Shown here: positions 1-64,000 of the stretch, piece after piece | How positions within the stretch are numbered: the stretch's first letter is position 1 | Layout of the letters: the number at the start of each line of letters is the position of its first letter | Source: a virus | Reading direction: 5' to 3' (one strand) | Length of the DNA stretch: 64,000 nt | Virus record (IMG/VR): IMGVR_UViG_3300026488_000012 | Span: 115,976 to 179,975 of that record | The notes under the pieces: model-generated | The model's database searches: none | What the model was told of the DNA's origin: nothing | Seen by the model: the letters and a program-made list of their open reading frames with translations, nothing else | Translations under genes and position numbers: made by a program

Positions 1-56
1 TGGATAATTCTGTTTTAAACAAAATAACAATCATAAGACAAGTAGGGCAACCTACT

Positions 57-590
57 ATGGAAATGCCTGATATACTAACAAGTAACGTTTCTGAGGAGGT
101 ATATATACCTACCATAGAAGCTAAGTTATCAACTATGATAAGAGACATGGTATCAACGCTAATAACAAAGAACATGCTAATGTCCATTACATTCACGATG
201 ACTAACGCCACCATAGACGGTAGTATTTACCTCACGCCTATTCACGCTACTCCTGTAACAGGAGATCTCGATGTTAAGTACTTGGTAAACAAGTTTAAGT
301 TAGAGTTTGAGCAATTAGTGGTCCCTGCTATAACATATAATAATAGTTTAGTGTTGAATATTAACGTTTATGCTAGTATACTTGGAGAAACCAAAATCTC
401 AATATCTGTGAACGGTGGACCTGAGATATTGTTTATATATCCTACGTTCGCAGATAATCTCTATAACTCACTATTATCAGACGTTAATAAATTTAACGAA
501 GTCACCAGCAGTTATAAAAATATTGTAGATGTCGCTCTTGGTGAACTCAAATATATGACAGATTCTCAAACAGCAAAAATTGTACAATAA
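57..590 (+). CDS. hypothetical protein (177 aa)
   Basis: ORF with upstream AGGG, closely followed by the next gene; no recognisable motif. Confidence 0.75.
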   Translation: MEMPDILTSNVSEEVYIPTIEAKLSTMIRDMVSTLITKNMLMSITFTMTNATIDGSIYLTPIHATPVTGDLDVKYLVNKFKLEFEQLVVPAITYNNSLVLNINVYASILGETKISISVNGGPEILFIYPTFADNLYNSLLSDVNKFNEVTSSYKNIVDVALGELKYMTDSQTAKIVQ

Positions 591-609
591 AAAAAAAAAG
601 GAGTTAACA

Positions 610-1800
610 ATGGAAAGAATAAATGAGTTTTATAAAGATATATTAGAAGCTTTAGGTTTAGTTGTAGATGAAAAAGGAAGAATATTCGTTAAAACGGGTA
701 AAACTCTTACCCCTCTTGTCATGGATGGTTTACAATTTGTGTTACCTACTAAAGAGAATATAGAAAATCTTATAATCAAAGATGAGAACGGTAAATATAA
801 AGCTGCTTATAGATTTTTCAATCCAGCATACGAGGACCCTATTAAAGGAGTAGATGTATCTCTTAATAAACTAAGAGAGATTATGTATAGAAGATTAGAG
901 AATAGAGTTGTTTCCATTATGGAAGTATTAATAAATATCGCTATGGGCGAAGCAGCTAGCCCAGGCGCTATAGAATTTATAGAATTACTAAACAGGTATA
1001 AAAACTCAAACATTAAGAAACTCGTAGATACGGGTATCTTAGATGCATTAAGAGCTCTCTATAAAAACAGCACCAGCTCTAAAAATCCATTAGATAATTT
1101 CTTACATATATATCTTCAGAAAGGTACTACCATCAATAATGAAAAGTATAATAAGATAGCTTCTACTCAATTCCATATGTATAATAGACTCATAGACTTT
1201 AAAGTAAAGCAAGACGATATTAATGGAATTAAATTAAGAAATAAAGACAAAGGAGCTATTTTATCAGGATACGAATATATATTCAAAGATGTTGATGAGC
1301 TCATTAAAGGCATCATCATAGGTAGTAAAAACAATGTAGCACCTGGACTACATTCATTATTGCTAACCTATGACAAATTAGTCGATAAGACTAATAAAGC
1401 TATAGAAGATATTAAGGAAGATATTGAAGAAGAATTGTTTGTAGAACTTAAGCTAAGGAAGTTGAAAATAAATGTAAATGATTTAGATAAGTTCTTAACT
1501 GAACTCAAGGAAGATTTAAAATTCATACCTAAAGATTCTGAAATCGAGCAAATGATTCAGCAACAAACTACTATAGGTTATGTAACGCCTAATAGAAAAA
1601 CAGTACAACCTAATCAACAAACGACTCAATCTGAACTAGACCCTGTTGAACTTGCTGCTATGGAATCAGTAAACGAACCTGTGACTATGACTGGCGGATT
1701 CGTTAATCCTATGACACCGGTACCTCAACCACAACAAATGAATAATATTCAATCACAAGTAAGTAACCAGGGTGATTATGATCCTGTACTAATGATGTAA
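610..1800 (+). CDS. conserved phiKZ-type core protein upstream of nvRNAP beta; Q/P/N-rich C-terminal tail
   Basis: Start moved to ATG 610 (AAGGAG SD). The N-terminus FYKDILEALGL..LVLPTKE..FFNP resembles, from memory, the phiKZ-like core gene that precedes the nvRNAP beta gene. Confidence 0.6.
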   Translation: MERINEFYKDILEALGLVVDEKGRIFVKTGKTLTPLVMDGLQFVLPTKENIENLIIKDENGKYKAAYRFFNPAYEDPIKGVDVSLNKLREIMYRRLENRVVSIMEVLINIAMGEAASPGAIEFIELLNRYKNSNIKKLVDTGILDALRALYKNSTSSKNPLDNFLHIYLQKGTTINNEKYNKIASTQFHMYNRLIDFKVKQDDINGIKLRNKDKGAILSGYEYIFKDVDELIKGIIIGSKNNVAPGLHSLLLTYDKLVDKTNKAIEDIKEDIEEELFVELKLRKLKINVNDLDKFLTELKEDLKFIPKDSEIEQMIQQQTTIGYVTPNRKTVQPNQQTTQSELDPVELAAMESVNEPVTMTGGFVNPMTPVPQPQQMNNIQSQVSNQGDYDPVLMM

Positions 1801-1817
1801 ATTAATATAAGGAGACA

Positions 1818-2015
1818 GTGATGAGACAAACTATGACAGTTGATAATAAAGGAAATATCATTCTGCTTACAGAGAGGAATAATAACCTCTCTGTTAATTA
1901 CAAAAATATAAAGTACAGTAACTTTTCAGAGTTCATGAAAGACGCTTATGGTGTCGATGAAAATGCTTCATCTATAGATGAAGCTATGAAAGCGATTGAA
2001 AAATATAATAAATAA
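1818..2015 (+). CDS. small hypothetical protein
   Basis: GTG start after AAGGAG; ends in a terminator palindrome. Confidence 0.7.
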   Translation: MMRQTMTVDNKGNIILLTERNNNLSVNYKNIKYSNFSEFMKDAYGVDENASSIDEAMKAIEKYNK

Positions 2016-2040
2016 CACGTGACTATATAGTCACGTGTTA
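2013..2040. terminator. bidirectional intrinsic terminator, perfect 28-bp palindrome
   Basis: TAACACGTGACTAT/ATAGTCACGTGTTA between convergent genes; includes the stop codon. Confidence 0.8.
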
Positions 2041-2051
2041 TGTTTATTTTT

Positions 2052-2408
2052 TTATTCTTTATATTTAACGAGATAATCGTTATATAGGTCTTGTAGTATC
2101 TCACCTTTTATTATCTTAAGTTTTGTAGGTAGCTTACCTCTTTCAAAATCTATCTTAAAATCATAATTACTTAGATTGTTTATTCTAATATTAGGATAGA
2201 TATATACATCAGGTATTTTAAATTTAGTCTTAATAAGTCCTCTTAAGTCTCTTATCCATTTATAAACTTCATATGGTTCTATTGTTACTATATCAACCAT
2301 ATCGTCCGTTATATAACCGGATGCTATTATATTCTCCCAGTAATTTAACAATCTTTCATCAAGTTGAGGATTATTATAATTAGTATAATCAGATAAAACG
2401 GATAACAT
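2052..2408 (-). CDS. conserved jumbo-phage small protein (possible virion/baseplate component)
   Basis: ORF with SD; YEVYKWIRDLRGL..IYPNIRINN resembles a small phiKZ-type conserved protein (recall only). Confidence 0.55.
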   Translation of the reverse strand: MLSVLSDYTNYNNPQLDERLLNYWENIIASGYITDDMVDIVTIEPYEVYKWIRDLRGLIKTKFKIPDVYIYPNIRINNLSNYDFKIDFERGKLPTKLKIIKGEILQDLYNDYLVKYKE

Positions 2409-2449
2409 ATCTAAGTCCTTTCTTTTTTTAATTCACTAAAAAAGAAATA

Positions 2450-2479
2450 CATCTATGAGACCGTTAAGTCTCATAGATG
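2450..2479 (-). terminator. intrinsic terminator hairpin
   Basis: CATCTATGAGAC-cgttaa-GTCTCATAGATG 12-bp stem immediately after the 2480..2716 ORF, followed by a T-tract on the minus strand. Confidence 0.7.
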
Positions 2480-2716
2480 TCATAGTTTCTCTTCTAGATT
2501 ACTTACAATAAAATATGTACCGTTTGTCTCTACATTCTCTTCTAAGTGTGTTATTACACCGCATATATCTTTAAATTTAGTATTAGGTGCATAGTACATC
2601 CAACCATCTTCTCCTGGCTTTAAGAATCTCAATAACACCCTACTGTCGTTTATTGGTTTATTTGTTTCAAATTCTACTGTAAACTTAGCTCCTGTAACTG
2701 ATTCCAAATGTAACAT
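2480..2716 (-). CDS. hypothetical protein (78 aa)
   Basis: AAGGAGG SD on the minus strand. Confidence 0.7.
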   Translation of the reverse strand: MLHLESVTGAKFTVEFETNKPINDSRVLLRFLKPGEDGWMYYAPNTKFKDICGVITHLEENVETNGTYFIVSNLEEKL

Positions 2717-2784
2717 ACATACCTCCTTATTGATTTTTTTACACCTTATTAGGTATATCTTAATTTTTTTATAAATTTCATTTA

Positions 2785-2803
2785 TATCTTACTGAGATGT
2801 AAT
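2785..2803 (+). promoter_or_regulatory. early (virion-RNAP type) promoter
   Basis: TATCTTACTGAGATGTAAT, a variant of the recurrent TA(T/C)(A/C)TTACTAAnnTG(T/C)AA motif; phiKZ early promoters carry TATTAC. Confidence 0.6.
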
Positions 2804-2822
2804 TAAATAAACAAAAAAAAAG

Positions 2823-2850
2823 AAAAAAGGAGTTGAAAATGAGATTCTTA
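2823..2850 (+). repeat. 28-bp RBS + first-4-codon repeat, copy 1 (copy 2 at 35573-35600)
   Basis: AAAAAAGGAGTTGAAAATGAGATTCTTA identical at both sites. Confidence 0.9.
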
Positions 2851-3384
2851 TTTATTTTAATTTATACGTTAACCCTATATGGGAAAACAATGAATACGAC
2901 TGAAATATCAGTCGTACATAAAGATAGGAGACTGGTAAATGAGTATTATCAAGAGTTAAAAAACCTGTCTGATGACCAGAAATTCTGGTTGAGTGAGGTG
3001 TACAAGACCTGTCTAGAGTATGATCTAGGTTATACTTGCGTAGCGATAGCTTGGGAAGAATCCAAGTTTAATAAATGGGGAGATAACGAAGCAGGTGACT
3101 ACGGTTTAATGGGTATAAACCTATACTGGTACATGATAGACAACGGACTTAATTATAGAAACAAATATAGGAGAATAGAAGTCCGCACTAGGTTAATAAG
3201 AGATAGTTACTATAACTTAAGGTACTCTATATCTAAGCTTATAAAATTAAGAAAGAAGCATAAGAACAACTGGTTTAAAATATGGGGTTGTTATAACGGA
3301 GGTACAACCCCTAACTATTACTATAGTAGAAGAATATTGAATAGAATTTATGCTTTTAGAAAATGGTTAAAGACAAATAACTAA
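2839..3384 (+). CDS. SLT-family lytic transglycosylase with N-terminal hydrophobic signal
   Basis: AIAWEES (catalytic Glu), GDYGLMGIN, YNGG motifs; ATG 2839 after AAGGAG. Confidence 0.8.
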   Translation: MRFLFILIYTLTLYGKTMNTTEISVVHKDRRLVNEYYQELKNLSDDQKFWLSEVYKTCLEYDLGYTCVAIAWEESKFNKWGDNEAGDYGLMGINLYWYMIDNGLNYRNKYRRIEVRTRLIRDSYYNLRYSISKLIKLRKKHKNNWFKIWGCYNGGTTPNYYYSRRILNRIYAFRKWLKTNN

Positions 3385-3398
3385 AAAGGAGGGTAAAG

Positions 3399-3638
3399 AT
3401 GAATAGAAGATATAAAATACTTCTAATGGCGTTAATAGTTATCCTAAGTGTATTATTAGTGATGTATGAAGACACAGAATATAAAAAAGTTAAAAAAGGG
3501 GAGTATGAGTTACAGTGTCTAATAAGAGATAAAGGATGGGTCACCATAGACCCGTCTAAAGTTGACGGACACGATCCAGAATCAGACTGTTGGTCTTTTA
3601 CTAACGGATGGGCTTGTAACTGTGAAGTTACAAAATGA
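3399..3638 (+). CDS. small membrane-anchored Cys-containing protein
   Basis: N-terminal TM helix; C..C.C pattern; SD present. Confidence 0.7.
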   Translation: MNRRYKILLMALIVILSVLLVMYEDTEYKKVKKGEYELQCLIRDKGWVTIDPSKVDGHDPESDCWSFTNGWACNCEVTK

Positions 3639-3704
3639 CCCCCCTATCTTTTTTCTTTTTATTATATACTGAGATTCAATATTTACCTCCTAATTTTATA
3701 GTTT

Positions 3705-3734
3705 ATAGACTATAGGGATATCCCTATAGTCTAT
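3705..3734. terminator. terminator-like perfect 30-bp palindrome (GATATC centre)
   Basis: ATAGACTATAGGGAT/ATCCCTATAGTCTAT followed by a T-run. Confidence 0.7.
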
Positions 3735-3825
3735 GTTTTTTTAATAGAATTTTGTGTTGTAAAATATTTCAATTACATTATATTAATTAGTAAAAAAGGA
3801 CAAACTAACTAAAAGGAGAAGCAAT

Positions 3826-4440
3826 ATGAGCAAAAAGACAGTGATCGGGATTGTAGGGTATGATAATTGTGGTAAAGATACTTTTGCCAGATATCTAAAA
3901 GAAGAATTAATTAAAACTTACAACAGCAGAGTCGAAATACTACATTTTGCAGATATCTTAAAGAAACTTGTTTCTAATATTTTGGAAACAGATATTGATA
4001 CAATTGAACGGTTTAAGAAAGATAATGGTATTAAACCTATTAATATTGTATTTGACAATAGTAGCAGAGAATACACAATGAGAGATTTTATAATTAAAAT
4101 AGCTAAGACTGTAGTTAATGTTTTTGGTATTGATATTTTTGCAAGAGTAGTAGAACGAAATATACTAGAGTCTGAATCGGGTATATTTATTATACCAGAT
4201 GTAAGATTCTTAATAGAAGCAGAGATAATGAAAAAAGAGCTGGGAGGTATTTTAGTAAAGATAAATTCAGATATAGATGGTTGTAATAACACAGGTTATG
4301 AGTATGAAATATCGTTAATAGAAAAACATGGACTTATAGATCATTATGTCAAGTTTAAAAATTTAGAAGAATCTATAAGAGAGTCTAAACGTATAAGTGT
4401 AATAAACGAAATAAAAAATAAATTAAAGGATGAACAATGA
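3826..4440 (+). CDS. deoxynucleoside monophosphate kinase
   Basis: P-loop GIVGYDNCGKDT, HFADILK, IIPDVRF motifs of the T4 gp1-like dNMP kinase family. Confidence 0.85.
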   Translation: MSKKTVIGIVGYDNCGKDTFARYLKEELIKTYNSRVEILHFADILKKLVSNILETDIDTIERFKKDNGIKPINIVFDNSSREYTMRDFIIKIAKTVVNVFGIDIFARVVERNILESESGIFIIPDVRFLIEAEIMKKELGGILVKINSDIDGCNNTGYEYEISLIEKHGLIDHYVKFKNLEESIRESKRISVINEIKNKLKDEQ

Positions 4441-4997
4441 GTATATCATATATAGTAAGATTTATAAATGGTGGAGAAGAGTGGTTTTCAGTTGTTGTGG
4501 ATGAGGATAACGAAGCTAACTTTAAGAATGGTTTAATAAAGACAGGTGATAATAGACTTTTTGATGATGAAGATACGGTCATACTCACATCTAAACTTGA
4601 TTTAGATGGAATCGCACATTTATTAGACGTGTGTATGTCTGATAGTAATGGCGGTAGAGATCATATCCTAATGAATACAAGACTTGTAAATAAAAACGAT
4701 CGCATAGCAGATGTACACGTGTCTATACTGGTTTACCTTACTATAGGAGCTCTAGAGATATTAGAAACACTATTAGGTAAACCGAATATTAATATAGATG
4801 AACTTATAAATGCTATAGACGATGGTGATGACGAGGTTATCGATATGGTGTACTCGTTAGTAAACACTATAGCTGCGTTAGATGCTTTAGAAGTATTAGA
4901 CGAGATGATTAAATATTATCCTATGTTGATGAAGTATGAAGAAACGATTAAAACAGTGAGAGAACACTGGAGAGAGTTATATGATAAAATTATGTAA
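4437..4997 (+). CDS. acidic hypothetical protein
   Basis: ATGA overlap with the upstream gene; SD. Confidence 0.75.
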   Translation: MSISYIVRFINGGEEWFSVVVDEDNEANFKNGLIKTGDNRLFDDEDTVILTSKLDLDGIAHLLDVCMSDSNGGRDHILMNTRLVNKNDRIADVHVSILVYLTIGALEILETLLGKPNINIDELINAIDDGDDEVIDMVYSLVNTIAALDALEVLDEMIKYYPMLMKYEETIKTVREHWRELYDKIM

Positions 4998-5009
4998 AGG
5001 AGTATAGGT

Positions 5010-5879
5010 ATGTTGTTTAGTTATTCAGAGAAAGATATAGGAGACTATACTAAATGGTCTCCTATAAAAGAAATAAAAGAGCGTGTAGGTAATTTTATTT
5101 TTGCTATTGATAAAGATGGAGAGCTATACGGATATCTAACGAATGAAGATAACAAGACTTATAAAGCTGTAAATAGGGAAGGTTACTTTATAAAAGAGAC
5201 GATTGATTTAAGTTTTACATTTGTTATCTCTAATATAGAGGATGAGATTAATGATTTATTAGCTAATCCTAATGTTTTTATTAAGAGAATAAAGGATGAG
5301 TTATACGACAACAGAGATGAGATAAATAGTGGTGATGGTCATATTTTAAACGATAGTGTTATTGTAAAATTAAATACGGAATATCCACTGATAGATGACG
5401 ATGAAGATGAATTTAAAGAATCCACTCTGAGTAATACGTTAGCACAGTTAATAAAAGCAGGTCTTATTTTTTCTTTAGTCTTTACAAAGTCGTTAGGAGA
5501 TACGAGTAAACCTGTAATATATGATAAATTAAGTGTTGATAATAGAGAGATTATCCTTCCTCACTACGAATATAATTCTTCTGTTTTAATAGTTGATATA
5601 GATGAAACAGATAAAAATGTAATAGTACTTGGGAAAGGCTTAAATTTACATATTGACTCTAAAGTTGAAAAGCTACCAAAGGATTTATATTTCTTATTAC
5701 ATGTTTATCTAACTAAGTATGCTAATATTACAAAGGATAATCCTCTTAGTATTATCCTAACTAAAGAACTTATTAACGAATATGTATCTAACATATATAG
5801 TGTAGAACCATCGGAAGGATTATTAGTTAATGAAATGTCTAGAGTAGATATAGAGACTAACTTAGGTATAAGTATTTAA
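5010..5879 (+). CDS. hypothetical protein (289 aa)
   Basis: Long ORF with AAGGAG SD. Confidence 0.75.
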   Translation: MLFSYSEKDIGDYTKWSPIKEIKERVGNFIFAIDKDGELYGYLTNEDNKTYKAVNREGYFIKETIDLSFTFVISNIEDEINDLLANPNVFIKRIKDELYDNRDEINSGDGHILNDSVIVKLNTEYPLIDDDEDEFKESTLSNTLAQLIKAGLIFSLVFTKSLGDTSKPVIYDKLSVDNREIILPHYEYNSSVLIVDIDETDKNVIVLGKGLNLHIDSKVEKLPKDLYFLLHVYLTKYANITKDNPLSIILTKELINEYVSNIYSVEPSEGLLVNEMSRVDIETNLGISI

Positions 5880-5944
5880 ATATTTTGACGGTTATTCGGG
5901 TTATATAGTAATATATATTATGAACCGTCATATTCTTAGTGAGT

Positions 5945-5970
5945 CCTATAGAGCGATATCGCTCTATAGG
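5945..5970. terminator. perfect 26-bp palindrome (GATATC centre)
   Basis: CCTATAGAGCGAT/ATCGCTCTATAGG just upstream of a promoter cassette. Confidence 0.65.
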
Positions 5971-5977
5971 GGTAATA

Positions 5978-6052
5978 TTTTTAATTTTAACTATATATAT
6001 TGTTATCTTACTAAAATGCAATAAAACTACAAGATTAGGAGGTAAATATGAG
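5978..6052 (+). repeat. 75-bp promoter+RBS cassette, copy 1 (copy 2 at 10157-10231)
   Basis: Identical sequence containing TATCTTACTAAAATGCAAT and TTAGGAGGTAAATATGAG. Confidence 0.92.
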
Positions 6053-8288
6053 TAATGAATTTTACAAAATTAAGGATATTATAAATAGATACGCAAAGTA
6101 TTTTAAAGATAACAACTCTGAGTTAAGACTGAGATATGAGTTATTTTCAATTCACGCGCTTAACCCGTTTGTTATATATAACTCTTCTCCAAGAGGATTG
6201 ATGATGGCGTCGCATGTATCACAGATACTTGTTATAGATAATCCTGAGAAAGACATAATACAGACGCCTACTATGAATGATCTTAGTAGATATGTTATAT
6301 CTAAGAAGTTTCTACATGATGCAGAGATAATTGATGTAATAAGTAGATATAGTAATCCATCCATAGGTAAAGAGGTAGAGTATGATATCATCTATAGAAG
6401 ACTAGATGACGGTAAGGTTGACGTAATGAAAATACCATTATTTAATAAATTTCACACCTATTTTGGATTCCTATACAAATTCCTATTAAATCATAGAGAG
6501 TTATACCCGGGAACAATAGTTAAAAAAGATACATACGTAGCAGTACCGCCTACTGTTATAGATGTTGATGACGAGGGCAATTTTGACTATGGGTTTGGTT
6601 TAAATGCTAACGTAGCAATGATAACTATACCGGAGACTGCAGAAGATGGTATAGTGATATCCGAATCATTCGCTAAGAAACTTAAATTTAAGACTATAGA
6701 GAAAAGAGTTTTATTCGTAGAACCTGATGAGGTATTACTTAATCTTTATGGAAATGATGAACATTATAAGCCTTTCCCTGAGATAGGAGAGGAAATAAAC
6801 CCAGACGGTGTTTTAATGGCAAAGAGAAAGATAGATGATGAGATAATAATAGGACTATTGTCTAAGGATGAGTTAAGAAGAGTTAATCCTATGTTCGACG
6901 AGGCTGTATATTGTAAAGGAAAAGTTATAGATATTAAAGTCTATAAAAATTATAAGAACAAGATGATACCTATGGAACCAGACGAGTTTATTAACAAATA
7001 TGTACAGGGTATGAGTGATTACCATAGAAGAATAGTTGATATATACAACGTTCTTAAAAGATCAGACCCTAACTTAGAAATGACTCCACTGTTTATAAAA
7101 TATGTATCGAACAGTATAGGTTATTTAGAATCAGAAGAGTATAGAAGAAAGAAAGTATATAGAAAGGAGGAGATAGAACTTTACAGAATAGAAATAGAAG
7201 TAGTTAGGGAAATAATACCTACTAAAGGATTTAAGTTGTCAGACTTCCACGGGGGTAAATCTGTGATAGTGGATGTATGGAAAGACGAAGATATGCCAGT
7301 AGATGAATTTGGAAATAGAGCTGATATCATAGCTGACCCGTCTGCTACCGTATCCAGACTTAACATAGGTAGGATGTACGAGAGGTACATAAAGGCTGCG
7401 TCCAGAGAAGCTAAGAGACAGCTTATAAATAAAATAAGAGAGTTACTTAATCTAACTGAAGTATCTTCTCAAGATGTCGATATATTATCAGACGAACAAG
7501 TAGTTAATTTATTTAAAGAATATGTAATAGAATTTGTAAATATGTTCGATACTGAACAAAAAGCTGCTTACAACCAAGTATTACAGGGTAATGATATTGT
7601 CTCTATGAGAGAGATAATTAAAGAGATAGTAGATGAGGAGTTCTATATCTATCTAACTCTGGATAATCCGAAAAGAGCTTATGAGATAGTGGTAGATATA
7701 GAGTTGTCTAAATTTAAACCTCCATATGGTAAGGTTAAGTTCAATTATTATGGTACTCCTGTGGAAACTAAAAATCCGGTAATGATAGCACCGATGTATT
7801 ACATACTTCTATCTAAAATAGCAGATGACTATCTCGTAACATCTTCTGCTAAGTTAAATCATTTCGGTACTCCTATTACTGTATCATCAGTGGATAAACA
7901 CAGGTTACCGCATAGGAATTCTCCTACAAGAGTATTAGGAGAGACTGAAACTAGACTATATGCGTCGTATTGTGGTAGAGAGTTTCTAGCCGAGTTAAGA
8001 AATAGAAATTCGTCTATAGAACAACACGCTACAGTCTATAGAAATATATTAAACGCAGATGAACCTACAGATATAGATGATGTTATACCGAGAGACGTTT
8101 ATCCGTATAAGAACGATAGACCTCTAACTATGTTAGAAGCATTATTTCATTCAGTAGGACTGGATTTGAAATATACGGAAGATATAGATTTACTTCACGA
8201 GCCACAGCAATTAAAGACTAATGAAAATCTCGGTGATGATATAGAAATATACGAGGAAGATAAATCATCTTCAGATAGAGAGGGTTAA
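6048..8288 (+). CDS. non-virion RNA polymerase beta subunit, C-terminal part (phiKZ gp71-73-like)
   Basis: NSSPRGLMMASH, GLNANVA, AEDGIVISES, KLSDFHGGKSV, DIIADP..SRLNIG, RVLGETE: DPBB beta motifs. Confidence 0.92.
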   Translation: MSNEFYKIKDIINRYAKYFKDNNSELRLRYELFSIHALNPFVIYNSSPRGLMMASHVSQILVIDNPEKDIIQTPTMNDLSRYVISKKFLHDAEIIDVISRYSNPSIGKEVEYDIIYRRLDDGKVDVMKIPLFNKFHTYFGFLYKFLLNHRELYPGTIVKKDTYVAVPPTVIDVDDEGNFDYGFGLNANVAMITIPETAEDGIVISESFAKKLKFKTIEKRVLFVEPDEVLLNLYGNDEHYKPFPEIGEEINPDGVLMAKRKIDDEIIIGLLSKDELRRVNPMFDEAVYCKGKVIDIKVYKNYKNKMIPMEPDEFINKYVQGMSDYHRRIVDIYNVLKRSDPNLEMTPLFIKYVSNSIGYLESEEYRRKKVYRKEEIELYRIEIEVVREIIPTKGFKLSDFHGGKSVIVDVWKDEDMPVDEFGNRADIIADPSATVSRLNIGRMYERYIKAASREAKRQLINKIRELLNLTEVSSQDVDILSDEQVVNLFKEYVIEFVNMFDTEQKAAYNQVLQGNDIVSMREIIKEIVDEEFYIYLTLDNPKRAYEIVVDIELSKFKPPYGKVKFNYYGTPVETKNPVMIAPMYYILLSKIADDYLVTSSAKLNHFGTPITVSSVDKHRLPHRNSPTRVLGETETRLYASYCGREFLAELRNRNSSIEQHATVYRNILNADEPTDIDDVIPRDVYPYKNDRPLTMLEALFHSVGLDLKYTEDIDLLHEPQQLKTNENLGDDIEIYEEDKSSSDREG

Positions 8289-8297
8289 ATCCCTCTC
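8278..8297 (+). terminator. intrinsic terminator overlapping the stop codon
   Basis: GAGAGGG-ttaaat-CCCTCTC followed by a T-rich tract. Confidence 0.7.
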
Positions 8298-8416
8298 TTG
8301 TTATTTCAAATTTTTTCATTTATGTATTACTAAACTGTAACAAAACAAAAAACCTCTCTACCAAGTACTGCTCCTCTGGTGTGAAGGAGAAGGTCGAGAC
8401 TAACCCCGGTGGTATA
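8293..8416 (+). repeat. 124-bp direct repeat, copy 1 (copy 2 at 63875-63998)
   Basis: Identical from CTCTCTTGTTATTTC to GGTGGTATA: terminator arm + early promoter + 5' half of the leader RNA. Confidence 0.93.
8323..8341 (+). promoter_or_regulatory. early promoter
   Basis: TGTATTACTAAACTGTAAC, contains the TATTAC core. Confidence 0.7.
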
Positions 8417-8471
8417 AGGGGAGTCAGAAGACCTTCTCGACGAAGAGGAGACGTGGAACGGTAGAGAGGTT
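8351..8471 (+). ncRNA. structured 5'-leader RNA, variant A (unrecognised family; loop-E and K-turn-like motifs)
   Basis: Nested stems 8351-62/8460-71 (12 bp), 8371-77/8444-50, 8387-95/8430-38, 8398-401/8422-25, 8404-07/8418-21; covaries with the copy at 26687. Confidence 0.8.
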
Positions 8472-8485
8472 AAAAGGAGTAGATA

Positions 8486-8992
8486 ATGAAAAAAATTAAA
8501 GTGGAGTACGATTATAAAGAAATTTCTTCCCCTGATATTGACGTTATAAAGGAGATAAGAATTGGCGAGAAAGTAGTCTCGCCAATAGCAGTAAAAGGAG
8601 TAGAATCCATTAGTCCCAACAGATTATTTAGCAATGTAACTAGTGCAAGAGCAATAGTTCTTGCTTATCTTTTTGAGGATGAGATAAATAATTTGTTGCC
8701 TTACCCTATGATGATTTTCGATAATAGAGGAACAAATGTGGTCGCTACGGAAAGAGAGGAAGATGAATTTCTCTCTTATGATTATGTAGATATGACAGGG
8801 GTTAATTGTGGAAGAAGTCAACCGACTTATAAGATATTTGAGTTAACCGGGGACCTAATGACCGATGTTTATCACATCATTAACCCTCCGGTGAGGATAG
8901 ATTATATCTATCCTAAGTTTAGAGCGGATATTCTTTATTTAGGGAATCAGGCGTTCGCTCTACTTGATGTAGAATTTATAAAACCATATTAA
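8486..8992 (+). CDS. early hypothetical protein behind leader RNA A
   Basis: AAAAGGAG SD directly after the RNA stem; terminator 8994-9011. Confidence 0.8.
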   Translation: MKKIKVEYDYKEISSPDIDVIKEIRIGEKVVSPIAVKGVESISPNRLFSNVTSARAIVLAYLFEDEINNLLPYPMMIFDNRGTNVVATEREEDEFLSYDYVDMTGVNCGRSQPTYKIFELTGDLMTDVYHIINPPVRIDYIYPKFRADILYLGNQAFALLDVEFIKPY

Positions 8993-8993
8993 T

Positions 8994-9011
8994 GGGAGTT
9001 TATAAACTCCC
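8994..9011 (+). terminator. perfect 18-bp palindrome terminator
   Basis: GGGAGTTTA/TAAACTCCC then a T-rich tract. Confidence 0.7.
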
Positions 9012-9083
9012 TTTAATTTCTTCTTTTTTTTTTATTTTAAACATATATATATATATGTATGTATTTCGAACTGATTTCGTGTA

Positions 9084-9102
9084 TATACTATTAAAACGCA
9101 AT
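9084..9102 (+). promoter_or_regulatory. early promoter variant
   Basis: TATACTATTAAAACGCAAT followed by A-tract and AAGGAG. Confidence 0.5.
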
Positions 9103-9127
9103 AAAACAAAAAAAAAAGGAGTTAAAA

Positions 9128-10132
9128 ATGGTACTTAATCAAAATTTAGCTGATCAAAATTCAGTAAGTAGAGTAAAAAGATGTACAGTTTGTGGAGCAG
9201 TATACGGTCGCTCCATAGGAACGCTGGAAAGATGTGATATCTGTGGCGGTATACTCATAGACGCGACACAAGATGCTTTTCTACAACAAAGAATGAATCA
9301 AGGATTCGCGCCATCATATTCGTATATTCCAAATACGCCTAATCATATACCTGGACATATGAATATGTCCAGTAATTCTAATTTATATACACCTCATGTA
9401 GGTAATAAAACATTCTTGAAGGACCTATATGAAAACGGTCTCATCGATACCTATGTGAAAGTCACTTATAGTTTTCAAGAGGCGTACGAGGATAAAAATT
9501 GGATTTTACACTACGGTTATGGTACAGGTATGTATGGTCTAAAAAATGAAATCACACAAGTAGAACAAGGTGATGTTGGTAGAGATTCATTAACGCTAGG
9601 AACGTTGTTTAATGACACAGTAACTTTGTTAAAAGAAGTGGTACTTGATGAGGATAGTAAAGGAACACTGGATATAGATGCCAGTGTTACGTATATTCGT
9701 GGAGACAATAATATAGACAGTATATTACAGGTGATTGAATTAGATAACGACGGCGAAAAAGCATTGACCGCAAGTTTAATAAGTGAGGAAAGCAAATGCA
9801 TAGACGGCGTTTATAAAAAAGCTATGCTTCTCACCGTTTATTATTTAAATAGAGAATTAATATTAAGTAATGAAGTCTCTATTACTATCGAAGACGTTGA
9901 GTTGGAAGATGGTAATAGAGTACTTTATATAAGTTCTGATAACTCAAAAACTGTAAGAAGAGTTAACTTTAGAGAAAACACAAACAGTATTTATATCTAC
10001 GATAACATTAATCTTCTACCAGAAGAGATTAAATATGTTTACAGTTTAAGGTTAGTAGATAGTGAATCTTACAAAATCGCAGTTGACAGTTTAAAATTAA
10101 AAGTAAACTACAGAGTAAGAAAGACTACATAG
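9128..10132 (+). CDS. N-terminal zinc-ribbon (CxxC..CxxC) protein with Q/N/P-rich linker
   Basis: KRCTVCG...ERCDICGG at the N-terminus. Confidence 0.7.
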   Translation: MVLNQNLADQNSVSRVKRCTVCGAVYGRSIGTLERCDICGGILIDATQDAFLQQRMNQGFAPSYSYIPNTPNHIPGHMNMSSNSNLYTPHVGNKTFLKDLYENGLIDTYVKVTYSFQEAYEDKNWILHYGYGTGMYGLKNEITQVEQGDVGRDSLTLGTLFNDTVTLLKEVVLDEDSKGTLDIDASVTYIRGDNNIDSILQVIELDNDGEKALTASLISEESKCIDGVYKKAMLLTVYYLNRELILSNEVSITIEDVELEDGNRVLYISSDNSKTVRRVNFRENTNSIYIYDNINLLPEEIKYVYSLRLVDSESYKIAVDSLKLKVNYRVRKTT

Positions 10133-10144
10133 TCTTTCTTACTC
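10113..10144 (+). terminator. terminator hairpin built from the last codons of the ORF
   Basis: GAGTAAGAAAGACTA-ca-TAGTCTTTCTTACTC 15-bp stem, then poly-T. Confidence 0.75.
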
Positions 10145-10156
10145 GTCATCTTTTTT

Positions 10157-10231
10157 TTTTTAATTTTAACTATATATATTGTTATCTTACTAAAATGCAA
10201 TAAAACTACAAGATTAGGAGGTAAATATGAG
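10157..10231 (+). repeat. 75-bp promoter+RBS cassette, copy 2
   Basis: Identical to 5978-6052. Confidence 0.92.
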
Positions 10232-12266
10232 AATAGGCGTTAGAACACTTTATAGATTACCATTAAAAGACATAGTTGAGTTAAGAACTAATTTAACATT
10301 AGTATTCGAAGACGGTATAGAGATACAAGCTACGTATAAAGAGGTTATAATATTTAGAGCATTAACAGATTTTCTTACCAAATGGGAAGTACCCATTACG
10401 TCAGATATGTGGTTAAGTAACTTCTATACGAAAGGTTACTTCAGTAAGGATACTTACTTAGAAATGTATTCTCTTATGTATCAGAGAATCGTTAAACTAA
10501 TTCTTGAACCGCAAGGAAGATATGGAGAACATTCCGAGGTATTAAAAGACATATTCAAATCTGTTAATATTTTCGTAAATGAGATTGTATCTAAGATACA
10601 GGATTATAATATAGGTATAGAGATTATAGATATTTTACCTATAGCGTTAGACGAGGAACAGCTGTTATCTATTATGGAAGTAGAGAAAAATCCTACACAA
10701 GAATCTATCGAACACACGTATCAAGTGTTAGATAAAGTTATACATAAACCTGAGAATAGTGGAAAAGTTATGAGACTCGTTTATGATTCAGGTATGGTTA
10801 ATCTCAATCAGCTAAGACAGCTATTCGGTAGTAGGGGATTCTTAACAGAGATAAATTCACAGATATTTAAGAAACCTATGATAAATAGCTTTACATTAGG
10901 TTTTAGGGATATGTATGAAGCTATTATAGAGTCAAGAGCGGGTGCGAAAGCTCTTAACTTATCTACAAAAGCTATTCAGAAATCTGAGAAGACAGCAAGA
11001 GAATTTCAGTTAGCTACTATGCCTGTCGAAGAAATAGTTTACGGTGACTGCGGTAACAGAGACTATATGGAGATAACTGTAAGACCTAAAGAAATAGATG
11101 AAGATGGTAATGTAGTACACCAAGGAGACCTTAAAAACCTGTTAGGTTCTAAGTTTTTAAACGATAAAGGAGAATGGGAAACAATTACTCCTGAACATAA
11201 ATATTTAGAAGGACAGACTATTAAGTTAAGGTCAGTATTACACTGTAAATTAAGAAACAAGAAGCAAATATGTACTGCGTGTTATGGAGACCTCGCTTAT
11301 GGTATGTTTTTACATCAAAATGTGGGACATATAAATACTACAAACATAACAAGGGATATTTCACAGTCACTACTATCTACTAAACACTTATTAAAGTCAG
11401 CATCATCCGCTCCACTTAATCCACATCCATCTGTATTTGAGTTCTTTAACCTTAAGGATGAGAAGCTATTTATAAAACCTGAGTATATAGCTAAAAAGAA
11501 CAAAAACAAAATTTATATACTTGTACCACAATCACAGGCTAGAGGGTTAAGAGGAATAAATGATATCAATATCCTTAACGTCAATATTAACAAGATATCA
11601 AGAATAACTAACATCGCAATAGTGATAGAAGATCCAGAAGGTAATAAAGAAATACATCCGGTGTCTATACTATCGGATAGAAGATATGGATTTTTCACAT
11701 TCGATTTTATCAGATATATAAGAAAGAACGGTTATTTTGTAATGGCAGAGTTTCCTGATTTTTATGCTATCGATATCTCAAACATCGATAGGAAGCTACC
11801 TATTATAAAATATGAGAGAGCAGAGTTTGACTTTAATATCTTAAGCGATGAGTTTAGTAAGCTTATAGCGGATAAGAAATACGTTATAGTAGGAGGTAAA
11901 CGTAAATCTGAATATACTCCTGAAGTATTAGTTCAGAAACTATTTGACTTACTTAACAAGAAGCTATCTATAAATATTAAAAAGATAGAAGCTATGGTTT
12001 ACGGATTTACTGCTTATAACTTAGACCAAGATAACTTCGATTTAGGAAGAAACTCCGAATATATGGATGTTATCGGATTGAAGTATGCTATAGATTATAG
12101 GTCTATAGGGGGAAGTTATGACTGGAGTAGATTCACTACTAAAATATATTCTCCGTATATGTTCTTCCCTAGAAATAAACCTGATCATCCATTAGACGTA
12201 TTATTCAAACCTAACGAAGTATTAAATTACTATAAAAACGCATACCCATTAATAAAGGATAAGTGA
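10227..12266 (+). CDS. non-virion RNA polymerase beta' subunit, C-terminal part (phiKZ gp74-like)
   Basis: QLFGSRG, ESRAGAKAL, DCGN, LRSVLHCK..ICTACYG zinc site, QSLLSTKH; synteny with beta and SF2 helicase. Confidence 0.88.
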   Translation: MRIGVRTLYRLPLKDIVELRTNLTLVFEDGIEIQATYKEVIIFRALTDFLTKWEVPITSDMWLSNFYTKGYFSKDTYLEMYSLMYQRIVKLILEPQGRYGEHSEVLKDIFKSVNIFVNEIVSKIQDYNIGIEIIDILPIALDEEQLLSIMEVEKNPTQESIEHTYQVLDKVIHKPENSGKVMRLVYDSGMVNLNQLRQLFGSRGFLTEINSQIFKKPMINSFTLGFRDMYEAIIESRAGAKALNLSTKAIQKSEKTAREFQLATMPVEEIVYGDCGNRDYMEITVRPKEIDEDGNVVHQGDLKNLLGSKFLNDKGEWETITPEHKYLEGQTIKLRSVLHCKLRNKKQICTACYGDLAYGMFLHQNVGHINTTNITRDISQSLLSTKHLLKSASSAPLNPHPSVFEFFNLKDEKLFIKPEYIAKKNKNKIYILVPQSQARGLRGINDINILNVNINKISRITNIAIVIEDPEGNKEIHPVSILSDRRYGFFTFDFIRYIRKNGYFVMAEFPDFYAIDISNIDRKLPIIKYERAEFDFNILSDEFSKLIADKKYVIVGGKRKSEYTPEVLVQKLFDLLNKKLSINIKKIEAMVYGFTAYNLDQDNFDLGRNSEYMDVIGLKYAIDYRSIGGSYDWSRFTTKIYSPYMFFPRNKPDHPLDVLFKPNEVLNYYKNAYPLIKDK

Positions 12267-13771
12267 TGATGATAATTAAAACTAACCAGGGGTTTATCGT
12301 TAGACCCTCTGGCGAGGATATTTTTGATTTATTACCTAAACTTAAATTCTTCTTAAAGAAGTTCACTACCTATAGGTTAATAGTTGATAAAAAGAACAGG
12401 ACCAAGAAACTTGAAGTAGATAGAACTTTTTATTTACAGGATTTAAGAAATAGTAGGTTATATTTCATAGATACGGTCTATAAACAATTCAAAGGTTACT
12501 TTAAGAGAGAAATAACAGAAGAATTAATTAGAGAAGATTACGATGTAAGAGAATTAGGTAATGTAGATATAAATCCTAAATATTTACCAAGAGAATACCA
12601 AAAAAAATACATAGAAATAATAACGAAAACTAAACTACCAAGAATACTGGTAGATTTACAGACAGGTAAGGGTAAGTCGTTTATAGCTACTTACTCGGCA
12701 GTTAAAAGAGGTAAGGTCTTTGGATTTTTATTATTACCAAGGTACATAGATAAATGGATAAAAGATATAACAGAGTACACTACTCTTAGAGAAGATGAGA
12801 TATATGTGGTAAGAGGAAGTGGTAGTCTTAATGCTTTAGCATATCTAATAGAAGAGGAACTAAGTAAATATAAAGTTTTTATATTCTCTCTTACAACTAT
12901 GAGAGAATACCTATCTAATTATTTAGACATAAATGAAGAGTTCAGGTATGAATTAGAACCAAGTGAGTTATTACCTTTCCTTGGTATAGAAACACTTATC
13001 TCGGATGAGATACACCAGGAGTTCCATAATGTATTTAATTTAACTCTTTTATTAGACCCTAAATTTTTATTAGGATTATCTGCTACATTATTACCAAGGG
13101 ATAATAGAGAGAAAGAAATACAAGAGAGTTTCTTCCCAGAGGATTATCGAGTATCTAACATTATAAAGTATGATAGGTACATAGACGTGGTAGCAGTAGA
13201 GTATAATTTAGTAAATCCTAATAGATATAAGCGAGTTGAAACATCTAGAGGGTACTCACATACTAAATTTGAGCAAACTCTTATGAAGTATAAGCTAACA
13301 TTAAAGAGCTATTTTGAATTAATATATGCGTTATTAATGAGATACTATGTTAAGCCAAAGAAAGAGGGAGATAAAGCTCTTATATTTGTAACTACTGTGG
13401 AGCTTGCTAAGAAGTTAAGGGATTACTTAAGATCTAAATTACCCGACCTTAAAATAGAGAAATATACTTCCGAAGACCCTTATGATATATTGTTCAACTC
13501 TGATGTTATTATATCTACATTAGGTAGTGCAGGAACCGGAGTGGATATACCTAATCTTAGAGTAGTTATACAGACGGTATTAATAAAATCAGCTAAGACT
13601 AATATACAAGCATTAGGTAGACTTAGAAAACTAAATGATAGAAACGTAACATTTATCTATATATTCTCTCCTGATATAAGGAAACATCTTGAATATAATA
13701 GAGAGAGAATAGATGTCTTCAGGGATAGAGTGAGAAGTCTTAAATTTGTAAGATATCATAAACTTATTTAG
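12263..13771 (+). CDS. SF2 (UvsW-like) DEAH/DEIH helicase (phiKZ gp75-like)
   Basis: LQTGKGKS, SDEIHQ, LSAT, GTGVDIPNL, QALGRLR. Confidence 0.92.
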   Translation: MMMIIKTNQGFIVRPSGEDIFDLLPKLKFFLKKFTTYRLIVDKKNRTKKLEVDRTFYLQDLRNSRLYFIDTVYKQFKGYFKREITEELIREDYDVRELGNVDINPKYLPREYQKKYIEIITKTKLPRILVDLQTGKGKSFIATYSAVKRGKVFGFLLLPRYIDKWIKDITEYTTLREDEIYVVRGSGSLNALAYLIEEELSKYKVFIFSLTTMREYLSNYLDINEEFRYELEPSELLPFLGIETLISDEIHQEFHNVFNLTLLLDPKFLLGLSATLLPRDNREKEIQESFFPEDYRVSNIIKYDRYIDVVAVEYNLVNPNRYKRVETSRGYSHTKFEQTLMKYKLTLKSYFELIYALLMRYYVKPKKEGDKALIFVTTVELAKKLRDYLRSKLPDLKIEKYTSEDPYDILFNSDVIISTLGSAGTGVDIPNLRVVIQTVLIKSAKTNIQALGRLRKLNDRNVTFIYIFSPDIRKHLEYNRERIDVFRDRVRSLKFVRYHKLI

Positions 13772-13774
13772 ATA

Positions 13775-13802
13775 CAGATACTCGCGTAGGTGCGAGTATC
13801 TG
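13775..13802 (+). terminator. intrinsic terminator
   Basis: CAGATACTCGC-gtaggt-GCGAGTATCTG 11-bp stem. Confidence 0.65.
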
Positions 13803-13838
13803 ATGAAATATTTTCTTTTTTCATATAAGGAGTTATAT

Positions 13839-14435
13839 ATGGCTGATTGTAAAATATGTTTTAGTACAAATGAGGTAGCCGAGTTATACGAGATTATGCA
13901 GAATAAAACTAACTTATCGGTAAATGAGTTAAAGGAGATTATAGCTAACAAAGCTGGTGTGAATTCCTTATGTAAAATACTTAATGAATTCTTAGATACT
14001 ATAGAAGGTAAACTACCGGATGATCTAAGTATTAAAATAAAAAACAAGATACCTGATATAGATTCAAAAATATCCGAGGTAGATGAAACAATTAGAAGGG
14101 TTAATGAGAAAATAGAAGAACTGGAAGAAATTAAGATAGATAAAAAAGACCTTAAAGAGTTTGAGAAGGTTAAGAATTGTTTTAATTCTTTAAAAATAGT
14201 TAGGGAAAAGGTAGAGGTTAAAGATGGTGTATTTGAGTTAGAAAATACACCAACATTTCTTCTTGGTAACCCGTTCTTAAATAGCGACTATATAGTAAAT
14301 TCCTCAGATGGTGTTTATTTCTTAGAAAAAGAACCATCCTTGTTATATGGTAAGAAGTTCTTAACAGAGTCTAGTCTTAATGGTTATATGTATGTTAAGT
14401 ACTTTACATTAATAACAGATTGTGAAGATATGTAA
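13839..14435 (+). CDS. hypothetical protein with coiled coil
   Basis: Start moved to ATG 13839 (AAGGAG). Confidence 0.7.
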   Translation: MADCKICFSTNEVAELYEIMQNKTNLSVNELKEIIANKAGVNSLCKILNEFLDTIEGKLPDDLSIKIKNKIPDIDSKISEVDETIRRVNEKIEELEEIKIDKKDLKEFEKVKNCFNSLKIVREKVEVKDGVFELENTPTFLLGNPFLNSDYIVNSSDGVYFLEKEPSLLYGKKFLTESSLNGYMYVKYFTLITDCEDM

Positions 14436-14454
14436 ATGATGAAAGGAGTAATAC

Positions 14455-15105
14455 ATGGCTAATAAACTTATTTTTTTACCTGTCAAAGAGATTAAGTCAA
14501 AGTTAGTAGAGAAAGTAGATATATTAGAGTTCAGGGAACTCCAACAGAAAGTTGATGAGTTAGATAGAAGATTAAAGAATTTATTAGAAACTGACTTAGA
14601 GAAATTATCAGAACAAGTCGATAAAATAGATTTCGATAAATTAAAAGAGTTAGAAGATGAGTTATCAAAAATTAACTCATTACTTATATCGGAAGATGAG
14701 TTAATAAAACAACAGATAGAAAAAGCTATAGAGGATTTAGATTTAACAGAAGTCGAAGAAGAACTAAAAGCTTACGTAGATGAAAAATTTACAAGAGTTC
14801 TAAAAAATGCTGAGAAAGTTATTCCAGTACATATGGAGATAGACACTACTGATTTTACTTTAGACTTAGATTACAAGGTAAAACATATAGTAGAGTTGGG
14901 TGTTCCTATATTCTTCTATAACGAAGATGAAGATATAGTTATCGTTGATTATGTTACTGTAGACAATGTGACGCCTACTACAATTAAATTGTTAGTAACT
15001 GATGAACTTGTAGAAAAACTTAAAGAAATATCTGATAGTGGGTATAAACTTTACACTAAGTTTAATTATGTGTCTAAATTAGCTGATGTTATGGGATTAG
15101 ATTAA
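14455..15105 (+). CDS. coiled-coil protein, possible virion fibre/appendage component
   Basis: Heptad-rich N-half plus beta-rich C-domain; neighbours are structural. Confidence 0.55.
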   Translation: MANKLIFLPVKEIKSKLVEKVDILEFRELQQKVDELDRRLKNLLETDLEKLSEQVDKIDFDKLKELEDELSKINSLLISEDELIKQQIEKAIEDLDLTEVEEELKAYVDEKFTRVLKNAEKVIPVHMEIDTTDFTLDLDYKVKHIVELGVPIFFYNEDEDIVIVDYVTVDNVTPTTIKLLVTDELVEKLKEISDSGYKLYTKFNYVSKLADVMGLD

Positions 15106-15125
15106 AATTATAAAGGAGATAAGTT

Positions 15126-16013
15126 ATGGTTGTTTTAATGTTCAAGAATTTAGATATACCAGATGGATTCACACATAAGTCATCTGACTGGCAGATAGCT
15201 GAAGATAAGTATTTTAAAAATATAGTAGCTGAATCTAGAAACGATACTAAAAACTTAACATCTATTTTGTTCGATGTTGATTTAGACCCTGATAAGAAGT
15301 ATTATGCAAGAGCTAGAGTTATTATGGATTATGGTCCATCGGATTGGTCTGATATAGATATAATACAAGCTGAAGACCTCAATAAAGTTGATTTAGATAC
15401 AGATATACCTTCAGTAGTAGCTACACCAGAAGTTTCTGTTAATTTCCCCTATGATAAAGTACCTCCTAGTATGTTTACCATAACTACGTCAAATATGTCT
15501 ACTAACAGCAATGCTAAACACATGTCTACTGATTGGTTCATAACAGATATAGACGGTAACTTAGTATATATTAATATTGATGACCAGACTAATCTGACAT
15601 CTTTATTCGTAGATGATATCTTGTTAGAACCAGATAAGTTCTATAGAATAAAAGCATCGCATAAGTCATCATCCGGAGATATATCTGAGTTAGGAGAGAG
15701 ATTAATTTACGTACCAGACGCCAAGGAGATAGAACTAGCAGAAAGATTCAATACTGCTAATGTTAGAAAAAATGGGTTAAAAGTAAATCTAAAACCAGTA
15801 GACGATGTTGAGAATATATATGTAAAAGTATGGATGGTTGGAGATAACAACGCAGTTAAAGCATATGAAAATATTGAAGATATTTTTTCTTTTGTTATAC
15901 CAGGTGATTACTTTACATCAGAGTTAGGTAAATATCTTGTAGAAATACAGTATGAATATATTAACGGAGAGAAATCTAATATTAAATATTTCCCATTAAC
16001 GGTAACAGGATAA
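15126..16013 (+). CDS. virion structural protein with tandem Fn3/Ig-like modules (paralog of 43001)
   Basis: Repeats H.S(S/T)DW.I..D..NLTS....L.P.K.Y..(R/K)A...S.WS shared with the 43001 N-terminus. Confidence 0.6.
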   Translation: MVVLMFKNLDIPDGFTHKSSDWQIAEDKYFKNIVAESRNDTKNLTSILFDVDLDPDKKYYARARVIMDYGPSDWSDIDIIQAEDLNKVDLDTDIPSVVATPEVSVNFPYDKVPPSMFTITTSNMSTNSNAKHMSTDWFITDIDGNLVYINIDDQTNLTSLFVDDILLEPDKFYRIKASHKSSSGDISELGERLIYVPDAKEIELAERFNTANVRKNGLKVNLKPVDDVENIYVKVWMVGDNNAVKAYENIEDIFSFVIPGDYFTSELGKYLVEIQYEYINGEKSNIKYFPLTVTG

Positions 16014-16023
16014 CCTGTTACCG
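16000..16023 (+). terminator. terminator overlapping the stop codon
   Basis: CGGTAACAGG-ataa-CCTGTTACCG. Confidence 0.65.
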
Positions 16024-16085
16024 AAATAACTATTTATTTTTTGATAGGGTTTTTACCTATCGAAAAAACAAATAAAGGATAAACA

Positions 16086-16928
16086 ATGGCATTAATTCTT
16101 ACATTAGAAGATTTAAATCAAGAACAAAGTATAAAACAATTAGAAACTAACAAGGTTAGTATTACTACTTTCAATACTACTGTTAACCAAATTGAAAGTG
16201 AAATTTCTGAACTTAATAAAAAGTGTGATGACAACCTGGTAACTGCAAAATCGTATGCAGACGAACTAGTGAAAAGTCTTAAAGAGAATGAAATTGCTGC
16301 TCTTCAGTCAGCTATTGATGTGCTTAACGGCGATGTTAATACAGAAGGTTCTGTAGATTTCAAAATTTCACAAGCTATTTCTAAACTTGTAGATGGCGCA
16401 CCAGAAGCACTTGATACACTTAAAGAAATCGTTGACTTTATCAAAAATACTGAAGTAGATGTTGAAAATCTTATCGATGCCGTTAACGCTAGAGTAGATA
16501 AATTAGTGGACGGTGCTAGTGCTGACTACAACACACTAGGAAAAATTGAACAAAGAATTAAAGAACTTGCTGCTAAAGAAGCAGAAGATATTAACAAACT
16601 AGAAGAGAAAATCGAAACAGTTGGTTCTAGCCTACCAGTTTATAAATATGACGCTGGTCTACCGCTTAACAAAGAAGACGATGTATACACATTTGAAACT
16701 ACTTATATTCCAAATGGTGACATTTTAGAAAATAGAGCAATGATTTACTTCACTGATGATATCGGTAACATTATTAAAGTTGCTGACGCTACTGTATCTA
16801 AAGTAGATGGTAATCCTAAAAAATATAAAGTTGAACTACCTAATGACTTCATTACTAGATTCGCTACAGAGTTAGGACAATCTAAAGTTTCAGTATCATA
16901 TTTCTGGAGAAATATCGATAATCAATAA
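16086..16928 (+). CDS. fibre protein with phage tail-fibre-type repeats
   Basis: LVDGAPEALDTLKEI and LVDGASADYNTLGKI, the typical 'APETLDTLKEI' fibre motif. Confidence 0.65.
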   Translation: MALILTLEDLNQEQSIKQLETNKVSITTFNTTVNQIESEISELNKKCDDNLVTAKSYADELVKSLKENEIAALQSAIDVLNGDVNTEGSVDFKISQAISKLVDGAPEALDTLKEIVDFIKNTEVDVENLIDAVNARVDKLVDGASADYNTLGKIEQRIKELAAKEAEDINKLEEKIETVGSSLPVYKYDAGLPLNKEDDVYTFETTYIPNGDILENRAMIYFTDDIGNIIKVADATVSKVDGNPKKYKVELPNDFITRFATELGQSKVSVSYFWRNIDNQ

Positions 16929-16994
16929 TAAAAACATTTGACACCCAACGGTAATAACTACCGTTGGGTGTTGTTTAAAAATAAAGGGTTAGCT

Positions 16995-17210
16995 ATGTTC
17001 AATCTTATTTTAGTTAAGTTAAAAATGATTATAGAATTCCTAAAGTCTGATTTTTGTATATTATCAGTATACAGGAATTGTAGTAATGATGAAGAAAACT
17101 ATATAGAAGTGCTTAATAATAAGCTAGAATGTTTCTGGAAGTATGTTAAGTTAAAAAACAGTATAGAAAAAGACGACTGTAAAACAATTATTATATTAAA
17201 ACTAGATTAG
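16995..17210 (+). CDS. small hypothetical protein
   Basis: Likely ATG 16995; ends at a bidirectional hairpin. Confidence 0.55.
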   Translation: MFNLILVKLKMIIEFLKSDFCILSVYRNCSNDEENYIEVLNNKLECFWKYVKLKNSIEKDDCKTIIILKLD

Positions 17211-17234
17211 GGAGTAAAAATACTCCCTAATCTA
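17203..17234. terminator. bidirectional terminator between convergent genes
   Basis: TAGATTAGGGAGTA-aaaa-TACTCCCTAATCTA contains both stop codons. Confidence 0.75.
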
Positions 17235-18719
17235 AAATTCTAATTCCATACTATCTAAATCTTCATCTCTCATACATGGTTTATGATCCTCGCTTTCTCC
17301 CGGTATAGGTGCTTTATTAGGATATATGAATTCCAACATAAAGAATTTCTTTTCATCTGGTATAGTAGTAGGTATCCTATGCTTACCTCTCTGAACTGTT
17401 AATACTGGTTTCTTGTCCTTCTTAGCTATATGTATATATAACTCTAAATCTATTTCTTGGTCTAGTCTTTTACTACCATCGTAAAAACCTTTATTAGCTA
17501 TGAATTTAACAAACTCTAATGGAGGTAGACCATTACTTAATAATCTCTTAGCGTCTGTAGAAATCTGATGTGGTGTTACGAATAAAATCTTTTCTCTATT
17601 AGCATAGTTCCTAAACATTTTAAATAGATTTTTTAAATCACTACCGGTTGGTCCTCCTTGTGCTAAACCATCTTTTTGTATTTGACTTAAATAATCTACA
17701 AATACAACCTGTACGTCATATCCAGATAATTTATAACTTTCTATTTTGTCTTTTAATTTTCTAGGTGTTATGTAGTTAGGGTCCATTCTTAATATTTTAA
17801 CACTGAATCCATTTTTAGTTAGTTCTTTCTTAATATAATCCTTCATCTCTTCTTCTGATACATTATTAATATCTACTACCTCACTCTCGTTAGTTATTTT
17901 AAGATATCTATATATAAATTCAAATACATTCTCATTTTCGTCTTCTAGACTAAATAGAATAGCTAATGGTTTCTTATTTTCAAATCTTATAGCGGGTTTA
18001 TTTAAAGTTACTATCTGCGTAAATAAACTAAATGTAAAACCTGACTTATAGTTATGTTGCAGACCCGCTATAGTTACAAATTCACCTTTTCTTAACCCTC
18101 CTTGAGTTGTTTCATTAAGACAACTCCACCCTGTTTTAAATACATGTTCGTCTTTTCTTCTATCTTTAATCCTCTTTATGACGTTAAGTATTATGTCATC
18201 ATCGCTTTCTAAATCTATTTCTTCAACCATAGCGTCATCTGTTCTTCTGTTTAATGTTATCAACTTTAGAAACCTATCTATCATCTCTTGTAAATTCCTA
18301 TCAATTTCATCTATGGTTGATTCCGTCTTTATCTTGTATAGATTAACCTGTAGTATTTTAATAATCTCACTTCTCTTTATAAAATCATCTATTGTTCTTT
18401 TAAGGTACTTAAGAGAACTTTGTAACTCTTTTCCATCTTCTATTTTTCTTATATTCTCTATACTTTTTAGTATATCCTGTCTATTGGATAAAATAAGTTT
18501 TATATTTTCATAGACAGCGTTGTTTTCCTCTATGTCATCTACTATTATTTTATCGAGTATGTTCATTAATTTACCGTATATGTCGCTATCACCGGAATAT
18601 GTTTTAATATTGCTTTCTTCTAATATCTCAAGTATCTTCTTTGCTCTCTCTATATTTTTATCGTTTTTTTCTTTTAATAGCAAAACAATAGTATTAACTA
18701 AGATGGTTAATCTATCCAT
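17232..18719 (-). CDS. dnaB: DnaB-like replicative helicase (phiKZ gp118-like)
   Basis: GGLRKGEFVTIAGLQHNYKSG Walker A variant, FSLED, VFVDYLS, TPHQIS, QRGKHR. Confidence 0.9.
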   Translation of the reverse strand: MDRLTILVNTIVLLLKEKNDKNIERAKKILEILEESNIKTYSGDSDIYGKLMNILDKIIVDDIEENNAVYENIKLILSNRQDILKSIENIRKIEDGKELQSSLKYLKRTIDDFIKRSEIIKILQVNLYKIKTESTIDEIDRNLQEMIDRFLKLITLNRRTDDAMVEEIDLESDDDIILNVIKRIKDRRKDEHVFKTGWSCLNETTQGGLRKGEFVTIAGLQHNYKSGFTFSLFTQIVTLNKPAIRFENKKPLAILFSLEDENENVFEFIYRYLKITNESEVVDINNVSEEEMKDYIKKELTKNGFSVKILRMDPNYITPRKLKDKIESYKLSGYDVQVVFVDYLSQIQKDGLAQGGPTGSDLKNLFKMFRNYANREKILFVTPHQISTDAKRLLSNGLPPLEFVKFIANKGFYDGSKRLDQEIDLELYIHIAKKDKKPVLTVQRGKHRIPTTIPDEKKFFMLEFIYPNKAPIPGESEDHKPCMRDEDLDSMELEF

Positions 18720-18830
18720 TAACTACTCCCTTTATTTAATAACTTTCAGTTCACAGAATTAACTCTAAATACAATTAATGTTAAAGATATTGGAGAGTTT
18801 AAAATGAAACCAGCTTAAGGAGATATAAAA

Positions 18831-19718
18831 ATGCTTAGGAATTTGATATTCGTTCACGATTTTGAGTATGTGGAAAAGATAACTAAAATGTTACAGGATA
18901 AAAATTTTTCTGGAGTATATTTAATACCTATCGAAGATGTTAGGAGATTGCTTTTATTAAATATAGCTAATCCTGTTTTTCACTATGAGTTCGTAAATGA
19001 CAATATGAACAGGTTTGATAAATTTGGTAAGAAGGGTATTGATTATACAATGCTTGACTATACAATAATGAGAAATATGAAAAACTTATTAATTAGTTTT
19101 CTGGAAAGAGTAACCACTAAAGGAATAAAGCATTACTTAGATACACTATATGATAATATATTAAATGGAAAATATAAGAAGGTAAAGACCGAGTTTATTA
19201 CTACAGAAGATGAGGATAGAATTATTACTAAACTAAACGAATACGGTATACCAAGACTAATAGACAAATACATGAATGAGGCTGCTGATATAACTGATTA
19301 TCGTAGTCTAATGGTATTAATATGGAGTATCATAGACATTATTAAAAATTACATCTATGATATCAAAAACAACGAGATAGTGGGATTAACTAACAATATA
19401 TTATCCGTTAATATTAAGAATAACGTAGAAACAGCCTTCGTAATAGTCAATTATCCATACCTGTATAGGCTAGCAGGTATGATAACAGAACTGATACATA
19501 ATAGATTTAATATAAAAGAAGAGGTTAGTAGATATACACCGGTTTACGTAACTTATTTATTGTTAGATCTAGTGTTAAGAAAAAACAAAAATGTAAGAGA
19601 GTTCATAGAGAGTAAATCAAACTTTAATGACGTCGTTAATACCAGTGGTTATATGATGTCTGATTATTTTTTAAATTGCCCTATTATTACAACTGAATTC
19701 TCAAAAATTATTAGATAG
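18831..19718 (+). CDS. hypothetical protein between DnaB and MCP (phiKZ gp119 position)
   Basis: Synteny; SD AAGGAG. Confidence 0.65.
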   Translation: MLRNLIFVHDFEYVEKITKMLQDKNFSGVYLIPIEDVRRLLLLNIANPVFHYEFVNDNMNRFDKFGKKGIDYTMLDYTIMRNMKNLLISFLERVTTKGIKHYLDTLYDNILNGKYKKVKTEFITTEDEDRIITKLNEYGIPRLIDKYMNEAADITDYRSLMVLIWSIIDIIKNYIYDIKNNEIVGLTNNILSVNIKNNVETAFVIVNYPYLYRLAGMITELIHNRFNIKEEVSRYTPVYVTYLLLDLVLRKNKNVREFIESKSNFNDVVNTSGYMMSDYFLNCPIITTEFSKIIR

Positions 19719-19763
19719 TATCCTCGAGATATATTGATTATCAATCTTATACAAGGAGAAAAC

Positions 19764-21890
19764 ATGTTAGATAGATTAATACAAAACTTAGCAGAGAGAG
19801 TAGAAGACGCAAAGTCTCTTAACCCAAATCTGTTCATGGATAAACAAATTACTCAAGAAGTTGTAAGTGCTGGTTTAGAAGATGCTATGGATGAGAACAT
19901 AATGGTTGCTGAACTTGTTTCGCTAGTTAAGACAAACTTGCTAAATGATATAGCTGATGGTATCGAAGATTTAACACCTGTTCAAAGAGATTCAGCAGCT
20001 ATGATTTTACCATTTGTTAATGATCCTAAGACTGCTATTAGTAAATTGTTTAGTGCGCCTAAACAAGATTTCGATGGTGACGATATAGATGCAGTTGTTG
20101 ATAGTTATAAATATGCAGCTGAAGATACAGTTAACGTAGGTATCGAGTATTTCGATATGCAAAATGTTACTACATCAGTAGTGTTTAACGTTGTATATAA
20201 CACGTTCGCACCTAAGCAAGATGAGTTCGCTGAATTATTCTTCCCGATGGTAGCTGTAGACCCTATGACAGCTGGTGCTAAAATTAAAGCTAGAATCATT
20301 AACCTATGGAAAGAATATAAACTTAATGGCGACCCGACACCAGCAGAGGATAAAATCCAAGAATTCCCACTAATTAAAGCTATCTATAATACTGACTTAT
20401 TAACAGCTGACAGAATTAAACTTATACCAGTTGTAAGAGATAGTTATTCTAGTTATCTATTTACAGATGTTAAATGGAACGAAAACTATATGGATGAAAC
20501 TGTAACTACAGCTCCTATTAAATTTGGTAGAAAACTTAACATTATTAGTATTTCTCAAAATGACAAAATGCTTGCTGAAGGTGGTGCTGACTTTACAGAT
20601 GGTATCGAGTCTTCTATTAAAGTACGTGAAGTATATTTCAAACTTAGTGGTAAAGATAAAGATGGAAACGACGTAACAGAAGTATTTAGATTTAGTCTTA
20701 AAAATAGAAACGCATTCCTAAATGAAACTATCCAAGGTAACAATAAACAAATGGTGTTAAACTTCGATGAAGATAAATTCATTATGCTAACACCGGATAC
20801 TAAAGCTATTGATGAGAATGGTAATGAAGTAGATTCAAAAATTATGGAAGCTTTACCTAGCAACCTAAAAATCAATCTTGACCTAGCAATTAACGTAACT
20901 GCTAACGTAGCACTAGGTGACGTAGCTGCATATTTCAATGGTTTAACTATTAAAGATATTACTACAAAAGAAGGTGTTCCTGTAACTCCTGAGAGTGATG
21001 AATATCAAAAAGTTAAAAAAGTAATCGATACAGTACAAGCAGGAGGTATCGTACTTGATGTATACGCAACTCTTGCAAATGCTAAAAGAACAGGAACAAG
21101 AGTTCTTACAAGAAAAGTTGCTGTAGCTGTAACAGTTCCATATAGAACTGGATTTACACAAACATTACCTATCGTTCAAACTGGTAATGACGGAGACCCT
21201 GTAGACCTTATTTCACAAATTATGGGTACAAGAATGAAACTTAACGCATATGCAGTTAAGACAATTACAGAATTCATCAACGATATGAGAGCTAACCCAT
21301 ACCAAAGAATCCAAGGTATTTCACATTACTATGTAGACAACTTCTTCTTTGAAGATACTATTAACCTACAAGAAATTGCAGACAGTATTAGAAGTTCAGA
21401 AAAAGCTGAAGATGTTAGATCAGCATTAATTAACAAAATTAAACTTATCGTATCAAATATGGTGGTACAATCTAACTATCTAGCAGCTAGACAAACTCTT
21501 GGATATACTGGTCCTGTTGATGTGCTAATTGGTACACATGCTTATATTAAAAACAATATCTTTGGTGATGTTACAAGTGAACAAGTAGGTGGATTCAGAT
21601 TTAACTATGGTGCAACTATCTTTGAAGAAGTTAAAGATAAAATCATCATTTCACTTGGTGTAAGAAATAATAATGGTAGAGATATTGACCCACTTAACTT
21701 TGGTGTATGTCTATGGACTCCTGAACTTGTTATTAATACTAGAAAAACAGTAGCTAAAGGTGTTGTACAAGAAGTAAATACTTATCCAAGATTCTTACAT
21801 TACATTAATCTTCCTATTATCGCAGTATTGAACATCGAAGGTGTTGATGCTATCGCTAGCAAAAACATTTTCCATACACAAACTGTTTAA
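19764..21890 (+). CDS. major capsid protein (phiKZ gp120-like)
   Basis: QDEFAELFFPMVAVDP, TAPIKFG, VLIGTH, YPRFLHYINLPI; G-x-E protease-type site VGIE/YFD; ATG 19764 after AAGGAG. Confidence 0.9.
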   Translation: MLDRLIQNLAERVEDAKSLNPNLFMDKQITQEVVSAGLEDAMDENIMVAELVSLVKTNLLNDIADGIEDLTPVQRDSAAMILPFVNDPKTAISKLFSAPKQDFDGDDIDAVVDSYKYAAEDTVNVGIEYFDMQNVTTSVVFNVVYNTFAPKQDEFAELFFPMVAVDPMTAGAKIKARIINLWKEYKLNGDPTPAEDKIQEFPLIKAIYNTDLLTADRIKLIPVVRDSYSSYLFTDVKWNENYMDETVTTAPIKFGRKLNIISISQNDKMLAEGGADFTDGIESSIKVREVYFKLSGKDKDGNDVTEVFRFSLKNRNAFLNETIQGNNKQMVLNFDEDKFIMLTPDTKAIDENGNEVDSKIMEALPSNLKINLDLAINVTANVALGDVAAYFNGLTIKDITTKEGVPVTPESDEYQKVKKVIDTVQAGGIVLDVYATLANAKRTGTRVLTRKVAVAVTVPYRTGFTQTLPIVQTGNDGDPVDLISQIMGTRMKLNAYAVKTITEFINDMRANPYQRIQGISHYYVDNFFFEDTINLQEIADSIRSSEKAEDVRSALINKIKLIVSNMVVQSNYLAARQTLGYTGPVDVLIGTHAYIKNNIFGDVTSEQVGGFRFNYGATIFEEVKDKIIISLGVRNNNGRDIDPLNFGVCLWTPELVINTRKTVAKGVVQEVNTYPRFLHYINLPIIAVLNIEGVDAIASKNIFHTQTV

Positions 21891-21904
21891 TACGTAACTA
21901 ACAA

Positions 21905-21934
21905 ATAACTTAGTGGGATATCCCACTAAGTTAT
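21905..21934 (+). terminator. perfect 30-bp palindrome terminator (GATATC centre)
   Basis: ATAACTTAGTGGGAT/ATCCCACTAAGTTAT + T-run after MCP. Confidence 0.8.
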
Positions 21935-21974
21935 CTTTTTTTATTTGATTACAATTTTAATAAAAGGAGTATTT

Positions 21975-22685
21975 ATGGCTAAAGTTAGATTAAATAAAAA
22001 AGAAAATAATACACAGACAAAGAGACAAGATAAAACGAATAAAGAAGAAAACAAAACTCCCGTTACAGAAGAACAAAAAGCTATGACTAACGATAACGAA
22101 CAGGTGACGATAGTTAAAGACGAAAATACAAATAAGGTAGAAGACAATAAAGAAGTTAAACAAGAAGAGACTGAAACTACACCAGTTAAACCTATAAAGT
22201 ATAGGACTATTAAGTCTAATATGATAGCAAAAGTATTTAAAGATATAACTTTAGAAGAAGCGATTGAGGAAGGTAAAAAATATCCTAACTTGAAAGATAT
22301 CGCGGAAACTTTCGATAGATATATTAAAAACTTCAATATGAAAGATGGAGTGTTAACAGCAAGACTCAATTATGGTATTTATTCAGTTATGAAGACTACT
22401 ATAGAAAAAGATTATAACGAATTTTTACCTAGATTTAGATTTATTAATATGTTAATCTGTAAAGGTAAAACTGATAAACTTAATTCTGTAAGACTACTTT
22501 CACACGACTTTAACTGGAAATGGGGAGGTACTGAGTTTAGAAGGTTTTCTTATCTTGTAACAGCATTAACTGCTAAATGCGAATACGGTAATAAAAGATT
22601 AGAAAACGTTATCTCTATTTCTAAGTTAGTTAAAAAATTTACAGGAAGAACAGCAGAGAATTTACAGAAATATTTTACAGCGTAA
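21975..22685 (+). CDS. conserved hypothetical protein downstream of MCP, low-complexity N-terminus
   Basis: ATG 21975 after AAGGAG; synteny with the phiKZ gp120-123 block. Confidence 0.65.
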   Translation: MAKVRLNKKENNTQTKRQDKTNKEENKTPVTEEQKAMTNDNEQVTIVKDENTNKVEDNKEVKQEETETTPVKPIKYRTIKSNMIAKVFKDITLEEAIEEGKKYPNLKDIAETFDRYIKNFNMKDGVLTARLNYGIYSVMKTTIEKDYNEFLPRFRFINMLICKGKTDKLNSVRLLSHDFNWKWGGTEFRRFSYLVTALTAKCEYGNKRLENVISISKLVKKFTGRTAENLQKYFTA

Positions 22686-22704
22686 GGGATATCCCTTACG
22701 CTGT
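22677..22704 (+). terminator. perfect 28-bp palindrome terminator including the stop codon
   Basis: ACAGCGTAAGGGAT/ATCCCTTACGCTGT. Confidence 0.78.
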
Positions 22705-22727
22705 GTATTTTTATTTATTTATATCGT

Positions 22728-22748
22728 TATCTTATTAAAAAGTAAAAC
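22728..22748 (+). promoter_or_regulatory. early promoter variant
   Basis: TATCTTATTAAAAAGTAAAAC + A-tract + AAGGAG. Confidence 0.5.
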
Positions 22749-22770
22749 AACAAAAAACAAAGGAGCTAAC

Positions 22771-23820
22771 ATGTTAGATTTTAATAAAGTATTTGATATC
22801 GTAAAGTACGAGTATACAGAAGAAAAAGAGTATGGAGATTATATCTACAGTACAGGGGACGAATCTATCTCTATAAACGAAGATGTGATTGCGCCATCTA
22901 TAAGAATTAATTTCTATAAAAACTTTAAGGAAGACGTTGGTGTTTATGACGGGGTTATATTAATACCTGTTACGTATAGAGAAAAACCTATATCCAGTAG
23001 ATTTAGGGAGGAAGGGTTGTATATGGTAAAAACCATTACATATAAGAAAATGTCTAGAGTAGAGGTTGAAAGATTGATTAAGTATTACGAAGAGTTAAGG
23101 GATAACGATAGTAGAAAAATAGCGGAAATAATAGCTAAGCAGGTAGATAACTACTTTAATTATAAAGTAACCATAAGAGAGATAGACTTCATAAGCAAGG
23201 ATGACTTAATGCATTTTGGTGTATTGAATTTTAGTAACTATATTATAAGATACGGGTCTATGTACGATGATAATGACGATGTTATTACAGGTGATATGAA
23301 GTTCGTATCCGTAACTAATGATAATATAAGTAAAGAAAGAGTATATACCTTAAATATAGAAGGTAATCAGATAGATATACCTCAGTTCTTTAGAGATGAG
23401 TTAAAAAAGGATGTAGAAGAAGGGGTGTATTTAGCTACTAATAAGAAGTTGATAAAACTACCATATGCTAATATCCTATCTTATAAGGCTATTAACGAAG
23501 CGTGGAAAGCAGTTAAAAAAGAGTTAGAAGATTCAGGTAGAAGAATAATAGAGGATATGATAGATGTAAGAAAAACAATCATTAACATGGTGTTTCAGAA
23601 GCATAAAATCGTTTACGATATAATAAAACAGAGAGAGGAACTTAAAGCTATGTATACTTTAAACGAACAGAAAAAAGAACTGGAGGAGATTAAACTTAAT
23701 AGTACTGTATCTAAAGCTAATTTGGAATTAGAAGTAGCTGCGAGAAAAGCGGAGTTAACTGAATACCAGAGTATGAGTAGTTTTGTTACGTCGCTATTTA
23801 AGATGTTGGGTATACTTTAG
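22771..23820 (+). CDS. early hypothetical protein with C-terminal coiled coil
   Basis: Long ORF, SD. Confidence 0.75.
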   Translation: MLDFNKVFDIVKYEYTEEKEYGDYIYSTGDESISINEDVIAPSIRINFYKNFKEDVGVYDGVILIPVTYREKPISSRFREEGLYMVKTITYKKMSRVEVERLIKYYEELRDNDSRKIAEIIAKQVDNYFNYKVTIREIDFISKDDLMHFGVLNFSNYIIRYGSMYDDNDDVITGDMKFVSVTNDNISKERVYTLNIEGNQIDIPQFFRDELKKDVEEGVYLATNKKLIKLPYANILSYKAINEAWKAVKKELEDSGRRIIEDMIDVRKTIINMVFQKHKIVYDIIKQREELKAMYTLNEQKKELEEIKLNSTVSKANLELEVAARKAELTEYQSMSSFVTSLFKMLGIL

Positions 23821-23885
23821 AAAAAAATTAAAGTATGTTTATCTATGAGTACATATGATGTCTAAAATTAAATTAGGAGGTAAAT

Positions 23886-25565
23886 ATGAACAAAGTACTA
23901 AAATCTGTTCTTAATGACAAAAATAAGAAACATATGAACAGAGTGGTAATGGAGGGTATACCTAAACACTCCATATTAAAAGCACCTGAGTTTGTAGATG
24001 CATTAATACGTGATAACATAAAAGAGTTAGATCCATCTATTAAACTCGTTTATAAAGGATTTAGGTACTTAGATCCTAGAGAAGAGTATGAGACTGATAA
24101 AATAGGTACGAGTTATGATTTAGCTATGAACTATCTGTATAAGATAGAATTACAATTTGAGTTAGATGGTGAACCATTTAACCGTATATTAGCGTTACCA
24201 TTTGTAGAAGAGAATGGTAGTGTAATTAAATTATCAGATACACAATATGTTATGTTACCAGTTCTCACTGAGTATGCTATCAATCCTACCGGTGGTAAAG
24301 TATTTATTAGATTGTTAAAAGACAAATTAAACTTTATGAGACAGGATAGACCGTTCATAGTTAATGGTATCCTAACAAGCTTGCCATATATATATGCTCA
24401 CACATATAAATTAAAGAGTAATGGTATATTCGATAAGGTACCGTTAGGTTTATATTTATTCTATAAAGATGGTTTATTCGAGACCTTTAAAAAGAGAGCA
24501 GGTGTAGATGTAATAATTACTGACAAAGATGAAGAAGTTGAAAAATTTAGAGAGACTCACGATGTATACGAAGTAACAGGTAAGAAACCTAAGATGGTTA
24601 AAATATCTAACTATAGACCTCCTAAGTTTAAAGTTCTGTTACCTAAAGAACATAGTAAGAACTTATTCGCTAAATCATTAATAGCTAACCTGTTATTCGC
24701 TTTTGAATTATATTCAGATTTTGTTAATTTGTATTATAAGGTTCATTATGACTCTTTAGAACAAGAGAGAGGATTTTGGAAATTATTACTGGCTAAAATT
24801 ATTTTCAAAGATGCATACGAAATCGATAAACTTCTAAGTAACATTCAAACACACTTAGACTTGTTAAAGACGTATTTAGACGTGACGGTTAAGAGTAGGT
24901 TGGAAGAATTAGGGATTTATCTAAACGATTTCTACGACCTTATAGCTTATGTCATGGAGAATTACCATAAGCTTGTCATTAACTCAGAAAAAAGATCTGG
25001 AGATATAGAGAACAGATATATAGAAGTTCTCTATTACGTGCTATTCGATATTATAGCGGGTATTAATAAGACGTTCTTTAAGATAAACGAAAACTTCAGA
25101 AACAAACAAGCTACTATTAAGAACATAAACAGTATATTTAATCAGGAGTTATCCCCTAAGAAGATTTATTCGATTATTAAAAATGGGGGAACTAACTTAG
25201 CAATTATGGGGATAGACTACACCGGAGATAACTTATATCCTAAGATATCTTCTATATTAGAAGATCAAAATAGAGGTAGAGGTGTTAAGAGAGATAAGGA
25301 TAACGCTTTTCCTCCATACATAAGGAATATAAGAGCTGAGGATATAGTTTTCGGTTCTATCTTATATCTACCTAAAAAATCTCCTACTCCGAGATTAAGA
25401 ATTAATCCTTATATAGAGATTAATCCTAATAACGGTAAGTTTATAATTGATGAGTATAAAAACTTTATTGATATTGTTAACAGTATGTTAGAAGGTAAAT
25501 TAGAGGATGATGAACTACTCGATAGGATTATTGTAGATGAAGACGATAAAGTAGAAGGAGCCTAA
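23886..25565 (+). CDS. non-virion RNA polymerase beta subunit, N-terminal part (phiKZ gp123-like)
   Basis: Position after the MCP block; YLDPREEY, LALPFV..G..IKLSDT.Y..PV, QNRGRG, RINPY; same RBS as the other nvRNAP genes. Confidence 0.75.
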   Translation: MNKVLKSVLNDKNKKHMNRVVMEGIPKHSILKAPEFVDALIRDNIKELDPSIKLVYKGFRYLDPREEYETDKIGTSYDLAMNYLYKIELQFELDGEPFNRILALPFVEENGSVIKLSDTQYVMLPVLTEYAINPTGGKVFIRLLKDKLNFMRQDRPFIVNGILTSLPYIYAHTYKLKSNGIFDKVPLGLYLFYKDGLFETFKKRAGVDVIITDKDEEVEKFRETHDVYEVTGKKPKMVKISNYRPPKFKVLLPKEHSKNLFAKSLIANLLFAFELYSDFVNLYYKVHYDSLEQERGFWKLLLAKIIFKDAYEIDKLLSNIQTHLDLLKTYLDVTVKSRLEELGIYLNDFYDLIAYVMENYHKLVINSEKRSGDIENRYIEVLYYVLFDIIAGINKTFFKINENFRNKQATIKNINSIFNQELSPKKIYSIIKNGGTNLAIMGIDYTGDNLYPKISSILEDQNRGRGVKRDKDNAFPPYIRNIRAEDIVFGSILYLPKKSPTPRLRINPYIEINPNNGKFIIDEYKNFIDIVNSMLEGKLEDDELLDRIIVDEDDKVEGA

Positions 25566-25596
25566 TGCTCCTTTAAATTAAAATAAGGAGGCAAGT

Positions 25597-26106
25597 ATGG
25601 AAAATTATAAAATTATAGAAGATTACATAAAAAAGATAGAAGAACTATCCGAACGTGATATGATACCAGAGGATAAAATAAATGGAATAATTAATTCTAT
25701 ATGCTCTCTTATCCTAGAGTTATACAAAAAATCCTATATAAAACCCGATAAGGAATATTTACTTAGTAAAGGATCCTTACGCGATCCGGGTTTCGGTAAA
25801 GAAAGGGTTGACATTTTTATAGCTGTTAAAGATGGTGAAATAAAACTTATAAAGAAAAATATGTTTGGAATGGACGAATATAATTTAATAGAAAACTTCG
25901 CAAACGAGTTTAATTTTTGCAAGGAGTTTAAAGATTATTTACTAAATTTTGTTAATAGCGAAGTTGACGATGTTCGCGATATGGAGCTTCTACTAGATGT
26001 TCTGAGATTTATAAAAGATGTACTAAAAAATGGGTATATTAGAAGAGAGAAAAAAGTAAACAGCATTATAAATGTTGTTTTAGAGACATTAAAAGAAAAT
26101 GATTGA
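25597..26106 (+). CDS. hypothetical protein
   Basis: AAGGAGG SD. Confidence 0.75.
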   Translation: MENYKIIEDYIKKIEELSERDMIPEDKINGIINSICSLILELYKKSYIKPDKEYLLSKGSLRDPGFGKERVDIFIAVKDGEIKLIKKNMFGMDEYNLIENFANEFNFCKEFKDYLLNFVNSEVDDVRDMELLLDVLRFIKDVLKNGYIRREKKVNSIINVVLETLKEND

Positions 26107-26117
26107 AGGAGGTAGTA

Positions 26118-26576
26118 ATGAAAAGATTAGTATTAACTTGCAATGGTAGAGGTGTGGTAGAGGCTATTTATGATAAAGACGATAAAATAGATAACTATAT
26201 AAAAGAAGAACTAGATGGTAGTTCAGATAAATTGTTTACAGAAGTAAACTTAGAAGACTCAGGTGCTAACATAGTCAATGGTTATTTAAGGATACCTATT
26301 AAAGATGTAGATGGTAATTTTAATCCTGAAGAAAAACGTATGATGGTAGAAGTGGTAGAGTGTGAAGAGAGTCTTACTGTAAAAATTACTAATAACACTA
26401 CTAGAAAAGATATGGACAAGTTATTTAAGGAGGAATGGGAAAAAGTAAAAGACTTAAACCTAGGATGTAAAAAGGTAGAAACAGATAATTCTAAGTCTAT
26501 AATCTGTGATAGTTATAGATATAAGGTATCATTAGTGGATGACGATAGTATTTCCACTATAATTACAGTTGATTAG
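26118..26576 (+). CDS. hypothetical protein
   Basis: ATG 26118 after AAGGAGG. Confidence 0.7.
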   Translation: MKRLVLTCNGRGVVEAIYDKDDKIDNYIKEELDGSSDKLFTEVNLEDSGANIVNGYLRIPIKDVDGNFNPEEKRMMVEVVECEESLTVKITNNTTRKDMDKLFKEEWEKVKDLNLGCKKVETDNSKSIICDSYRYKVSLVDDDSISTIITVD

Positions 26577-26656
26577 TAATAGAATATCGAGTTTAATAAA
26601 CAGTTAAAAATAACCGGGAGTTATCTCGGTTATTTTTTTTTATTTTTTTATAATTA

Positions 26657-26675
26657 TATATTACTAAGATACGTG
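26657..26675 (+). promoter_or_regulatory. early promoter
   Basis: TATATTACTAAGATACGTG with exact TATTAC core after hairpin 26609-26634 and a T-tract. Confidence 0.7.
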
Positions 26676-26686
26676 ATTAAAAAAAA

Positions 26687-26819
26687 ACCCGTAAGTCCTT
26701 TTTGAAAGAGTACTGCTCTCCTGGAGAAGGAGGAGACTACGACTTATCCCGTTGTTCTGTGGGAAGTCAGAAAGTCTCCTCGACGAAGGAGAGATGTGGA
26801 AAATCAAGAAGGCAGGGGT
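26687..26819 (+). ncRNA. structured 5'-leader RNA, variant B
   Basis: Stems 26716-22/26787-93, 26730-38/26773-81, 26741-44/26765-68, 26747-50/26761-64 plus basal stems; loops conserved relative to variant A. Confidence 0.8.
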
Positions 26820-26833
26820 AAAAGGAGCCAAAA

Positions 26834-29020
26834 ATGGCTAAATTAATAGTGAAAAGAGATAGAATTGTATTTAAAAAAGAAACTATCTTAGAAAATAGAT
26901 CTTTGACAATTAAAGGTCTAAAAAGATTTCTCAACAAGAGAAATCTTAAAATAAAAGAAAAAGATTTAAGCGCAGCATATGCTGCGTATACTGGAGAAAA
27001 TTCTCCAGTTAAAGTTCCTGTTATAACAGGGAAAAGAAGAAAAGGAGTTGTTTCTAGGGAAGAAAGAATCCCTAGAAACACTCCTGTTAAAAGTCTAAGG
27101 GGGGATATCCTCCCTAAAAAAGTCTCTTTAAAAGAGAGACTTAAAGCGGCTGTGAAAAAAGCAAAAGAAGACGGTCATAGATTCGCAGCCGTTAGAACCG
27201 CATACGGTCTTATCGAAGTTCGTAGAAGAACGAGCTTTGATGAGACCTATGAAGTTTTTATGGAGGTCTTTAAAGAAAAAAGGGCTGAAATACTAGCGTA
27301 TGAAAAAGCGCTAAGTGAGGACTTGTCCCATCCTCACTTAGCGAAACATTATATTAAAGAGTTTGGGGACAAAATTATCCCATACTTTAAGCTGGTTGAT
27401 ACAATGGCTTTATCCTACGGTATGAATCCAAGGAACGTGTGGGATTCATGCGGAGTATGGGGAATATCTCCTGACCTATTCCTATTCAAGATTGGTGACA
27501 AAGAACATCTTCACAACATAAAAGTTGTGAAGATGTTCGTGGAGATAGCCCTAGAAACTTTAAGAGTTAGGGGGAGGGTGGATCGTATTCCAAGTATATT
27601 CCACCCATCAGTATTTTTCGAACAAAGAGAAAGAATGAAAGAATACAAAGAAAAAATTGATTCTAATATAGTCTATCCAGGGATCGAAGAGTATGAAATA
27701 TTTATCTCGATCTTCTGGAGACTATATAAAAAATACGGAGTAGACGGAATTCCGTCACTACGCATTACCCAGTTAATGAACTGGGATGAAACCTGGGATG
27801 AATTACTGGGTTGGAAAGACGAGGATCTATTACCTCTAACGCTAATGTTAATAGATTCGGACTTCTACTCCATCGATAAAGTTAAAACCGGTGAGGGTAG
27901 AAGAGGCGGCTATTATAAGATAAATTTCAGAAAACTAAATAACTGGAAGAAACTTAGCAAGAGGGAAAAAGCTAAGTTTCTTCCAGCGCCATTAGCTTGG
28001 AGACTCCTATTCAATAGGAAAGCTCCAGATGGAATCGAATTTCGTGATCCTAATCCTGTTAACTTCACGAGAGCTTCTCAAAGGGCTTTTCGTGAGTTAG
28101 CAGAAATCATCAAACGCGACGACAGGGGATATTTTGCTGCTAACATTAAAGCAGCGTATCACCTTAGTCTCGCGTTTGGTGATATGAATACAGTGAAAAG
28201 ATGGCTAAACGCACTAGGATTGAAAGTGGATGCGCTAGGCATTCACGACGCGTTCGTAAACGCCCACCATTTCTTAAAGCTTAAATATAAAGAAAAATGG
28301 GCGGCGCTCCTAATCAAATTCCCTGGGCTCAGAAAAGTTACATGGGCTTTTAGGGAGTTTGAGAGGGAGTTTGGACGCGTAGCAACTAAAACTGAAATCA
28401 GTAGCTATGCCGCGACTAAAAAATATAGGAATGTAAAATTAAAAGATGTCGCGGAGATAGCTGCTGAGTTAAAATTATCTCAGAGGGAATTTGAGGATTA
28501 TCAAAACTTTTTCCTCAAAACCCCTGAGAAAAAATCTACTATGTTACCAAATGTGGTTGTCGAGAAAGGTGAATATAAATTTAGAAAACTCGATGACCAC
28601 GATAAAATAGGCCCGTTCTTAGGGTTGTTGACAGACTGTTGTCAACACCTCCATAACGCAGGTGACACATGTGCTAAGGCGGGATGGAGGGACCCTGAGA
28701 GCGGGTTCTATGTCGTCGAGAAAGACGGCAAAATAGTTGCACAATCTTGGGCGTGGAGAGGTAAAAAAGGCGAGCTTTGCTTTGACTCTATAGAAGGGCT
28801 CGGTAATGTTAATGTTAATATAATTGCCGAGCTATATAAAGAAGCAGCTCGTCAGTTAGTCGGCAAAATGGGGATCACTCGCGTGACTGTGGGTGATACC
28901 TCATATGGCTTAACTGAGGATGTAAAACAAATCCTCGGTGGAGTCAACCGCGAGTCAGCGGTCATGATCAAAAAGGTGTCTTATACAGACGCTGATGATC
29001 AGTGGCTCTTAGCCGACTAA
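26834..29020 (+). CDS. large basic protein with C-terminal PcfJ-like/GNAT-fold domain; elevated GC
   Basis: K/R-rich N-terminus; C-terminal LGLLTDCCQH..AG.TC..GFYVVE..GKIVAQSWAW..LCFDSIE. Confidence 0.6.
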   Translation: MAKLIVKRDRIVFKKETILENRSLTIKGLKRFLNKRNLKIKEKDLSAAYAAYTGENSPVKVPVITGKRRKGVVSREERIPRNTPVKSLRGDILPKKVSLKERLKAAVKKAKEDGHRFAAVRTAYGLIEVRRRTSFDETYEVFMEVFKEKRAEILAYEKALSEDLSHPHLAKHYIKEFGDKIIPYFKLVDTMALSYGMNPRNVWDSCGVWGISPDLFLFKIGDKEHLHNIKVVKMFVEIALETLRVRGRVDRIPSIFHPSVFFEQRERMKEYKEKIDSNIVYPGIEEYEIFISIFWRLYKKYGVDGIPSLRITQLMNWDETWDELLGWKDEDLLPLTLMLIDSDFYSIDKVKTGEGRRGGYYKINFRKLNNWKKLSKREKAKFLPAPLAWRLLFNRKAPDGIEFRDPNPVNFTRASQRAFRELAEIIKRDDRGYFAANIKAAYHLSLAFGDMNTVKRWLNALGLKVDALGIHDAFVNAHHFLKLKYKEKWAALLIKFPGLRKVTWAFREFEREFGRVATKTEISSYAATKKYRNVKLKDVAEIAAELKLSQREFEDYQNFFLKTPEKKSTMLPNVVVEKGEYKFRKLDDHDKIGPFLGLLTDCCQHLHNAGDTCAKAGWRDPESGFYVVEKDGKIVAQSWAWRGKKGELCFDSIEGLGNVNVNIIAELYKEAARQLVGKMGITRVTVGDTSYGLTEDVKQILGGVNRESAVMIKKVSYTDADDQWLLAD

Positions 29021-29037
29021 CCTCTCCTTTTTTTTTT

Positions 29038-30354
29038 CTAAATTATGTCATTCAGGTCTAATTTAACAAGATTTAGACTTGAGTCGTGCATTGCTTTCAT
29101 ACTTGAATTAAGTACTTTACCGAACATATCTATAACCATTAGCGCTATACCGTTTTCATAATTTTTCATATCCTCACCCATACATACTTTACATCTACCG
29201 TGTTTGTCTAGTTTACAGTACATAGGGGTTCTTAGTTGTACTAGTTTACCTATATATTTTTTAGCTTCTTCTTCAGTAGATATCAACACAGGCTTACCTT
29301 GTTTTAATATATATCTACCTTTTAATTCTTTATAATTCATATCCGTAACATTTAAGTTATAATACATTTTACTACCGCAGTCTGTATCTAATACTTTCAT
29401 ATCGATAGTTGCTCTCAATCCCTGCTTAGCTCCGTATCCACCTTTCTGAGTTTCAAATCCCCTTTTAAAACTACCCTCTCTAATATCGTTATAGAGAACT
29501 GTTATTTTTTCATCATCTATATCCCATCCCTCTGCTAATGATTCAGGAACAACATGTGCTTTACCATCTTTAAAATAAAAACTACCTCCGTGTCCATAAC
29601 TCAGATACATCTTTTTCATAGCGTTTAAGACTTTACCTTTTACATATGTTTTAATAGTAGGATCGTCTTTTAGATACTCTTTCTCATATTCTAATAACTT
29701 CTTATCTATCTCAGCTACCTTATCCAGTTTTTCTAATACATTATCTCCGTATTTTTTCTTGTATTCGTTTATTAATTTCTCTCTGTATTCTTTAATGTTA
29801 GGAGGAGGTTGCGTGGTCTTTTCTGTAGATGACACTGCTATCAATCTGTTTAATCTTGACAAATAGATAACATAATCTACGAACTTCTCGTACTCAGCTA
29901 TAGTTATATGTGTTTTACCTTTTTTCTCTATCTCGTCGTTAGATATAAGAAGATTCTTAATGATTGTATCTTCTATATCGCCTACTGTGAATGGTGCGTT
30001 AATATAAGCTACCTTATTATTAAAAGGTTTATAGATTACTATAAAGTTAGCAAGAAGTCTACCAAATGTAGTATCCATGTCTTCATCTATAAAAGGTAAG
30101 AATCCTTTAGGTAGATGTAAAGGTGTTTTAGGCTTTAGTAAAGGTTCGTTACTATAATCAGTATTCAATTCTAAAAGTTCGATTTCATTAGTTTCAGTAT
30201 TCTTTATTTTTCCATAAAAAACATTATCTTCCACCTTTACGAATTCATCTTCTGTACCATCTGGTAATAATGATAGCATATCGACTAACCAGTCGAAGTT
30301 TAATGGATAGTCGTTTTCAAATGCGTATTTTAAGTATTTTAAAATATTATTCAT
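29038..30354 (-). CDS. virion RNA polymerase beta' subunit, C-terminal part (phiKZ gp80-like)
   Basis: TQKGGYGAKQGLRA bridge helix, DCGS, LRTPMYCK..CKVCMG zinc site, MKAMH. Confidence 0.85.
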   Translation of the reverse strand: MNNILKYLKYAFENDYPLNFDWLVDMLSLLPDGTEDEFVKVEDNVFYGKIKNTETNEIELLELNTDYSNEPLLKPKTPLHLPKGFLPFIDEDMDTTFGRLLANFIVIYKPFNNKVAYINAPFTVGDIEDTIIKNLLISNDEIEKKGKTHITIAEYEKFVDYVIYLSRLNRLIAVSSTEKTTQPPPNIKEYREKLINEYKKKYGDNVLEKLDKVAEIDKKLLEYEKEYLKDDPTIKTYVKGKVLNAMKKMYLSYGHGGSFYFKDGKAHVVPESLAEGWDIDDEKITVLYNDIREGSFKRGFETQKGGYGAKQGLRATIDMKVLDTDCGSKMYYNLNVTDMNYKELKGRYILKQGKPVLISTEEEAKKYIGKLVQLRTPMYCKLDKHGRCKVCMGEDMKNYENGIALMVIDMFGKVLNSSMKAMHDSSLNLVKLDLNDII

Positions 30355-31420
30355 CGAGGTTCCTTTCTATTTCAAATACTTGGTATAAAAGGTTTTTATT
30401 TCTATCGTCTGTTAATACTGTTTTATACTTGTCGTAAACTTCATTAACTATTTTTAGCATTTCTCTTTGACCAGGTAACTCCGTAGTCGAAATAAATATT
30501 AAGGTGTCGTCTTTGCTATTGTTTATACTTTCTTCTATACTGTTTTTTAGAAATCTGATATTGTTATACAGGTTTAGAGTAAATATATCGAACAGATAAC
30601 CTCTTATAGTAGGTATAATTGCTGTAAATGCATGATAGTTTATTTCTTTTAGACTATCTATAAGAAGTTTTCTAATCTTGGTTAATTCAGAATTGAATCC
30701 TGATTTATTAAATAGTGAGTCAGTATACATAAGGTCTGTTATCATTGAGTTTAAAACAATCGAACTTTTGTAATCATCGTAGAAATTATTAACAAATTCG
30801 TATACTAGTAATAGTTTATCAGTGTCTACATCGTCGTAATTCAGGTAAGATGTATCTGTTTCGTTAGCTAATTTAACTACCATATCCTTTAGAACATTTA
30901 AGAATGTACCAGTATAATCTTTAATCAGTTTGTAATATTCATCAACGTTTAAATCAGGTATATAGTAACTGAATATTCTATACATAATTTCGAATTTATC
31001 CAAATAATCATTGTTAAACAAATCAGAGAAATACAGAGCGTCTATGTCTGACATAGTTTTTAGAAAATAAACACATTCTAAAATATTGACGAAGAAATTA
31101 AAATGTTCAGAGTAAGATTCATTTACTAAATCGCTATCTTCTATTTTAATACCAATAGACTCCAGTAGTTTAATCGTATGTGATATTAATAGTTCCATAA
31201 ATAATAGGTTAGCTTCTGGTTGGTAGATATTACTATGGTCTAAATTTATAAAATTGTAAACATCTAAAGCATAATCTCCATATCCTAATAAATCAAATGT
31301 TCTAATAAGTCTTCTTATATTAAAGACAGTTAACGGAGTGAAGTTGTTTGTTATATATTCCTCCAGTTCATTGTCTATAAAATCATTTTCTAATTCTGAG
31401 TATTCCACGACTTTTTCCAT
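30347..31420 (-). CDS. hypothetical protein co-transcribed with the vRNAP subunit
   Basis: Long ORF overlapping the next start; SD AAGGA. Confidence 0.75.
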   Translation of the reverse strand: MEKVVEYSELENDFIDNELEEYITNNFTPLTVFNIRRLIRTFDLLGYGDYALDVYNFINLDHSNIYQPEANLLFMELLISHTIKLLESIGIKIEDSDLVNESYSEHFNFFVNILECVYFLKTMSDIDALYFSDLFNNDYLDKFEIMYRIFSYYIPDLNVDEYYKLIKDYTGTFLNVLKDMVVKLANETDTSYLNYDDVDTDKLLLVYEFVNNFYDDYKSSIVLNSMITDLMYTDSLFNKSGFNSELTKIRKLLIDSLKEINYHAFTAIIPTIRGYLFDIFTLNLYNNIRFLKNSIEESINNSKDDTLIFISTTELPGQREMLKIVNEVYDKYKTVLTDDRNKNLLYQVFEIERNLDE

Positions 31421-31501
31421 TTAAAAATCCTTTTTATGGGTTTGAATCATTTGATGTCGACCCTAGTAAATAAAGGAATAAGTTAGTAAAGGAGAAAAAA
31501 A

Positions 31502-32047
31502 ATGAGTAAAAAAGAAGTTAAAAAAGTAGCAAAAGAAAATAAAGAAAGCAGATGGGAGGATGTAAGAGAAACTTATGAAAATGCTGTTAAGATATATCTG
31601 GTCTCTGTGAAAGCTATGACAGATGTCTATAATAAGTATCTACCTATTATAGAAAAACATCCAGAACTTAAGAAATTGTTAGACGGTGGTGCTAAGACGT
31701 TGGATGGTATAAGAGTATTGATTAATAAAACTGCTCTAAGTCACATAACAGAAGTTAAAGATGATAGTGATGAAAAGACATTCACGATAGGTGATAAAGC
31801 GTATACATTTAGAAAGGGTGTAATAGACGAGAATAACGATAATGACGTAGAGATAGCAGTTAGAGCTATGTTAGCTTATCAACAGCTTATATCTAGCATA
31901 TACGCAGTAGTTAAGAACACTATGACTGTATTTCTATCTGAGGTTGAAAAGATTCTTAATAGTATAGATGATAATAAAATTAAAGAAGAATATGGTAAAA
32001 TGTTAGAAGTAGATAAACAAGAATTTATAGAGACAGCTAATAACTAA
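31502..32047 (+). CDS. helical hypothetical protein
   Basis: AAAGGAG SD. Confidence 0.75.
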   Translation: MSKKEVKKVAKENKESRWEDVRETYENAVKIYLVSVKAMTDVYNKYLPIIEKHPELKKLLDGGAKTLDGIRVLINKTALSHITEVKDDSDEKTFTIGDKAYTFRKGVIDENNDNDVEIAVRAMLAYQQLISSIYAVVKNTMTVFLSEVEKILNSIDDNKIKEEYGKMLEVDKQEFIETANN

Positions 32048-32064
32048 TAAAAAAGGAGTAACTA

Positions 32065-33558
32065 ATGGACAATGTTAAAAAAGATAATGAGAATGTTACT
32101 CAGGTAGTAAAGGAGAAATTACTACCTGATGTAGCTAAAGAGAGACTTAAAAAGTTAAAAGACATATATAAAGACGTCAAAGATGAGTTATTAGTTGTTT
32201 TACCTGGTGAGTTATATAAAAAATTAGAATCATTTGTAGAGAATTTCGAGTATTTAGAAGAAGATGATTTTGCTAATATACCTGAAGATTTACAAATACT
32301 ATTAATTAAATTACCAGAGTTTATGGAATCTGTTAAATATAAAGATGTAACATCTAAACCTCTAACAGAAGAGGTTAATAATAAGATAGTAAAAGATGAT
32401 AAAGAAATAGGTATCAAACATCCTAAAATTAAATCCGGTAAAAGTAAACAATCTTTCCTATTAGAGTTACAAGAGGGAGTAGGTTTAGGTAAAATTACTA
32501 AAATTCCATTATGGAATAGCGGGTTTTGGATTACTATAAAACCGCCTAAGACTGAAGATATAGTAAATCTTCAGCTTAAGTTAAGTGAAGAAATGGACCG
32601 TATAGCTTCACTCACTACGAATTTAGCATTTAGTAATATCACTACTGTGTTCCATAAAATCGTCTTTGAGTATGTTATGGAAAGGATAGCTGACAGTAGT
32701 TTAGATGTACCTAAAAAAGAGCTTATTAATTATATCTCGTTATTAGATTTAGATACTATTTTGTTAGGTGTATTGCAACAGGTTTACTATAATGGTTTTG
32801 ATCTTTATCTACCTTGTAAAAATAATTATAATACAGAAAAGGATGATGAGGTTAAAGTTAAGAACAAATGCAGCTACGTATTAGAAGCCAAGGTTGATTT
32901 ATCTAAATTACTATGGGTAGATATGAGTAAGATACCTGAAGAGGCTCTAGTTATAATAGCTAACTCCATGCCTAAATCTGTTACAGTAGCGGATATTAAA
33001 AAATACAAGTCTATACTTAACCGAGGTATAGATAATAGAGTTACACTGACTCTTAACAATGGGAAAACTATTAGAATGGATTTAGAAGTTCCTAATCTTA
33101 AAACGTACTTTAATGTAGGGGATATCTTCATACTTAAACTTAACAAAATCGTTAATGAACTTATGGAGAATGGAATATTAAAGAATGAGAAAGACAAAGC
33201 AGTGAATGTCGCTACCAAGACGTTGTTCCTGAGTATTTATAGTCATTTTGTAAAAGCTATTAAAAACGGAGATGTTGAGTTTACCGATAGAGATGTTATA
33301 AATGAAGCGTTAGAAATCATCTCTAGTAACAATAAAGATACTAATGAAATAATAGAAAAGATAAATAACTTCATTACTAAATCCTCTGTTACTACTATAG
33401 GGTTACCTAACTTCGTATGTCCGGTTTGTAAAGAGAAACAAGAAACAACTGATACATTTGAAAATATAGTTCCTTTAAATATGGTACTCTATTTTTTTAC
33501 TTTATGGACACACCGCTATATGAAATTACTGGAGGAAGAAAAAGAGAAACAAAAATAG
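32065..33558 (+). CDS. conserved phiKZ-type tail/baseplate-hub assembly protein (T4 gp26 / gpG-like), C-terminal CPxC
   Basis: IPLWNSGFWITIKPP, YLPC..C, PNFVCPVCK; followed by a -1-frame overlapping ORF. Confidence 0.55.
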   Translation: MDNVKKDNENVTQVVKEKLLPDVAKERLKKLKDIYKDVKDELLVVLPGELYKKLESFVENFEYLEEDDFANIPEDLQILLIKLPEFMESVKYKDVTSKPLTEEVNNKIVKDDKEIGIKHPKIKSGKSKQSFLLELQEGVGLGKITKIPLWNSGFWITIKPPKTEDIVNLQLKLSEEMDRIASLTTNLAFSNITTVFHKIVFEYVMERIADSSLDVPKKELINYISLLDLDTILLGVLQQVYYNGFDLYLPCKNNYNTEKDDEVKVKNKCSYVLEAKVDLSKLLWVDMSKIPEEALVIIANSMPKSVTVADIKKYKSILNRGIDNRVTLTLNNGKTIRMDLEVPNLKTYFNVGDIFILKLNKIVNELMENGILKNEKDKAVNVATKTLFLSIYSHFVKAIKNGDVEFTDRDVINEALEIISSNNKDTNEIIEKINNFITKSSVTTIGLPNFVCPVCKEKQETTDTFENIVPLNMVLYFFTLWTHRYMKLLEEEKEKQK

Positions 33559-34109
33559 AGAAGAAGATTAGGAAAATAAGTAACGAGTACTATCTGAAGC
33601 TTAATAGACTTATCTCTAAAAGAAAACTTAATCTCTATAGAGAGTATATAAAGCTCTCTTATAGAGAACTTTTTAATAAGATATTTACTATCTTATCTAA
33701 TTTCATAGGAGATAAGGAATTTAAGAATACACAAGAAGCCGAGTTATACAGAAGAAAATTTTTAGAGGGGTTATATAGAGAAGGTAACTTAAAACCTGAC
33801 CAAGATATAGACCCCATGGTCTATAGACAGATTTATGATGTCCTACATAGAGAACCTGTTGATTATAATCTTAAGGTATCTAAATACCCTAGATACGCTA
33901 TGGATTATATCGCAAGGGAATTAGGTCAAATGCTTGGTATCTCTTATAAAGAGTTTTTTAAACTAACTCTCGAAGAATTAGAAATAATTCTGGAGATTTC
34001 AGATTTAAAATTAAAAATAGAAGAAACGATGAACGAAGAGATGATGCGTGAAGTTGAGAAGTTAAATAATGAAAGTAGTGATGATAAACTTAATCCTTTT
34101 GAACTTTAA
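33504..34109 (+). CDS. tail-assembly-chaperone T/GT-like ORF, probably expressed by -1 frameshift
   Basis: No SD before ATG; T_TTT_TTT at 33492-98; LGISYKEFFKLTLEELE motif typical of GT/E'/gp51 C-termini. Confidence 0.55.
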   Translation: MDTPLYEITGGRKRETKIEKKIRKISNEYYLKLNRLISKRKLNLYREYIKLSYRELFNKIFTILSNFIGDKEFKNTQEAELYRRKFLEGLYREGNLKPDQDIDPMVYRQIYDVLHREPVDYNLKVSKYPRYAMDYIARELGQMLGISYKEFFKLTLEELEIILEISDLKLKIEETMNEEMMREVEKLNNESSDDKLNPFEL

Positions 34110-34119
34110 GGAATAAATT

Positions 34120-34896
34120 ATGAACAAGTTGAATTTTACAAAGGGTATAGTTAACATACATAAAGGCGTCTATACTGAAATAGACGCTATTCTAGATACG
34201 AGATACGCGGTGTTGTCCAGATATTTTCCAGATATCGCTAAAAAGATAGAGACTAATAAAACCGGTCTAGAGTATTATCACTCTAGACCTATTGATGAAT
34301 TTTTTAATCTTCCATATGAAGTTTTTAATTTATTTTATAAAAGAAGAAATAGAGAGGTTCTTAAAAATGCTAAAATTAATGCTGTTATACATTTTCTTAA
34401 TTTAACCTTAGCTGATTTGTTAAATAAGAGAATAAATTCAGAACAAGGTAATTCTATAGTTAATTTAGTGGTCAATACGTATCCGTACCTTCTTAATAAA
34501 TCAGAGATTAATCTTATGGAGAATGCTATTAAGTTAAAGCTGACATATCCTACTATGGTTAATGTGAAATTCAGTTATATACCATACCATAAACTAACAT
34601 CCAGATACATAGATGAGAACTTTGGTTTAATGGTTATGTATAACTACATAGAGTGGTATAATATAAGAGGTTACCTAAAGGATATAACCCCTAACATACC
34701 GCACGTTAAATTAATAACACCTGCGTTAATAGATAAGGCATTAGTATTTAAAGATAACAAGACATACGAAGACTATTTTAAAAGTATGGAGAAAGCTACA
34801 ATGACATATATAAATTTAGAATTTTCTGGAATAGAAATATTTAACAGCTTACATTTAGTGCAGTTAAAAGATCAAATGTTAAAGGATGAGAAATGA
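34120..34896 (+). CDS. conserved jumbo-phage protein with HAD-like N-terminal motif
   Basis: VYTEIDAILDTR resembles the D-x-D-x-LLDTR motif of phiKZ-type proteins (recall only). Confidence 0.5.
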   Translation: MNKLNFTKGIVNIHKGVYTEIDAILDTRYAVLSRYFPDIAKKIETNKTGLEYYHSRPIDEFFNLPYEVFNLFYKRRNREVLKNAKINAVIHFLNLTLADLLNKRINSEQGNSIVNLVVNTYPYLLNKSEINLMENAIKLKLTYPTMVNVKFSYIPYHKLTSRYIDENFGLMVMYNYIEWYNIRGYLKDITPNIPHVKLITPALIDKALVFKDNKTYEDYFKSMEKATMTYINLEFSGIEIFNSLHLVQLKDQMLKDEK

Positions 34897-35495
34897 CAAA
34901 AGAAGGACTGAAAAGACTCATAGACGAACACTCTATAGAATTAGATAAGGAGAGTGAGAGAGTTAATGTTTCGCCTATCTATACGGACTACTATTATGTA
35001 ATCAAACCTATAGAAGAAGGTTTATTAGTAGAATCTTTAATACCGTATGATAACAGTATGTTCGTTGTGAATACCGATGATAAGCTAGATAGAGTAATAT
35101 TAGTTAACAAATTACCAGAGAGTATTGATAAAAATTATATAAGAGATGAGTATCTTAAAAATTTAAAAGCAGATAATATTACAGATGTTACGGAAATTAT
35201 TGATAAGTATGTATCTAGATATAAAGTAAGAATAGACGTAGTCTTAGAATTACTTACTACTGCATTAGGTATATTAGAAAAAGAAGGTATTAAGAAAGTA
35301 AAAGATGAATTAGAGAATCTAAAGGATTTATCAGAAAAGATAGACACTATAAACAGATTTGATATAGAAGCTATGAAGAAAATCTATAATGGAGAAGGAT
35401 TAGAAGTACTCGAAAATTTAAATAGACAAGTAACAGATTTAATAAATACTTTAATTACAAAGATGAACGAAGTTACTACAGATACTTCTAAGTAA
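34893..35495 (+). CDS. hypothetical protein
   Basis: ATGA overlap; ends before hairpin 35525-35553. Confidence 0.75.
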   Translation: MTKEGLKRLIDEHSIELDKESERVNVSPIYTDYYYVIKPIEEGLLVESLIPYDNSMFVVNTDDKLDRVILVNKLPESIDKNYIRDEYLKNLKADNITDVTEIIDKYVSRYKVRIDVVLELLTTALGILEKEGIKKVKDELENLKDLSEKIDTINRFDIEAMKKIYNGEGLEVLENLNRQVTDLINTLITKMNEVTTDTSK

Positions 35496-35524
35496 AATCA
35501 GCCATATATAATTCGTATAGAAGA

Positions 35525-35553
35525 GATACAGTGGGTTTTTTACCCACTGTATC
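35525..35553 (+). terminator. intrinsic terminator
   Basis: GATACAGTGGGT-ttttt-ACCCACTGTATC. Confidence 0.7.
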
Positions 35554-35572
35554 CCATTTTAAATTCAAATAC

Positions 35573-35600
35573 AAAAAAGGAGTTGAAAATGAGATTCTTA
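35573..35600 (+). repeat. 28-bp RBS + MRFL repeat, copy 2
   Basis: Identical to 2823-2850. Confidence 0.9.
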
Positions 35601-35978
35601 GAGAAAATAAAATATTGGGAGGACTTAGAAGTTGAATTTGAGAAATTAAAAGACCAGTTTTGGTCTGTTGTAAAAGAGCTGAAATTCTGGAAAAACAGAG
35701 TTAAGGAGCAGGAGCTCAAGATAAAATCTCTAGAAAGAGAGAATAAAGCTCTTAAAGCAATATTAGAAGAAGTTTACAAAGAATTAGATAAACTACCCAA
35801 AACAAGAATAAAGGTAATAGAAAAGGTAATAGAGAGACCAGTTATAAAGAGAATAATGGTTAAAGAACAGGATGATAAGAATGTTGAAATAGAAGACAAC
35901 ATTAAAGAAAGGGTTAATAGGAAACTATTAAAAAATATAAAGGAGAGAATTGAAGAGAGATTAAATATGTACGCATAA
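35589..35978 (+). CDS. coiled-coil hypothetical protein
   Basis: ATG 35589; heptad repeats. Confidence 0.75.
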   Translation: MRFLEKIKYWEDLEVEFEKLKDQFWSVVKELKFWKNRVKEQELKIKSLERENKALKAILEEVYKELDKLPKTRIKVIEKVIERPVIKRIMVKEQDDKNVEIEDNIKERVNRKLLKNIKERIEERLNMYA

Positions 35979-36046
35979 ATTCTCTCTTCTTTTTTTCTTT
36001 ACTAAACCATCTGTTGCTAACACTAAAAACAAAACAAGGAGTGATT

Positions 36047-36790
36047 ATGAGAGAAGTTTACGACATGATTAATATATACGACGTTACAGACACGGATTAT
36101 AGAGACCATGAGATAATGGATTTCTTAGAAGAGATAAATAACACTAATCCTAACACAATTTACAAAGATGATGATAACTATATTATAGCATTTGAGAAAC
36201 CATACAAAATTAATGACGGAGATAGATGTTCTATTAACGTTTTACCTTGTATAAATATCAATCTCTATAACAAAATCTTGAATATGATTAATTCTGAAAT
36301 AAAAAGAGAAGATATTGATTTATCTGCTTGGTTAAATAAAATTAATCCAGTAGATAAAATTATATTATTTCAAGAAGTTAATGGATTAACAGAACAACCA
36401 TTTAGTTATAGGGTAGAAATGATAAATGTTATTGAAGAACTATTAGAAATTAAATACGGAGATAAAGCTAGAGATAAAGCTATTGAAATAGTTAGTCAAG
36501 TGTTACCAGAGGATTTAACAGATGAAGAATTAATTAATAAGAGAGATGAACTTATAGATATATTTGCAGATATTTCAGTTTTTGCTATAGGTGCTCTACT
36601 AAAATTAAAAGCTAATCCTATTTGTGTTCTTGATGAAGTGTCTAAAGTTATAAATAGTAGACAGGGTGAGATTATAGATGGTAAATTTACAAAATGCAAA
36701 ACACAAGAGTGTGTAGATAAGTGGTATACTCCTAATTATAATAAATGTATAGGCACAGGGAATATTACAGATGACGAAACTAGGGATTAA
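36047..36790 (+). CDS. MazG-like / all-alpha NTP pyrophosphohydrolase domain protein
   Basis: IEELLE...ELIDIFADISVFAIG...LDEV...SR.G..IDGKF.K pattern; ATG 36047 after AAGGAG. Confidence 0.6.
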   Translation: MREVYDMINIYDVTDTDYRDHEIMDFLEEINNTNPNTIYKDDDNYIIAFEKPYKINDGDRCSINVLPCININLYNKILNMINSEIKREDIDLSAWLNKINPVDKIILFQEVNGLTEQPFSYRVEMINVIEELLEIKYGDKARDKAIEIVSQVLPEDLTDEELINKRDELIDIFADISVFAIGALLKLKANPICVLDEVSKVINSRQGEIIDGKFTKCKTQECVDKWYTPNYNKCIGTGNITDDETRD

Positions 36791-36944
36791 AGAACGTCTT
36801 GATCTAATCTCCCTTGTGCTTATAATAATTATGTTCTTTCTTTCCTTTACTGGACAGTATGATAATGCTCTAATATTTATTATGTTCTTATTTGTTTATA
36901 TTAGAATTATTTATATAAGAGAAATTATAAAGGATAGAAAATGA
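36771..36944 (+). CDS. small 2-TM membrane protein (57 aa, below the ORF-track cutoff)
   Basis: MTKLGIKERLDLISLVLIIIMFFLSFTGQYDNALIFIMFLFVYIRIIYIREIIKDRK. Confidence 0.55.
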   Translation: MTKLGIKERLDLISLVLIIIMFFLSFTGQYDNALIFIMFLFVYIRIIYIREIIKDRK

Positions 36945-37126
36945 GAATAAACATAAGAGATAAGGTAGACTCATTAAGTTACATAACAGGATTAACCTTT
37001 ACGATCGATACATAGTTACGGAGTACAATGGTAAAACACATTATAGTTAAAAGTATACTTATTTGTTCGATAAAGATAATGTAATAAACGAGGAGTTAAC
37101 ATCAGATTTAATCAAGGAGGTTGAGA

Positions 37127-37348
37127 ATGGAAGAGAATGTAATACCTATTGAGATTGAAATCCTGTTAAAAGAGAAGTTTCCGTTAACAGAAGAGATTTT
37201 AAAAGAAGATATTAGTGTTAACCATATAAAGATGTTTTTAATGGATAATGATGTAAGAGGTAAAGATGCTAGAAAATATGCAAAGGCATATTACGAGAAA
37301 CTTGAAATATTCAAACATGACTTAGAAGTTATGGGTTCTAAAAGTTAG
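37127..37348 (+). CDS. small hypothetical protein
   Basis: AAGGAGG SD then ATG 37127. Confidence 0.7.
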   Translation: MEENVIPIEIEILLKEKFPLTEEILKEDISVNHIKMFLMDNDVRGKDARKYAKAYYEKLEIFKHDLEVMGSKS

Positions 37349-37386
37349 GAAAGACACGAAATGAATGTTAATAGAAAAGTGTTTAG

Positions 37387-37419
37387 ATACAGATATGGGG
37401 ATAAAACCCGTATCTGTAT
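37387..37419 (+). terminator. intrinsic terminator
   Basis: ATACAGATATGGG...CCCGTATCTGTAT + T-run. Confidence 0.65.
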
Positions 37420-37442
37420 TTCATTTTTTTTTTTCATTTATA

Positions 37443-37459
37443 TATAGTTAAACTGTAAC
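37443..37459 (+). promoter_or_regulatory. early promoter variant
   Basis: TATAGTTAAACTGTAAC; flanks nearly identical to the 8323 promoter (TTTTTTCATTTAT...TAAACTGTAACAAAACAAAAAA). Confidence 0.55.
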
Positions 37460-37482
37460 AAAACAAAAAAAAGGAGTTAAAA

Positions 37483-38478
37483 ATGGAAAAAATATTAAAA
37501 CTAAGATATACCCATAGAACTATTCATAATGAAACAGGGTTGTTTTACAACCCTAAAACTAAAGAGTTCGATATCGTCTGGACCGATCCAGACGGTATAT
37601 ATACGTTAAATGATAAGGTTATTCCAACAAAAATTAAAAGGTGCTGCGCAAGTGTTAAAGTTAGGGTAGAATTACCCGATGATTGGTTATATGTTGGGAA
37701 GGTGAAGAGACTGGATATTAATAGAGTTGCTTTTTACCATCCGAGTCTCAAAGACGATTTGGGTGGTTATTATACTGACTTTTTATTAATAAATATAAAA
37801 AATAACGTCGCATATGCTTTTAGCGGCGTTATATGTTCTCATACTGGGCTAAGCGGATACGCTGATGAAATAGATTTCACTCAGTACTTACTTACTGGTA
37901 GTGTTTATAAATCAGTGATTAAACATGAGAAAATTAGAATTGAAAAAGAAGGAGTATGTATAACATTCCCTCGTAAACCAGGAATTAGAAAAGAACTGTT
38001 AGCGTGTCTATATTATAGATTCGACTCGCTGGTTTACACAGGAAACGACAGAAGGAGACTGGGAGGGTTGTATAGTTTTGTGGATCGTACGACAAATAAG
38101 GTCCTTATAATAGATAATGTATTTAATCCAAAATATATATTAATTAAATCAGTCCACTCACTCGAAGAATACGAGTGGACTTTCCATTTATACAGAGATC
38201 AGGAATTACTCAAGAGGACCGGTCTCCCGTATAAATGGAAAGGAGATACCCTAATAATATATGATAAAGTGCCTGTAGCTATTAATAATACTACAAGTGT
38301 ATACGGGGATGAGTATATGCTCTGGAATAGAACTTGGGTTAACAGTATATCATTAATCGAGTCCATCGATAAAGAACTTATCGATGATTTGGAAGATTAC
38401 GCCAAAAAGCTCATGAGTTCAGGAAGTAATGAAACTACAGAAGATATAGAGGAAATTGAAGAAATTACAGAGGACTAG
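37483..38478 (+). CDS. early hypothetical protein (331 aa), acidic tail
   Basis: Promoter cassette + AAGGAG. Confidence 0.8.
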   Translation: MEKILKLRYTHRTIHNETGLFYNPKTKEFDIVWTDPDGIYTLNDKVIPTKIKRCCASVKVRVELPDDWLYVGKVKRLDINRVAFYHPSLKDDLGGYYTDFLLINIKNNVAYAFSGVICSHTGLSGYADEIDFTQYLLTGSVYKSVIKHEKIRIEKEGVCITFPRKPGIRKELLACLYYRFDSLVYTGNDRRRLGGLYSFVDRTTNKVLIIDNVFNPKYILIKSVHSLEEYEWTFHLYRDQELLKRTGLPYKWKGDTLIIYDKVPVAINNTTSVYGDEYMLWNRTWVNSISLIESIDKELIDDLEDYAKKLMSSGSNETTEDIEEIEEITED

Positions 38479-38497
38479 AGGTTTTAACCTCTAGTCC
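38472..38497. terminator. bidirectional terminator
   Basis: GGACTAGAGGTT-tt-AACCTCTAGTCC including the stop codon. Confidence 0.7.
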
Positions 38498-38507
38498 CAT
38501 CTATCTT

Positions 38508-39500
38508 CTATTTTTTTCTTTCAAAATTGTCTCTTATTATGTATCTAAGCGACTTGACGTTACTCTCTAAATTAAATTCATAGTAGTTGATTAGGTTTCT
38601 ATAAAAATTATCATTACTCATAGGTTTGAATGCAGATATGAAGTTCTCTATATCGTCCCATATACTCCTTTTCGATATCAAGTTACTGAGAACCTCTGAC
38701 TCTTCCATTAGTTTCTCCAACTCAGGTATAAGCTTAAGTTTTTCTTCTGTGTATTTTTTAGTTATTTTAACTATATTTTCAATTGTTTTTATATCAGGTA
38801 TTACTACTAACTTTTTCCATTCTAACATGGTTTTACCAACTATATACAAGTTAGGTATCAATGTTAACTTGCTAAAATAGCTACTGGTTATATGCGGTAA
38901 CAGTAACTTTAACGTATTCAATTCTTTTTTCGATAACTCCTTTTTCTTAGTTAATTCTAAAGCATCTTCGCTTAACATTATAATAAATCCAGGCATCTCT
39001 AAGAAGTTCGATCTCTTTATAGGATGTCCTATAGGTATGATCGTTAGATATTTAACTTCAAATTTATCCTTAAATATTTTCTCCATAATGTATTTTTTAA
39101 GCTTTTTCTGATAAATGTTTAATTCTATCTTGGTATACCTATTCGTAACTTTGATAATGTCTTTAAACGTAGATGATTTATATACCTCGTCTATCTTAAA
39201 ATTATCATCTTTAATTTCGTTAGTTAACTTAATTAAATCATTTCCTATATGAGTAATCCTTTTTATAATATCTGGATTTATTATATGTAGGAAAAACTCT
39301 TTCCATTCGTCATTGTTTTTAAGTTTTATATCTATTCCTAGTTCCTTATATGCTAAAAATATAGCGTATATAGGATTTTGAACGCCTATGTTGGTTGTTG
39401 GCTTTATCTTCTTACTAGATAGTCTATTCAACTCTAATAGTAACTCATCGATATCGTTCGTAACCGTTAACTTAAGATGTCTAACTATGCTACTAAACAT
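38508..39500 (-). CDS. hypothetical protein (330 aa)
   Basis: AAAAGGAG SD on the minus strand. Confidence 0.75.
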   Translation of the reverse strand: MFSSIVRHLKLTVTNDIDELLLELNRLSSKKIKPTTNIGVQNPIYAIFLAYKELGIDIKLKNNDEWKEFFLHIINPDIIKRITHIGNDLIKLTNEIKDDNFKIDEVYKSSTFKDIIKVTNRYTKIELNIYQKKLKKYIMEKIFKDKFEVKYLTIIPIGHPIKRSNFLEMPGFIIMLSEDALELTKKKELSKKELNTLKLLLPHITSSYFSKLTLIPNLYIVGKTMLEWKKLVVIPDIKTIENIVKITKKYTEEKLKLIPELEKLMEESEVLSNLISKRSIWDDIENFISAFKPMSNDNFYRNLINYYEFNLESNVKSLRYIIRDNFERKK

Positions 39501-39713
39501 ATTAACTCCTTTTTTTTTTTACTTGGCTGACTTAGCTTCAATAGAATCCTTGTATGTAATTAGAACTATTTATAAATAATATGTAATGGACGCTAGCTTA
39601 AGAGCTGAAAGAATCATAGGTAGTAGGAATACTAAGATTCTCTCGGTAGGTAGGATTTGTAAGCAGGTATATAAAAATGATAACTGTAGCGTAAAACAAG
39701 TAACAAAAATCTG

Positions 39714-39740
39714 ATACTCGGAGAAATACTCTCCGGGTAT
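39714..39740. terminator. terminator downstream of the DNA polymerase subunit
   Basis: ATACTCGGAGA-aatac-TCTCCGGGTAT. Confidence 0.6.
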
Positions 39741-39748
39741 TTTCTTTT

Positions 39749-41401
39749 TTAATAAGCTTCTGCTAATTCCTTTAAGGATGGGAAGTTAAACATATTTCTA
39801 CAGTATTGAACAGAATTAATAGGTCCAAACATAAGGTTAATATTCTCTATCTTAAATTCAGATTTATTTTTACCTTCTATAGCTAATAACTCTCTATGAG
39901 TAGTGTCTTTAGATACATTAGCTGCTCTAATATTACTCGGATAACTACTAACTGCGTCTATATCACATATATGTGTTCTTATGTTAGTTCTTATAAAGTT
40001 ACCTTCTTCTAAAGCATATGCTCCATTATCTATTATTCTATACCCAGGTAATGTAACTATCCATTCGTCTAATCCTAATAATTTATCCTCTGTATCTACG
40101 TTACTAGGTTTAACTCCTAATACGTATCCTTTACTTAATACGAAAAAGTAATATGCGTCTATTATCCTTTTAGGACCACTGTTAAATATGTCGTAATGAC
40201 TTACTCCTAATAATAAATCTATAACGTATTTTAAATCCTCTGTCTTGTCGTCTAATACTAACATAGACATAGTATCCCATATATTGTATATGATGTATTC
40301 TAATGGTTTATTCTTAACCATATAGATATGCCATTCGGCTCCTTGGTTAACAGAACCTGTATCGAATTTTAATTTTTGAGCTACTCCTTCTTCTTTAAGG
40401 ATGTTATCCAGACTATATCCTCCTGGAACAGTAGCTCCTCCTGCTCTAACGTATCTATGAGCAGCCATAGCGTCTATTATATAAAAGTTACTGCTACTCT
40501 TAACGGTACTCCATATCTCTTCAGGGTTTTTCGGTACAACTCTACCAGATGCAGTTACTTTAGTCTTAGTCCCCTCTTTAAAGTTAAAATACTTATACTT
40601 ACTCGGTATCTTATCATAATGGAATATATCAGCAGGGTCTACCTCATATTTCCTTAACGTATCTAATATTTCAGGTATATCGTAATTTATATTCCAGATA
40701 GCTAATAAATCTATATCTAAATTATTAGCTTGTTTAAATATCCATTTTAATAACTCTAACTCATTACTAAAGATTTTAAACTCTAAAGGAGTATTTTTTA
40801 TATCTACGTCTGGTATATATTTATCATACATCTGCTTTAGTTTAGTTATAGGCTCTTTTTCTTTCCATATAAGCTTACTTAGTATTCCTACGAATATCCC
40901 TTTTTTACTAGCTAAAGAAGCTACTATTATTTCATCTGTTAGTATGTTTTTCTCAATGTCGAATGCTGCTACTTCGTTGAATGTAACAGTATCGTATTTA
41001 GATAAATATTTATGTTTTATTATAGTTCTAGCATCTACATCTATACCATATAAATAAGGAGATTCTTTTAATAATCTTAGGTTAGGTTTTCCAGTATATA
41101 CATATTGATCTCCTAAACGTCTTGCTATATTTTCTGCTAATCTACTCTGAGTGGATTTAAACTCGTAGGTTCTATCTTTCAACTCTACTTCTTTTTTCTC
41201 TTTGTGGTTTCTAAACATCTCTTTAGTTATCCAGAAAGGTCTTTGGAAGTCTTTAACTATTCTTATATCTCTTGTTACTTTACCGTCAGGGTGTATGAGT
41301 TTCTCTCTGATTATATGTGTATCTTCTCCAACTTCTCTCTCTGAGAAATGTTGTACTAACTTAGCTTCTCTCTTTATGTTTGTTAATTTCGCCTTATCCA
41401 T
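39749..41401 (-). CDS. split family-B DNA polymerase, exonuclease + motif-A subunit (phiKZ gp82-like)
   Basis: AAFDIE (ExoI), WNINYDIP (ExoII), YNIWD (ExoIII), DIDAVSSYPS (motif A); motifs B and C absent. Confidence 0.85.
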   Translation of the reverse strand: MDKAKLTNIKREAKLVQHFSEREVGEDTHIIREKLIHPDGKVTRDIRIVKDFQRPFWITKEMFRNHKEKKEVELKDRTYEFKSTQSRLAENIARRLGDQYVYTGKPNLRLLKESPYLYGIDVDARTIIKHKYLSKYDTVTFNEVAAFDIEKNILTDEIIVASLASKKGIFVGILSKLIWKEKEPITKLKQMYDKYIPDVDIKNTPLEFKIFSNELELLKWIFKQANNLDIDLLAIWNINYDIPEILDTLRKYEVDPADIFHYDKIPSKYKYFNFKEGTKTKVTASGRVVPKNPEEIWSTVKSSSNFYIIDAMAAHRYVRAGGATVPGGYSLDNILKEEGVAQKLKFDTGSVNQGAEWHIYMVKNKPLEYIIYNIWDTMSMLVLDDKTEDLKYVIDLLLGVSHYDIFNSGPKRIIDAYYFFVLSKGYVLGVKPSNVDTEDKLLGLDEWIVTLPGYRIIDNGAYALEEGNFIRTNIRTHICDIDAVSSYPSNIRAANVSKDTTHRELLAIEGKNKSEFKIENINLMFGPINSVQYCRNMFNFPSLKELAEAY

Positions 41402-41442
41402 ATGTATCCTTTTTATGAAGTATTAAAATATAAAGGAGTAAG

Positions 41443-41898
41443 ATGCCTGAATTTAAATTAGATAAATCAGAGTATAAATCCAACAACTGTTGGTTATTCA
41501 GTACTGTATTTATAATAACCTTAACCGTTATGGGTATAAGTCTATTAGAGTATTTAAAAAGAAGTAAGGTAGACCATGATGTTTTAATTTTGTCTATTCT
41601 TCTTATAGTTGGTTTCTTATTAATACTTCTAAGTTTTATTTATCTTACTAATAAGAAAGATGAATCTAAATTAAATTTGAAAGAGACTGAACTCAATACT
41701 AAAAATCTTACTAATCTAAAAATGAAAAGTCTGGGACTTAGAACTAAACTACTAGACGAACGATTGCATAAAAACGAAATAATGAGTATTAGGAAGAATA
41801 CAAGAGATAGGAAGATAAAATTTAGAACAGACTATAAATATAAATATCTTAATCTAAGTTACGATAGAGTAAATAAGATAAGATTAGGAGGAATATAG
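41443..41898 (+). CDS. 2-TM membrane protein with basic C-terminus
   Basis: Two hydrophobic helices; SD. Confidence 0.7.
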   Translation: MPEFKLDKSEYKSNNCWLFSTVFIITLTVMGISLLEYLKRSKVDHDVLILSILLIVGFLLILLSFIYLTNKKDESKLNLKETELNTKNLTNLKMKSLGLRTKLLDERLHKNEIMSIRKNTRDRKIKFRTDYKYKYLNLSYDRVNKIRLGGI

Positions 41899-41914
41899 AT
41901 AAAAGGAGTAATTT

Positions 41915-42613
41915 ATGGAATTTGATAACATGTTTGAAGATGTTACTAAGAAGTATGAGAAGAAAGTAAAGAACAATACTAAATCTAGACCTAAGCAAAT
42001 TAACCTGTTTAAAGAAACACCTAATAAGAAGGAATTGGATTTAGATAAGTTAAAGTATAACAATGATGTAGTAATATTACTATACGATAAAGATGTATCG
42101 TTACCAGAGCATATCGTAGATAGATTTAAAACAATTCTAAATACTATAAAAGAAAAAGGTCTTAACATAAGAGGTATGTGTAAGAATATAGATATACTGT
42201 TAAAACTATTTAAATATAACATAGACAAGAAGAAGATGAGATTGATTAAACCTTGGAAAAAGTTCTGTGGCACGGATAAAGACATTAAAGAATGGACTCC
42301 TAGTAATACTAACATAGAATTAGCTGCTAATTATATTAATAACTTCGATAAGTTACCACCGGCTGTGAAATATATAAACTCAGCACTTCTAACATTATTA
42401 TTCTCTTATACTGGCGAAAACTTAGCTAAATATATAATAGTATATGACCCTTATTACAAGAATCCTGCTAAAGATAAATTAGATTACAATAAGTCTAAGG
42501 ATACGTTTAACCTATACAGGTTAAATAAAAACATGGATGGATTGTTGAATATCTATAATATAGCGAACGAAGATGATTATAAAAACTTGTTGGAGTTAAT
42601 GGAAAAAAAGTAA
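41915..42613 (+). CDS. conserved jumbo-phage protein, possible SLOG/DprA-like domain
   Basis: LIKPWKKF, FDKLPPAVK, YIIVYDP pattern (recall only); ends on slippery A_AAA_AAG-TAA. Confidence 0.5.
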   Translation: MEFDNMFEDVTKKYEKKVKNNTKSRPKQINLFKETPNKKELDLDKLKYNNDVVILLYDKDVSLPEHIVDRFKTILNTIKEKGLNIRGMCKNIDILLKLFKYNIDKKKMRLIKPWKKFCGTDKDIKEWTPSNTNIELAANYINNFDKLPPAVKYINSALLTLLFSYTGENLAKYIIVYDPYYKNPAKDKLDYNKSKDTFNLYRLNKNMDGLLNIYNIANEDDYKNLLELMEKK

Positions 42614-42903
42614 CTAAGTTTCATAACTACACTTTTGTTATCAGTGACGATGATTCCCTGAAATTACCATCTATACTTAATGAAGTTGATAACATTTTAG
42701 ATAATGCTAATACGTATGATGACGTAGTTATAGGGTTCAAAGAGTTATTAAGTAATAAAAACGCTTATGATATCCTGAGTAGTATGGATGAACTCACGTA
42801 TGTCATAACCATAGAGTTCAAACCGTTAACTAATGAACTATTTGAATTTCTAATCAGAGAAACAGGTAATAGTTATCCTATAATAGACTTTACATACAGG
42901 TAG
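42610..42903 (+). other. start-less 97-codon open frame in the -1 phase (frameshift extension of 41915, or homopolymer error)
   Basis: GTA ACT AAG ... TAC AGG TAG with no stops; fills the gap to hairpin 42894-42924. Confidence 0.65.
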
Positions 42904-43000
42904 GGGGGTTTCTCCTATCTGTATATCATTATTTTTTAATGTTCTCATCGGGATATAAGGCGGGTATCAGTTGAATTATCTAGTAGATAAGGAGTAATCT

Positions 43001-44176
43001 ATGTTTATTTTAAAGATAGATCCTATTAAAACTAACGGCGATATAAAGCATGAAAAGACTAGCTGGCAAGTCAGCTTAAGTCCTGATTTCAACGATGATG
43101 ATGTTGTTTTTCAATCGTTAGAGGATACTGAGAACCTTACGCAGATAAGAGTTCCTTTACCACTGACAGAGAACGATTTATATTATACAAGAACTAAGAT
43201 ACATTTCTCTGATGATACTGAGAGCGATTGGAGTAGACCTAACATAGTAACTAGAAATGCAACAGGCTTTACATTTTCAGATACGGTATTGGTTACTCCT
43301 GAACTTAGTATAGACTTTGATAAAAGAAATGCTCCTTTAGGAGGATTCACAGTAAAGACAACACCTTTTACTCTGTTTATGGGTATAGGTAAGCATAGAA
43401 GTACTAACTGGATAATAGAAGATACTTCTGGTAACACGATATGGAAAAGGTTAGATGATAAACATAACTTAACAGAGATACGTATACCTTCTAACATATT
43501 AGAACCAGGTAAAATGTACACAATTAAAGCTTGTCACATCTCAGATACTAACGCATATAGTAACTATGGTAAGTTAAGAATTATTACAAATCCTGATTTA
43601 GTAAGAGACCCTATCTATCAGTATGATAAAAATATCTCTTTACTTAAACTATTTGAAACTAACACTGCGTTATTACAGTTATTAAGAGACTACACTCCTG
43701 TAGATGACCTATTGAGTAAGATTATTGAACTAAACATAGAATCAGGATTGAAATCTAATGTTATAGACAAGCTAAATAATAAGCTTAGCATACTGAGAGG
43801 ATTTATAGATAAGTTAGTGTTATTAGGAGATATAGACGATGTTACTGAGGAAGATATAGAGAGAGCTGAAGAGATTACTAGCGATATATTAGGTATACTA
43901 GACGAAATAAAAAGTACAGTATATAAAGATATCAGCGATAATGAGATTTCAAGTATTAAGAAAGTATTGACGAATATACCTAATCGACTTAGAAGTATCT
44001 TGGAGTTAAAAAACACTAATGAGACACTAGAAAAAGAGATAGAGGAATTAAAAGAGAAATTAAAAGACTACAATTCTATAGAAGAGACGACTGATAAACT
44101 TTTAGAGGAAATAATTAAATTAAAGGTTATAGTAAATATGCAAGAAGCGTTAATAGAAAAGTTAACCGGTAATTAG
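43001..44176 (+). CDS. virion structural protein: Fn3/Ig-like modules + C-terminal coiled coil
   Basis: HEKTSWQVS..DTENLTQI..YYTRTK..SDWS and HRSTNWII..DKHNLTEI..Y.IKA; paralog of 15126. Confidence 0.6.
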   Translation: MFILKIDPIKTNGDIKHEKTSWQVSLSPDFNDDDVVFQSLEDTENLTQIRVPLPLTENDLYYTRTKIHFSDDTESDWSRPNIVTRNATGFTFSDTVLVTPELSIDFDKRNAPLGGFTVKTTPFTLFMGIGKHRSTNWIIEDTSGNTIWKRLDDKHNLTEIRIPSNILEPGKMYTIKACHISDTNAYSNYGKLRIITNPDLVRDPIYQYDKNISLLKLFETNTALLQLLRDYTPVDDLLSKIIELNIESGLKSNVIDKLNNKLSILRGFIDKLVLLGDIDDVTEEDIERAEEITSDILGILDEIKSTVYKDISDNEISSIKKVLTNIPNRLRSILELKNTNETLEKEIEELKEKLKDYNSIEETTDKLLEEIIKLKVIVNMQEALIEKLTGN

Positions 44177-44217
44177 AATGATATTCCCGATTTTAAATTT
44201 TTTCATAAGGAGAAACA

Positions 44218-47200
44218 ATGGCAATTAACTGGGATGTAATTAGCAGAAATATTATTAATATTTCTGAAGTACTCAACGACTTTTTAGATACTGAAAATCC
44301 TAAAAAAGTAACTTGGGTATATATGGAAGAAGATGGTTCAGTAAAAGAGAAACAAGTTGATAACTTAGCTACCGTTATTAATTATCTAAAAGAGAACAGT
44401 GTAACTGATGATGAGTTAACTGATAAGTTACGTGATTTCTATACTAAAGGCGAAGTTAATAAGATCGCTGATAGTATAAAGGCTATGTTTGATAACTATT
44501 ATACAAAAACAAACATTGAAGATATCGTAGACGGTATTAAGGGTGATTTTAACGAGAAATTAGCACAGTATAAAGAAGAAATCAATAAGATAGTAGAAGA
44601 CGGAGTAACAAGAAGTAAAGTTATGACTGAAGCTGAATATAGAGCTTTGCAAGAAGTTAGAAGAAAACAGTTTGCTGGTAGCGGATTTGTAAAATGGGGT
44701 GGAATTAATTCACTAAGAGACTGGTATATAAAATATGGTATCTGGGGAGCTAGTCGTACTTATGAAAAACCTAATGTATTTTATTTAGGACAAAATCCTA
44801 ATGACCCGGGCGGCGCTATTTTACCCCCTGATAGAAGCTTTATTCCTGTAGTTAACTTAAATGGTAATCTAGTGGCTTTGAATAGTGTAGGAACAGACTT
44901 TTCGACAAATTTAGTAAAACTCCCAGAACCACCGACAGTAAAAGCAGTAGTAAGAGACAGTAAGTCTTTACCTGTAGATTTAAAACAAGGTGATTTTATT
45001 ATTCTAAAAGATTTTGATAGAGAATTAATTGTTAACGGTACATTTGACAGCGGTATTGAGGGCTGGAGTTCTTTAGACGGTGATAAAATTTCCTACGATG
45101 ACGAAAATAAGCAACTACTGCTAAATTTATCAGACGCCGGTTCTTATATCGATGTTGCTAATGATAACGATAAAAAATTAATATCGGGTGTTAAATATAG
45201 AATAAAATTTTCAGCACTCAGAGATAAGGAACAATGTGATAAAATACTGGTAAGATTTTACTATCCAGTTGGCTATGAAGACAAAGTTATTTATTTTACA
45301 AAAACAAATGAATTTGAAGACTTCGAATTCGACTTCGTAGGGAAAAAGACAGTTAATTTAATAAGATTTTTCTTCCATACTACTGATGAAAACGAAGACA
45401 TAACTATTAAATTAGATAACGTCTCAGTCAAACAAGTAGAAGAACAACCTGTGGTATGTCTAATGGATATGGATAAAGGTATCGACATTTACGAATATGG
45501 TTCTAAATTTGAAGCCAGAGATTCTATATCTAGACAAGACTTGGTATTCTTAGAATACTGGGAAGAACATATTGAAGAAAAAGATATTATATATCCATAT
45601 GGTAATACACAATACAGAGGTGATAATGTAGATGATGTACCTGGTATTACTGAAGGAGATTTCCCAGGAGCAGATACTTACAGTTTGTTTGGTACTTGGC
45701 AAGAACCAGGTGAGTTAGTGGGTAAAGGTTACAAATGGAGTCAGTTAACTGATGAACAAAAAACTATATTAGCAAGTAACCCAGACCATAACATCTTCCT
45801 AAGTAGAGATGGTAAATGGACACAAGGAAGATATAGAATTAGAGTTGTTAAGGGTTCTGATAACGGGTCTTTATTAACTTGGAATAGAATTATTGGTAAC
45901 TTCGGACCTAGACCAGAATATTTAAACTATAAATTAATCACGCCACAAGGTAAAGCAGTTAAACCATTAGATTATACATATAGGAACGGTAACTTTATCT
46001 ACTGGGATATAAAACTAAGAGAAGGTTATTTTAATGCTAGTGGTTCTTATATAGATAGTAAATTAGTTACTGATGGCGAGGGGGATTATAAACTAGATGT
46101 TAAATACAGAGCTATTCCGATAGCTTTAGTACAAAGACGTAATGATGGTATCTTTAACAAAGTATTGAATCCTGAGGGTACTGCAGTTGCGTATGATAAA
46201 AATGATGATAGGATGTTGAATCTTGAAGAATATGCACTAGATACTAGATTTGTAGGTAGTCTAGAAGATTGCTTCGATACTGGTAAAATAGCAGCGGTTA
46301 CTGAAGATGAGAGCGTAGTCCCAGCTGATGACAGTAGTACTAAATATAGAACCGGTTACATAGCTTCTAAAATAAGCGGTCATGAAGCAGGTCTATACGC
46401 AGACGAGGTTAACCAAATGGATGTAGAAGACTTAAGAATGAACGCTAATAGAAAACCTTTAGCTGAAATTTTAGAAGAAGAGAAACTTAAAGATATTGTA
46501 GGCGAAAGAAGAGGTAAAGAAAACTCTAAAAACTATGTAGTAATTAGTGAAAAAGTTTTATATACTGGTAGTGCTTCTAAAGCTAAAAGTTATGACGGTT
46601 ATGTTTTGTATATTGGACGAGGTACTGATGATTATGGGTTAATACATAAAGGCAAAACGCTAATGTTTAAACCTGGTACAATCGTAGGTGTGAGCGATGG
46701 TAAGAACTTTATTAAACTAATGGTTAAAAGTAATGGTTATAGAATGTTTAGAATAACATTTAATCACAATACTAGTGGTAGTAGCGGGATGCCTTGGGGT
46801 GCTGGTTATGAGATAGATATGATGTTAATGTTACCTGAAGATAGAAGTTATGTATATAATAACACGTATATTCAAACAGATATCATAGGAGATCCAAGAC
46901 CATTAAAAGATAGAGTAGAGTATACCACAGTATCTGGAGATGACCAAAAAGCAGTTATTAACAAAAACACTTATGTAAAAGCTAATGGTAAATATTACAG
47001 AAGTTTAGTGGATAGAGGTGAGATTACTATCGATCCGGATACAGAGGATTATAGTAACACTGATAATTGGGTAGATTTAGGTGATGATGGAGAAATCGGA
47101 GGATATCCAAAAGAGTGGCTAGAAAAAGGACTCAACGGTACTCCATTATTAGTAAGTGAAGAAGGTGATAGTTTACTACCTACTGATGTAGGGATAGATG

Positions 47201-47967
47201 TTACCTATGGTGACCAGTTCTATAAATTATCTAAAAAGTATTTTAATACAAATGGTATATATAAAGTTTTAGTAAGTGATAAAGATGGTAATTTCATGGA
47301 GTTTAAGAATAAGGGACGTGAAGATGTATCTAGAGCTGATAAATTATCGTATCTAGTAGATAGCGGGAAACTTATACAAAATATTATTAATCTAAATATC
47401 GTTGATTCATATAACGATTTAGGATATAGTTCTGAACAAGAAATGTTAGACCTAATGAAAGTGATTGTAGTATATGAAACAAAAGCCGATTTTATGGAAT
47501 TAGCTAATAATGATCATATCCTACATAAAGATAACGAAGTAAGATTCTTTAATTCTGCTTATTATGGATATGGCGTATATGCCGTGCAAAGTCTAATAAA
47601 TAAAATCCCTACTGGTGATGGTAGCTATAATAACGATACAAGTATTTTACTAAACCCAAGATTAGCGCGCGATACTTTCGATCCACGTAGTTGGGGAGGA
47701 GGACATTTAGTCAATAGCGACTTTTATCTACAACACGATAATTCACCAACTGTTAAATTTACAAGATACTTAACACAACATAATAACAGATTATATCTAC
47801 AATACGTATTTAAAGAACTTAAATACGATTCAAATATATCTTCTTGGGGAGATGACAATAAATTCCAAATCGTTGATAATGCGACTACTGTAACCGACTT
47901 AAACGGTAAACGTGTTCTTATAGGACAAAAAAGGGTACCACTACCATACTTCTATAACAATAACTAA
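44218..47967 (+). CDS. tail fibre / receptor-binding protein with internal carbohydrate-binding-module-like domain
   Basis: 1249 aa; LIVNGTFDSGIEGW..GVKYRIKF..LDNVSVKQ (CBM4/9-like); followed by fibre-assembly genes. Confidence 0.7.
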   Translation: MAINWDVISRNIINISEVLNDFLDTENPKKVTWVYMEEDGSVKEKQVDNLATVINYLKENSVTDDELTDKLRDFYTKGEVNKIADSIKAMFDNYYTKTNIEDIVDGIKGDFNEKLAQYKEEINKIVEDGVTRSKVMTEAEYRALQEVRRKQFAGSGFVKWGGINSLRDWYIKYGIWGASRTYEKPNVFYLGQNPNDPGGAILPPDRSFIPVVNLNGNLVALNSVGTDFSTNLVKLPEPPTVKAVVRDSKSLPVDLKQGDFIILKDFDRELIVNGTFDSGIEGWSSLDGDKISYDDENKQLLLNLSDAGSYIDVANDNDKKLISGVKYRIKFSALRDKEQCDKILVRFYYPVGYEDKVIYFTKTNEFEDFEFDFVGKKTVNLIRFFFHTTDENEDITIKLDNVSVKQVEEQPVVCLMDMDKGIDIYEYGSKFEARDSISRQDLVFLEYWEEHIEEKDIIYPYGNTQYRGDNVDDVPGITEGDFPGADTYSLFGTWQEPGELVGKGYKWSQLTDEQKTILASNPDHNIFLSRDGKWTQGRYRIRVVKGSDNGSLLTWNRIIGNFGPRPEYLNYKLITPQGKAVKPLDYTYRNGNFIYWDIKLREGYFNASGSYIDSKLVTDGEGDYKLDVKYRAIPIALVQRRNDGIFNKVLNPEGTAVAYDKNDDRMLNLEEYALDTRFVGSLEDCFDTGKIAAVTEDESVVPADDSSTKYRTGYIASKISGHEAGLYADEVNQMDVEDLRMNANRKPLAEILEEEKLKDIVGERRGKENSKNYVVISEKVLYTGSASKAKSYDGYVLYIGRGTDDYGLIHKGKTLMFKPGTIVGVSDGKNFIKLMVKSNGYRMFRITFNHNTSGSSGMPWGAGYEIDMMLMLPEDRSYVYNNTYIQTDIIGDPRPLKDRVEYTTVSGDDQKAVINKNTYVKANGKYYRSLVDRGEITIDPDTEDYSNTDNWVDLGDDGEIGGYPKEWLEKGLNGTPLLVSEEGDSLLPTDVGIDVTYGDQFYKLSKKYFNTNGIYKVLVSDKDGNFMEFKNKGREDVSRADKLSYLVDSGKLIQNIINLNIVDSYNDLGYSSEQEMLDLMKVIVVYETKADFMELANNDHILHKDNEVRFFNSAYYGYGVYAVQSLINKIPTGDGSYNNDTSILLNPRLARDTFDPRSWGGGHLVNSDFYLQHDNSPTVKFTRYLTQHNNRLYLQYVFKELKYDSNISSWGDDNKFQIVDNATTVTDLNGKRVLIGQKRVPLPYFYNNN

Positions 47968-47971
47968 TAAA

Positions 47972-47989
47972 TACAGGGTTCTCCCTGTA
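47972..47989 (+). terminator. intrinsic terminator
   Basis: TACAGGG-ttct-CCCTGTA + T-run. Confidence 0.6.
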
Positions 47990-48030
47990 ATCCTTTTTTC
48001 TTTAAAAAATAACAAAATAAGGGGTTGTAA

Positions 48031-48852
48031 ATGAGATTGTATAAAACAGAAGAAGATTTAAGATTAGTAATAGAACAAAACAAACCAGAAAACGTTATTA
48101 GAGTATACTGGGAAGATGTACAAAAATATAACATATACAAAAATTACATAGAACAAAAGAAAAGAGAGTATGAAAAGACTTATCCTGACTATGACGAACA
48201 GTTTAATCCTATCGAATACGCTGAATATGTTAATGAGATTGAAAAAGAAGAGATAGATGAAGAAACAGGTGAAATTGTAGTTGTTAAAGAAAAAGTATTT
48301 AAAGATGACTGTTACACTATGGATGATGAAGGTAACCAAGTTCTTAAGGAAGAATGTCAAAAACTAATTAACGAAGGTAAAGTAAGACCTACTCTTAAAT
48401 ACTTCCTACAGTTAGCTGCAGAAGAATGGGAAGAGCCTGAAGTAGATATGAATCAATACGTAGACTTCATTAAACCTATTCTGTTGGAGAAGGTTAACAA
48501 AGAGTTCGATAAAGCTATGAGTTTAATTACTAAAACATATCCTGAACATGAACAAAAAACTTGGAATCAACAAGAACTTGAAGCTTTAGCTTATAAAGCT
48601 GATCCAGAAAACGCTGAGATCCCATTACTTAAACAAATTTCTGTTACCAGAGGTATTAGTTTAGAGGTATTAGTAGATAAAGTTATAGAGAAAGCGATCG
48701 CGTATAAAGCTATCGTAGGTACAGCTATCGGACACAGACAAAAAGCAGAAGATATGATTACAAATATTACAACTATAGAAGAACTGAATAAAGTAATAAC
48801 TGAATTAGAAGCAAATAGAGACATATTTTATAAATCACTAAGAGGAGAATAA
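48031..48852 (+). CDS. tail fibre assembly chaperone (DUF4376-like C-domain)
   Basis: TYPEHEQKTWNQQELEALAY..IPLLKQISVTRG..LVDKVIEKA. Confidence 0.65.
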   Translation: MRLYKTEEDLRLVIEQNKPENVIRVYWEDVQKYNIYKNYIEQKKREYEKTYPDYDEQFNPIEYAEYVNEIEKEEIDEETGEIVVVKEKVFKDDCYTMDDEGNQVLKEECQKLINEGKVRPTLKYFLQLAAEEWEEPEVDMNQYVDFIKPILLEKVNKEFDKAMSLITKTYPEHEQKTWNQQELEALAYKADPENAEIPLLKQISVTRGISLEVLVDKVIEKAIAYKAIVGTAIGHRQKAEDMITNITTIEELNKVITELEANRDIFYKSLRGE

Positions 48853-48863
48853 TCTCCTCTTAG
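48838..48863 (+). terminator. terminator overlapping the stop codon
   Basis: CTAAGAGGAGA-ataa-TCTCCTCTTAG. Confidence 0.7.
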
Positions 48864-48978
48864 TTTTTTCTTTTATTTAAAAGTATGTATAGTTCTACTC
48901 ATAGATACTGGTTCAGTTACGGTATATCCAAATTTCTTGATACCTGTACAAGGTAAATATAATTTAAAAGGATAGGAT

Positions 48979-49863
48979 ATGTTAACACTTGATAAACTTA
49001 GAACAAGTTGTAATGTCGTTAAAAACATAGACGACGCTATTAAATCTAACAAACCAGATGCATATTTAACTGCAATAAAATATGCTGTTTTATGTAAGAA
49101 AGCAAACGAACTCGTAGATAAATATGTTAAAGAATACGAGACTAAACTAATGTTACCGGGAGGTTTCTATAACGATAAGTACGCAGTATATTACGATGTT
49201 ATAGATGGTTATAAAGTATTTAATACTGATTGTTATAAAGAACCAACTACGCATGAAGAGTTCTTAACTCCTTTTTATAAAAGACCTTTAAAAGACGAGT
49301 GTCAAAAGCTAGTAGACGAGGGTAAAGTTATCCCTTCTAGAGACTTATACGTAAAACTTAACGTAGAATTACAACTACCTACACCTGATGAAATAAGTAA
49401 AGAAGATATAGTAAAATTCGGAGCTACAGCATTCGACATTTTGACTACAAGAATAGCTGATCATTTTTATAATTTAATCCAACAAATCATAGCCGATAAA
49501 CCAGATGTTACACAAGAGCTTAAAGAGAGATATAACGCTAAGTTAGAACTAGCTAAAGCATATCTTAATAATAAAGATGCTAACGCTGAAAGAGTACTTA
49601 GTATATCTGCTAAAATCTTAGGTATCAGTGTTGAGGATTATGCTAAAAGGATAGTAGAAGCAGCTGAAAAATGGACGAATCTGTTAGACTATTACGCTAC
49701 GCTAATCGATGAGTATAGAATAGCTGTTAAAACTGTTTTCTATAAAGATCCATTCGCTGCTATAGATATACTCAAAAAAGCTAAAGACTTAACTACAGAA
49801 TCTTCTGAAGAAGATGTTATAGCTATATTTAAAGAACACGGTTTTATGGATTTAGTGTCTTAA
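48979..49863 (+). CDS. second tail fibre assembly chaperone-like protein (paralog of 48031)
   Basis: Shares CY..LK(D/E)ECQKL(V/I)(D/N)EGKV.P; C-domain ERYNAKLELAKAY..LSISAKILG.SVEDYAKRI. Confidence 0.6.
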   Translation: MLTLDKLRTSCNVVKNIDDAIKSNKPDAYLTAIKYAVLCKKANELVDKYVKEYETKLMLPGGFYNDKYAVYYDVIDGYKVFNTDCYKEPTTHEEFLTPFYKRPLKDECQKLVDEGKVIPSRDLYVKLNVELQLPTPDEISKEDIVKFGATAFDILTTRIADHFYNLIQQIIADKPDVTQELKERYNAKLELAKAYLNNKDANAERVLSISAKILGISVEDYAKRIVEAAEKWTNLLDYYATLIDEYRIAVKTVFYKDPFAAIDILKKAKDLTTESSEEDVIAIFKEHGFMDLVS

Positions 49864-49880
49864 GACATAAGGTCTAAACT

Positions 49881-50108
49881 ATGAGAAAATTTTATAAGTA
49901 TTTATTATACTTCTTTATGGGTGTTTTCTTAACTTATGTTAAGTTTTTCATATGCTTAGATAAGACGCTAATACTCGGTACTATTTTCTTTTTTAGTATC
50001 CTGACAGTACATTATCTTAATAGAAATCTTAACACCGTTACCTGGATACAGGTATTAAGTTTTATAGTCGGATTTATGTTCGGGTATTTAATTATGGAGA
50101 GGGGGTAG
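49881..50108 (+). CDS. small 3-TM membrane protein
   Basis: Hydrophobic segments. Confidence 0.65.
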   Translation: MRKFYKYLLYFFMGVFLTYVKFFICLDKTLILGTIFFFSILTVHYLNRNLNTVTWIQVLSFIVGFMFGYLIMERG

Positions 50109-50171
50109 ATACCCCTTTCCATATTTTTTTTTTAGAATACGATGATTTACTTTTTAGATAAGGACTAGGTC

Positions 50172-50762
50172 ATGCATGAGGAAGAAATAGACGTAAAGTT
50201 AGGATTTGTAGTAGCAGACGGTCCTAAAGGTGAATGGTATAGTAAATTAATAGCCTGGTGGACTAACGGTCCATTTTCACACGTAGAACTCATTTATAAA
50301 GATAAGGGTAAATGGATTAAATGTTCTTCCAGAGAGATAACTAAATCAGCGGGTTGTGTAGAGCATAACATACATGAACCTGGTTGGGTATATGTAGATT
50401 TGGCTATTAAGAAGACGGAATTTAGTATTATAAAAGAGTTTTTTAAGGAGATAAGCGGAGCTAAATATGATATAGCTGGTATATTTGGTTTTATACTTCC
50501 AACTAAAGATAGGAGTGATAGATGGTTTTGTAGCGAAGCTGTTTCTAATGCTTTAAAAATAGCATCATTTAGACCTATGTGGAATTACGATCCATCTAAC
50601 ATATCTCCTAACTTCCTATTTGAGTTATTACTACGTGACTATAGCTCGAATAAGAAAAGTTCTAAATGCTATGTAACGAACATTAATAAAGACGACATAT
50701 ATCTATTTTATAGAAAAAGGAGGAAAAAATGGAATTTTTTAAAACTATTTACAATAAAATAA
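50172..50762 (+). CDS. permuted papain-like (YiiX/YebB, C92-type) amidase/peptidase
   Basis: GPFSHVEL (His) precedes KYD..G and WFCSEAV (Cys). Confidence 0.75.
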   Translation: MHEEEIDVKLGFVVADGPKGEWYSKLIAWWTNGPFSHVELIYKDKGKWIKCSSREITKSAGCVEHNIHEPGWVYVDLAIKKTEFSIIKEFFKEISGAKYDIAGIFGFILPTKDRSDRWFCSEAVSNALKIASFRPMWNYDPSNISPNFLFELLLRDYSSNKKSSKCYVTNINKDDIYLFYRKRRKKWNFLKLFTIK

Positions 50763-51046
50763 ACGATATGTTAATAATCGCATCTTGTGATAAATTTATA
50801 CATTTCTTCTATGGATTAATTCTAACATTAATAATTTATCCTATTTCAGGTTTCTATTTAGGACCTATGGAAGCTATTCTATCTACAATATCTTTTATCC
50901 TACTTATAGCTATAATTAAAGAGGTAATGGATGGTATAGATAGAGAATATCATACTCCAGAGATAAGTGATGTATTTTTTACTGTCCTACCGTCCATGCT
51001 TGTATTTATAATAGTTTTTGTAACGTTACTAATTGATAAAAGGTAG
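50729..51046 (+). CDS. VanZ-like membrane protein
   Basis: DKFIHFFYG, AIIKEVMD, D..FT motifs with 3 TMs. Confidence 0.6.
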   Translation: MEFFKTIYNKINDMLIIASCDKFIHFFYGLILTLIIYPISGFYLGPMEAILSTISFILLIAIIKEVMDGIDREYHTPEISDVFFTVLPSMLVFIIVFVTLLIDKR

Positions 51047-51365
51047 TACCATGGATAATACATTAGTAACAGATAAATCAGAACCTAGGTTCTTGATAGT
51101 TCTAAAAGGATTAATAAGACCTGTATTAACATTAGGATTTTTTGTGTTGTTTCTATATGTTATTTTGTGGAAACCAGATTTAAAAGAGAAGTATGTAGAT
51201 ATGATATACAACTCTATGTGGATAATTATATTGTTCTGGTTTGCAGAAAGAAGTTTAAGAAACATAGGTTTCGGTGATTTTCTAATAAAATTAACTACAT
51301 CTAAGCAGAATGACACTGGAAGTAAAGCTGTGTCGACCATACATAAGATTAAAGGAAGTATGTAG
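51033..51365 (+). CDS. putative holin (GTA 3TM-holin-like)
   Basis: LIRPVLTLGF...IILFWFAERS. Confidence 0.6.
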   Translation: MIKGSTMDNTLVTDKSEPRFLIVLKGLIRPVLTLGFFVLFLYVILWKPDLKEKYVDMIYNSMWIIILFWFAERSLRNIGFGDFLIKLTTSKQNDTGSKAVSTIHKIKGSM

Positions 51366-51385
51366 GGATACCCCTACATACTTCC
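51354..51385 (+). terminator. terminator built from the last codons of the ORF
   Basis: GGAAGTATGTAGGG-atac-CCCTACATACTTCC 14-bp stem. Confidence 0.75.
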
Positions 51386-51412
51386 ATATTTATTTTTAAG
51401 CATAATTGATTA

Positions 51413-51431
51413 AATATTACTAACTTGCAAC
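51413..51431 (+). promoter_or_regulatory. early promoter
   Basis: AATATTACTAACTTGCAAC with TATTAC core. Confidence 0.65.
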
Positions 51432-51457
51432 AAAACAAATCTAAAAAAGGAGTTAAA

Positions 51458-52276
51458 ATGGGACTAGATATGTATCTAACAGGAATCGTTAAATACGATA
51501 AAACTGTGAAGTTAGAAGAAGAGGTAAAAGATTTAACAGATAAGTTAAATAAAATAGGCGAAGAAATTACCAAAAAGTTTTCGACTGAAAATAAGGGGTA
51601 TATAGATGATTTCATCGATAAATATGAAAAGTATCTAAGAGACGACGTGAGAGACGATGTTGTAAGAAAAGTAATAGTAGTTGCTACAGATAATTTAATG
51701 GATGACGAAGATATAGGATTTTACATTTTCAACATGTTTCCTATAACTATTATGGATTTAACTAAGGAAGAAAAGAAAGAGATACTTAAAGGTTTTAAGG
51801 ATTTAGTTAACAGATTAATACTAACAGATACTAGTAAGAAAATAGAAGAGATTAGAAATATTTTATCTGAAATAGAAAAGAAAAGAGAAGAGCTTGATTA
51901 CTATATTAGACCAGTTATATACTGGAGAAAAGCTAATATGATACACGGTTGGTTTTACAGACATTTCTGTGATAGCGAGTATAAGTGTCTCAAAGGTATG
52001 TATGTTGATTACGACGACTTATTAGAATTGAAAAAGACTTGTGAAAAAGTTGTTGAACTCATCACTAATACAGTAGATGATCCATACAACTTTATTTTAA
52101 CAGAAGGTGAAGTATTTGAAGAAGTTAATAAATTACTACCGCCTATGTCTGGATTCTTCTTCGGTAACACGGATATAGATGATAGTTACCTAAATAAGGT
52201 TAAATTTACTATAAAAGAAATAGACAAAATCCCTGAAAATATGTTTGATAAATTTAAATATGAAGCTAGTTGGTAA
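51458..52276 (+). CDS. widespread phage protein of unknown function (MGLDMY...YEASW family)
   Basis: MGLDMYL, YWRKANMIHGWF, LPPMSGFFFG, YEASW. Confidence 0.75.
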   Translation: MGLDMYLTGIVKYDKTVKLEEEVKDLTDKLNKIGEEITKKFSTENKGYIDDFIDKYEKYLRDDVRDDVVRKVIVVATDNLMDDEDIGFYIFNMFPITIMDLTKEEKKEILKGFKDLVNRLILTDTSKKIEEIRNILSEIEKKREELDYYIRPVIYWRKANMIHGWFYRHFCDSEYKCLKGMYVDYDDLLELKKTCEKVVELITNTVDDPYNFILTEGEVFEEVNKLLPPMSGFFFGNTDIDDSYLNKVKFTIKEIDKIPENMFDKFKYEASW

Positions 52277-52300
52277 AAATAAAAAAGAAAGGAGTCAGAA

Positions 52301-53488
52301 ATGAGAGAAATTAAATTATGGGATAAAGGATACGTTAAAACAGTTGAGGATAAATTAGGCATTACTGATTATTCGGAGTTAGTTAAAGATAAAGAACAGA
52401 TAATCAGAACAGTTACCTCCATAGCTGCTATATCCAGAGGTAAAGATTTCAGTAAAAACCCAGAATTAAGATTTAAGCATTTATTAAAGGAAGCAGCTGG
52501 GGATATGGATGTAGAAAGTATTTATATAACAGAGAGAGCGATAGATAAATCGTATATGATAGAAAAAGACTATGAAGATTTGATGGAAGAGTTGAATGTT
52601 CCTGGTAGACCATTCGAGTTTATACCGGTTATCTTAAAAGCTAAGATAGAGATAGACGACAACATAGCTTACGTTAATTATTATACTACTAATGTAGACG
52701 TGTATAATAACAATACTGAGTCGTTATTTAGGCTACCTATCGAACATTCATATATATGGGACTATAGTCATAAGTCTATCATATCCGAAGACGGAATGAT
52801 TATAACGAACGCGTATAATGTTTTCACTAATGGAAGAGCTTTATTAAGAGATTTAATGTATGTTAAGTCTGTTATCAGGAATTATGATGCTGGAGTATAT
52901 CTAAGAATAAAGATAGAAGATATCTTATTCAGCCTAGCTGATATGAATGATGAATACAAGAACTTTTTTATCGTGGAAGTGAAGGCTCCATATTTCGCGT
53001 TTGCGCAAATCAGAACACACGGTAGATTAAGTCAGATATCTATCAGTATGAGATATGCTTCTGAAGATGACTATTGGTTACCCGGGGATATAACTGAAAG
53101 GTGGAAAGAGAATATCGGGTTAATAGAAGATTTTTTGGAAAACAAGTTTAATACACTAGAATTTAGTACATACTTGACAAAAATAAAAGAATCTAATTAC
53201 GATAGAAATCTAATATTAGAGTTTATGTTAAATAAATTTTCACCTATAGTAGGTAGTGAATTCTTGAAACTTTTGGGATATAAAAAAGAAATATATAACA
53301 GATGGAGTAACCACCTTAAATATAATACCTGGATTATAGGTGGTTGGTTAAACGACCCTAAAGCTTGGGGTCATTTGCTATTAGAAAGAAATGCTACTAG
53401 TATACTAAGTAGACCGGGAGTTCAAAAGGAAACAGCTGAAGTTGTAAAAGCTATAAAAGAATTAATTTACGAAAGGATTGAGAAATGA
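52301..53488 (+). CDS. thyX: divergent flavin-dependent thymidylate synthase
   Basis: RPFEF, VKAPYFAFAQIRTHGRLSQISISMRY..YWLP, LLLERN..VQKET align to ThyX, but RHR is replaced by THG. Confidence 0.75.
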   Translation: MREIKLWDKGYVKTVEDKLGITDYSELVKDKEQIIRTVTSIAAISRGKDFSKNPELRFKHLLKEAAGDMDVESIYITERAIDKSYMIEKDYEDLMEELNVPGRPFEFIPVILKAKIEIDDNIAYVNYYTTNVDVYNNNTESLFRLPIEHSYIWDYSHKSIISEDGMIITNAYNVFTNGRALLRDLMYVKSVIRNYDAGVYLRIKIEDILFSLADMNDEYKNFFIVEVKAPYFAFAQIRTHGRLSQISISMRYASEDDYWLPGDITERWKENIGLIEDFLENKFNTLEFSTYLTKIKESNYDRNLILEFMLNKFSPIVGSEFLKLLGYKKEIYNRWSNHLKYNTWIIGGWLNDPKAWGHLLLERNATSILSRPGVQKETAEVVKAIKELIYERIEK

Positions 53489-53715
53489 TAGAGTTTATGT
53501 TTTATGTATTCATATTTTGGGTAGTAGCAGGTTTTATAACTATTCTACTATTTTATAGAGAAGAGAGAGTTAAGTACGATAGGAGGTTCAAAGACATGCT
53601 AGTCGACTATCTATTCGCATTAGCTACGTCTATGGGATTTATAATAGTATTAATTCTCGTTATTATATTTTTACCAGTTATTATTCTTACATATGTATAC
53701 GAGGAAAACATATAG
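53485..53715 (+). CDS. small 2-TM membrane protein
   Basis: Hydrophobic helices; ATGA overlap. Confidence 0.65.
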   Translation: MIEFMFYVFIFWVVAGFITILLFYREERVKYDRRFKDMLVDYLFALATSMGFIIVLILVIIFLPVIILTYVYEENI

Positions 53716-53736
53716 TAGCGTGTTTACGCTACTATA
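53711..53736 (+). terminator. terminator overlapping the stop codon
   Basis: TATAGTAGCGT-gttt-ACGCTACTATA. Confidence 0.7.
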
Positions 53737-53764
53737 GTCTCTTTTTTTTATTTTTATATGTTTA

Positions 53765-53783
53765 TATATTACTAAAATGTAAT
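53765..53783 (+). promoter_or_regulatory. early promoter
   Basis: TATATTACTAAAATGTAAT. Confidence 0.72.
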
Positions 53784-53807
53784 AAAAAAAATAAAAAAGG
53801 AGTAGAT

Positions 53808-54230
53808 ATGATACATGTAAATGGATTTAGATTAGGAGTATGGAATACAGAGAATCCTGCAAGAAGATTTAAATTTGAATACTTCAAAAGTATTCTAGAA
53901 CCACATGGGTTCTGGGATACTGAAGAGGATGATTATGAACATATAAGTGAAATGATTAATACAGGTGATGTTGAGGTATGGTATAATGACCACGCGATTG
54001 CTGTTCTAGTTTACGATTTAAATTTAAAAATTTGGGAAATTTCGATTCTCGTATCCACCAAAAAGGGATACGGGAGAATTTTAATAAATCAGTTACTAAC
54101 CATAAAAGATAGGTTAGTAACAACGCCTATCAACGAAAAAGTTCGTAATTATTATAAAAAGATAGGCGGAAAAGATTTTGGTAGAAAGTCTATTATATTT
54201 AAAAGGAGTGAGAATGATAATAGAAATTAA
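53808..54230 (+). CDS. GNAT-family acetyltransferase-like protein
   Basis: ISILVSTKKGYGRILI (motif A), VRNYYKKIG (motif B). Confidence 0.6.
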   Translation: MIHVNGFRLGVWNTENPARRFKFEYFKSILEPHGFWDTEEDDYEHISEMINTGDVEVWYNDHAIAVLVYDLNLKIWEISILVSTKKGYGRILINQLLTIKDRLVTTPINEKVRNYYKKIGGKDFGRKSIIFKRSENDNRN

Positions 54231-54627
54231 TAAATTCAATTACGAGGAGTATAAATGCTTACTCCTCAGTTATATAAACAGAAAAAGCAATTCTAAATTC
54301 GATACTATTTTTTTATTAGAAAATAAAGATTTGGTATTGCAACCTGATCTAGAAAGAATAAAAGAAGATGACTATTTTTATTTTTTAGTCATCGGTAAAA
54401 ACGGAGTCGAAGGAGGCGCTGAGGTTTTTATGGAAAATAGCATACTCTATTTAGAATATCTCAATTCTTTCAAAAGAGGAATAGGTAAGAAGTTAATTAA
54501 ATACCTACAGAGTAATTTTAAACACATAAAAGTAACTATTAAAGACAGAAATCTATACGGTTATTATAGAAAATATGGTTTTAGAAAAGTTAGAGGAATT
54601 AACGAAATGTTTTGGAAAAAGATATAG
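54214..54627 (+). CDS. GNAT-family acetyltransferase-like protein
   Basis: LEYLNSFKRGIGKKLI (motif A), LYGYYRKYGF (motif B); ATG 54214 after AAGGAG. Confidence 0.65.
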   Translation: MIIEINKFNYEEYKCLLLSYINRKSNSKFDTIFLLENKDLVLQPDLERIKEDDYFYFLVIGKNGVEGGAEVFMENSILYLEYLNSFKRGIGKKLIKYLQSNFKHIKVTIKDRNLYGYYRKYGFRKVRGINEMFWKKI

Positions 54628-54668
54628 AAAAACTGATATCTTGCTATTAAAATTAAAATTATTAAGGA

Positions 54669-56984
54669 GTGATGATGTGTAAGGTAGTTATAAAACGTGA
54701 TGGTAGAGAAGAACCGTTTAATCCTGGTAAAATTAAAAGACAGATAGAATTTGCTACTAAAAATACAACTATAAATCCTATAGAATTTGAAGCTAAGTTT
54801 CATGCTTATCTACCAGAGAAAGTTAAAACATCCGAGATACAGGAAATACTTCTACAGACAGCTATAAAGGAGATTTCTGTAGATAATCCTGACTGGGAAA
54901 TCGTAGCTGGTAGATTAGCTATGTGGGATATTTACAGTAGGGTATATAAAAATACAGGCATAAAGTTTTCTAACTGGTTAACTCTAATAGAGTATTTAAC
55001 AGATAAAGGATATTACACAGAAGACGTTATCAGAAAACTTAGAGAACTTAACATTAAAGACGAGGACATATATTACGGTACTTGGAAAAATATAGATATT
55101 AACAAACATCCGGACTTTAATAAATTAATAAGACAATCGCTTATAGAGTTAGATAGATATCTAGTTAAGAATATAAACGGACCCATCGAATACCTTTTCA
55201 TATCCCATATTGCTAATGCTGTATTATTAGCGGATAATAGAGACGACTTCTTTACTAAGTATAAATACTTATCTGAAGAATTTATATCGTTAGCAACACC
55301 TTTTAAAAAGAACTTAAGAAGAGGCGGTAATACAGGAAGTTGTTTTATAGGAGTTATGGATGATAATCTACCATCAATACTAAAATCAATTTCGGATATG
55401 AGTATTATATCTCAAGAAGGAGGTGGTGTAGGTTGGGATATATCTAAACTAAGACCTTCTAATTCGTATTCTGGAAACGTACCTAAGTCTAATCCTATAA
55501 CTCACTGGACTAAAATTATAAATGACATAGCTGTGGCTGTTAATCAAAGAGGTACAAGAGCAGCGGCTATAACAGTGGGTATGAGATGGTGGCATTTAGA
55601 TGTTCAAGATTTTATAGAAGCAAGAGTTGAAACTAAGAGTGATATCAGAAGTAAAACATTTGAGATATTCCCACAACCTATCGTTGATAACTACTTTATG
55701 AAGAAAGTTAAAAACAAAGAATACGTATACCAGTTTAATCATTATTACTTTAAGAAACTAACAGGTATAGATATTACAGAGTTATTCGGAGAAGAATATT
55801 ATAGAGCTTTAGAATTAGCAGAAAGATTATGTAAGGAAGGGAAACTAACACATTACAGAAAAATAAAAGCTAATAACTTATGGAGTAAATTCCTATGGCA
55901 CTGGATAGAGATAGGTTCTATGTATATAGCTAACTTTGATAATCTTAACAAGTCTAACTATCTAAAGAATGAGACTAATAAAGAAAGAAGATTATTCACA
56001 CCTATGAGTAACTTATGTAACGAATCATTCTCAGTATGTAAGGTAGCTACTACCTGGAAGACTGAATGTAAGAATGAAAAACTTAAAACAACTGAGACTG
56101 ACGGTATGTATCATAGCTGTAATCTTATCTCCATAAATCTTGTTAAATGCGTGGATTTAACAGACGATGAATACTACGACGTTGTCTACCATGCAGTGGA
56201 TATGTTAGACAAATCTATAGACTTGACTAGCTATCCAGTAAAAGAAGCTGAATACGGTAGTAGAAGATTAAGAAATATAGGTATAGGATTTTTAGGGTTG
56301 GCAGACGTTATGGCTTATAAAGGATTAATGTATGATACTGAAGAAGGTAGAAGATTTGGAGCTGCAGAAGCAGAGAGGTTAACATATTACGCTTATAAAG
56401 CTTCTGTAGAGTTAGCTAAAAAGAGAGGAAGTTATCCTTGGTTTAATCCAGATAACTATGATACTCTATTAGGAGAAGACCCTAAAGAGCTTAATAGGTT
56501 ATCTAAAGAATATACTGGCAACAATTTCGACTGGGTAGGTTTACAACAGGATATTAAAAAATACGGTATAAGAAACTTCTTACTAACAGCTATAGCCCCT
56601 AATACATCTACTTCATTAGTTATGGGTGTAATGCCTAGTTACTTACCTGTATTTAATAAGTTCTATTATGAAACTCTATCAGGTTTGAACATACCTATCT
56701 TACCTAGATTTATTAAGGAGAAATACTGGTATTATAAAACAAGAACACAGTATAAAGTAACAGACTTGATTAAATTCACAAGAGCATTACAAAAATTCAT
56801 AGACACGGGTATATCTATGGAGTTAAATATGAATCCTAATCTTAACACCATAGATGAAATAAGTAATGAAATAATCGATGGATTTTTAAGTGGTGATTTA
56901 AAAGCTGTTTATTATTCAACCACTCTTGATAGAGAGAGTAAAAAAGATAATAAAAAACAAGAATGTATAGATTGCGCTAATTAA
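54669..56984 (+). CDS. nrdA: ribonucleotide reductase class Ia alpha subunit with ATP cone
   Basis: VIKRDG ATP cone, ATP..N.R, SCF, SNLCNE, SCNL, IAPNTSTS, YY, C-terminal CIDC. Confidence 0.95.
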   Translation: MMMCKVVIKRDGREEPFNPGKIKRQIEFATKNTTINPIEFEAKFHAYLPEKVKTSEIQEILLQTAIKEISVDNPDWEIVAGRLAMWDIYSRVYKNTGIKFSNWLTLIEYLTDKGYYTEDVIRKLRELNIKDEDIYYGTWKNIDINKHPDFNKLIRQSLIELDRYLVKNINGPIEYLFISHIANAVLLADNRDDFFTKYKYLSEEFISLATPFKKNLRRGGNTGSCFIGVMDDNLPSILKSISDMSIISQEGGGVGWDISKLRPSNSYSGNVPKSNPITHWTKIINDIAVAVNQRGTRAAAITVGMRWWHLDVQDFIEARVETKSDIRSKTFEIFPQPIVDNYFMKKVKNKEYVYQFNHYYFKKLTGIDITELFGEEYYRALELAERLCKEGKLTHYRKIKANNLWSKFLWHWIEIGSMYIANFDNLNKSNYLKNETNKERRLFTPMSNLCNESFSVCKVATTWKTECKNEKLKTTETDGMYHSCNLISINLVKCVDLTDDEYYDVVYHAVDMLDKSIDLTSYPVKEAEYGSRRLRNIGIGFLGLADVMAYKGLMYDTEEGRRFGAAEAERLTYYAYKASVELAKKRGSYPWFNPDNYDTLLGEDPKELNRLSKEYTGNNFDWVGLQQDIKKYGIRNFLLTAIAPNTSTSLVMGVMPSYLPVFNKFYYETLSGLNIPILPRFIKEKYWYYKTRTQYKVTDLIKFTRALQKFIDTGISMELNMNPNLNTIDEISNEIIDGFLSGDLKAVYYSTTLDRESKKDNKKQECIDCAN

Positions 56985-56994
56985 AGGATGAGAT

Positions 56995-58146
56995 ATGAAG
57001 ATATTAGATTTAGTAAAAAGAAGAAAAGAAGAAAGAATGATGAAAGTCATTAATGACTTAGATATGAGTCTTAAGAAAAAACTCTTTAATCCAAATGCGT
57101 CCGAGGACATAAAACTCATAGGAGGAGATATTACGAATCTCTTCGTAGCTTCTAGAATTAAATATCCTATTTTTATAGAGTTGTATTATAAAGCCTATAG
57201 TCATAACTGGCTACCTGACGTAGTGTCATCAATGACAGAAGATAAACAACAGTACAAGAATATACTAACAAAAGAAGAAAAATTCGCATATGACGGTATT
57301 TTATCATATTTAGTATTCTTAGATAGTATACAGACTAACAACCTACCTAATATAGCAAATTTTATAACTGCTCCTGAGGTAGTGTTATGGTTAGTTAGAC
57401 AAGCTTGGGAAGAAGCTAATCACTCATTATCTTACATATATATCTTAGAGAATATGTTATCTATAGATGAAATAGAACACATAGTTTATTTATGGAAGGA
57501 CGATCCTATTGCTTTAGAGAGAAATAAATACATAGCAGAACTATACGAAACATTTAAGGATAGTAACGATAAGAAAGCTTTCTTAGTATTACTTATTGCT
57601 AACTATATGTTAGAAGGATTATACTTCTATAATGGTTTTATGTTTTTCCATAACCTAGCGTTTAGAGGACTGATGGTTGCTACCAATATACAGATTAAAT
57701 TTATTAAACGTGATGAGTCTTTACATTGTGAAGCTTTTAAACATATTATAAATATCTTTAAAGAAGAGAATCCCGATGACTGGGACGAAGAACTTGTTTA
57801 TGACTTATTTAAAGAAGCAGTAAGACAAGAAATCAGATTCGCTAACCACTTCATAGGTAATAATATTTTAGGTATGAGTGGACAGACTATAGAGGATTAT
57901 ACTTATTATTTAGCAAATATGAGACTTAAAGATATAGGATTAGCGTCTATCTTCCCAGAAAGAGAAAATCCTTACAAACATTTAGATAAAATAGCAGCTA
58001 TAGAAGATGAGACAGAAAATAAAGTAAATATGTTTGAATCTACATCTACTACTTATAAATCTCCTGAGGTATTTGATGGATGGGAAAAAATTAAAGAAGA
58101 TACTGCTGAGGTAGAGTATGTATGTAAACCTATGGAGTTTGATTAA
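56995..58146 (+). CDS. nrdB: ribonucleotide reductase class Ia beta subunit
   Basis: FLDSIQTNN, EEANHSLSY, EGLYFYNGF, RDESLH; N-terminus KK(L/I)FNP as in Campylobacter/Helicobacter-type NrdB. Confidence 0.95.
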   Translation: MKILDLVKRRKEERMMKVINDLDMSLKKKLFNPNASEDIKLIGGDITNLFVASRIKYPIFIELYYKAYSHNWLPDVVSSMTEDKQQYKNILTKEEKFAYDGILSYLVFLDSIQTNNLPNIANFITAPEVVLWLVRQAWEEANHSLSYIYILENMLSIDEIEHIVYLWKDDPIALERNKYIAELYETFKDSNDKKAFLVLLIANYMLEGLYFYNGFMFFHNLAFRGLMVATNIQIKFIKRDESLHCEAFKHIINIFKEENPDDWDEELVYDLFKEAVRQEIRFANHFIGNNILGMSGQTIEDYTYYLANMRLKDIGLASIFPERENPYKHLDKIAAIEDETENKVNMFESTSTTYKSPEVFDGWEKIKEDTAEVEYVCKPMEFD

Positions 58147-58157
58147 TAGGAGGATAT

Positions 58158-58343
58158 ATGAAGAAGTATATTAGATTACATTGTTATAAATATGGCATCG
58201 TTGTTAAGAGTATTAAATTATACGATAGTGCTAGGGTAAAATATTTTTATCCTATTCTTAAAGATAGATATGATTTAATATCCGTTATAGATGAGAATAA
58301 CGATAGATGGAAAATAGAAAATTATATATCGTGGGAAAAATAG
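58158..58343 (+). CDS. small hypothetical protein
   Basis: AGGAGG SD; terminator 58327-58353 overlaps the stop. Confidence 0.65.
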   Translation: MKKYIRLHCYKYGIVVKSIKLYDSARVKYFYPILKDRYDLISVIDENNDRWKIENYISWEK

Positions 58344-58375
58344 TCCCACGATACGATTCTTATTTTTTATGTTTA

Positions 58376-58394
58376 TATATTACTAAGTTGTAAA
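58376..58394 (+). promoter_or_regulatory. early promoter
   Basis: TATATTACTAAGTTGTAA; upstream TATGTTTATATATTACTAA shared with the 53765 promoter. Confidence 0.72.
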
Positions 58395-58413
58395 AAAAAA
58401 ATAAGAAAAGGAG

Positions 58414-59055
58414 ATGATGATGAAATTTTTAGAGGACTTAGTATTAAATATTGTAGAAGGGAATTTGTTCCCTTCTAAAGAGGAGTTATTATATTCTAAG
58501 AAAAAACAAATGAGTGAAGAAGAGGTTATGGAGCTAATAGTTGGCGGTATTGTAAATAGAGATTTTATAACGGATTTCAGCTGGATGATGCCTACTGAAG
58601 ATAATATACAAAAACTGTATAAACTATTAAAAGGTAAGAAGGTACTGGAGATAAACGCTGGTACCGGATTAATCGCTAATAGATTAAATAAGTTAGGGAT
58701 TGATATAACTGCTACTGATAAAAGTTCTGAAAAATTCAACGAGGTAGCCGAGACCTTTAGGATACACACAGAAGGAAATATTCCTGTGATAGAAAAAGAT
58801 GCGTTATCAGCTATGAGTGAATTCGATTACGATGTTATATTAAGTATATGGCCTCCTTATAAGGACGACTATATGCATAAAGTTTTAGAGAAATTACCAA
58901 GAGGTAAGGAGCTTGTTGTGGTCGGTGAAGGAATGGGAGGCTGTGTGTCTAACGACGCATTCTGGACAATGTTAGAGTCTATGGAATATGATTTCATTCC
59001 TATAGACACTTGGCCTGGTATCCATGACGCAATATGGAGAGTTACTAAGGAGTAA
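58414..59055 (+). CDS. class I SAM-dependent methyltransferase-like protein
   Basis: VLEINAGTG (motif I), ITATD, DALSA, SIWPPY, VVGEG.GGC. Confidence 0.75.
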   Translation: MMMKFLEDLVLNIVEGNLFPSKEELLYSKKKQMSEEEVMELIVGGIVNRDFITDFSWMMPTEDNIQKLYKLLKGKKVLEINAGTGLIANRLNKLGIDITATDKSSEKFNEVAETFRIHTEGNIPVIEKDALSAMSEFDYDVILSIWPPYKDDYMHKVLEKLPRGKELVVVGEGMGGCVSNDAFWTMLESMEYDFIPIDTWPGIHDAIWRVTKE

Positions 59056-59070
59056 TTACTCCTTAGTAAC
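59041..59070. terminator. perfect 30-bp palindrome, bidirectional, contains both stop codons
   Basis: GTTACTAAGGAGTAA/TTACTCCTTAGTAAC. Confidence 0.8.
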
Positions 59071-59847
59071 TTTTTTCAAATTAGGCTTATACTCTAATAA
59101 TTTTATTTCTTTTTCGTAAAATACCGAAATATCCTCATAATCAAAATCACTTTCTAATTCGCTACTATAGATAGATTCAACTATATCTATAAGTTCGTAT
59201 TGGTCCTCTAATTTATCAGTTAGGACTTTTCTACCCCTATACCAAGTATTATCAGTACTAGTTATTTTATCAAATGGTAAGAGTATTAATGAATCAGGAT
59301 AGTATATCCTTCTAAATCTTCTATCCACATACGTATTTAATTTAATAACTTCATCGACGTCTGTCGTCTTTTTACTGAATACCAAGAATCCTTTGTCTAT
59401 CTTGTTTAGATTATCTATATAGACTGTTTTATAGTTAAACCTTATAATATCGTAATATTTTGTTCCGTTAAGTTTATAAGCAATTATAGCTGATCTGTCA
59501 TAAGCTAAATACTCTATAAGATCTTTCATAGTTTCGATTTTTACCTGTAATAAACCATATTTACTATAATCCGGTATAATCTCTACAATACCCTCAAGTC
59601 TTAATAGATGTAATTTTCTCATATCGAACATTACTAATACAAAGTTTGCGAATTCTGATAAGTTATATTTATTTATTATGCCATTGATATGTATAGTTCC
59701 TAAAATATCAGTACTTATTTGTAAGTCACTTACACCATATAAATACTCATCTGGTATTTTAGACTCCTTTAACACTCCTGCTAATTCTATTATGCCTATG
59801 CTTATATTAATTCTTATGGTTTGTTCACTTAGTATTCTACTATACAT
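59056..59847 (-). CDS. hypothetical protein (263 aa)
   Basis: AAAAAGGAG SD on the minus strand. Confidence 0.75.
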   Translation of the reverse strand: MYSRILSEQTIRINISIGIIELAGVLKESKIPDEYLYGVSDLQISTDILGTIHINGIINKYNLSEFANFVLVMFDMRKLHLLRLEGIVEIIPDYSKYGLLQVKIETMKDLIEYLAYDRSAIIAYKLNGTKYYDIIRFNYKTVYIDNLNKIDKGFLVFSKKTTDVDEVIKLNTYVDRRFRRIYYPDSLILLPFDKITSTDNTWYRGRKVLTDKLEDQYELIDIVESIYSSELESDFDYEDISVFYEKEIKLLEYKPNLKKVTKE

Positions 59848-59886
59848 ATTGTCTCCTTTTTTTATTTTTATTTCAATACAGTTGTA

Positions 59887-59903
59887 TATAATTAATTTGT
59901 AAC
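59887..59903 (+). promoter_or_regulatory. early promoter variant
   Basis: TATAATTAATTTGTAAC + A-tract + AAGGAG. Confidence 0.5.
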
Positions 59904-59931
59904 AACAAAAATAAAAAAAAAAGGAGTAGAA

Positions 59932-60303
59932 ATGAAAAAAGATTTATTTAAAATTTATGGAGTTAAGACCGAGGTAGAAATAGATGGTGAAATTGTTAAA
60001 AGATTTGTTGGTAGCATAAGGTTGGATTTAAGAATTACTCTAAAGGAAGTGTTTCCAGTTGTGTATTTTAAATCCAGTCCTGATGGTTATAGTAAAAATT
60101 TGGGCTGTCATCTATTCGGACAACCAGATGTCTGGAAAGGTGTTGTAGGGGTAATTCCGTTAAGTAATAAGGATGTAACAGTCTATTATGAAAACTATAG
60201 ATCTCCTCTCAGTAAAGAGGAGGTACAAGAGGTATTGTCCCCTGTATTAGATGTGTTAAAGAAAGATGGGGTTATAAAAGATTATAAAATAATCGACAGC
60301 TAG
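59932..60303 (+). CDS. early hypothetical protein
   Basis: Promoter cassette, SD, terminator 60298-60317. Confidence 0.75.
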   Translation: MKKDLFKIYGVKTEVEIDGEIVKRFVGSIRLDLRITLKEVFPVVYFKSSPDGYSKNLGCHLFGQPDVWKGVVGVIPLSNKDVTVYYENYRSPLSKEEVQEVLSPVLDVLKKDGVIKDYKIIDS

Positions 60304-60374
60304 GACTTATCCTAGCTATTTTTTTTTCTTTTTGATGACTTTAATGTTTTATAAGGATATCTAAGGAGTTTGAG

Positions 60375-61022
60375 ATGGCTGATCCAAATACAATACATCA
60401 AACAACATCTTCCATATTTGAATCAGGTTTAATAGAGATCGTTATAGCTATTATAGGATTTGGAGGATCTATATTTGCGTCTATGAGAATAGCTGAGAGT
60501 AAGATAAAAAACCTATATAAAGAAGTTGAGAATACCATACCTAATTATGTAAATAATTCAGTAAACCACTTAGGAGATATGCTTACAATAAAGATAGAAT
60601 CTATTATAAAAGATATAGAGAAGATAATAACAGATTCACAAGCTTCAGATTCTGCATTAGAAAGAAAAATAAATGAAGACGTTTCAGCTTTAAAAGAAGA
60701 AATAAGAGAAAAATACGAGATTTTCGAGAACTATAAAAAACTTCTATTTCAAAAATATGATAATCTACATGACTCCATACTAGAATTTAATAAAGTCGTA
60801 CACGACTTGAAAACCGAGATAACGGTATTTAAAGAAAAATACATATCCAAGACAGACGCTAATTCCGAGTATACGACTAAAGAGACTTTTAATATATATA
60901 AGAACCAAGTAGATGGTTCAATAAACAGATTAGAAAATACAATGGAAAAAGTATTAGACAAAATAGGTAACCTTGATGAATCTATAAGTGAAGTACTAAT
61001 ATCGCTAAGTAAAAGGAGTTAA
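60375..61022 (+). CDS. membrane-anchored coiled-coil protein
   Basis: TM IEIVIAIIGFGGSIFA then heptads. Confidence 0.7.
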   Translation: MADPNTIHQTTSSIFESGLIEIVIAIIGFGGSIFASMRIAESKIKNLYKEVENTIPNYVNNSVNHLGDMLTIKIESIIKDIEKIITDSQASDSALERKINEDVSALKEEIREKYEIFENYKKLLFQKYDNLHDSILEFNKVVHDLKTEITVFKEKYISKTDANSEYTTKETFNIYKNQVDGSINRLENTMEKVLDKIGNLDESISEVLISLSKRS

Positions 61023-61024
61023 CA

Positions 61025-61330
61025 ATGTCTAGTTGGAGAAATAGTAAGGAATATAGAGAATGGCATAATAAAGTAATAGAAAGAGATGGTAAATGTGTAA
61101 TATGTGGTTCAAAAGAGAGACTACAAACACACCATCTTAACCACGCTTCGTATTTCAAAGATCAAAGATTCGATATCAATAACGGAGTAACGTTGTGTTA
61201 TCATTGCCATATGAACTTCCATAATAACTTTAAAAGAAGTTATAGACAGAAATGTACTAAATACGATTTCGAGAATTTTAAAGTATTAGCAGAATATTTT
61301 AAAGGAGTATTCAATGGGTCTAAAGATTAA
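61025..61330 (+). CDS. HNH endonuclease (zinc-finger type)
   Basis: CVICG..LQTHH..FDINNGVTLCYHCH..FH. Confidence 0.88.
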   Translation: MSSWRNSKEYREWHNKVIERDGKCVICGSKERLQTHHLNHASYFKDQRFDINNGVTLCYHCHMNFHNNFKRSYRQKCTKYDFENFKVLAEYFKGVFNGSKD

Positions 61331-61550
61331 TTTACAAGACATAAAACAAAATAAAGAACTACATATAGAAAGTACTGAAATAGAGGAATTGAGAAAACTA
61401 GTTATGAGTCTCGTAAAGAAGAATGAAGAACTTAGTGATAAAATCACTAAACTTGAATTAGAGTTAAATAACGTTAAATCTATCGTAAATAAATACGAAG
61501 AAAAAACAGAAGAGATTTTAGATAACAACGATAGTGAATTTTATTATTAG
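61314..61550 (+). CDS. small coiled-coil protein
   Basis: Heptad repeats; AAGGAG. Confidence 0.7.
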   Translation: MGLKINLQDIKQNKELHIESTEIEELRKLVMSLVKKNEELSDKITKLELELNNVKSIVNKYEEKTEEILDNNDSEFYY

Positions 61551-61562
61551 AAAGGAGTAAGA

Positions 61563-61910
61563 ATGAAAAAGAAAAGAACGATTATTCTTATAACGGCTTT
61601 GATTGTGTATTTTGTTTATACATTAGCATTAGACCCTAATGTAAAACTATTAGAAAATCTTCCTGTAGGTGGAGGATTGTTATTAACTATCCAGATATTT
61701 TTAATGGTTGCGGTAGGATTGATTATTATAGAGACTGTCACAGATTTCTATACTGATAAGTATTTTAAGATATTTGAAGAGGAAAATATGGATGACGTTA
61801 TTAAAAATAACCCTATCGCATTAGCTATTTATATGTTGGCTTGGAGCTTAAGAATTTTAGCATATGCTGTATTAACCGGATTCACTATTTATGCATACAT
61901 AGGGAGTTAA
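61563..61910 (+). CDS. 3-TM membrane protein (DUF350-like C-terminus)
   Basis: NNPIALAIYMLA; hydrophobic helices. Confidence 0.6.
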   Translation: MKKKRTIILITALIVYFVYTLALDPNVKLLENLPVGGGLLLTIQIFLMVAVGLIIIETVTDFYTDKYFKIFEEENMDDVIKNNPIALAIYMLAWSLRILAYAVLTGFTIYAYIGS

Positions 61911-61928
61911 ACTAACTCCCTATGTATG
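61894..61928 (+). terminator. terminator built from the last codons of the ORF
   Basis: CATACATAGGGAGTT-aaact-AACTCCCTATGTATG 15-bp stem. Confidence 0.75.
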
Positions 61929-61952
61929 TTAAACTTAATTAATTTTTAATAC

Positions 61953-61970
61953 TACATAACTAAACTGAAT
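61953..61970 (+). promoter_or_regulatory. early promoter variant
   Basis: TACATAACTAAACTGAAT + A-tract + AAGGAG. Confidence 0.5.
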
Positions 61971-61998
61971 TAAACAAATAAGAAAAAAAGGAGTAAAC

Positions 61999-63075
61999 AT
62001 GGATAAAAGAAAATGTACACCAGGAGTATGTTTAGAAAAATGTTTGGAATGTAACAAAAAGGGACTAGGCTGTTGTGATACAGCTGTTCCTTTTAAAGAC
62101 GAGGAACTAGCAAAAGTTCATTTTGAAAATAGTCTTATAAGCGAAATGAGTGATGAGATACAGATAGTGAGAGGTGATGATAATTACTTATACGTGGTGA
62201 GTAAAGAAGATGTGACCGGTAGTAAAGTGGTTTTATCGGATAGACCTTGTGTTTTCTTCGACGGAGAAACATATAAATGTAAAATATATGATCACAGACC
62301 CGAAGCCTGTAGAAAGTATGGTGAAGTAAATAATCCTTGTATTTTTACAAATATAGACGTTGAGGATGTTAAAAACATTGAATTAGGAAAAGAAAAAATA
62401 AGAGACATCAAAATAGAAAGGATTCTATCTAAGCACAAGAATAGATTAGTGAGGTCATATTTGTCTCTCAAATTTCCTAAAATCAAGAAGTTTAGTAAAA
62501 AAGATTTGAAAAACATGAAAGAAGAGATGCTGTTATATCTTGTTATAAATGCTATTAATTTATTAGAGGACAAAGAACAAGGTAGTAGCGTTTGTCCAGA
62601 GTTGTTTGAATTTACATATAAATATCAATTAGTTATGATAAACAATACGCAGATATCTTCTATTAAATTAAAACAAATGAGTGCTAACCATGATGCTTTT
62701 AAAGGATTTGATAGAACCTATAATATCCTTAATAGGAAGTTCGTAATGAGAGACCCTATGTATCTCCAGATATTAGTAGGTAAACTCAAAAGAGTATTGA
62801 GCGGTGTAGAAGTATCAGAGATAAAAGAAATACCAAAAAATAGTGTTATAGGTAGAGTAGGTGAAGCTGTTGTTTTACTAGACTTATGGAAAACTAAGTA
62901 TAAGAACAAGTCCAATAGTTATAAGGGTATAATAAATGAGGACAATATATATAAACTAAAGAAATGGATTAATAAAGAGTTAGGAAGCGAGAGTTTAATA
63001 AATCCAGCAACAGGGTTTATTAAATTATACGAAAATGGTGAAAGAATTTACAAAGCTATATTAAAACAAAAATAA
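61999..63075 (+). CDS. YkgJ/UPF0153 (CxxCxxCC) Fe-S/zinc cluster protein with C-terminal extension
   Basis: CLECNKKGLGCCD...PCVFF..CKIYDHRPEACRKY. Confidence 0.8.
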   Translation: MDKRKCTPGVCLEKCLECNKKGLGCCDTAVPFKDEELAKVHFENSLISEMSDEIQIVRGDDNYLYVVSKEDVTGSKVVLSDRPCVFFDGETYKCKIYDHRPEACRKYGEVNNPCIFTNIDVEDVKNIELGKEKIRDIKIERILSKHKNRLVRSYLSLKFPKIKKFSKKDLKNMKEEMLLYLVINAINLLEDKEQGSSVCPELFEFTYKYQLVMINNTQISSIKLKQMSANHDAFKGFDRTYNILNRKFVMRDPMYLQILVGKLKRVLSGVEVSEIKEIPKNSVIGRVGEAVVLLDLWKTKYKNKSNSYKGIINEDNIYKLKKWINKELGSESLINPATGFIKLYENGERIYKAILKQK

Positions 63076-63090
63076 TCGAAAAGGAACTAT

Positions 63091-63543
63091 ATGGAAAAAC
63101 ATACATTAAGGAATGAAAGAACGGGTAAAATCAGATATCTAGAAGATGTAGAAAGAATATACGAAGACGAATACCCGATTTATTATGCCTGGGCTATAGA
63201 ACTGGATTTTACTGTAAATAAGAAAAATATGAAATACTTCTATAAGACCATTAAAAGATACATGGTCGATGAGTATAGTATGTTTTCACATACAGTAATT
63301 GACGGTATTAAAATAATTGACTATGTTTTAGGTAATAAGTATAGAAAAATAGATTCTATACTTAGATATCAGAAAGCAATTAAGCATGATACTGATTATC
63401 CTGAGTTAGAAAGTGTTATTATACTTAATCTTATCGAAGAACCTGTTTTGGTAGAATACCTGGAGGACATAAAAACGATGATGGATGAAATCCTATACAA
63501 GATGAAGGATGTAGGATTAATAAATAAACTACAAGGAGGCTGA
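63091..63543 (+). CDS. hypothetical protein
   Basis: AAGGA SD. Confidence 0.7.
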   Translation: MEKHTLRNERTGKIRYLEDVERIYEDEYPIYYAWAIELDFTVNKKNMKYFYKTIKRYMVDEYSMFSHTVIDGIKIIDYVLGNKYRKIDSILRYQKAIKHDTDYPELESVIILNLIEEPVLVEYLEDIKTMMDEILYKMKDVGLINKLQGG

Positions 63544-63544
63544 T

Positions 63545-63856
63545 ATGGATAAAAAAGTAGTTGGAGCAGATATTACTCTAGAGAGAGTTACGTTGGTAGA
63601 AAAGGTTAAATTAGATGGTAGACACAGGTTAATAGTTGCACATATAAAGGTAAAATTCACAGATAACGATGTTAAAAGTAGCTGGGTAGAATTGTACGAT
63701 GTTACTTATAGTAACCCTAAGTATGTAATGGAGCAACTTGGAAAACTTAAAAAACAATTAGAGGGAAATAAGTACATCTATAAAGGACCTAAGAAATTGA
63801 GATATGATATACTAAGAAGAATGTTTATAAATAACAGCAAGATAAAAGAACTGTAG
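63545..63856 (+). CDS. hypothetical protein
   Basis: AAGGAGG SD. Confidence 0.7.
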   Translation: MDKKVVGADITLERVTLVEKVKLDGRHRLIVAHIKVKFTDNDVKSSWVELYDVTYSNPKYVMEQLGKLKKQLEGNKYIYKGPKKLRYDILRRMFINNSKIKEL

Positions 63857-63882
63857 CAAGAGAGTTGATATCAACTCTCTTG
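63857..63882 (+). terminator. perfect 26-bp palindrome terminator (GATATC centre)
   Basis: CAAGAGAGTTGAT/ATCAACTCTCTTG. Confidence 0.75.
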
Positions 63883-63998
63883 TTATTTCAAATTTTTTCA
63901 TTTATGTATTACTAAACTGTAACAAAACAAAAAACCTCTCTACCAAGTACTGCTCCTCTGGTGTGAAGGAGAAGGTCGAGACTAACCCCGGTGGTATA
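63875..63998 (+). repeat. 124-bp direct repeat, copy 2
   Basis: Identical to 8293-8416; continues past the window end. Confidence 0.93.
63905..63923 (+). promoter_or_regulatory. early promoter
   Basis: TGTATTACTAAACTGTAAC. Confidence 0.7.
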
Positions 63999-64000
63999 GG
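63933..64000 (+). ncRNA. structured 5'-leader RNA, variant A second copy (truncated by window edge)
   Basis: Identical to 8351-8416 except one fewer A in the apical loop. Confidence 0.75.

Follow-up and report, generated by a model that had tools for sequence, protein, structure and literature searches.

An uncultivated giant phage from hydrothermal-vent samples carries a family of structured leader RNAs, which stand between a phage-type promoter motif and the ribosome-binding site of genes that are unrelated to one another. The family is uncatalogued, and it is of a known general kind, the structured cis-acting phage leader. The element is about 120-145 nt long and folds into a long arm, in which the helices have been turned over by compensatory changes while the unpaired positions of the loops have stayed the same. 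We have very little doubt that this leader RNA is real and structured. As for its role, we tentatively favour an operator that acts in cis, is recognised by a factor, and governs, in a subset of probably early mRNAs, either translation or mRNA fate.

The phage genome and its copies of the element

The DNA analysed here (the window) is a stretch of 64,000 nt that corresponds to bases 115976-179975 of a 179,975-bp IMG/VR record. With a genome of ~180 kb and 30.5% GC, the source is a phiKZ-like jumbo phage, and it encodes split multisubunit RNA polymerase beta-type subunits at window 6048-8288 and 10227-12266. Its best protein identity to the sequenced phiKZ-like isolates is only ~30%, and a megablast of window 7000-10000 against sequenced phages gave no match. 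No tRNA genes were found in the phage genome.

The genome holds five copies of the element, a count reached alike by pattern matching, by DNA search and with R1, a covariance model derived from the paralogues. The first-pass annotation had counted three, a number that the genome-wide covariance-model search raises to five:

Genome 1-119, + strand: copy A'
Window 63905-64000, + strand: promoter and 5' half of copy A', broken by the contig end and continued at genome 1-119
Genome 3107-3236: copy C
Genome 62614-62746: copy D
Genome 124319-124450, + strand: copy A (covariance model 147 bits, E 2.5e-36)
Genome 142663-142793, + strand: copy B (covariance model 133.9 bits)

The end and the start of the contig overlap by 64 nt inside copy A' (window 63933-64000 and genome 1-119), with two bases trimmed. 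Copy A shares its 58 upstream nucleotides with the copy at the contig end, and the 127 nt that begin at element base 3 with the copy at the contig start. Copies A and A' are thus a 187-nt identical promoter-leader cassette (58 nt upstream, 2 nt, 127 nt), and the assembler broke at this cassette, which occurs twice. The overlap and the cassette shared with copy A together imply that the map is circular, and that the two contig ends hold parts of a single copy. The record is most likely a complete circular map of ~179.9 kb; IMG/VR classes it as “linear”, with a CheckV completeness estimate of 66%. Metagenomic relatives at 47% identity have terminal repeats and measure 185-186 kb, which, taken with the circular map, makes the genome probably complete. 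An independent ENA assembly of the same phage breaks just upstream of copy A and contains an identical copy A, and hence the sequence is not an assembly artefact.

Fold of the leader RNA

In copy A (window 8351-8471, + strand), the RNA forms a single long arm made up of helices P1-P5, three internal loops and a bulge. The minimum-free-energy fold has a dG of -59.7 kcal/mol and a z-score of -6.0 against dinucleotide shuffles, with 0 of 200 shuffles as stable. It recovers all of the helices and loops that the first-pass annotation had listed for a structured arm at 8351-8471, and the sequence and coordinates given there are also correct. That annotation had further described a diverged copy at window 26687-26819 (+ strand), and this copy B does take up the same fold from its diverged sequence (dG -53.3 kcal/mol, z -4.7). 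Both copies are GC-rich islands (~50% GC) within the AT-rich genome. The parts of the arm, in copy A, are as follows:

8351-8362 paired with 8460-8471, + strand: helix P1
8363-8370, + strand: 5' strand of the putative loop E, opposite 8451-8459, with AGUAC invariant in all copies
8451-8459, + strand: 3' strand of the putative loop E, with GGAA invariant in all copies
8371-8377 paired with 8444-8450, + strand: helix P2
8378-8386, + strand: 5' strand of the asymmetric K-turn-like loop, a bulge of 3-6 nt and then an invariant GAAG
8439-8443, + strand: 3' strand of the K-turn-like loop, GACGA (GACAA in copy E)
8387-8395 paired with 8430-8438, + strand: helix P3, 9 bp in every copy
8398-8407 paired with 8418-8425, + strand: helices P4 and P5
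8426-8429, + strand: invariant AGAA, in the distal half of the arm (8387-8438)
8408-8417, + strand: terminal loop of 10 nt with G.UG

Across the loop-E region, P1 and P2 join into a quasi-continuous stack of ~25 layers. In five of five versions of the element the transcribed (+) strand is more stable than its complement, by 2-11 kcal/mol.

Covariation and conservation

The earlier picture of covarying stems around constant loops is borne out by the double changes. Among the four paralogues, compensatory double changes are found in 15 of the 37 predicted pairs. Copy E, which comes from another phage (see below), brings the alignment to five full distinct sequences, four of them paralogues of one genome; in this structure-fitted alignment, whose figures overstate independence, standard pairs make up 94.9% of the pair cells (41-51% with slid partners), 18 of the 37 pairs show double changes (sliding leaves 1-5), and none of 500 shuffles scores as high as the real alignment. 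The pattern is clear-cut all the same. The changes include 7 of the 10 pairs in P1 and 7 of the 9 in P3. The unpaired positions are in contrast invariant: AGUAC facing GGAA, GAAG facing GAC(G/A)A, AGAA, and G.UG at the opening of the terminal loop. These loops are retained even in copy E, where the downstream protein is only 47% identical. Loops held constant among turned-over helices are better explained by a specific partner or a tertiary fold than by a passive hairpin.

Identity of the element

No Rfam 15 family matches any part of the window at gathering thresholds, and at permissive thresholds (E up to 10, and up to 1) none overlaps copies A, B, C, D or E. The family had been put down as unrecognised at first reading, and the scan for a known Rfam family leaves it so, with no match for any copy. 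Hairpin, hammerhead and other ribozymes were also considered, and there is no Rfam match to them and their core motifs fail to align.

The two loop modules look familiar. The first-pass annotation had seen a loop E in the basal internal loop, and at sequence level this reading is upheld: AGUAC faces GGAA invariantly in every full copy, and AGUA facing GAA between flanking Watson-Crick pairs, the signature of the loop-E/bulged-G motif, is present in full copies A-E. The middle loop had been read as K-turn-like. A kink-turn consists of a canonical helix, a 3-nt bulge, and tandem sheared G.A and A.G pairs. Copies B and C have this pattern, a bulge GGA followed by GA facing GA, so that these two copies fit a K-turn in sequence, with a 3-nt bulge and tandem G.A pairs. 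The fit does not extend in this form to copies A, D and E, where the bulge has 5-6 nt and where copy E has A for G at the second pair. The remaining non-canonical helix of the K-turn-like loop is irregular.

A pairing between the terminal loop and the 5' leader was considered and dropped. A 6-nt complement is found in copies C and E and in an unrelated leader (L180), and it is absent from A, B and D, as expected of chance.

Promoters, position and ribosome-binding site

Two classes of promoter recur in the genome. Class 1 is made of a T-rich tract, TATATTAC or a close variant of it, a TAA(A/G)NTGTAA start region, an A-rich leader and AAGGAG. Class 2 consists of TATCTTAC with TAAAATGCAA, and it heads the RNA polymerase genes among others. 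The element is found in 5 of the 11 class-1 units and in 0 of the 9 class-2 units, and it occupies the place where the remaining class-1 leaders have a plain A-run. All five genome copies lie between a TATATTAC-type promoter motif and the ribosome-binding site. With the two copies from other phages, seven copies (A, A', B, C, D, E and F) share one orientation and stand directly before the SD of the downstream gene; for E and F, the contigs end before any promoter would appear. The signals around copies A and B are these:

8277-8298, + strand: terminator-like hairpin with an 8-bp GC-rich stem and a T-rich tail, ending the upstream RNA polymerase beta unit
8323-8340, + strand: class-1 promoter motif of copy A, TGTATTAC and then the TAAACTGTAA start region, with a T-rich tract upstream
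26657-26673, + strand: class-1 promoter motif of copy B, an exact TATATTAC
8474-8479, + strand: SD (AAGGAG) of the gene behind copy A, predicted unpaired probability 0.94

The early promoters of phages with such polymerases are AT-rich motifs of ~10 nt centred near -10 (PMC7598289), and those of phiKZ also have a T-rich tract upstream (PMC8244752). The architecture of class 1 resembles that of the phiKZ early promoters (PMC8244752, PMC7598289), and by this analogy class 1 is probably the “early” promoter of the virion polymerase. The first-pass annotation had placed the element on early transcripts. Of this claim, the phage-type promoter upstream of the SD is confirmed, and the “early” timing is plausible by analogy with phiKZ promoters only. 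On the same analogy, transcription would start ~7 nt past the motif, and 7-15 unpaired A-rich bases would come before P1; phiKZ 5' UTRs are typically 31-40 nt (PMC8244752). A role in 5'-end protection, as had been suggested, fits poorly with an arm that probably begins ~7-15 nt after the transcription start.

At the other end of the arm, 0-7 nt separate P1 from the purine-rich ribosome-binding stretch and ~14 nt separate it from the start codon. The SD is predicted to be accessible in all copies (unpaired probability 0.60-0.99), which speaks against a constitutive anti-SD hairpin or switch. In all copies P1 is followed by A-rich sequence and the SD with no U-tract, and a terminator scan leaves the element unflagged; an attenuator of the intrinsic-terminator type was rejected for want of a U-tract after P1. 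Since the SD is accessible and no U-tract follows P1, any control would need a bound factor rather than a simple hairpin switch.

Two observations concern other leaders of this genome. A near-identical class-2 promoter-RBS cassette stands before three RNA polymerase subunit genes (window 6004-6060, window 10183-10240 and genome 113414), and two of these three genes share their first codons. At genome 70305-70418, another GC island (57% GC) follows directly on a TATATTAC motif and an A-run; it opens with an SD-like stretch and a short GC hairpin, and is unrelated to the element.

Copies and other leaders in related phages

Two further copies were found on other metagenome contigs, both at orthologous genes: E, which is full (L171), and F, which is partial (L187). 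A homologue of the 728-aa protein encoded behind copy B (47% identity) is carried by two 2.9-kb metagenome contigs, and its leader holds copy E (L171:55-200; 41.7 bits, E 7.6e-10; dG -55.3 kcal/mol, z -7.1). Copy E retains the basal and middle modules, and has an extra apical hairpin that makes its tip three-way. The first 34 bases of its contig (L171:1-34) are a Nextera adapter and not biological. Copy F belongs to a MYG1 orthologue that is 75% identical to the protein encoded behind copy D. Its contig starts inside this D-type copy, of which the last 28 nt and the SD are present, with GGAA retained.

Other leaders are found at more orthologues. In a MYG1 orthologue at 71% identity, the same place is taken by a GC-rich long-arm leader of another kind (L180:3140-3262; dG -50.4 kcal/mol, z -2.7). 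A similar promoter motif lies upstream of it, and its 11-nt bulge reads like the terminal loop of copy E. A group at 54% identity has a repeated, unstructured leader motif. In another related phage, a leader motif of ~60 nt recurs before two neighbouring genes (L181:4117-4180 and L181:4741-4800), and no significant structure is predicted for it (z -0.1 and +1.4). Within this clade, leaders seem to be exchanged as cassettes.

The family is narrowly distributed. Related jumbo phages had been named at first reading as a place to look for members, and the family was found in none of 30 such records: with covariance models R1 and R2 they gave no member, and the sole match is a false one, unstructured and in coding DNA. 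A loose DNA pattern run against IMG/VR gave chance matches only, among the matches listed, and three stricter IMG/VR patterns gave no true member passing the covariance model. One pattern scan of JGI metagenomes returned two chance matches, both rejected by the covariance model; two scans of cellular genomes returned 0 and 93 chance matches, none of which passes model R2. No copy was found in the flanks of the RNA polymerase beta relatives at 60-63% identity.

Downstream genes

The genes behind the element encode proteins of 138, 255, 282 (MYG1-like), 168 and 728 aa, which are unrelated to one another and mostly without family. Those behind copies A and B are:

8486-8992, + strand: ORF of 168 aa behind copy A, with its ATG at 8486
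26834-29020, + strand: ORF of 728 aa behind copy B

The 168-aa ORF (8486-8992) has no Pfam, PHROG or PADLOC match, and the gene behind copy D encodes a MYG1-type nuclease. As these genes are unrelated, the shared element would mark a regulatory set and not a pathway.

The 3' end of the 728-aa ORF is unusual in composition, with 433 nt at 59% GC (window 28595-29027). In the Atlas model, residues ~569-728 of this protein resemble GNAT acetyltransferases (TM 0.54-0.61 normalised to GNAT length, and 0.17-0.18 normalised to query length), and the segment could be a domain acquired from a GC-richer source. Terminator-like hairpins stand directly after the first gene of units A (window 8994-9011) and A' (genome 553). 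The genes that follow them have no recognisable promoter, which means either leaky termination or regulated read-through.

A model for the function of the element, and its alternatives

The reading that we favour, tentatively, is that of a factor-recognised operator. The transcript would fold into a rigid arm, which the loop E near the base and the K-turn-like loop in mid-arm would kink. In this kinked form, the distal half (P3, AGAA, P4/P5 and the G.UG loop) would be folded onto the basal half and directed at the ribosome-binding site. The two halves are of similar length (~25 stacked layers each), and geometry suggests that in a kinked arm the apex would come near the base and the ribosome-binding site. 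The invariant unpaired nucleotides could serve as the recognition surface for a trans-acting factor, the likeliest being a phage or host RNA-binding protein (a binder of K-turns or loop E, for example), or else the ribosome. Binding beside the free SD would set the translation and the lifetime of this subset of mRNAs, and an operator shared by several genes would place them under co-ordinate control. The strict apposition of the element to a free SD points to an effect on translation initiation or mRNA fate.

Some observations weigh against the operator. The MYG1 orthologue at 71% identity has a different structured leader, and so for that gene the element is dispensable or exchangeable. The bulge of 5-6 nt in copies A, D and E is atypical of a K-turn. 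The downstream genes, unrelated and mostly without family, reveal no common regulatory logic. Neither an L7Ae-family gene nor another K-turn binder was found in the phage. An alternative role as a nucleus-export signal was dropped, as no homologue of the phiKZ nuclear-shell protein is detected (weak negative evidence).

The element might instead be a processing or stabiliser site, where the duplex would be cut by host RNase III or by another nuclease specific for double strands or structure, the cut determining where the downstream mRNA begins and how efficiently it is translated. The early mRNA of T7 has such RNase III sites in several copies, one of them between the A promoters and gene 0.3. 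Like these, the element is conserved and multi-copy, and its long imperfect hairpin shortly precedes the ribosome-binding sites of transcripts that are probably early. The length of its quasi-continuous stack of ~25 layers would, as modelled, be compatible with an RNase III duplex of about two helical turns, and conserved internal loops have precedents among the phage sites. However, RNase III requires neither a loop-E/K-turn-like module nor a constant 9-bp P3, invariant loops among turned-over helices indicate specific recognition and not a generic duplex, and no RNase III gene was found in the phage. We consider a processing site unlikely.

A bolder reading, to which we give still less weight, is that the element is either a docking platform by which early mRNAs capture a cellular machine, or a put-like RNA that reprogrammes the phage multisubunit RNA polymerase in cis. 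In the first version it would be a module binding the tRNA elbow, a ribosomal protein or the ribosome, put together from parts of the rRNA/T-box type (loop E, K-turn and a T-loop-like apex). If this were true, these messages would enjoy privileged translation, or RNA-directed defence would be disarmed. If the second version were true, the element would be the first RNA to reprogramme a phage-encoded multisubunit RNA polymerase in cis.

The put-like version can also be taken by itself, as processive antitermination in which the nascent RNA binds the phage polymerase in cis and terminators within the unit are read through. The promoter is indeed followed directly by the element, whose several copies have a structure in common despite their different sequences, and units A and A' have a terminator-like hairpin after the first gene and then genes without a promoter motif. 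But the same layout occurs in class-1 units without the element (at genome 4509, for instance, with a strong terminator at 5170), units B and D are apparently single-gene, and every copy adjoins the SD, which antitermination does not require. There is moreover no known precedent for this with the non-canonical multisubunit polymerases of phages, and we find the mechanism decidedly improbable.

No better placed is a role in trans, either as a small RNA set free from the transcript or as a decoy or sponge: abundant early transcripts would present a surface like that of loop E, a K-turn or a T-loop, and titrate a host RNA-binding protein, a tRNA or an RNA-sensing defence protein. Several copies stand under promoters that are near-identical and predicted to be strong, their motifs resemble the protein- and tRNA-docking modules of rRNA and T-boxes, and four of the five terminal loops have a T-loop-like U-G-N-N-A pentad. 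Yet no terminator follows the element, and thus it has no obvious way of being released, and a decoy does not need the strict SD-adjacent position. The GAGA tetraloop that defines the sarcin-ricin loop is absent, as are a second T-loop in the T-box arrangement, a specifier and a T-box sequence.

The element could also be a palindromic repeat, selfish or neutral, akin to ERIC, Correia or MITE sequences. Such a repeat would have invaded A-rich leaders or travelled with promoter cassettes, and its leaving the SD free would make it tolerable. It is an imperfect palindrome of ~120 nt with A-runs on both flanks, at a place where the other class-1 leaders have only an A-run. Copies A and A' lie in the 187-nt identical cassette, assemblies break at the element, and one orthologous gene has a different leader. 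Against such an origin, 7 of 7 copies face the same way and stand in one place with respect to the SD, 18 of 37 pairs show compensatory changes around invariant unpaired loops, copy E keeps these loops before a protein that is only 47% identical, and the transcribed strand folds 2-11 kcal/mol better than its complement. All this makes a selfish repeat highly improbable.

Least probable of all is a riboswitch or thermosensor, whose fold, and with it the exposure of the ribosome-binding site, would respond to a small ligand or to temperature. A pocket could be made by the invariant internal loops, the position is SD-adjacent, and the stems, GC-rich in a vent-sample genome of 30% GC, would stay paired at high temperature. 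But there is no alternative SD-capturing fold (unpaired probability 0.60-0.99) and no terminator, the downstream genes are unrelated so that a common metabolite is not expected, and the apical domain tolerates an extra hairpin in copy E.

A leader module common to unrelated early genes and bearing invariant rRNA-like recognition loops would give a handle on how jumbo phages co-ordinate or protect their first messages. Studies of jumbo-phage transcription (PMC7598289, PMC8244752, PMC11512511) describe no conserved structured cis-acting leader RNA, 5' UTR-derived small RNAs aside. The element is a candidate for a new RNA-protein or RNA-ribosome interaction, and, being compact and very stable, could be put to use as an RNA scaffold. 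For the time being its reach is restricted, as the family is narrowly distributed and no host is in culture.

Comparison with known systems

Like the element, the T-box Stem I (RF00230) is a long arm in a 5' leader. Its AGUA/GAA S-turn, K-turn-type kink and G.UG-type distal loop have counterparts in the putative loop E, the K-turn-like loop and the terminal loop of the element, and the T-loop-like U-G-N-N-A pentads in four of the five terminal loops recall the same system. The order of the modules is however reversed, as the K-turn lies at the base of the T-box arm and the K-turn-like loop in mid-arm in the element. Unlike the T-box, the element lacks an AG bulge beside its distal loop, and neither an antiterminator nor a T-box sequence is present. 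A T-box riboswitch was rejected: the bases after GGAA are paired in P1 in all copies, so that there is no specifier codon; no antiterminator with a T-box bulge is found, P1 being only ~14 nt from the start codon; and RF00230 gives no match.

The P2 arm of the lysine riboswitch (RF00168) carries from base to tip a loop E (S-turn), a K-turn and a terminal loop, an order that the putative modules of the element would share. In the riboswitch, the kink of P2 returns the terminal loop for a tertiary contact. In the lysine riboswitch, however, five helices meet around a ligand pocket and an expression platform is present, whereas the element is a single arm, unbranched in copies A-D, with no platform. 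As the element has no five-helix junction and RF00168 gives no match, it was rejected as a lysine riboswitch.

With the sarcin-ricin loop of 23S/28S rRNA, the element shares an identical bulged-G core and the flanking C-G pair (AGUAC facing GGAA(C)). The sarcin-ricin loop is closed by a GAGA tetraloop, which is the target of ribotoxins and the contact for elongation factors, whereas ~90 nt of helices (P2-P5) take this place in the element. The first-pass suggestion of a sarcin-ricin mimic, in the sense relevant to ribotoxins or elongation factors, does not survive this difference.

RNase III sites are known in phage early mRNAs, among them R0.3-R1.3 of T7, those of SP82/SPO1 and that of the lambda N leader. 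They too are related imperfect hairpins in several copies with conserved internal loops, some of them immediately upstream of a ribosome-binding site. They are however only 40-70 nt long, with one internal loop, no loop-E/K-turn signature and no sequence likeness to the element.

The putL and putR RNAs of HK022, which lie just downstream of early promoters and promote the read-through of terminators in cis, are likewise cis-acting and structured, occur in more than one copy, and have their structure kept by covariation. Each put RNA is made of two short stem-loops that act on the host RNA polymerase, whereas the element forms a single long arm adjoining the SD, and its phage brings multisubunit polymerases of its own.

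Repeats of the ERIC and Correia type can alter mRNA stability or translation. Like the element, they are imperfect palindromes of ~120-130 nt in many copies, in transcribed intergenic DNA, and form RNA hairpins. These repeats are found in either orientation and at varied chromosomal positions, whereas the element keeps to one orientation and one position, with invariant loops and covarying stems.

Follow-up and report, generated by a model that had tools for sequence, protein, structure and literature searches.

The locus considered here raises the question of whether the segment that separates an early promoter from the gene of a 728-aa phage protein is a functional RNA, kept by selection on its fold and carried in front of unrelated genes, and what such an RNA may do for the messages that bear it. 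The segment lies in the window, i.e., the whole stretch of 64 kb that was analyzed and that constitutes the end of a single IMG/VR virus record, G000 (179,975 bp, 30.5% GC). G000 encodes split multisubunit RNA polymerase subunits and its closest relatives carry a phiKZ-type major capsid protein and chimallin; it is therefore considered a phiKZ-like, nucleus-forming jumbo phage. The relatives of G000 originate from hydrothermal-vent metagenomes; the vent samples containing them are represented by the assemblies ERZ940688, ERZ27262636, ERZ27262679, ERZ23491869, and ERZ23497056. According to CheckV the record has an estimated completeness of 66%, and two relatives of ~186 kb have terminal repeats.

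All helices (P0-P5) proposed for the segment in front of the 728-aa gene, referred to as copy B, were found at the positions given below by direct reading of the letters, and the minimum-energy fold calculated for 26680-26835 is one long irregular hairpin with the same stems (-54.3 kcal/mol). Dinucleotide shuffles of this sequence gave -36.6 +/- 3.7 kcal/mol and none of 200 was as stable (z -4.8), evidencing that copy B folds as stated in the original prediction and that shuffled controls do not reproduce its stability by chance. In window coordinates, the parts of the locus are the following.

26606-26637, + strand: intrinsic-terminator-like hairpin (14-pair stem) and T run, which close the upstream operon just before the copy B promoter
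26654-26667, + strand: early-promoter motif of copy B (TTATRTATTACTAA), with exact repeats in the window
26687-26819, + strand: leader RNA copy B, P0-P5 (133.8 bits with the covariance model)
26687-26690 with 26816-26819: P0 of copy B
26697-26705 with 26804-26812: P1 of copy B
26716-26722 with 26787-26793: P2 of copy B
26730-26738 with 26773-26781: P3 of copy B
26741-26744 with 26765-26768: P4 of copy B
26747-26750 with 26761-26764: P5 of copy B
26709-26713 and 26798-26801: basal AGUAC/GGAA module of copy B
26723-26729 (7 nt) facing 26782-26786 (5 nt): K-turn-like loop of copy B
26751-26760: apical loop of copy B, 10 nt
26820-26836, + strand: SD (AAAAGGAG) and start codon (ATG) of the 728-aa gene, immediately after the hairpin and unpaired according to the prediction (P 0.75 for the SD)
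26834-29020, + strand: cargo gene encoding the 728-aa protein, 39.9% GC, no Pfam family

Two additional features of copy B were considered and discarded. An upstream ORF of 15 codons (26794-26841), which begins within the hairpin's 3' strand and runs across the main start in another frame, was rejected as probably fortuitous because it is absent from copy A (a similar one occurs in copy D). The idea that the apical loop pairs with the 5' A-tract or the conserved loops was also dismissed, as the copies showed no consistent complementarity.

The promoter motif TTATRTATTACTAA occurs exactly at 8320, 26654, 53762, 58373, and 63902, in all cases on the + strand and just upstream of a gene; together with near variants it precedes at least 13 further genes in the genome, always on the + strand. 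It belongs to the phiKZ-type early promoters and not to the TTGACA/TATAAT class. Early promoters of phiKZ-like phages consist of an AT-rich motif of ~10 nt centred near -10 (PMC7598289), and the 5' UTRs of phiKZ are typically 31-40 nt long (PMC8244752). We infer that TTATRTATTACTAA is the early promoter read by the virion RNA polymerase and that transcription starts a few bases downstream. At least eight promoters of the same type are followed by a plain leader of roughly 35 nt containing, in this order, a short A-rich tract, AAGGAG, and ATG. Plain leaders in the window include the following.

53762-53775, + strand: same promoter motif, with a plain short leader (A-tract, then SD, no hairpin)
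58373-58386, + strand: same promoter motif, with a plain short leader and no hairpin

In plain leaders (53762-53810, 58373-58416, and 51410-51427) the motif is followed by TAA-R-N-TGTAA, an A-tract and, ~35 nt later, the SD. In the five G000 copies a GC-rich hairpin of ~120 nt stands within the A-tract, 4-12 nt before the SD, the full order being terminator, early promoter, A-tract with hairpin, SD, and ATG. The hairpin is thus an optional insert, since the same type of promoter occurs at least eight times with the plain leader. This agrees with the proposal that the leader is a discrete module: it is inserted in an otherwise standard early leader, before proteins without detectable similarity. 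In each of the leader-bearing mRNAs the prediction leaves the SD unpaired (P 0.75-0.98), with no competing fold, which argues against a self-contained switch that sequesters the SD. Two other promoter-like sites of G000 (about 60758-60830 and 70309-70380, outside the window) precede short GC-rich self-complementary leaders unlike those of this family.

A search with a covariance model built from the copies evidenced at least five of them in G000, all on the + strand. Their positions, with that of the copy A promoter, are given below.

Copy A, + strand: G000 124317-124451 = window 8342-8476 (element 8351-8471), 149.9 bits, before a 168-aa ORF (8486-8992)
Early-promoter motif of copy A, + strand: window 8320-8333
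Copy B, + strand: G000 142661-142794 = window 26686-26819, before the 728-aa ORF
Copy C, + strand: G000 1-119, with the promoter and 5' half at window 63902-64000, before a 138-aa ORF
Copy D, + strand: G000 3105-3237 (outside the window), before a 255-aa ORF
Copy E, + strand: G000 62612-62747 (outside the window), before the gene of a MYG1-type nuclease

Copy A folds like copy B (z -6.4) and is identical to copy C from the terminator tail as far as the SD (~190 bp), with complete divergence thereafter; copy C, which is split by the contig end, was not among the copies first compared (A and B). The interiors of B and D are almost identical and their basal stems are different. Further copies, F and G, were detected on two related vent-phage contigs. 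Version F is located at the very start of its contig, before an 80-aa ORF (63.9 and 95 bits with the first and second models, respectively; fold z -8.0), and version G directly upstream of the gene for the homologue of the 728-aa protein in another phage (44.3 bits, E about 1e-9; fold z -7.4), with an extra hairpin in its distal part. Altogether, six distinct versions are known from three lineages. In addition, the MYG1 gene of a relative is preceded by a short element that has 12 + 14 bases identical to the base of copy B, holds both halves of the basal module and has no upper arm; with a fold that is not statistically distinctive and a score of only 9.7 bits, it is possibly a reduced form of the leader.

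The start and the end of G000 both fall within the repeated leader (window 63860-64000 and G000 1-119) with an overlap of ~65 bases and one mismatch, and a related contig (L103) likewise begins inside its own leader copy. G000 may be either circularly permuted or broken by assembly at this repeat, maybe with missing sequence. Assemblies appear to break at the leader, and such breakpoints are a practical warning to be drawn from it. The ENA contig that contains version G (L113) carries at positions 1-33 an adapter-like sequence left untrimmed in the public assembly, presumably akin to the Nextera transposase adapter.

The evidence for selection comes from the comparison of these versions. When the in-genome copies were aligned (MAFFT) and folded jointly (RNAalifold), 12 of 37 pairs had changed on both sides. 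In the alignment of the six distinct versions, two of them from relatives, 25 of the 37 pairs showed compensatory changes, which are present in all helices, and 95.6% of the cells were paired vs 43-51% in a control with the pairing partners slid, figures to be read knowing that this alignment was fitted to the model and hence leans towards structure, and that some alignment rows are paralogues that exchange segments. The observed covariation score was not reached by any of 500 shuffles of the six-version alignment. The family spans just three lineages and is thus very narrow, so that its covariation rests on six distinct sequences. Every version contains G-U pairs, and in six of six the + strand exceeds its complement in stability by 2-10 kcal/mol, which indicates an RNA on the transcribed strand and not a DNA cruciform; a cruciform or origin acting at the DNA level was excluded on these grounds and by the single orientation of the copies. 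Fold z-scores range from -4.8 to -8.0 across the tested versions, and the stability of the hairpin, -50 to -60 kcal/mol at 37 C, is still -16 to -22 kcal/mol at 75 C. The leader is thus shown to be an RNA of about 120 nt with a single, stable arm that covaries, and its fold is clearly kept by selection. The original prediction of maintenance by selection on structure was borne out by the compensatory changes in all helices, the invariant loops and the consistently greater stability of the + strand, and its aligned stems withstood the shuffled controls.

Three unpaired elements are invariant across lineages: two near the base, AGUAC in the 5' strand and GGAA in the 3' strand, and the apical loop, which has 10 nt, takes the form G-K-U-G-K-Y (GUUGUU-type) and remains constant while the helices change. 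AGUAC and GGAA are present in six of six versions and in the possible mini form. In all versions they read as a bulged-G motif (sarcin-ricin/loop E, S-turn), i.e., AGUA, then C facing G, then GAA, a likeness that extends to the sequence signature only. AGUA/GAA with the closing C-G are the same letters as those in the stem of the eukaryotic sarcin-ricin loop; the latter has a GAGA tetraloop, which the leader lacks. Copy E folds in the sarcin-ricin register, whereas in the five remaining versions a different one (UAC with GUG) is preferred by the energy model.

The K-turn-like loop consists of GAAG facing GACGA after a bulge of variable length, which has 3 nt in B and D, 5 nt in A and C (for variant A, as initially described) and 6 nt in E and G, and is absent from F. 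Tandem G.A pairs are allowed in A-E, as judged from the letters and not from geometry. Version G has an A where the second G.A pair requires a G, resulting in A-A at this position, and version F, with GUA facing UACGG, has neither the bulge nor the GA steps. Copies B and D, which combine a regular helix, a 3-nt bulge and facing G-A steps next to the helix, display the minimal signature of a K-turn; however, in copy B four nucleotides face five past the 3-nt bulge, and two face three beyond the tandem pairs. The proposal of a canonical K-turn in copy B is therefore retained as regards the 3-nt bulge and the possible tandem G.A pairs (shared by D), and the term canonical is not, given the asymmetry of 4 nt vs 5 nt. 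As a trait of the family the K-turn had to be abandoned, with a bulge of 5-6 nt in A, C, E, and G (3-6 nt overall), the second pair lost in G and the motif missing in F. On this comparison the K-turn is not a defining feature of the leader family, and the GAAG/GACGA loop seems to behave like a conserved asymmetric purine loop, a putative K-turn only. A gene for an L7Ae-family protein (PF01248) was not found in the phage record, which may be incomplete (CheckV 66%).

Sequence comparison revealed no mutual similarity among the proteins encoded behind copies A, B, C, D, E, and F, in agreement with the earlier statement that the downstream genes of A and B (168 and 728 aa) are unrelated, as no sequence similarity was detectable between them. 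The leader-bearing genes have 35-40% GC vs 30.5% in the genome. Most of them directly precede a T run or a convergent gene, and the leader units are consequently regarded as mostly monocistronic cassettes; long multi-gene early units use the plain leader. Right after the stop codons of leader-bearing genes (29018-29040; G000 545-570 and 63610-63635) there are runs of 9-10 T with a pyrimidine stretch and no obvious intergenic hairpin; they may act as terminators, with a stem formed by the end of the coding sequence, or as a phage-polymerase-specific signal.

The 728-aa protein had been described as PcfJ-like. This assignment was not sustained, since the protein matched no Pfam or PHROG family and gave no PcfJ (PF14284) signal; its C-terminal ~160 aa may be GNAT-like according to an Atlas structure model only. 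A single homologue was detectable among 5.8 billion proteins, with 47% identity and encoded by another phage, and the gene is likely a recently acquired accessory gene. This only homologue carries the same leader (the B/G pair), and the MYG1 genes of two lineages, 26% identical, both have a form of the leader, full in one and possibly reduced in the other. The claim that the RNA moves independently of its cargo thus holds in part: A and C are one cassette in front of unrelated genes, but the B/G and MYG1 associations persist, indicating that the leader is both portable and stably kept. Other accessory genes, among them Tad2-like and Apyc1-like (anti-Pycsar-like) ones, occupy the corresponding genomic slots of the relatives. 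No similarity was found between the 138-aa protein of copy C and the product of the gene in the relatives' same slot, and for this copy an argument of gain or loss based on orthologues is consequently not available.

Searches for known families and for further members gave a consistent picture. Rfam 15, with T-box, SAM-I, SRP, 6S, ribosomal-leader, and Y RNA models among its families, yielded no match at the gathering threshold for the window and five related loci, and at E<=10 only scattered, unrelated weak matches for B, A, and G. With 3.1 kb as the query, blastn gave no match among 50,697 phage records, and DNA patterns scanned three times through IMG/VR and once through JGI metagenomes matched coding sequence by chance only, the covariance model rejecting all of these matches. 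Two covariance models, R1 and R2, detected no match in 38 and 19 whole related jumbo-phage records, among them the two of ~186 kb with terminal repeats and ~50% polymerase identity. No match was found either in the syntenic loci of relatives with ~60% identity at the position of copy A, and a descriptor scan for AGUAC...GGAA closed by a stem recovered the known copies and a background at the shuffled rate only. Hairpin ribozyme, T-box Stem I, SRP, and Y RNA were rejected as candidates, with their defining parts missing and no Rfam score. The leader family is real but narrow.

Other gene-free regions were noticed in the relatives during the analysis. A stretch of ~260 nt in two of them (L106:9725-9990 and L103:985-1290) has 39-42% GC, ends in a T run, shares a conserved 21-nt box, and adjoins a DUF7484 gene; it has no Rfam match, is absent from G000 and is possibly another undescribed phage RNA. 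In a close relative (L019:7050-8430), a gene-free region of 1.4 kb and 24% GC with purine-rich and AT-repeat tracts lies between an Endonuclease_NS gene and a 174-aa gene.

As to its nature, the leader is probably a cis-acting structured RNA, not previously described, that would lie in the 5' UTR of a subset of early transcripts. As to its function, we tentatively favor, at somewhat less than even confidence, a recognition element: a trans-acting factor would bind it and thereby set how translation starts on the messages of a small early regulon and, as a secondary effect, how long these messages last. The invariant unpaired nucleotides (AGUAC...GGAA, GAAG/GACGA, and the apical loop) would provide the recognition surface, and the factor would most likely be a protein encoded by the phage or by its host, or else the ribosome. 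The AGUAC...GGAA module would lie one helical turn above the SD, and binding of a factor near the SD would obstruct or trap the 30S subunit, in the manner of classical translational operators. In addition, the body of the message would be shielded by the very stable GC-rich arm. In this way the leader could mark early, mostly accessory and mostly monocistronic genes for common post-transcriptional control, and the cassette of terminator, promoter, leader, and SD would spread by recombination between copies. In the phage record, which may be incomplete (CheckV 66%), no RNase III, dsRBD, L7Ae, or PcfJ signal was found.

The observations can also be accounted for by a passive stabilizer or insulator, a GC-rich hairpin that would block 5'-to-3' decay or RNase scanning with no specific factor and would keep the SD from pairing with foreign coding sequence, so that new genes are reliably expressed. 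The extreme stability for a genome of 30% GC (-50 to -60 kcal/mol at 37 C), the open SD and the GC-shifted, unrelated cargo genes are in line with this idea, and the upper arm, which lacks the GA loop in F, has an extra hairpin in G and is missing from the possible mini form, is variable or possibly dispensable, which fits a passive stabilizer as well as an operator. Nevertheless, ~20 unpaired nucleotides are invariant across lineages while the stems change, which argues against a purely passive barrier, as a barrier would need none of them, and the inferred single-stranded A-rich 5' tail of 11-20 nt would be a poor protector of the 5' end, so that this explanation is held to be somewhat unlikely. 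A further reading, in which the leader would be a docking tag whose sarcin-ricin-like module and apical loop engage the ribosome, a translation factor or an early phage protein, giving privileged or timed translation to early accessory, possibly anti-defense, messages before the phage nucleus forms, is viewed as unlikely. Much the same doubt, in slightly stronger form, attaches to the idea that the element is mainly a recombination or mobility cassette, with its fold secondary, that provides homology for shuffling accessory genes as PeSLs do. This idea, which is not exclusive of the others, would explain the identity of A and C over ~190 bp before unrelated genes, the nearly identical interiors of B and D with different basal stems, the breaks of two metagenomic contigs and of G000 exactly inside the element and the different accessory genes (Tad2-like, Apyc1-like) in the relatives' same slots; it leaves unexplained the compensatory changes, the G-U pairs, the single orientation, and the invariant loops, and a plain promoter-leader would offer equally good homology.

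The remaining explanations fare worse. Early RNase III sites of the T7 R0.3 type resemble such hairpins, and a long irregular hairpin with conserved internal loops, in the same orientation before early genes, could be processed by a host double-strand- or structure-specific RNase, the cleavage trimming the leader and setting translation and stability. This is judged improbable, as the phage record encodes no RNase III or dsRBD and loops that should kink or distort the helices interrupt them every 4-10 bp. Conserved internal and apical loops are also what a riboswitch or other ligand or tRNA sensor would have, and K-turn-like and loop-E-like modules occur in SAM-I, lysine, and T-box leaders; yet Rfam offers no meaningful match even with the limit relaxed to E<=10, an expression platform is lacking (open SD, no terminator/antiterminator alternative), the architecture of the upper arm is not conserved and the cargo genes have no pathway in common. 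A sensor of this kind is considered highly unlikely. Equally slight is the case for an antitermination RNA of the put type that would modify the virion RNA polymerase: putL and putR of HK022 sit immediately downstream of promoters, as the leader does, but most leader units comprise just one gene, with a T run or a convergent gene directly after it and thus nothing that needs read-through, and the long multi-gene early units have the plain leader.

The recognition element retained as the preferred explanation would bear on how nucleus-forming jumbo phages order their first messages. Early expression in these phages is understood at the promoter level only, and an optional, modular 120-nt leader on early accessory genes would mean post-transcriptional sorting of the first messages; were the docking tag true, it could point to a general layer of post-transcriptional control over jumbo-phage early genes, so far unrecognized. 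The leader is a small, defined RNA with clear mutational targets (AGUAC/GGAA, the purine loop, and the apical loop) for finding its reader factor, as well as a marker for early accessory or possible anti-defense cassettes in uncultured vent phages.

With regard to known systems, the RNase III hairpins of the T7 group and the T4 operators (RegA, gp32) are likewise repeated or shared RNA elements beside ribosome-binding sites in early messages, where they determine translation and stability; the leader is much larger and has no sequence or structural homology with them. The closest published analogue of the leader cassette is the PeSL (PMC2839356). In T4-type phages, PeSLs are small, repeated cassettes of a terminator and an early promoter that flank non-essential accessory genes of variable regions and serve as recombination points (PMC2839356, PMC4122927). 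The leader loci are similar in that they also combine a terminator with an early promoter, occur as identical copies before different genes and have variable cargo. Conversely, the stem-loop of a PeSL is the terminator itself, a DNA-level element for the host sigma-70 polymerase, whereas the leader adds, downstream of the promoter and within the 5' UTR, a covarying RNA of ~120 nt with invariant loops, and its promoter belongs to the type that serves multisubunit polymerases encoded by phages.
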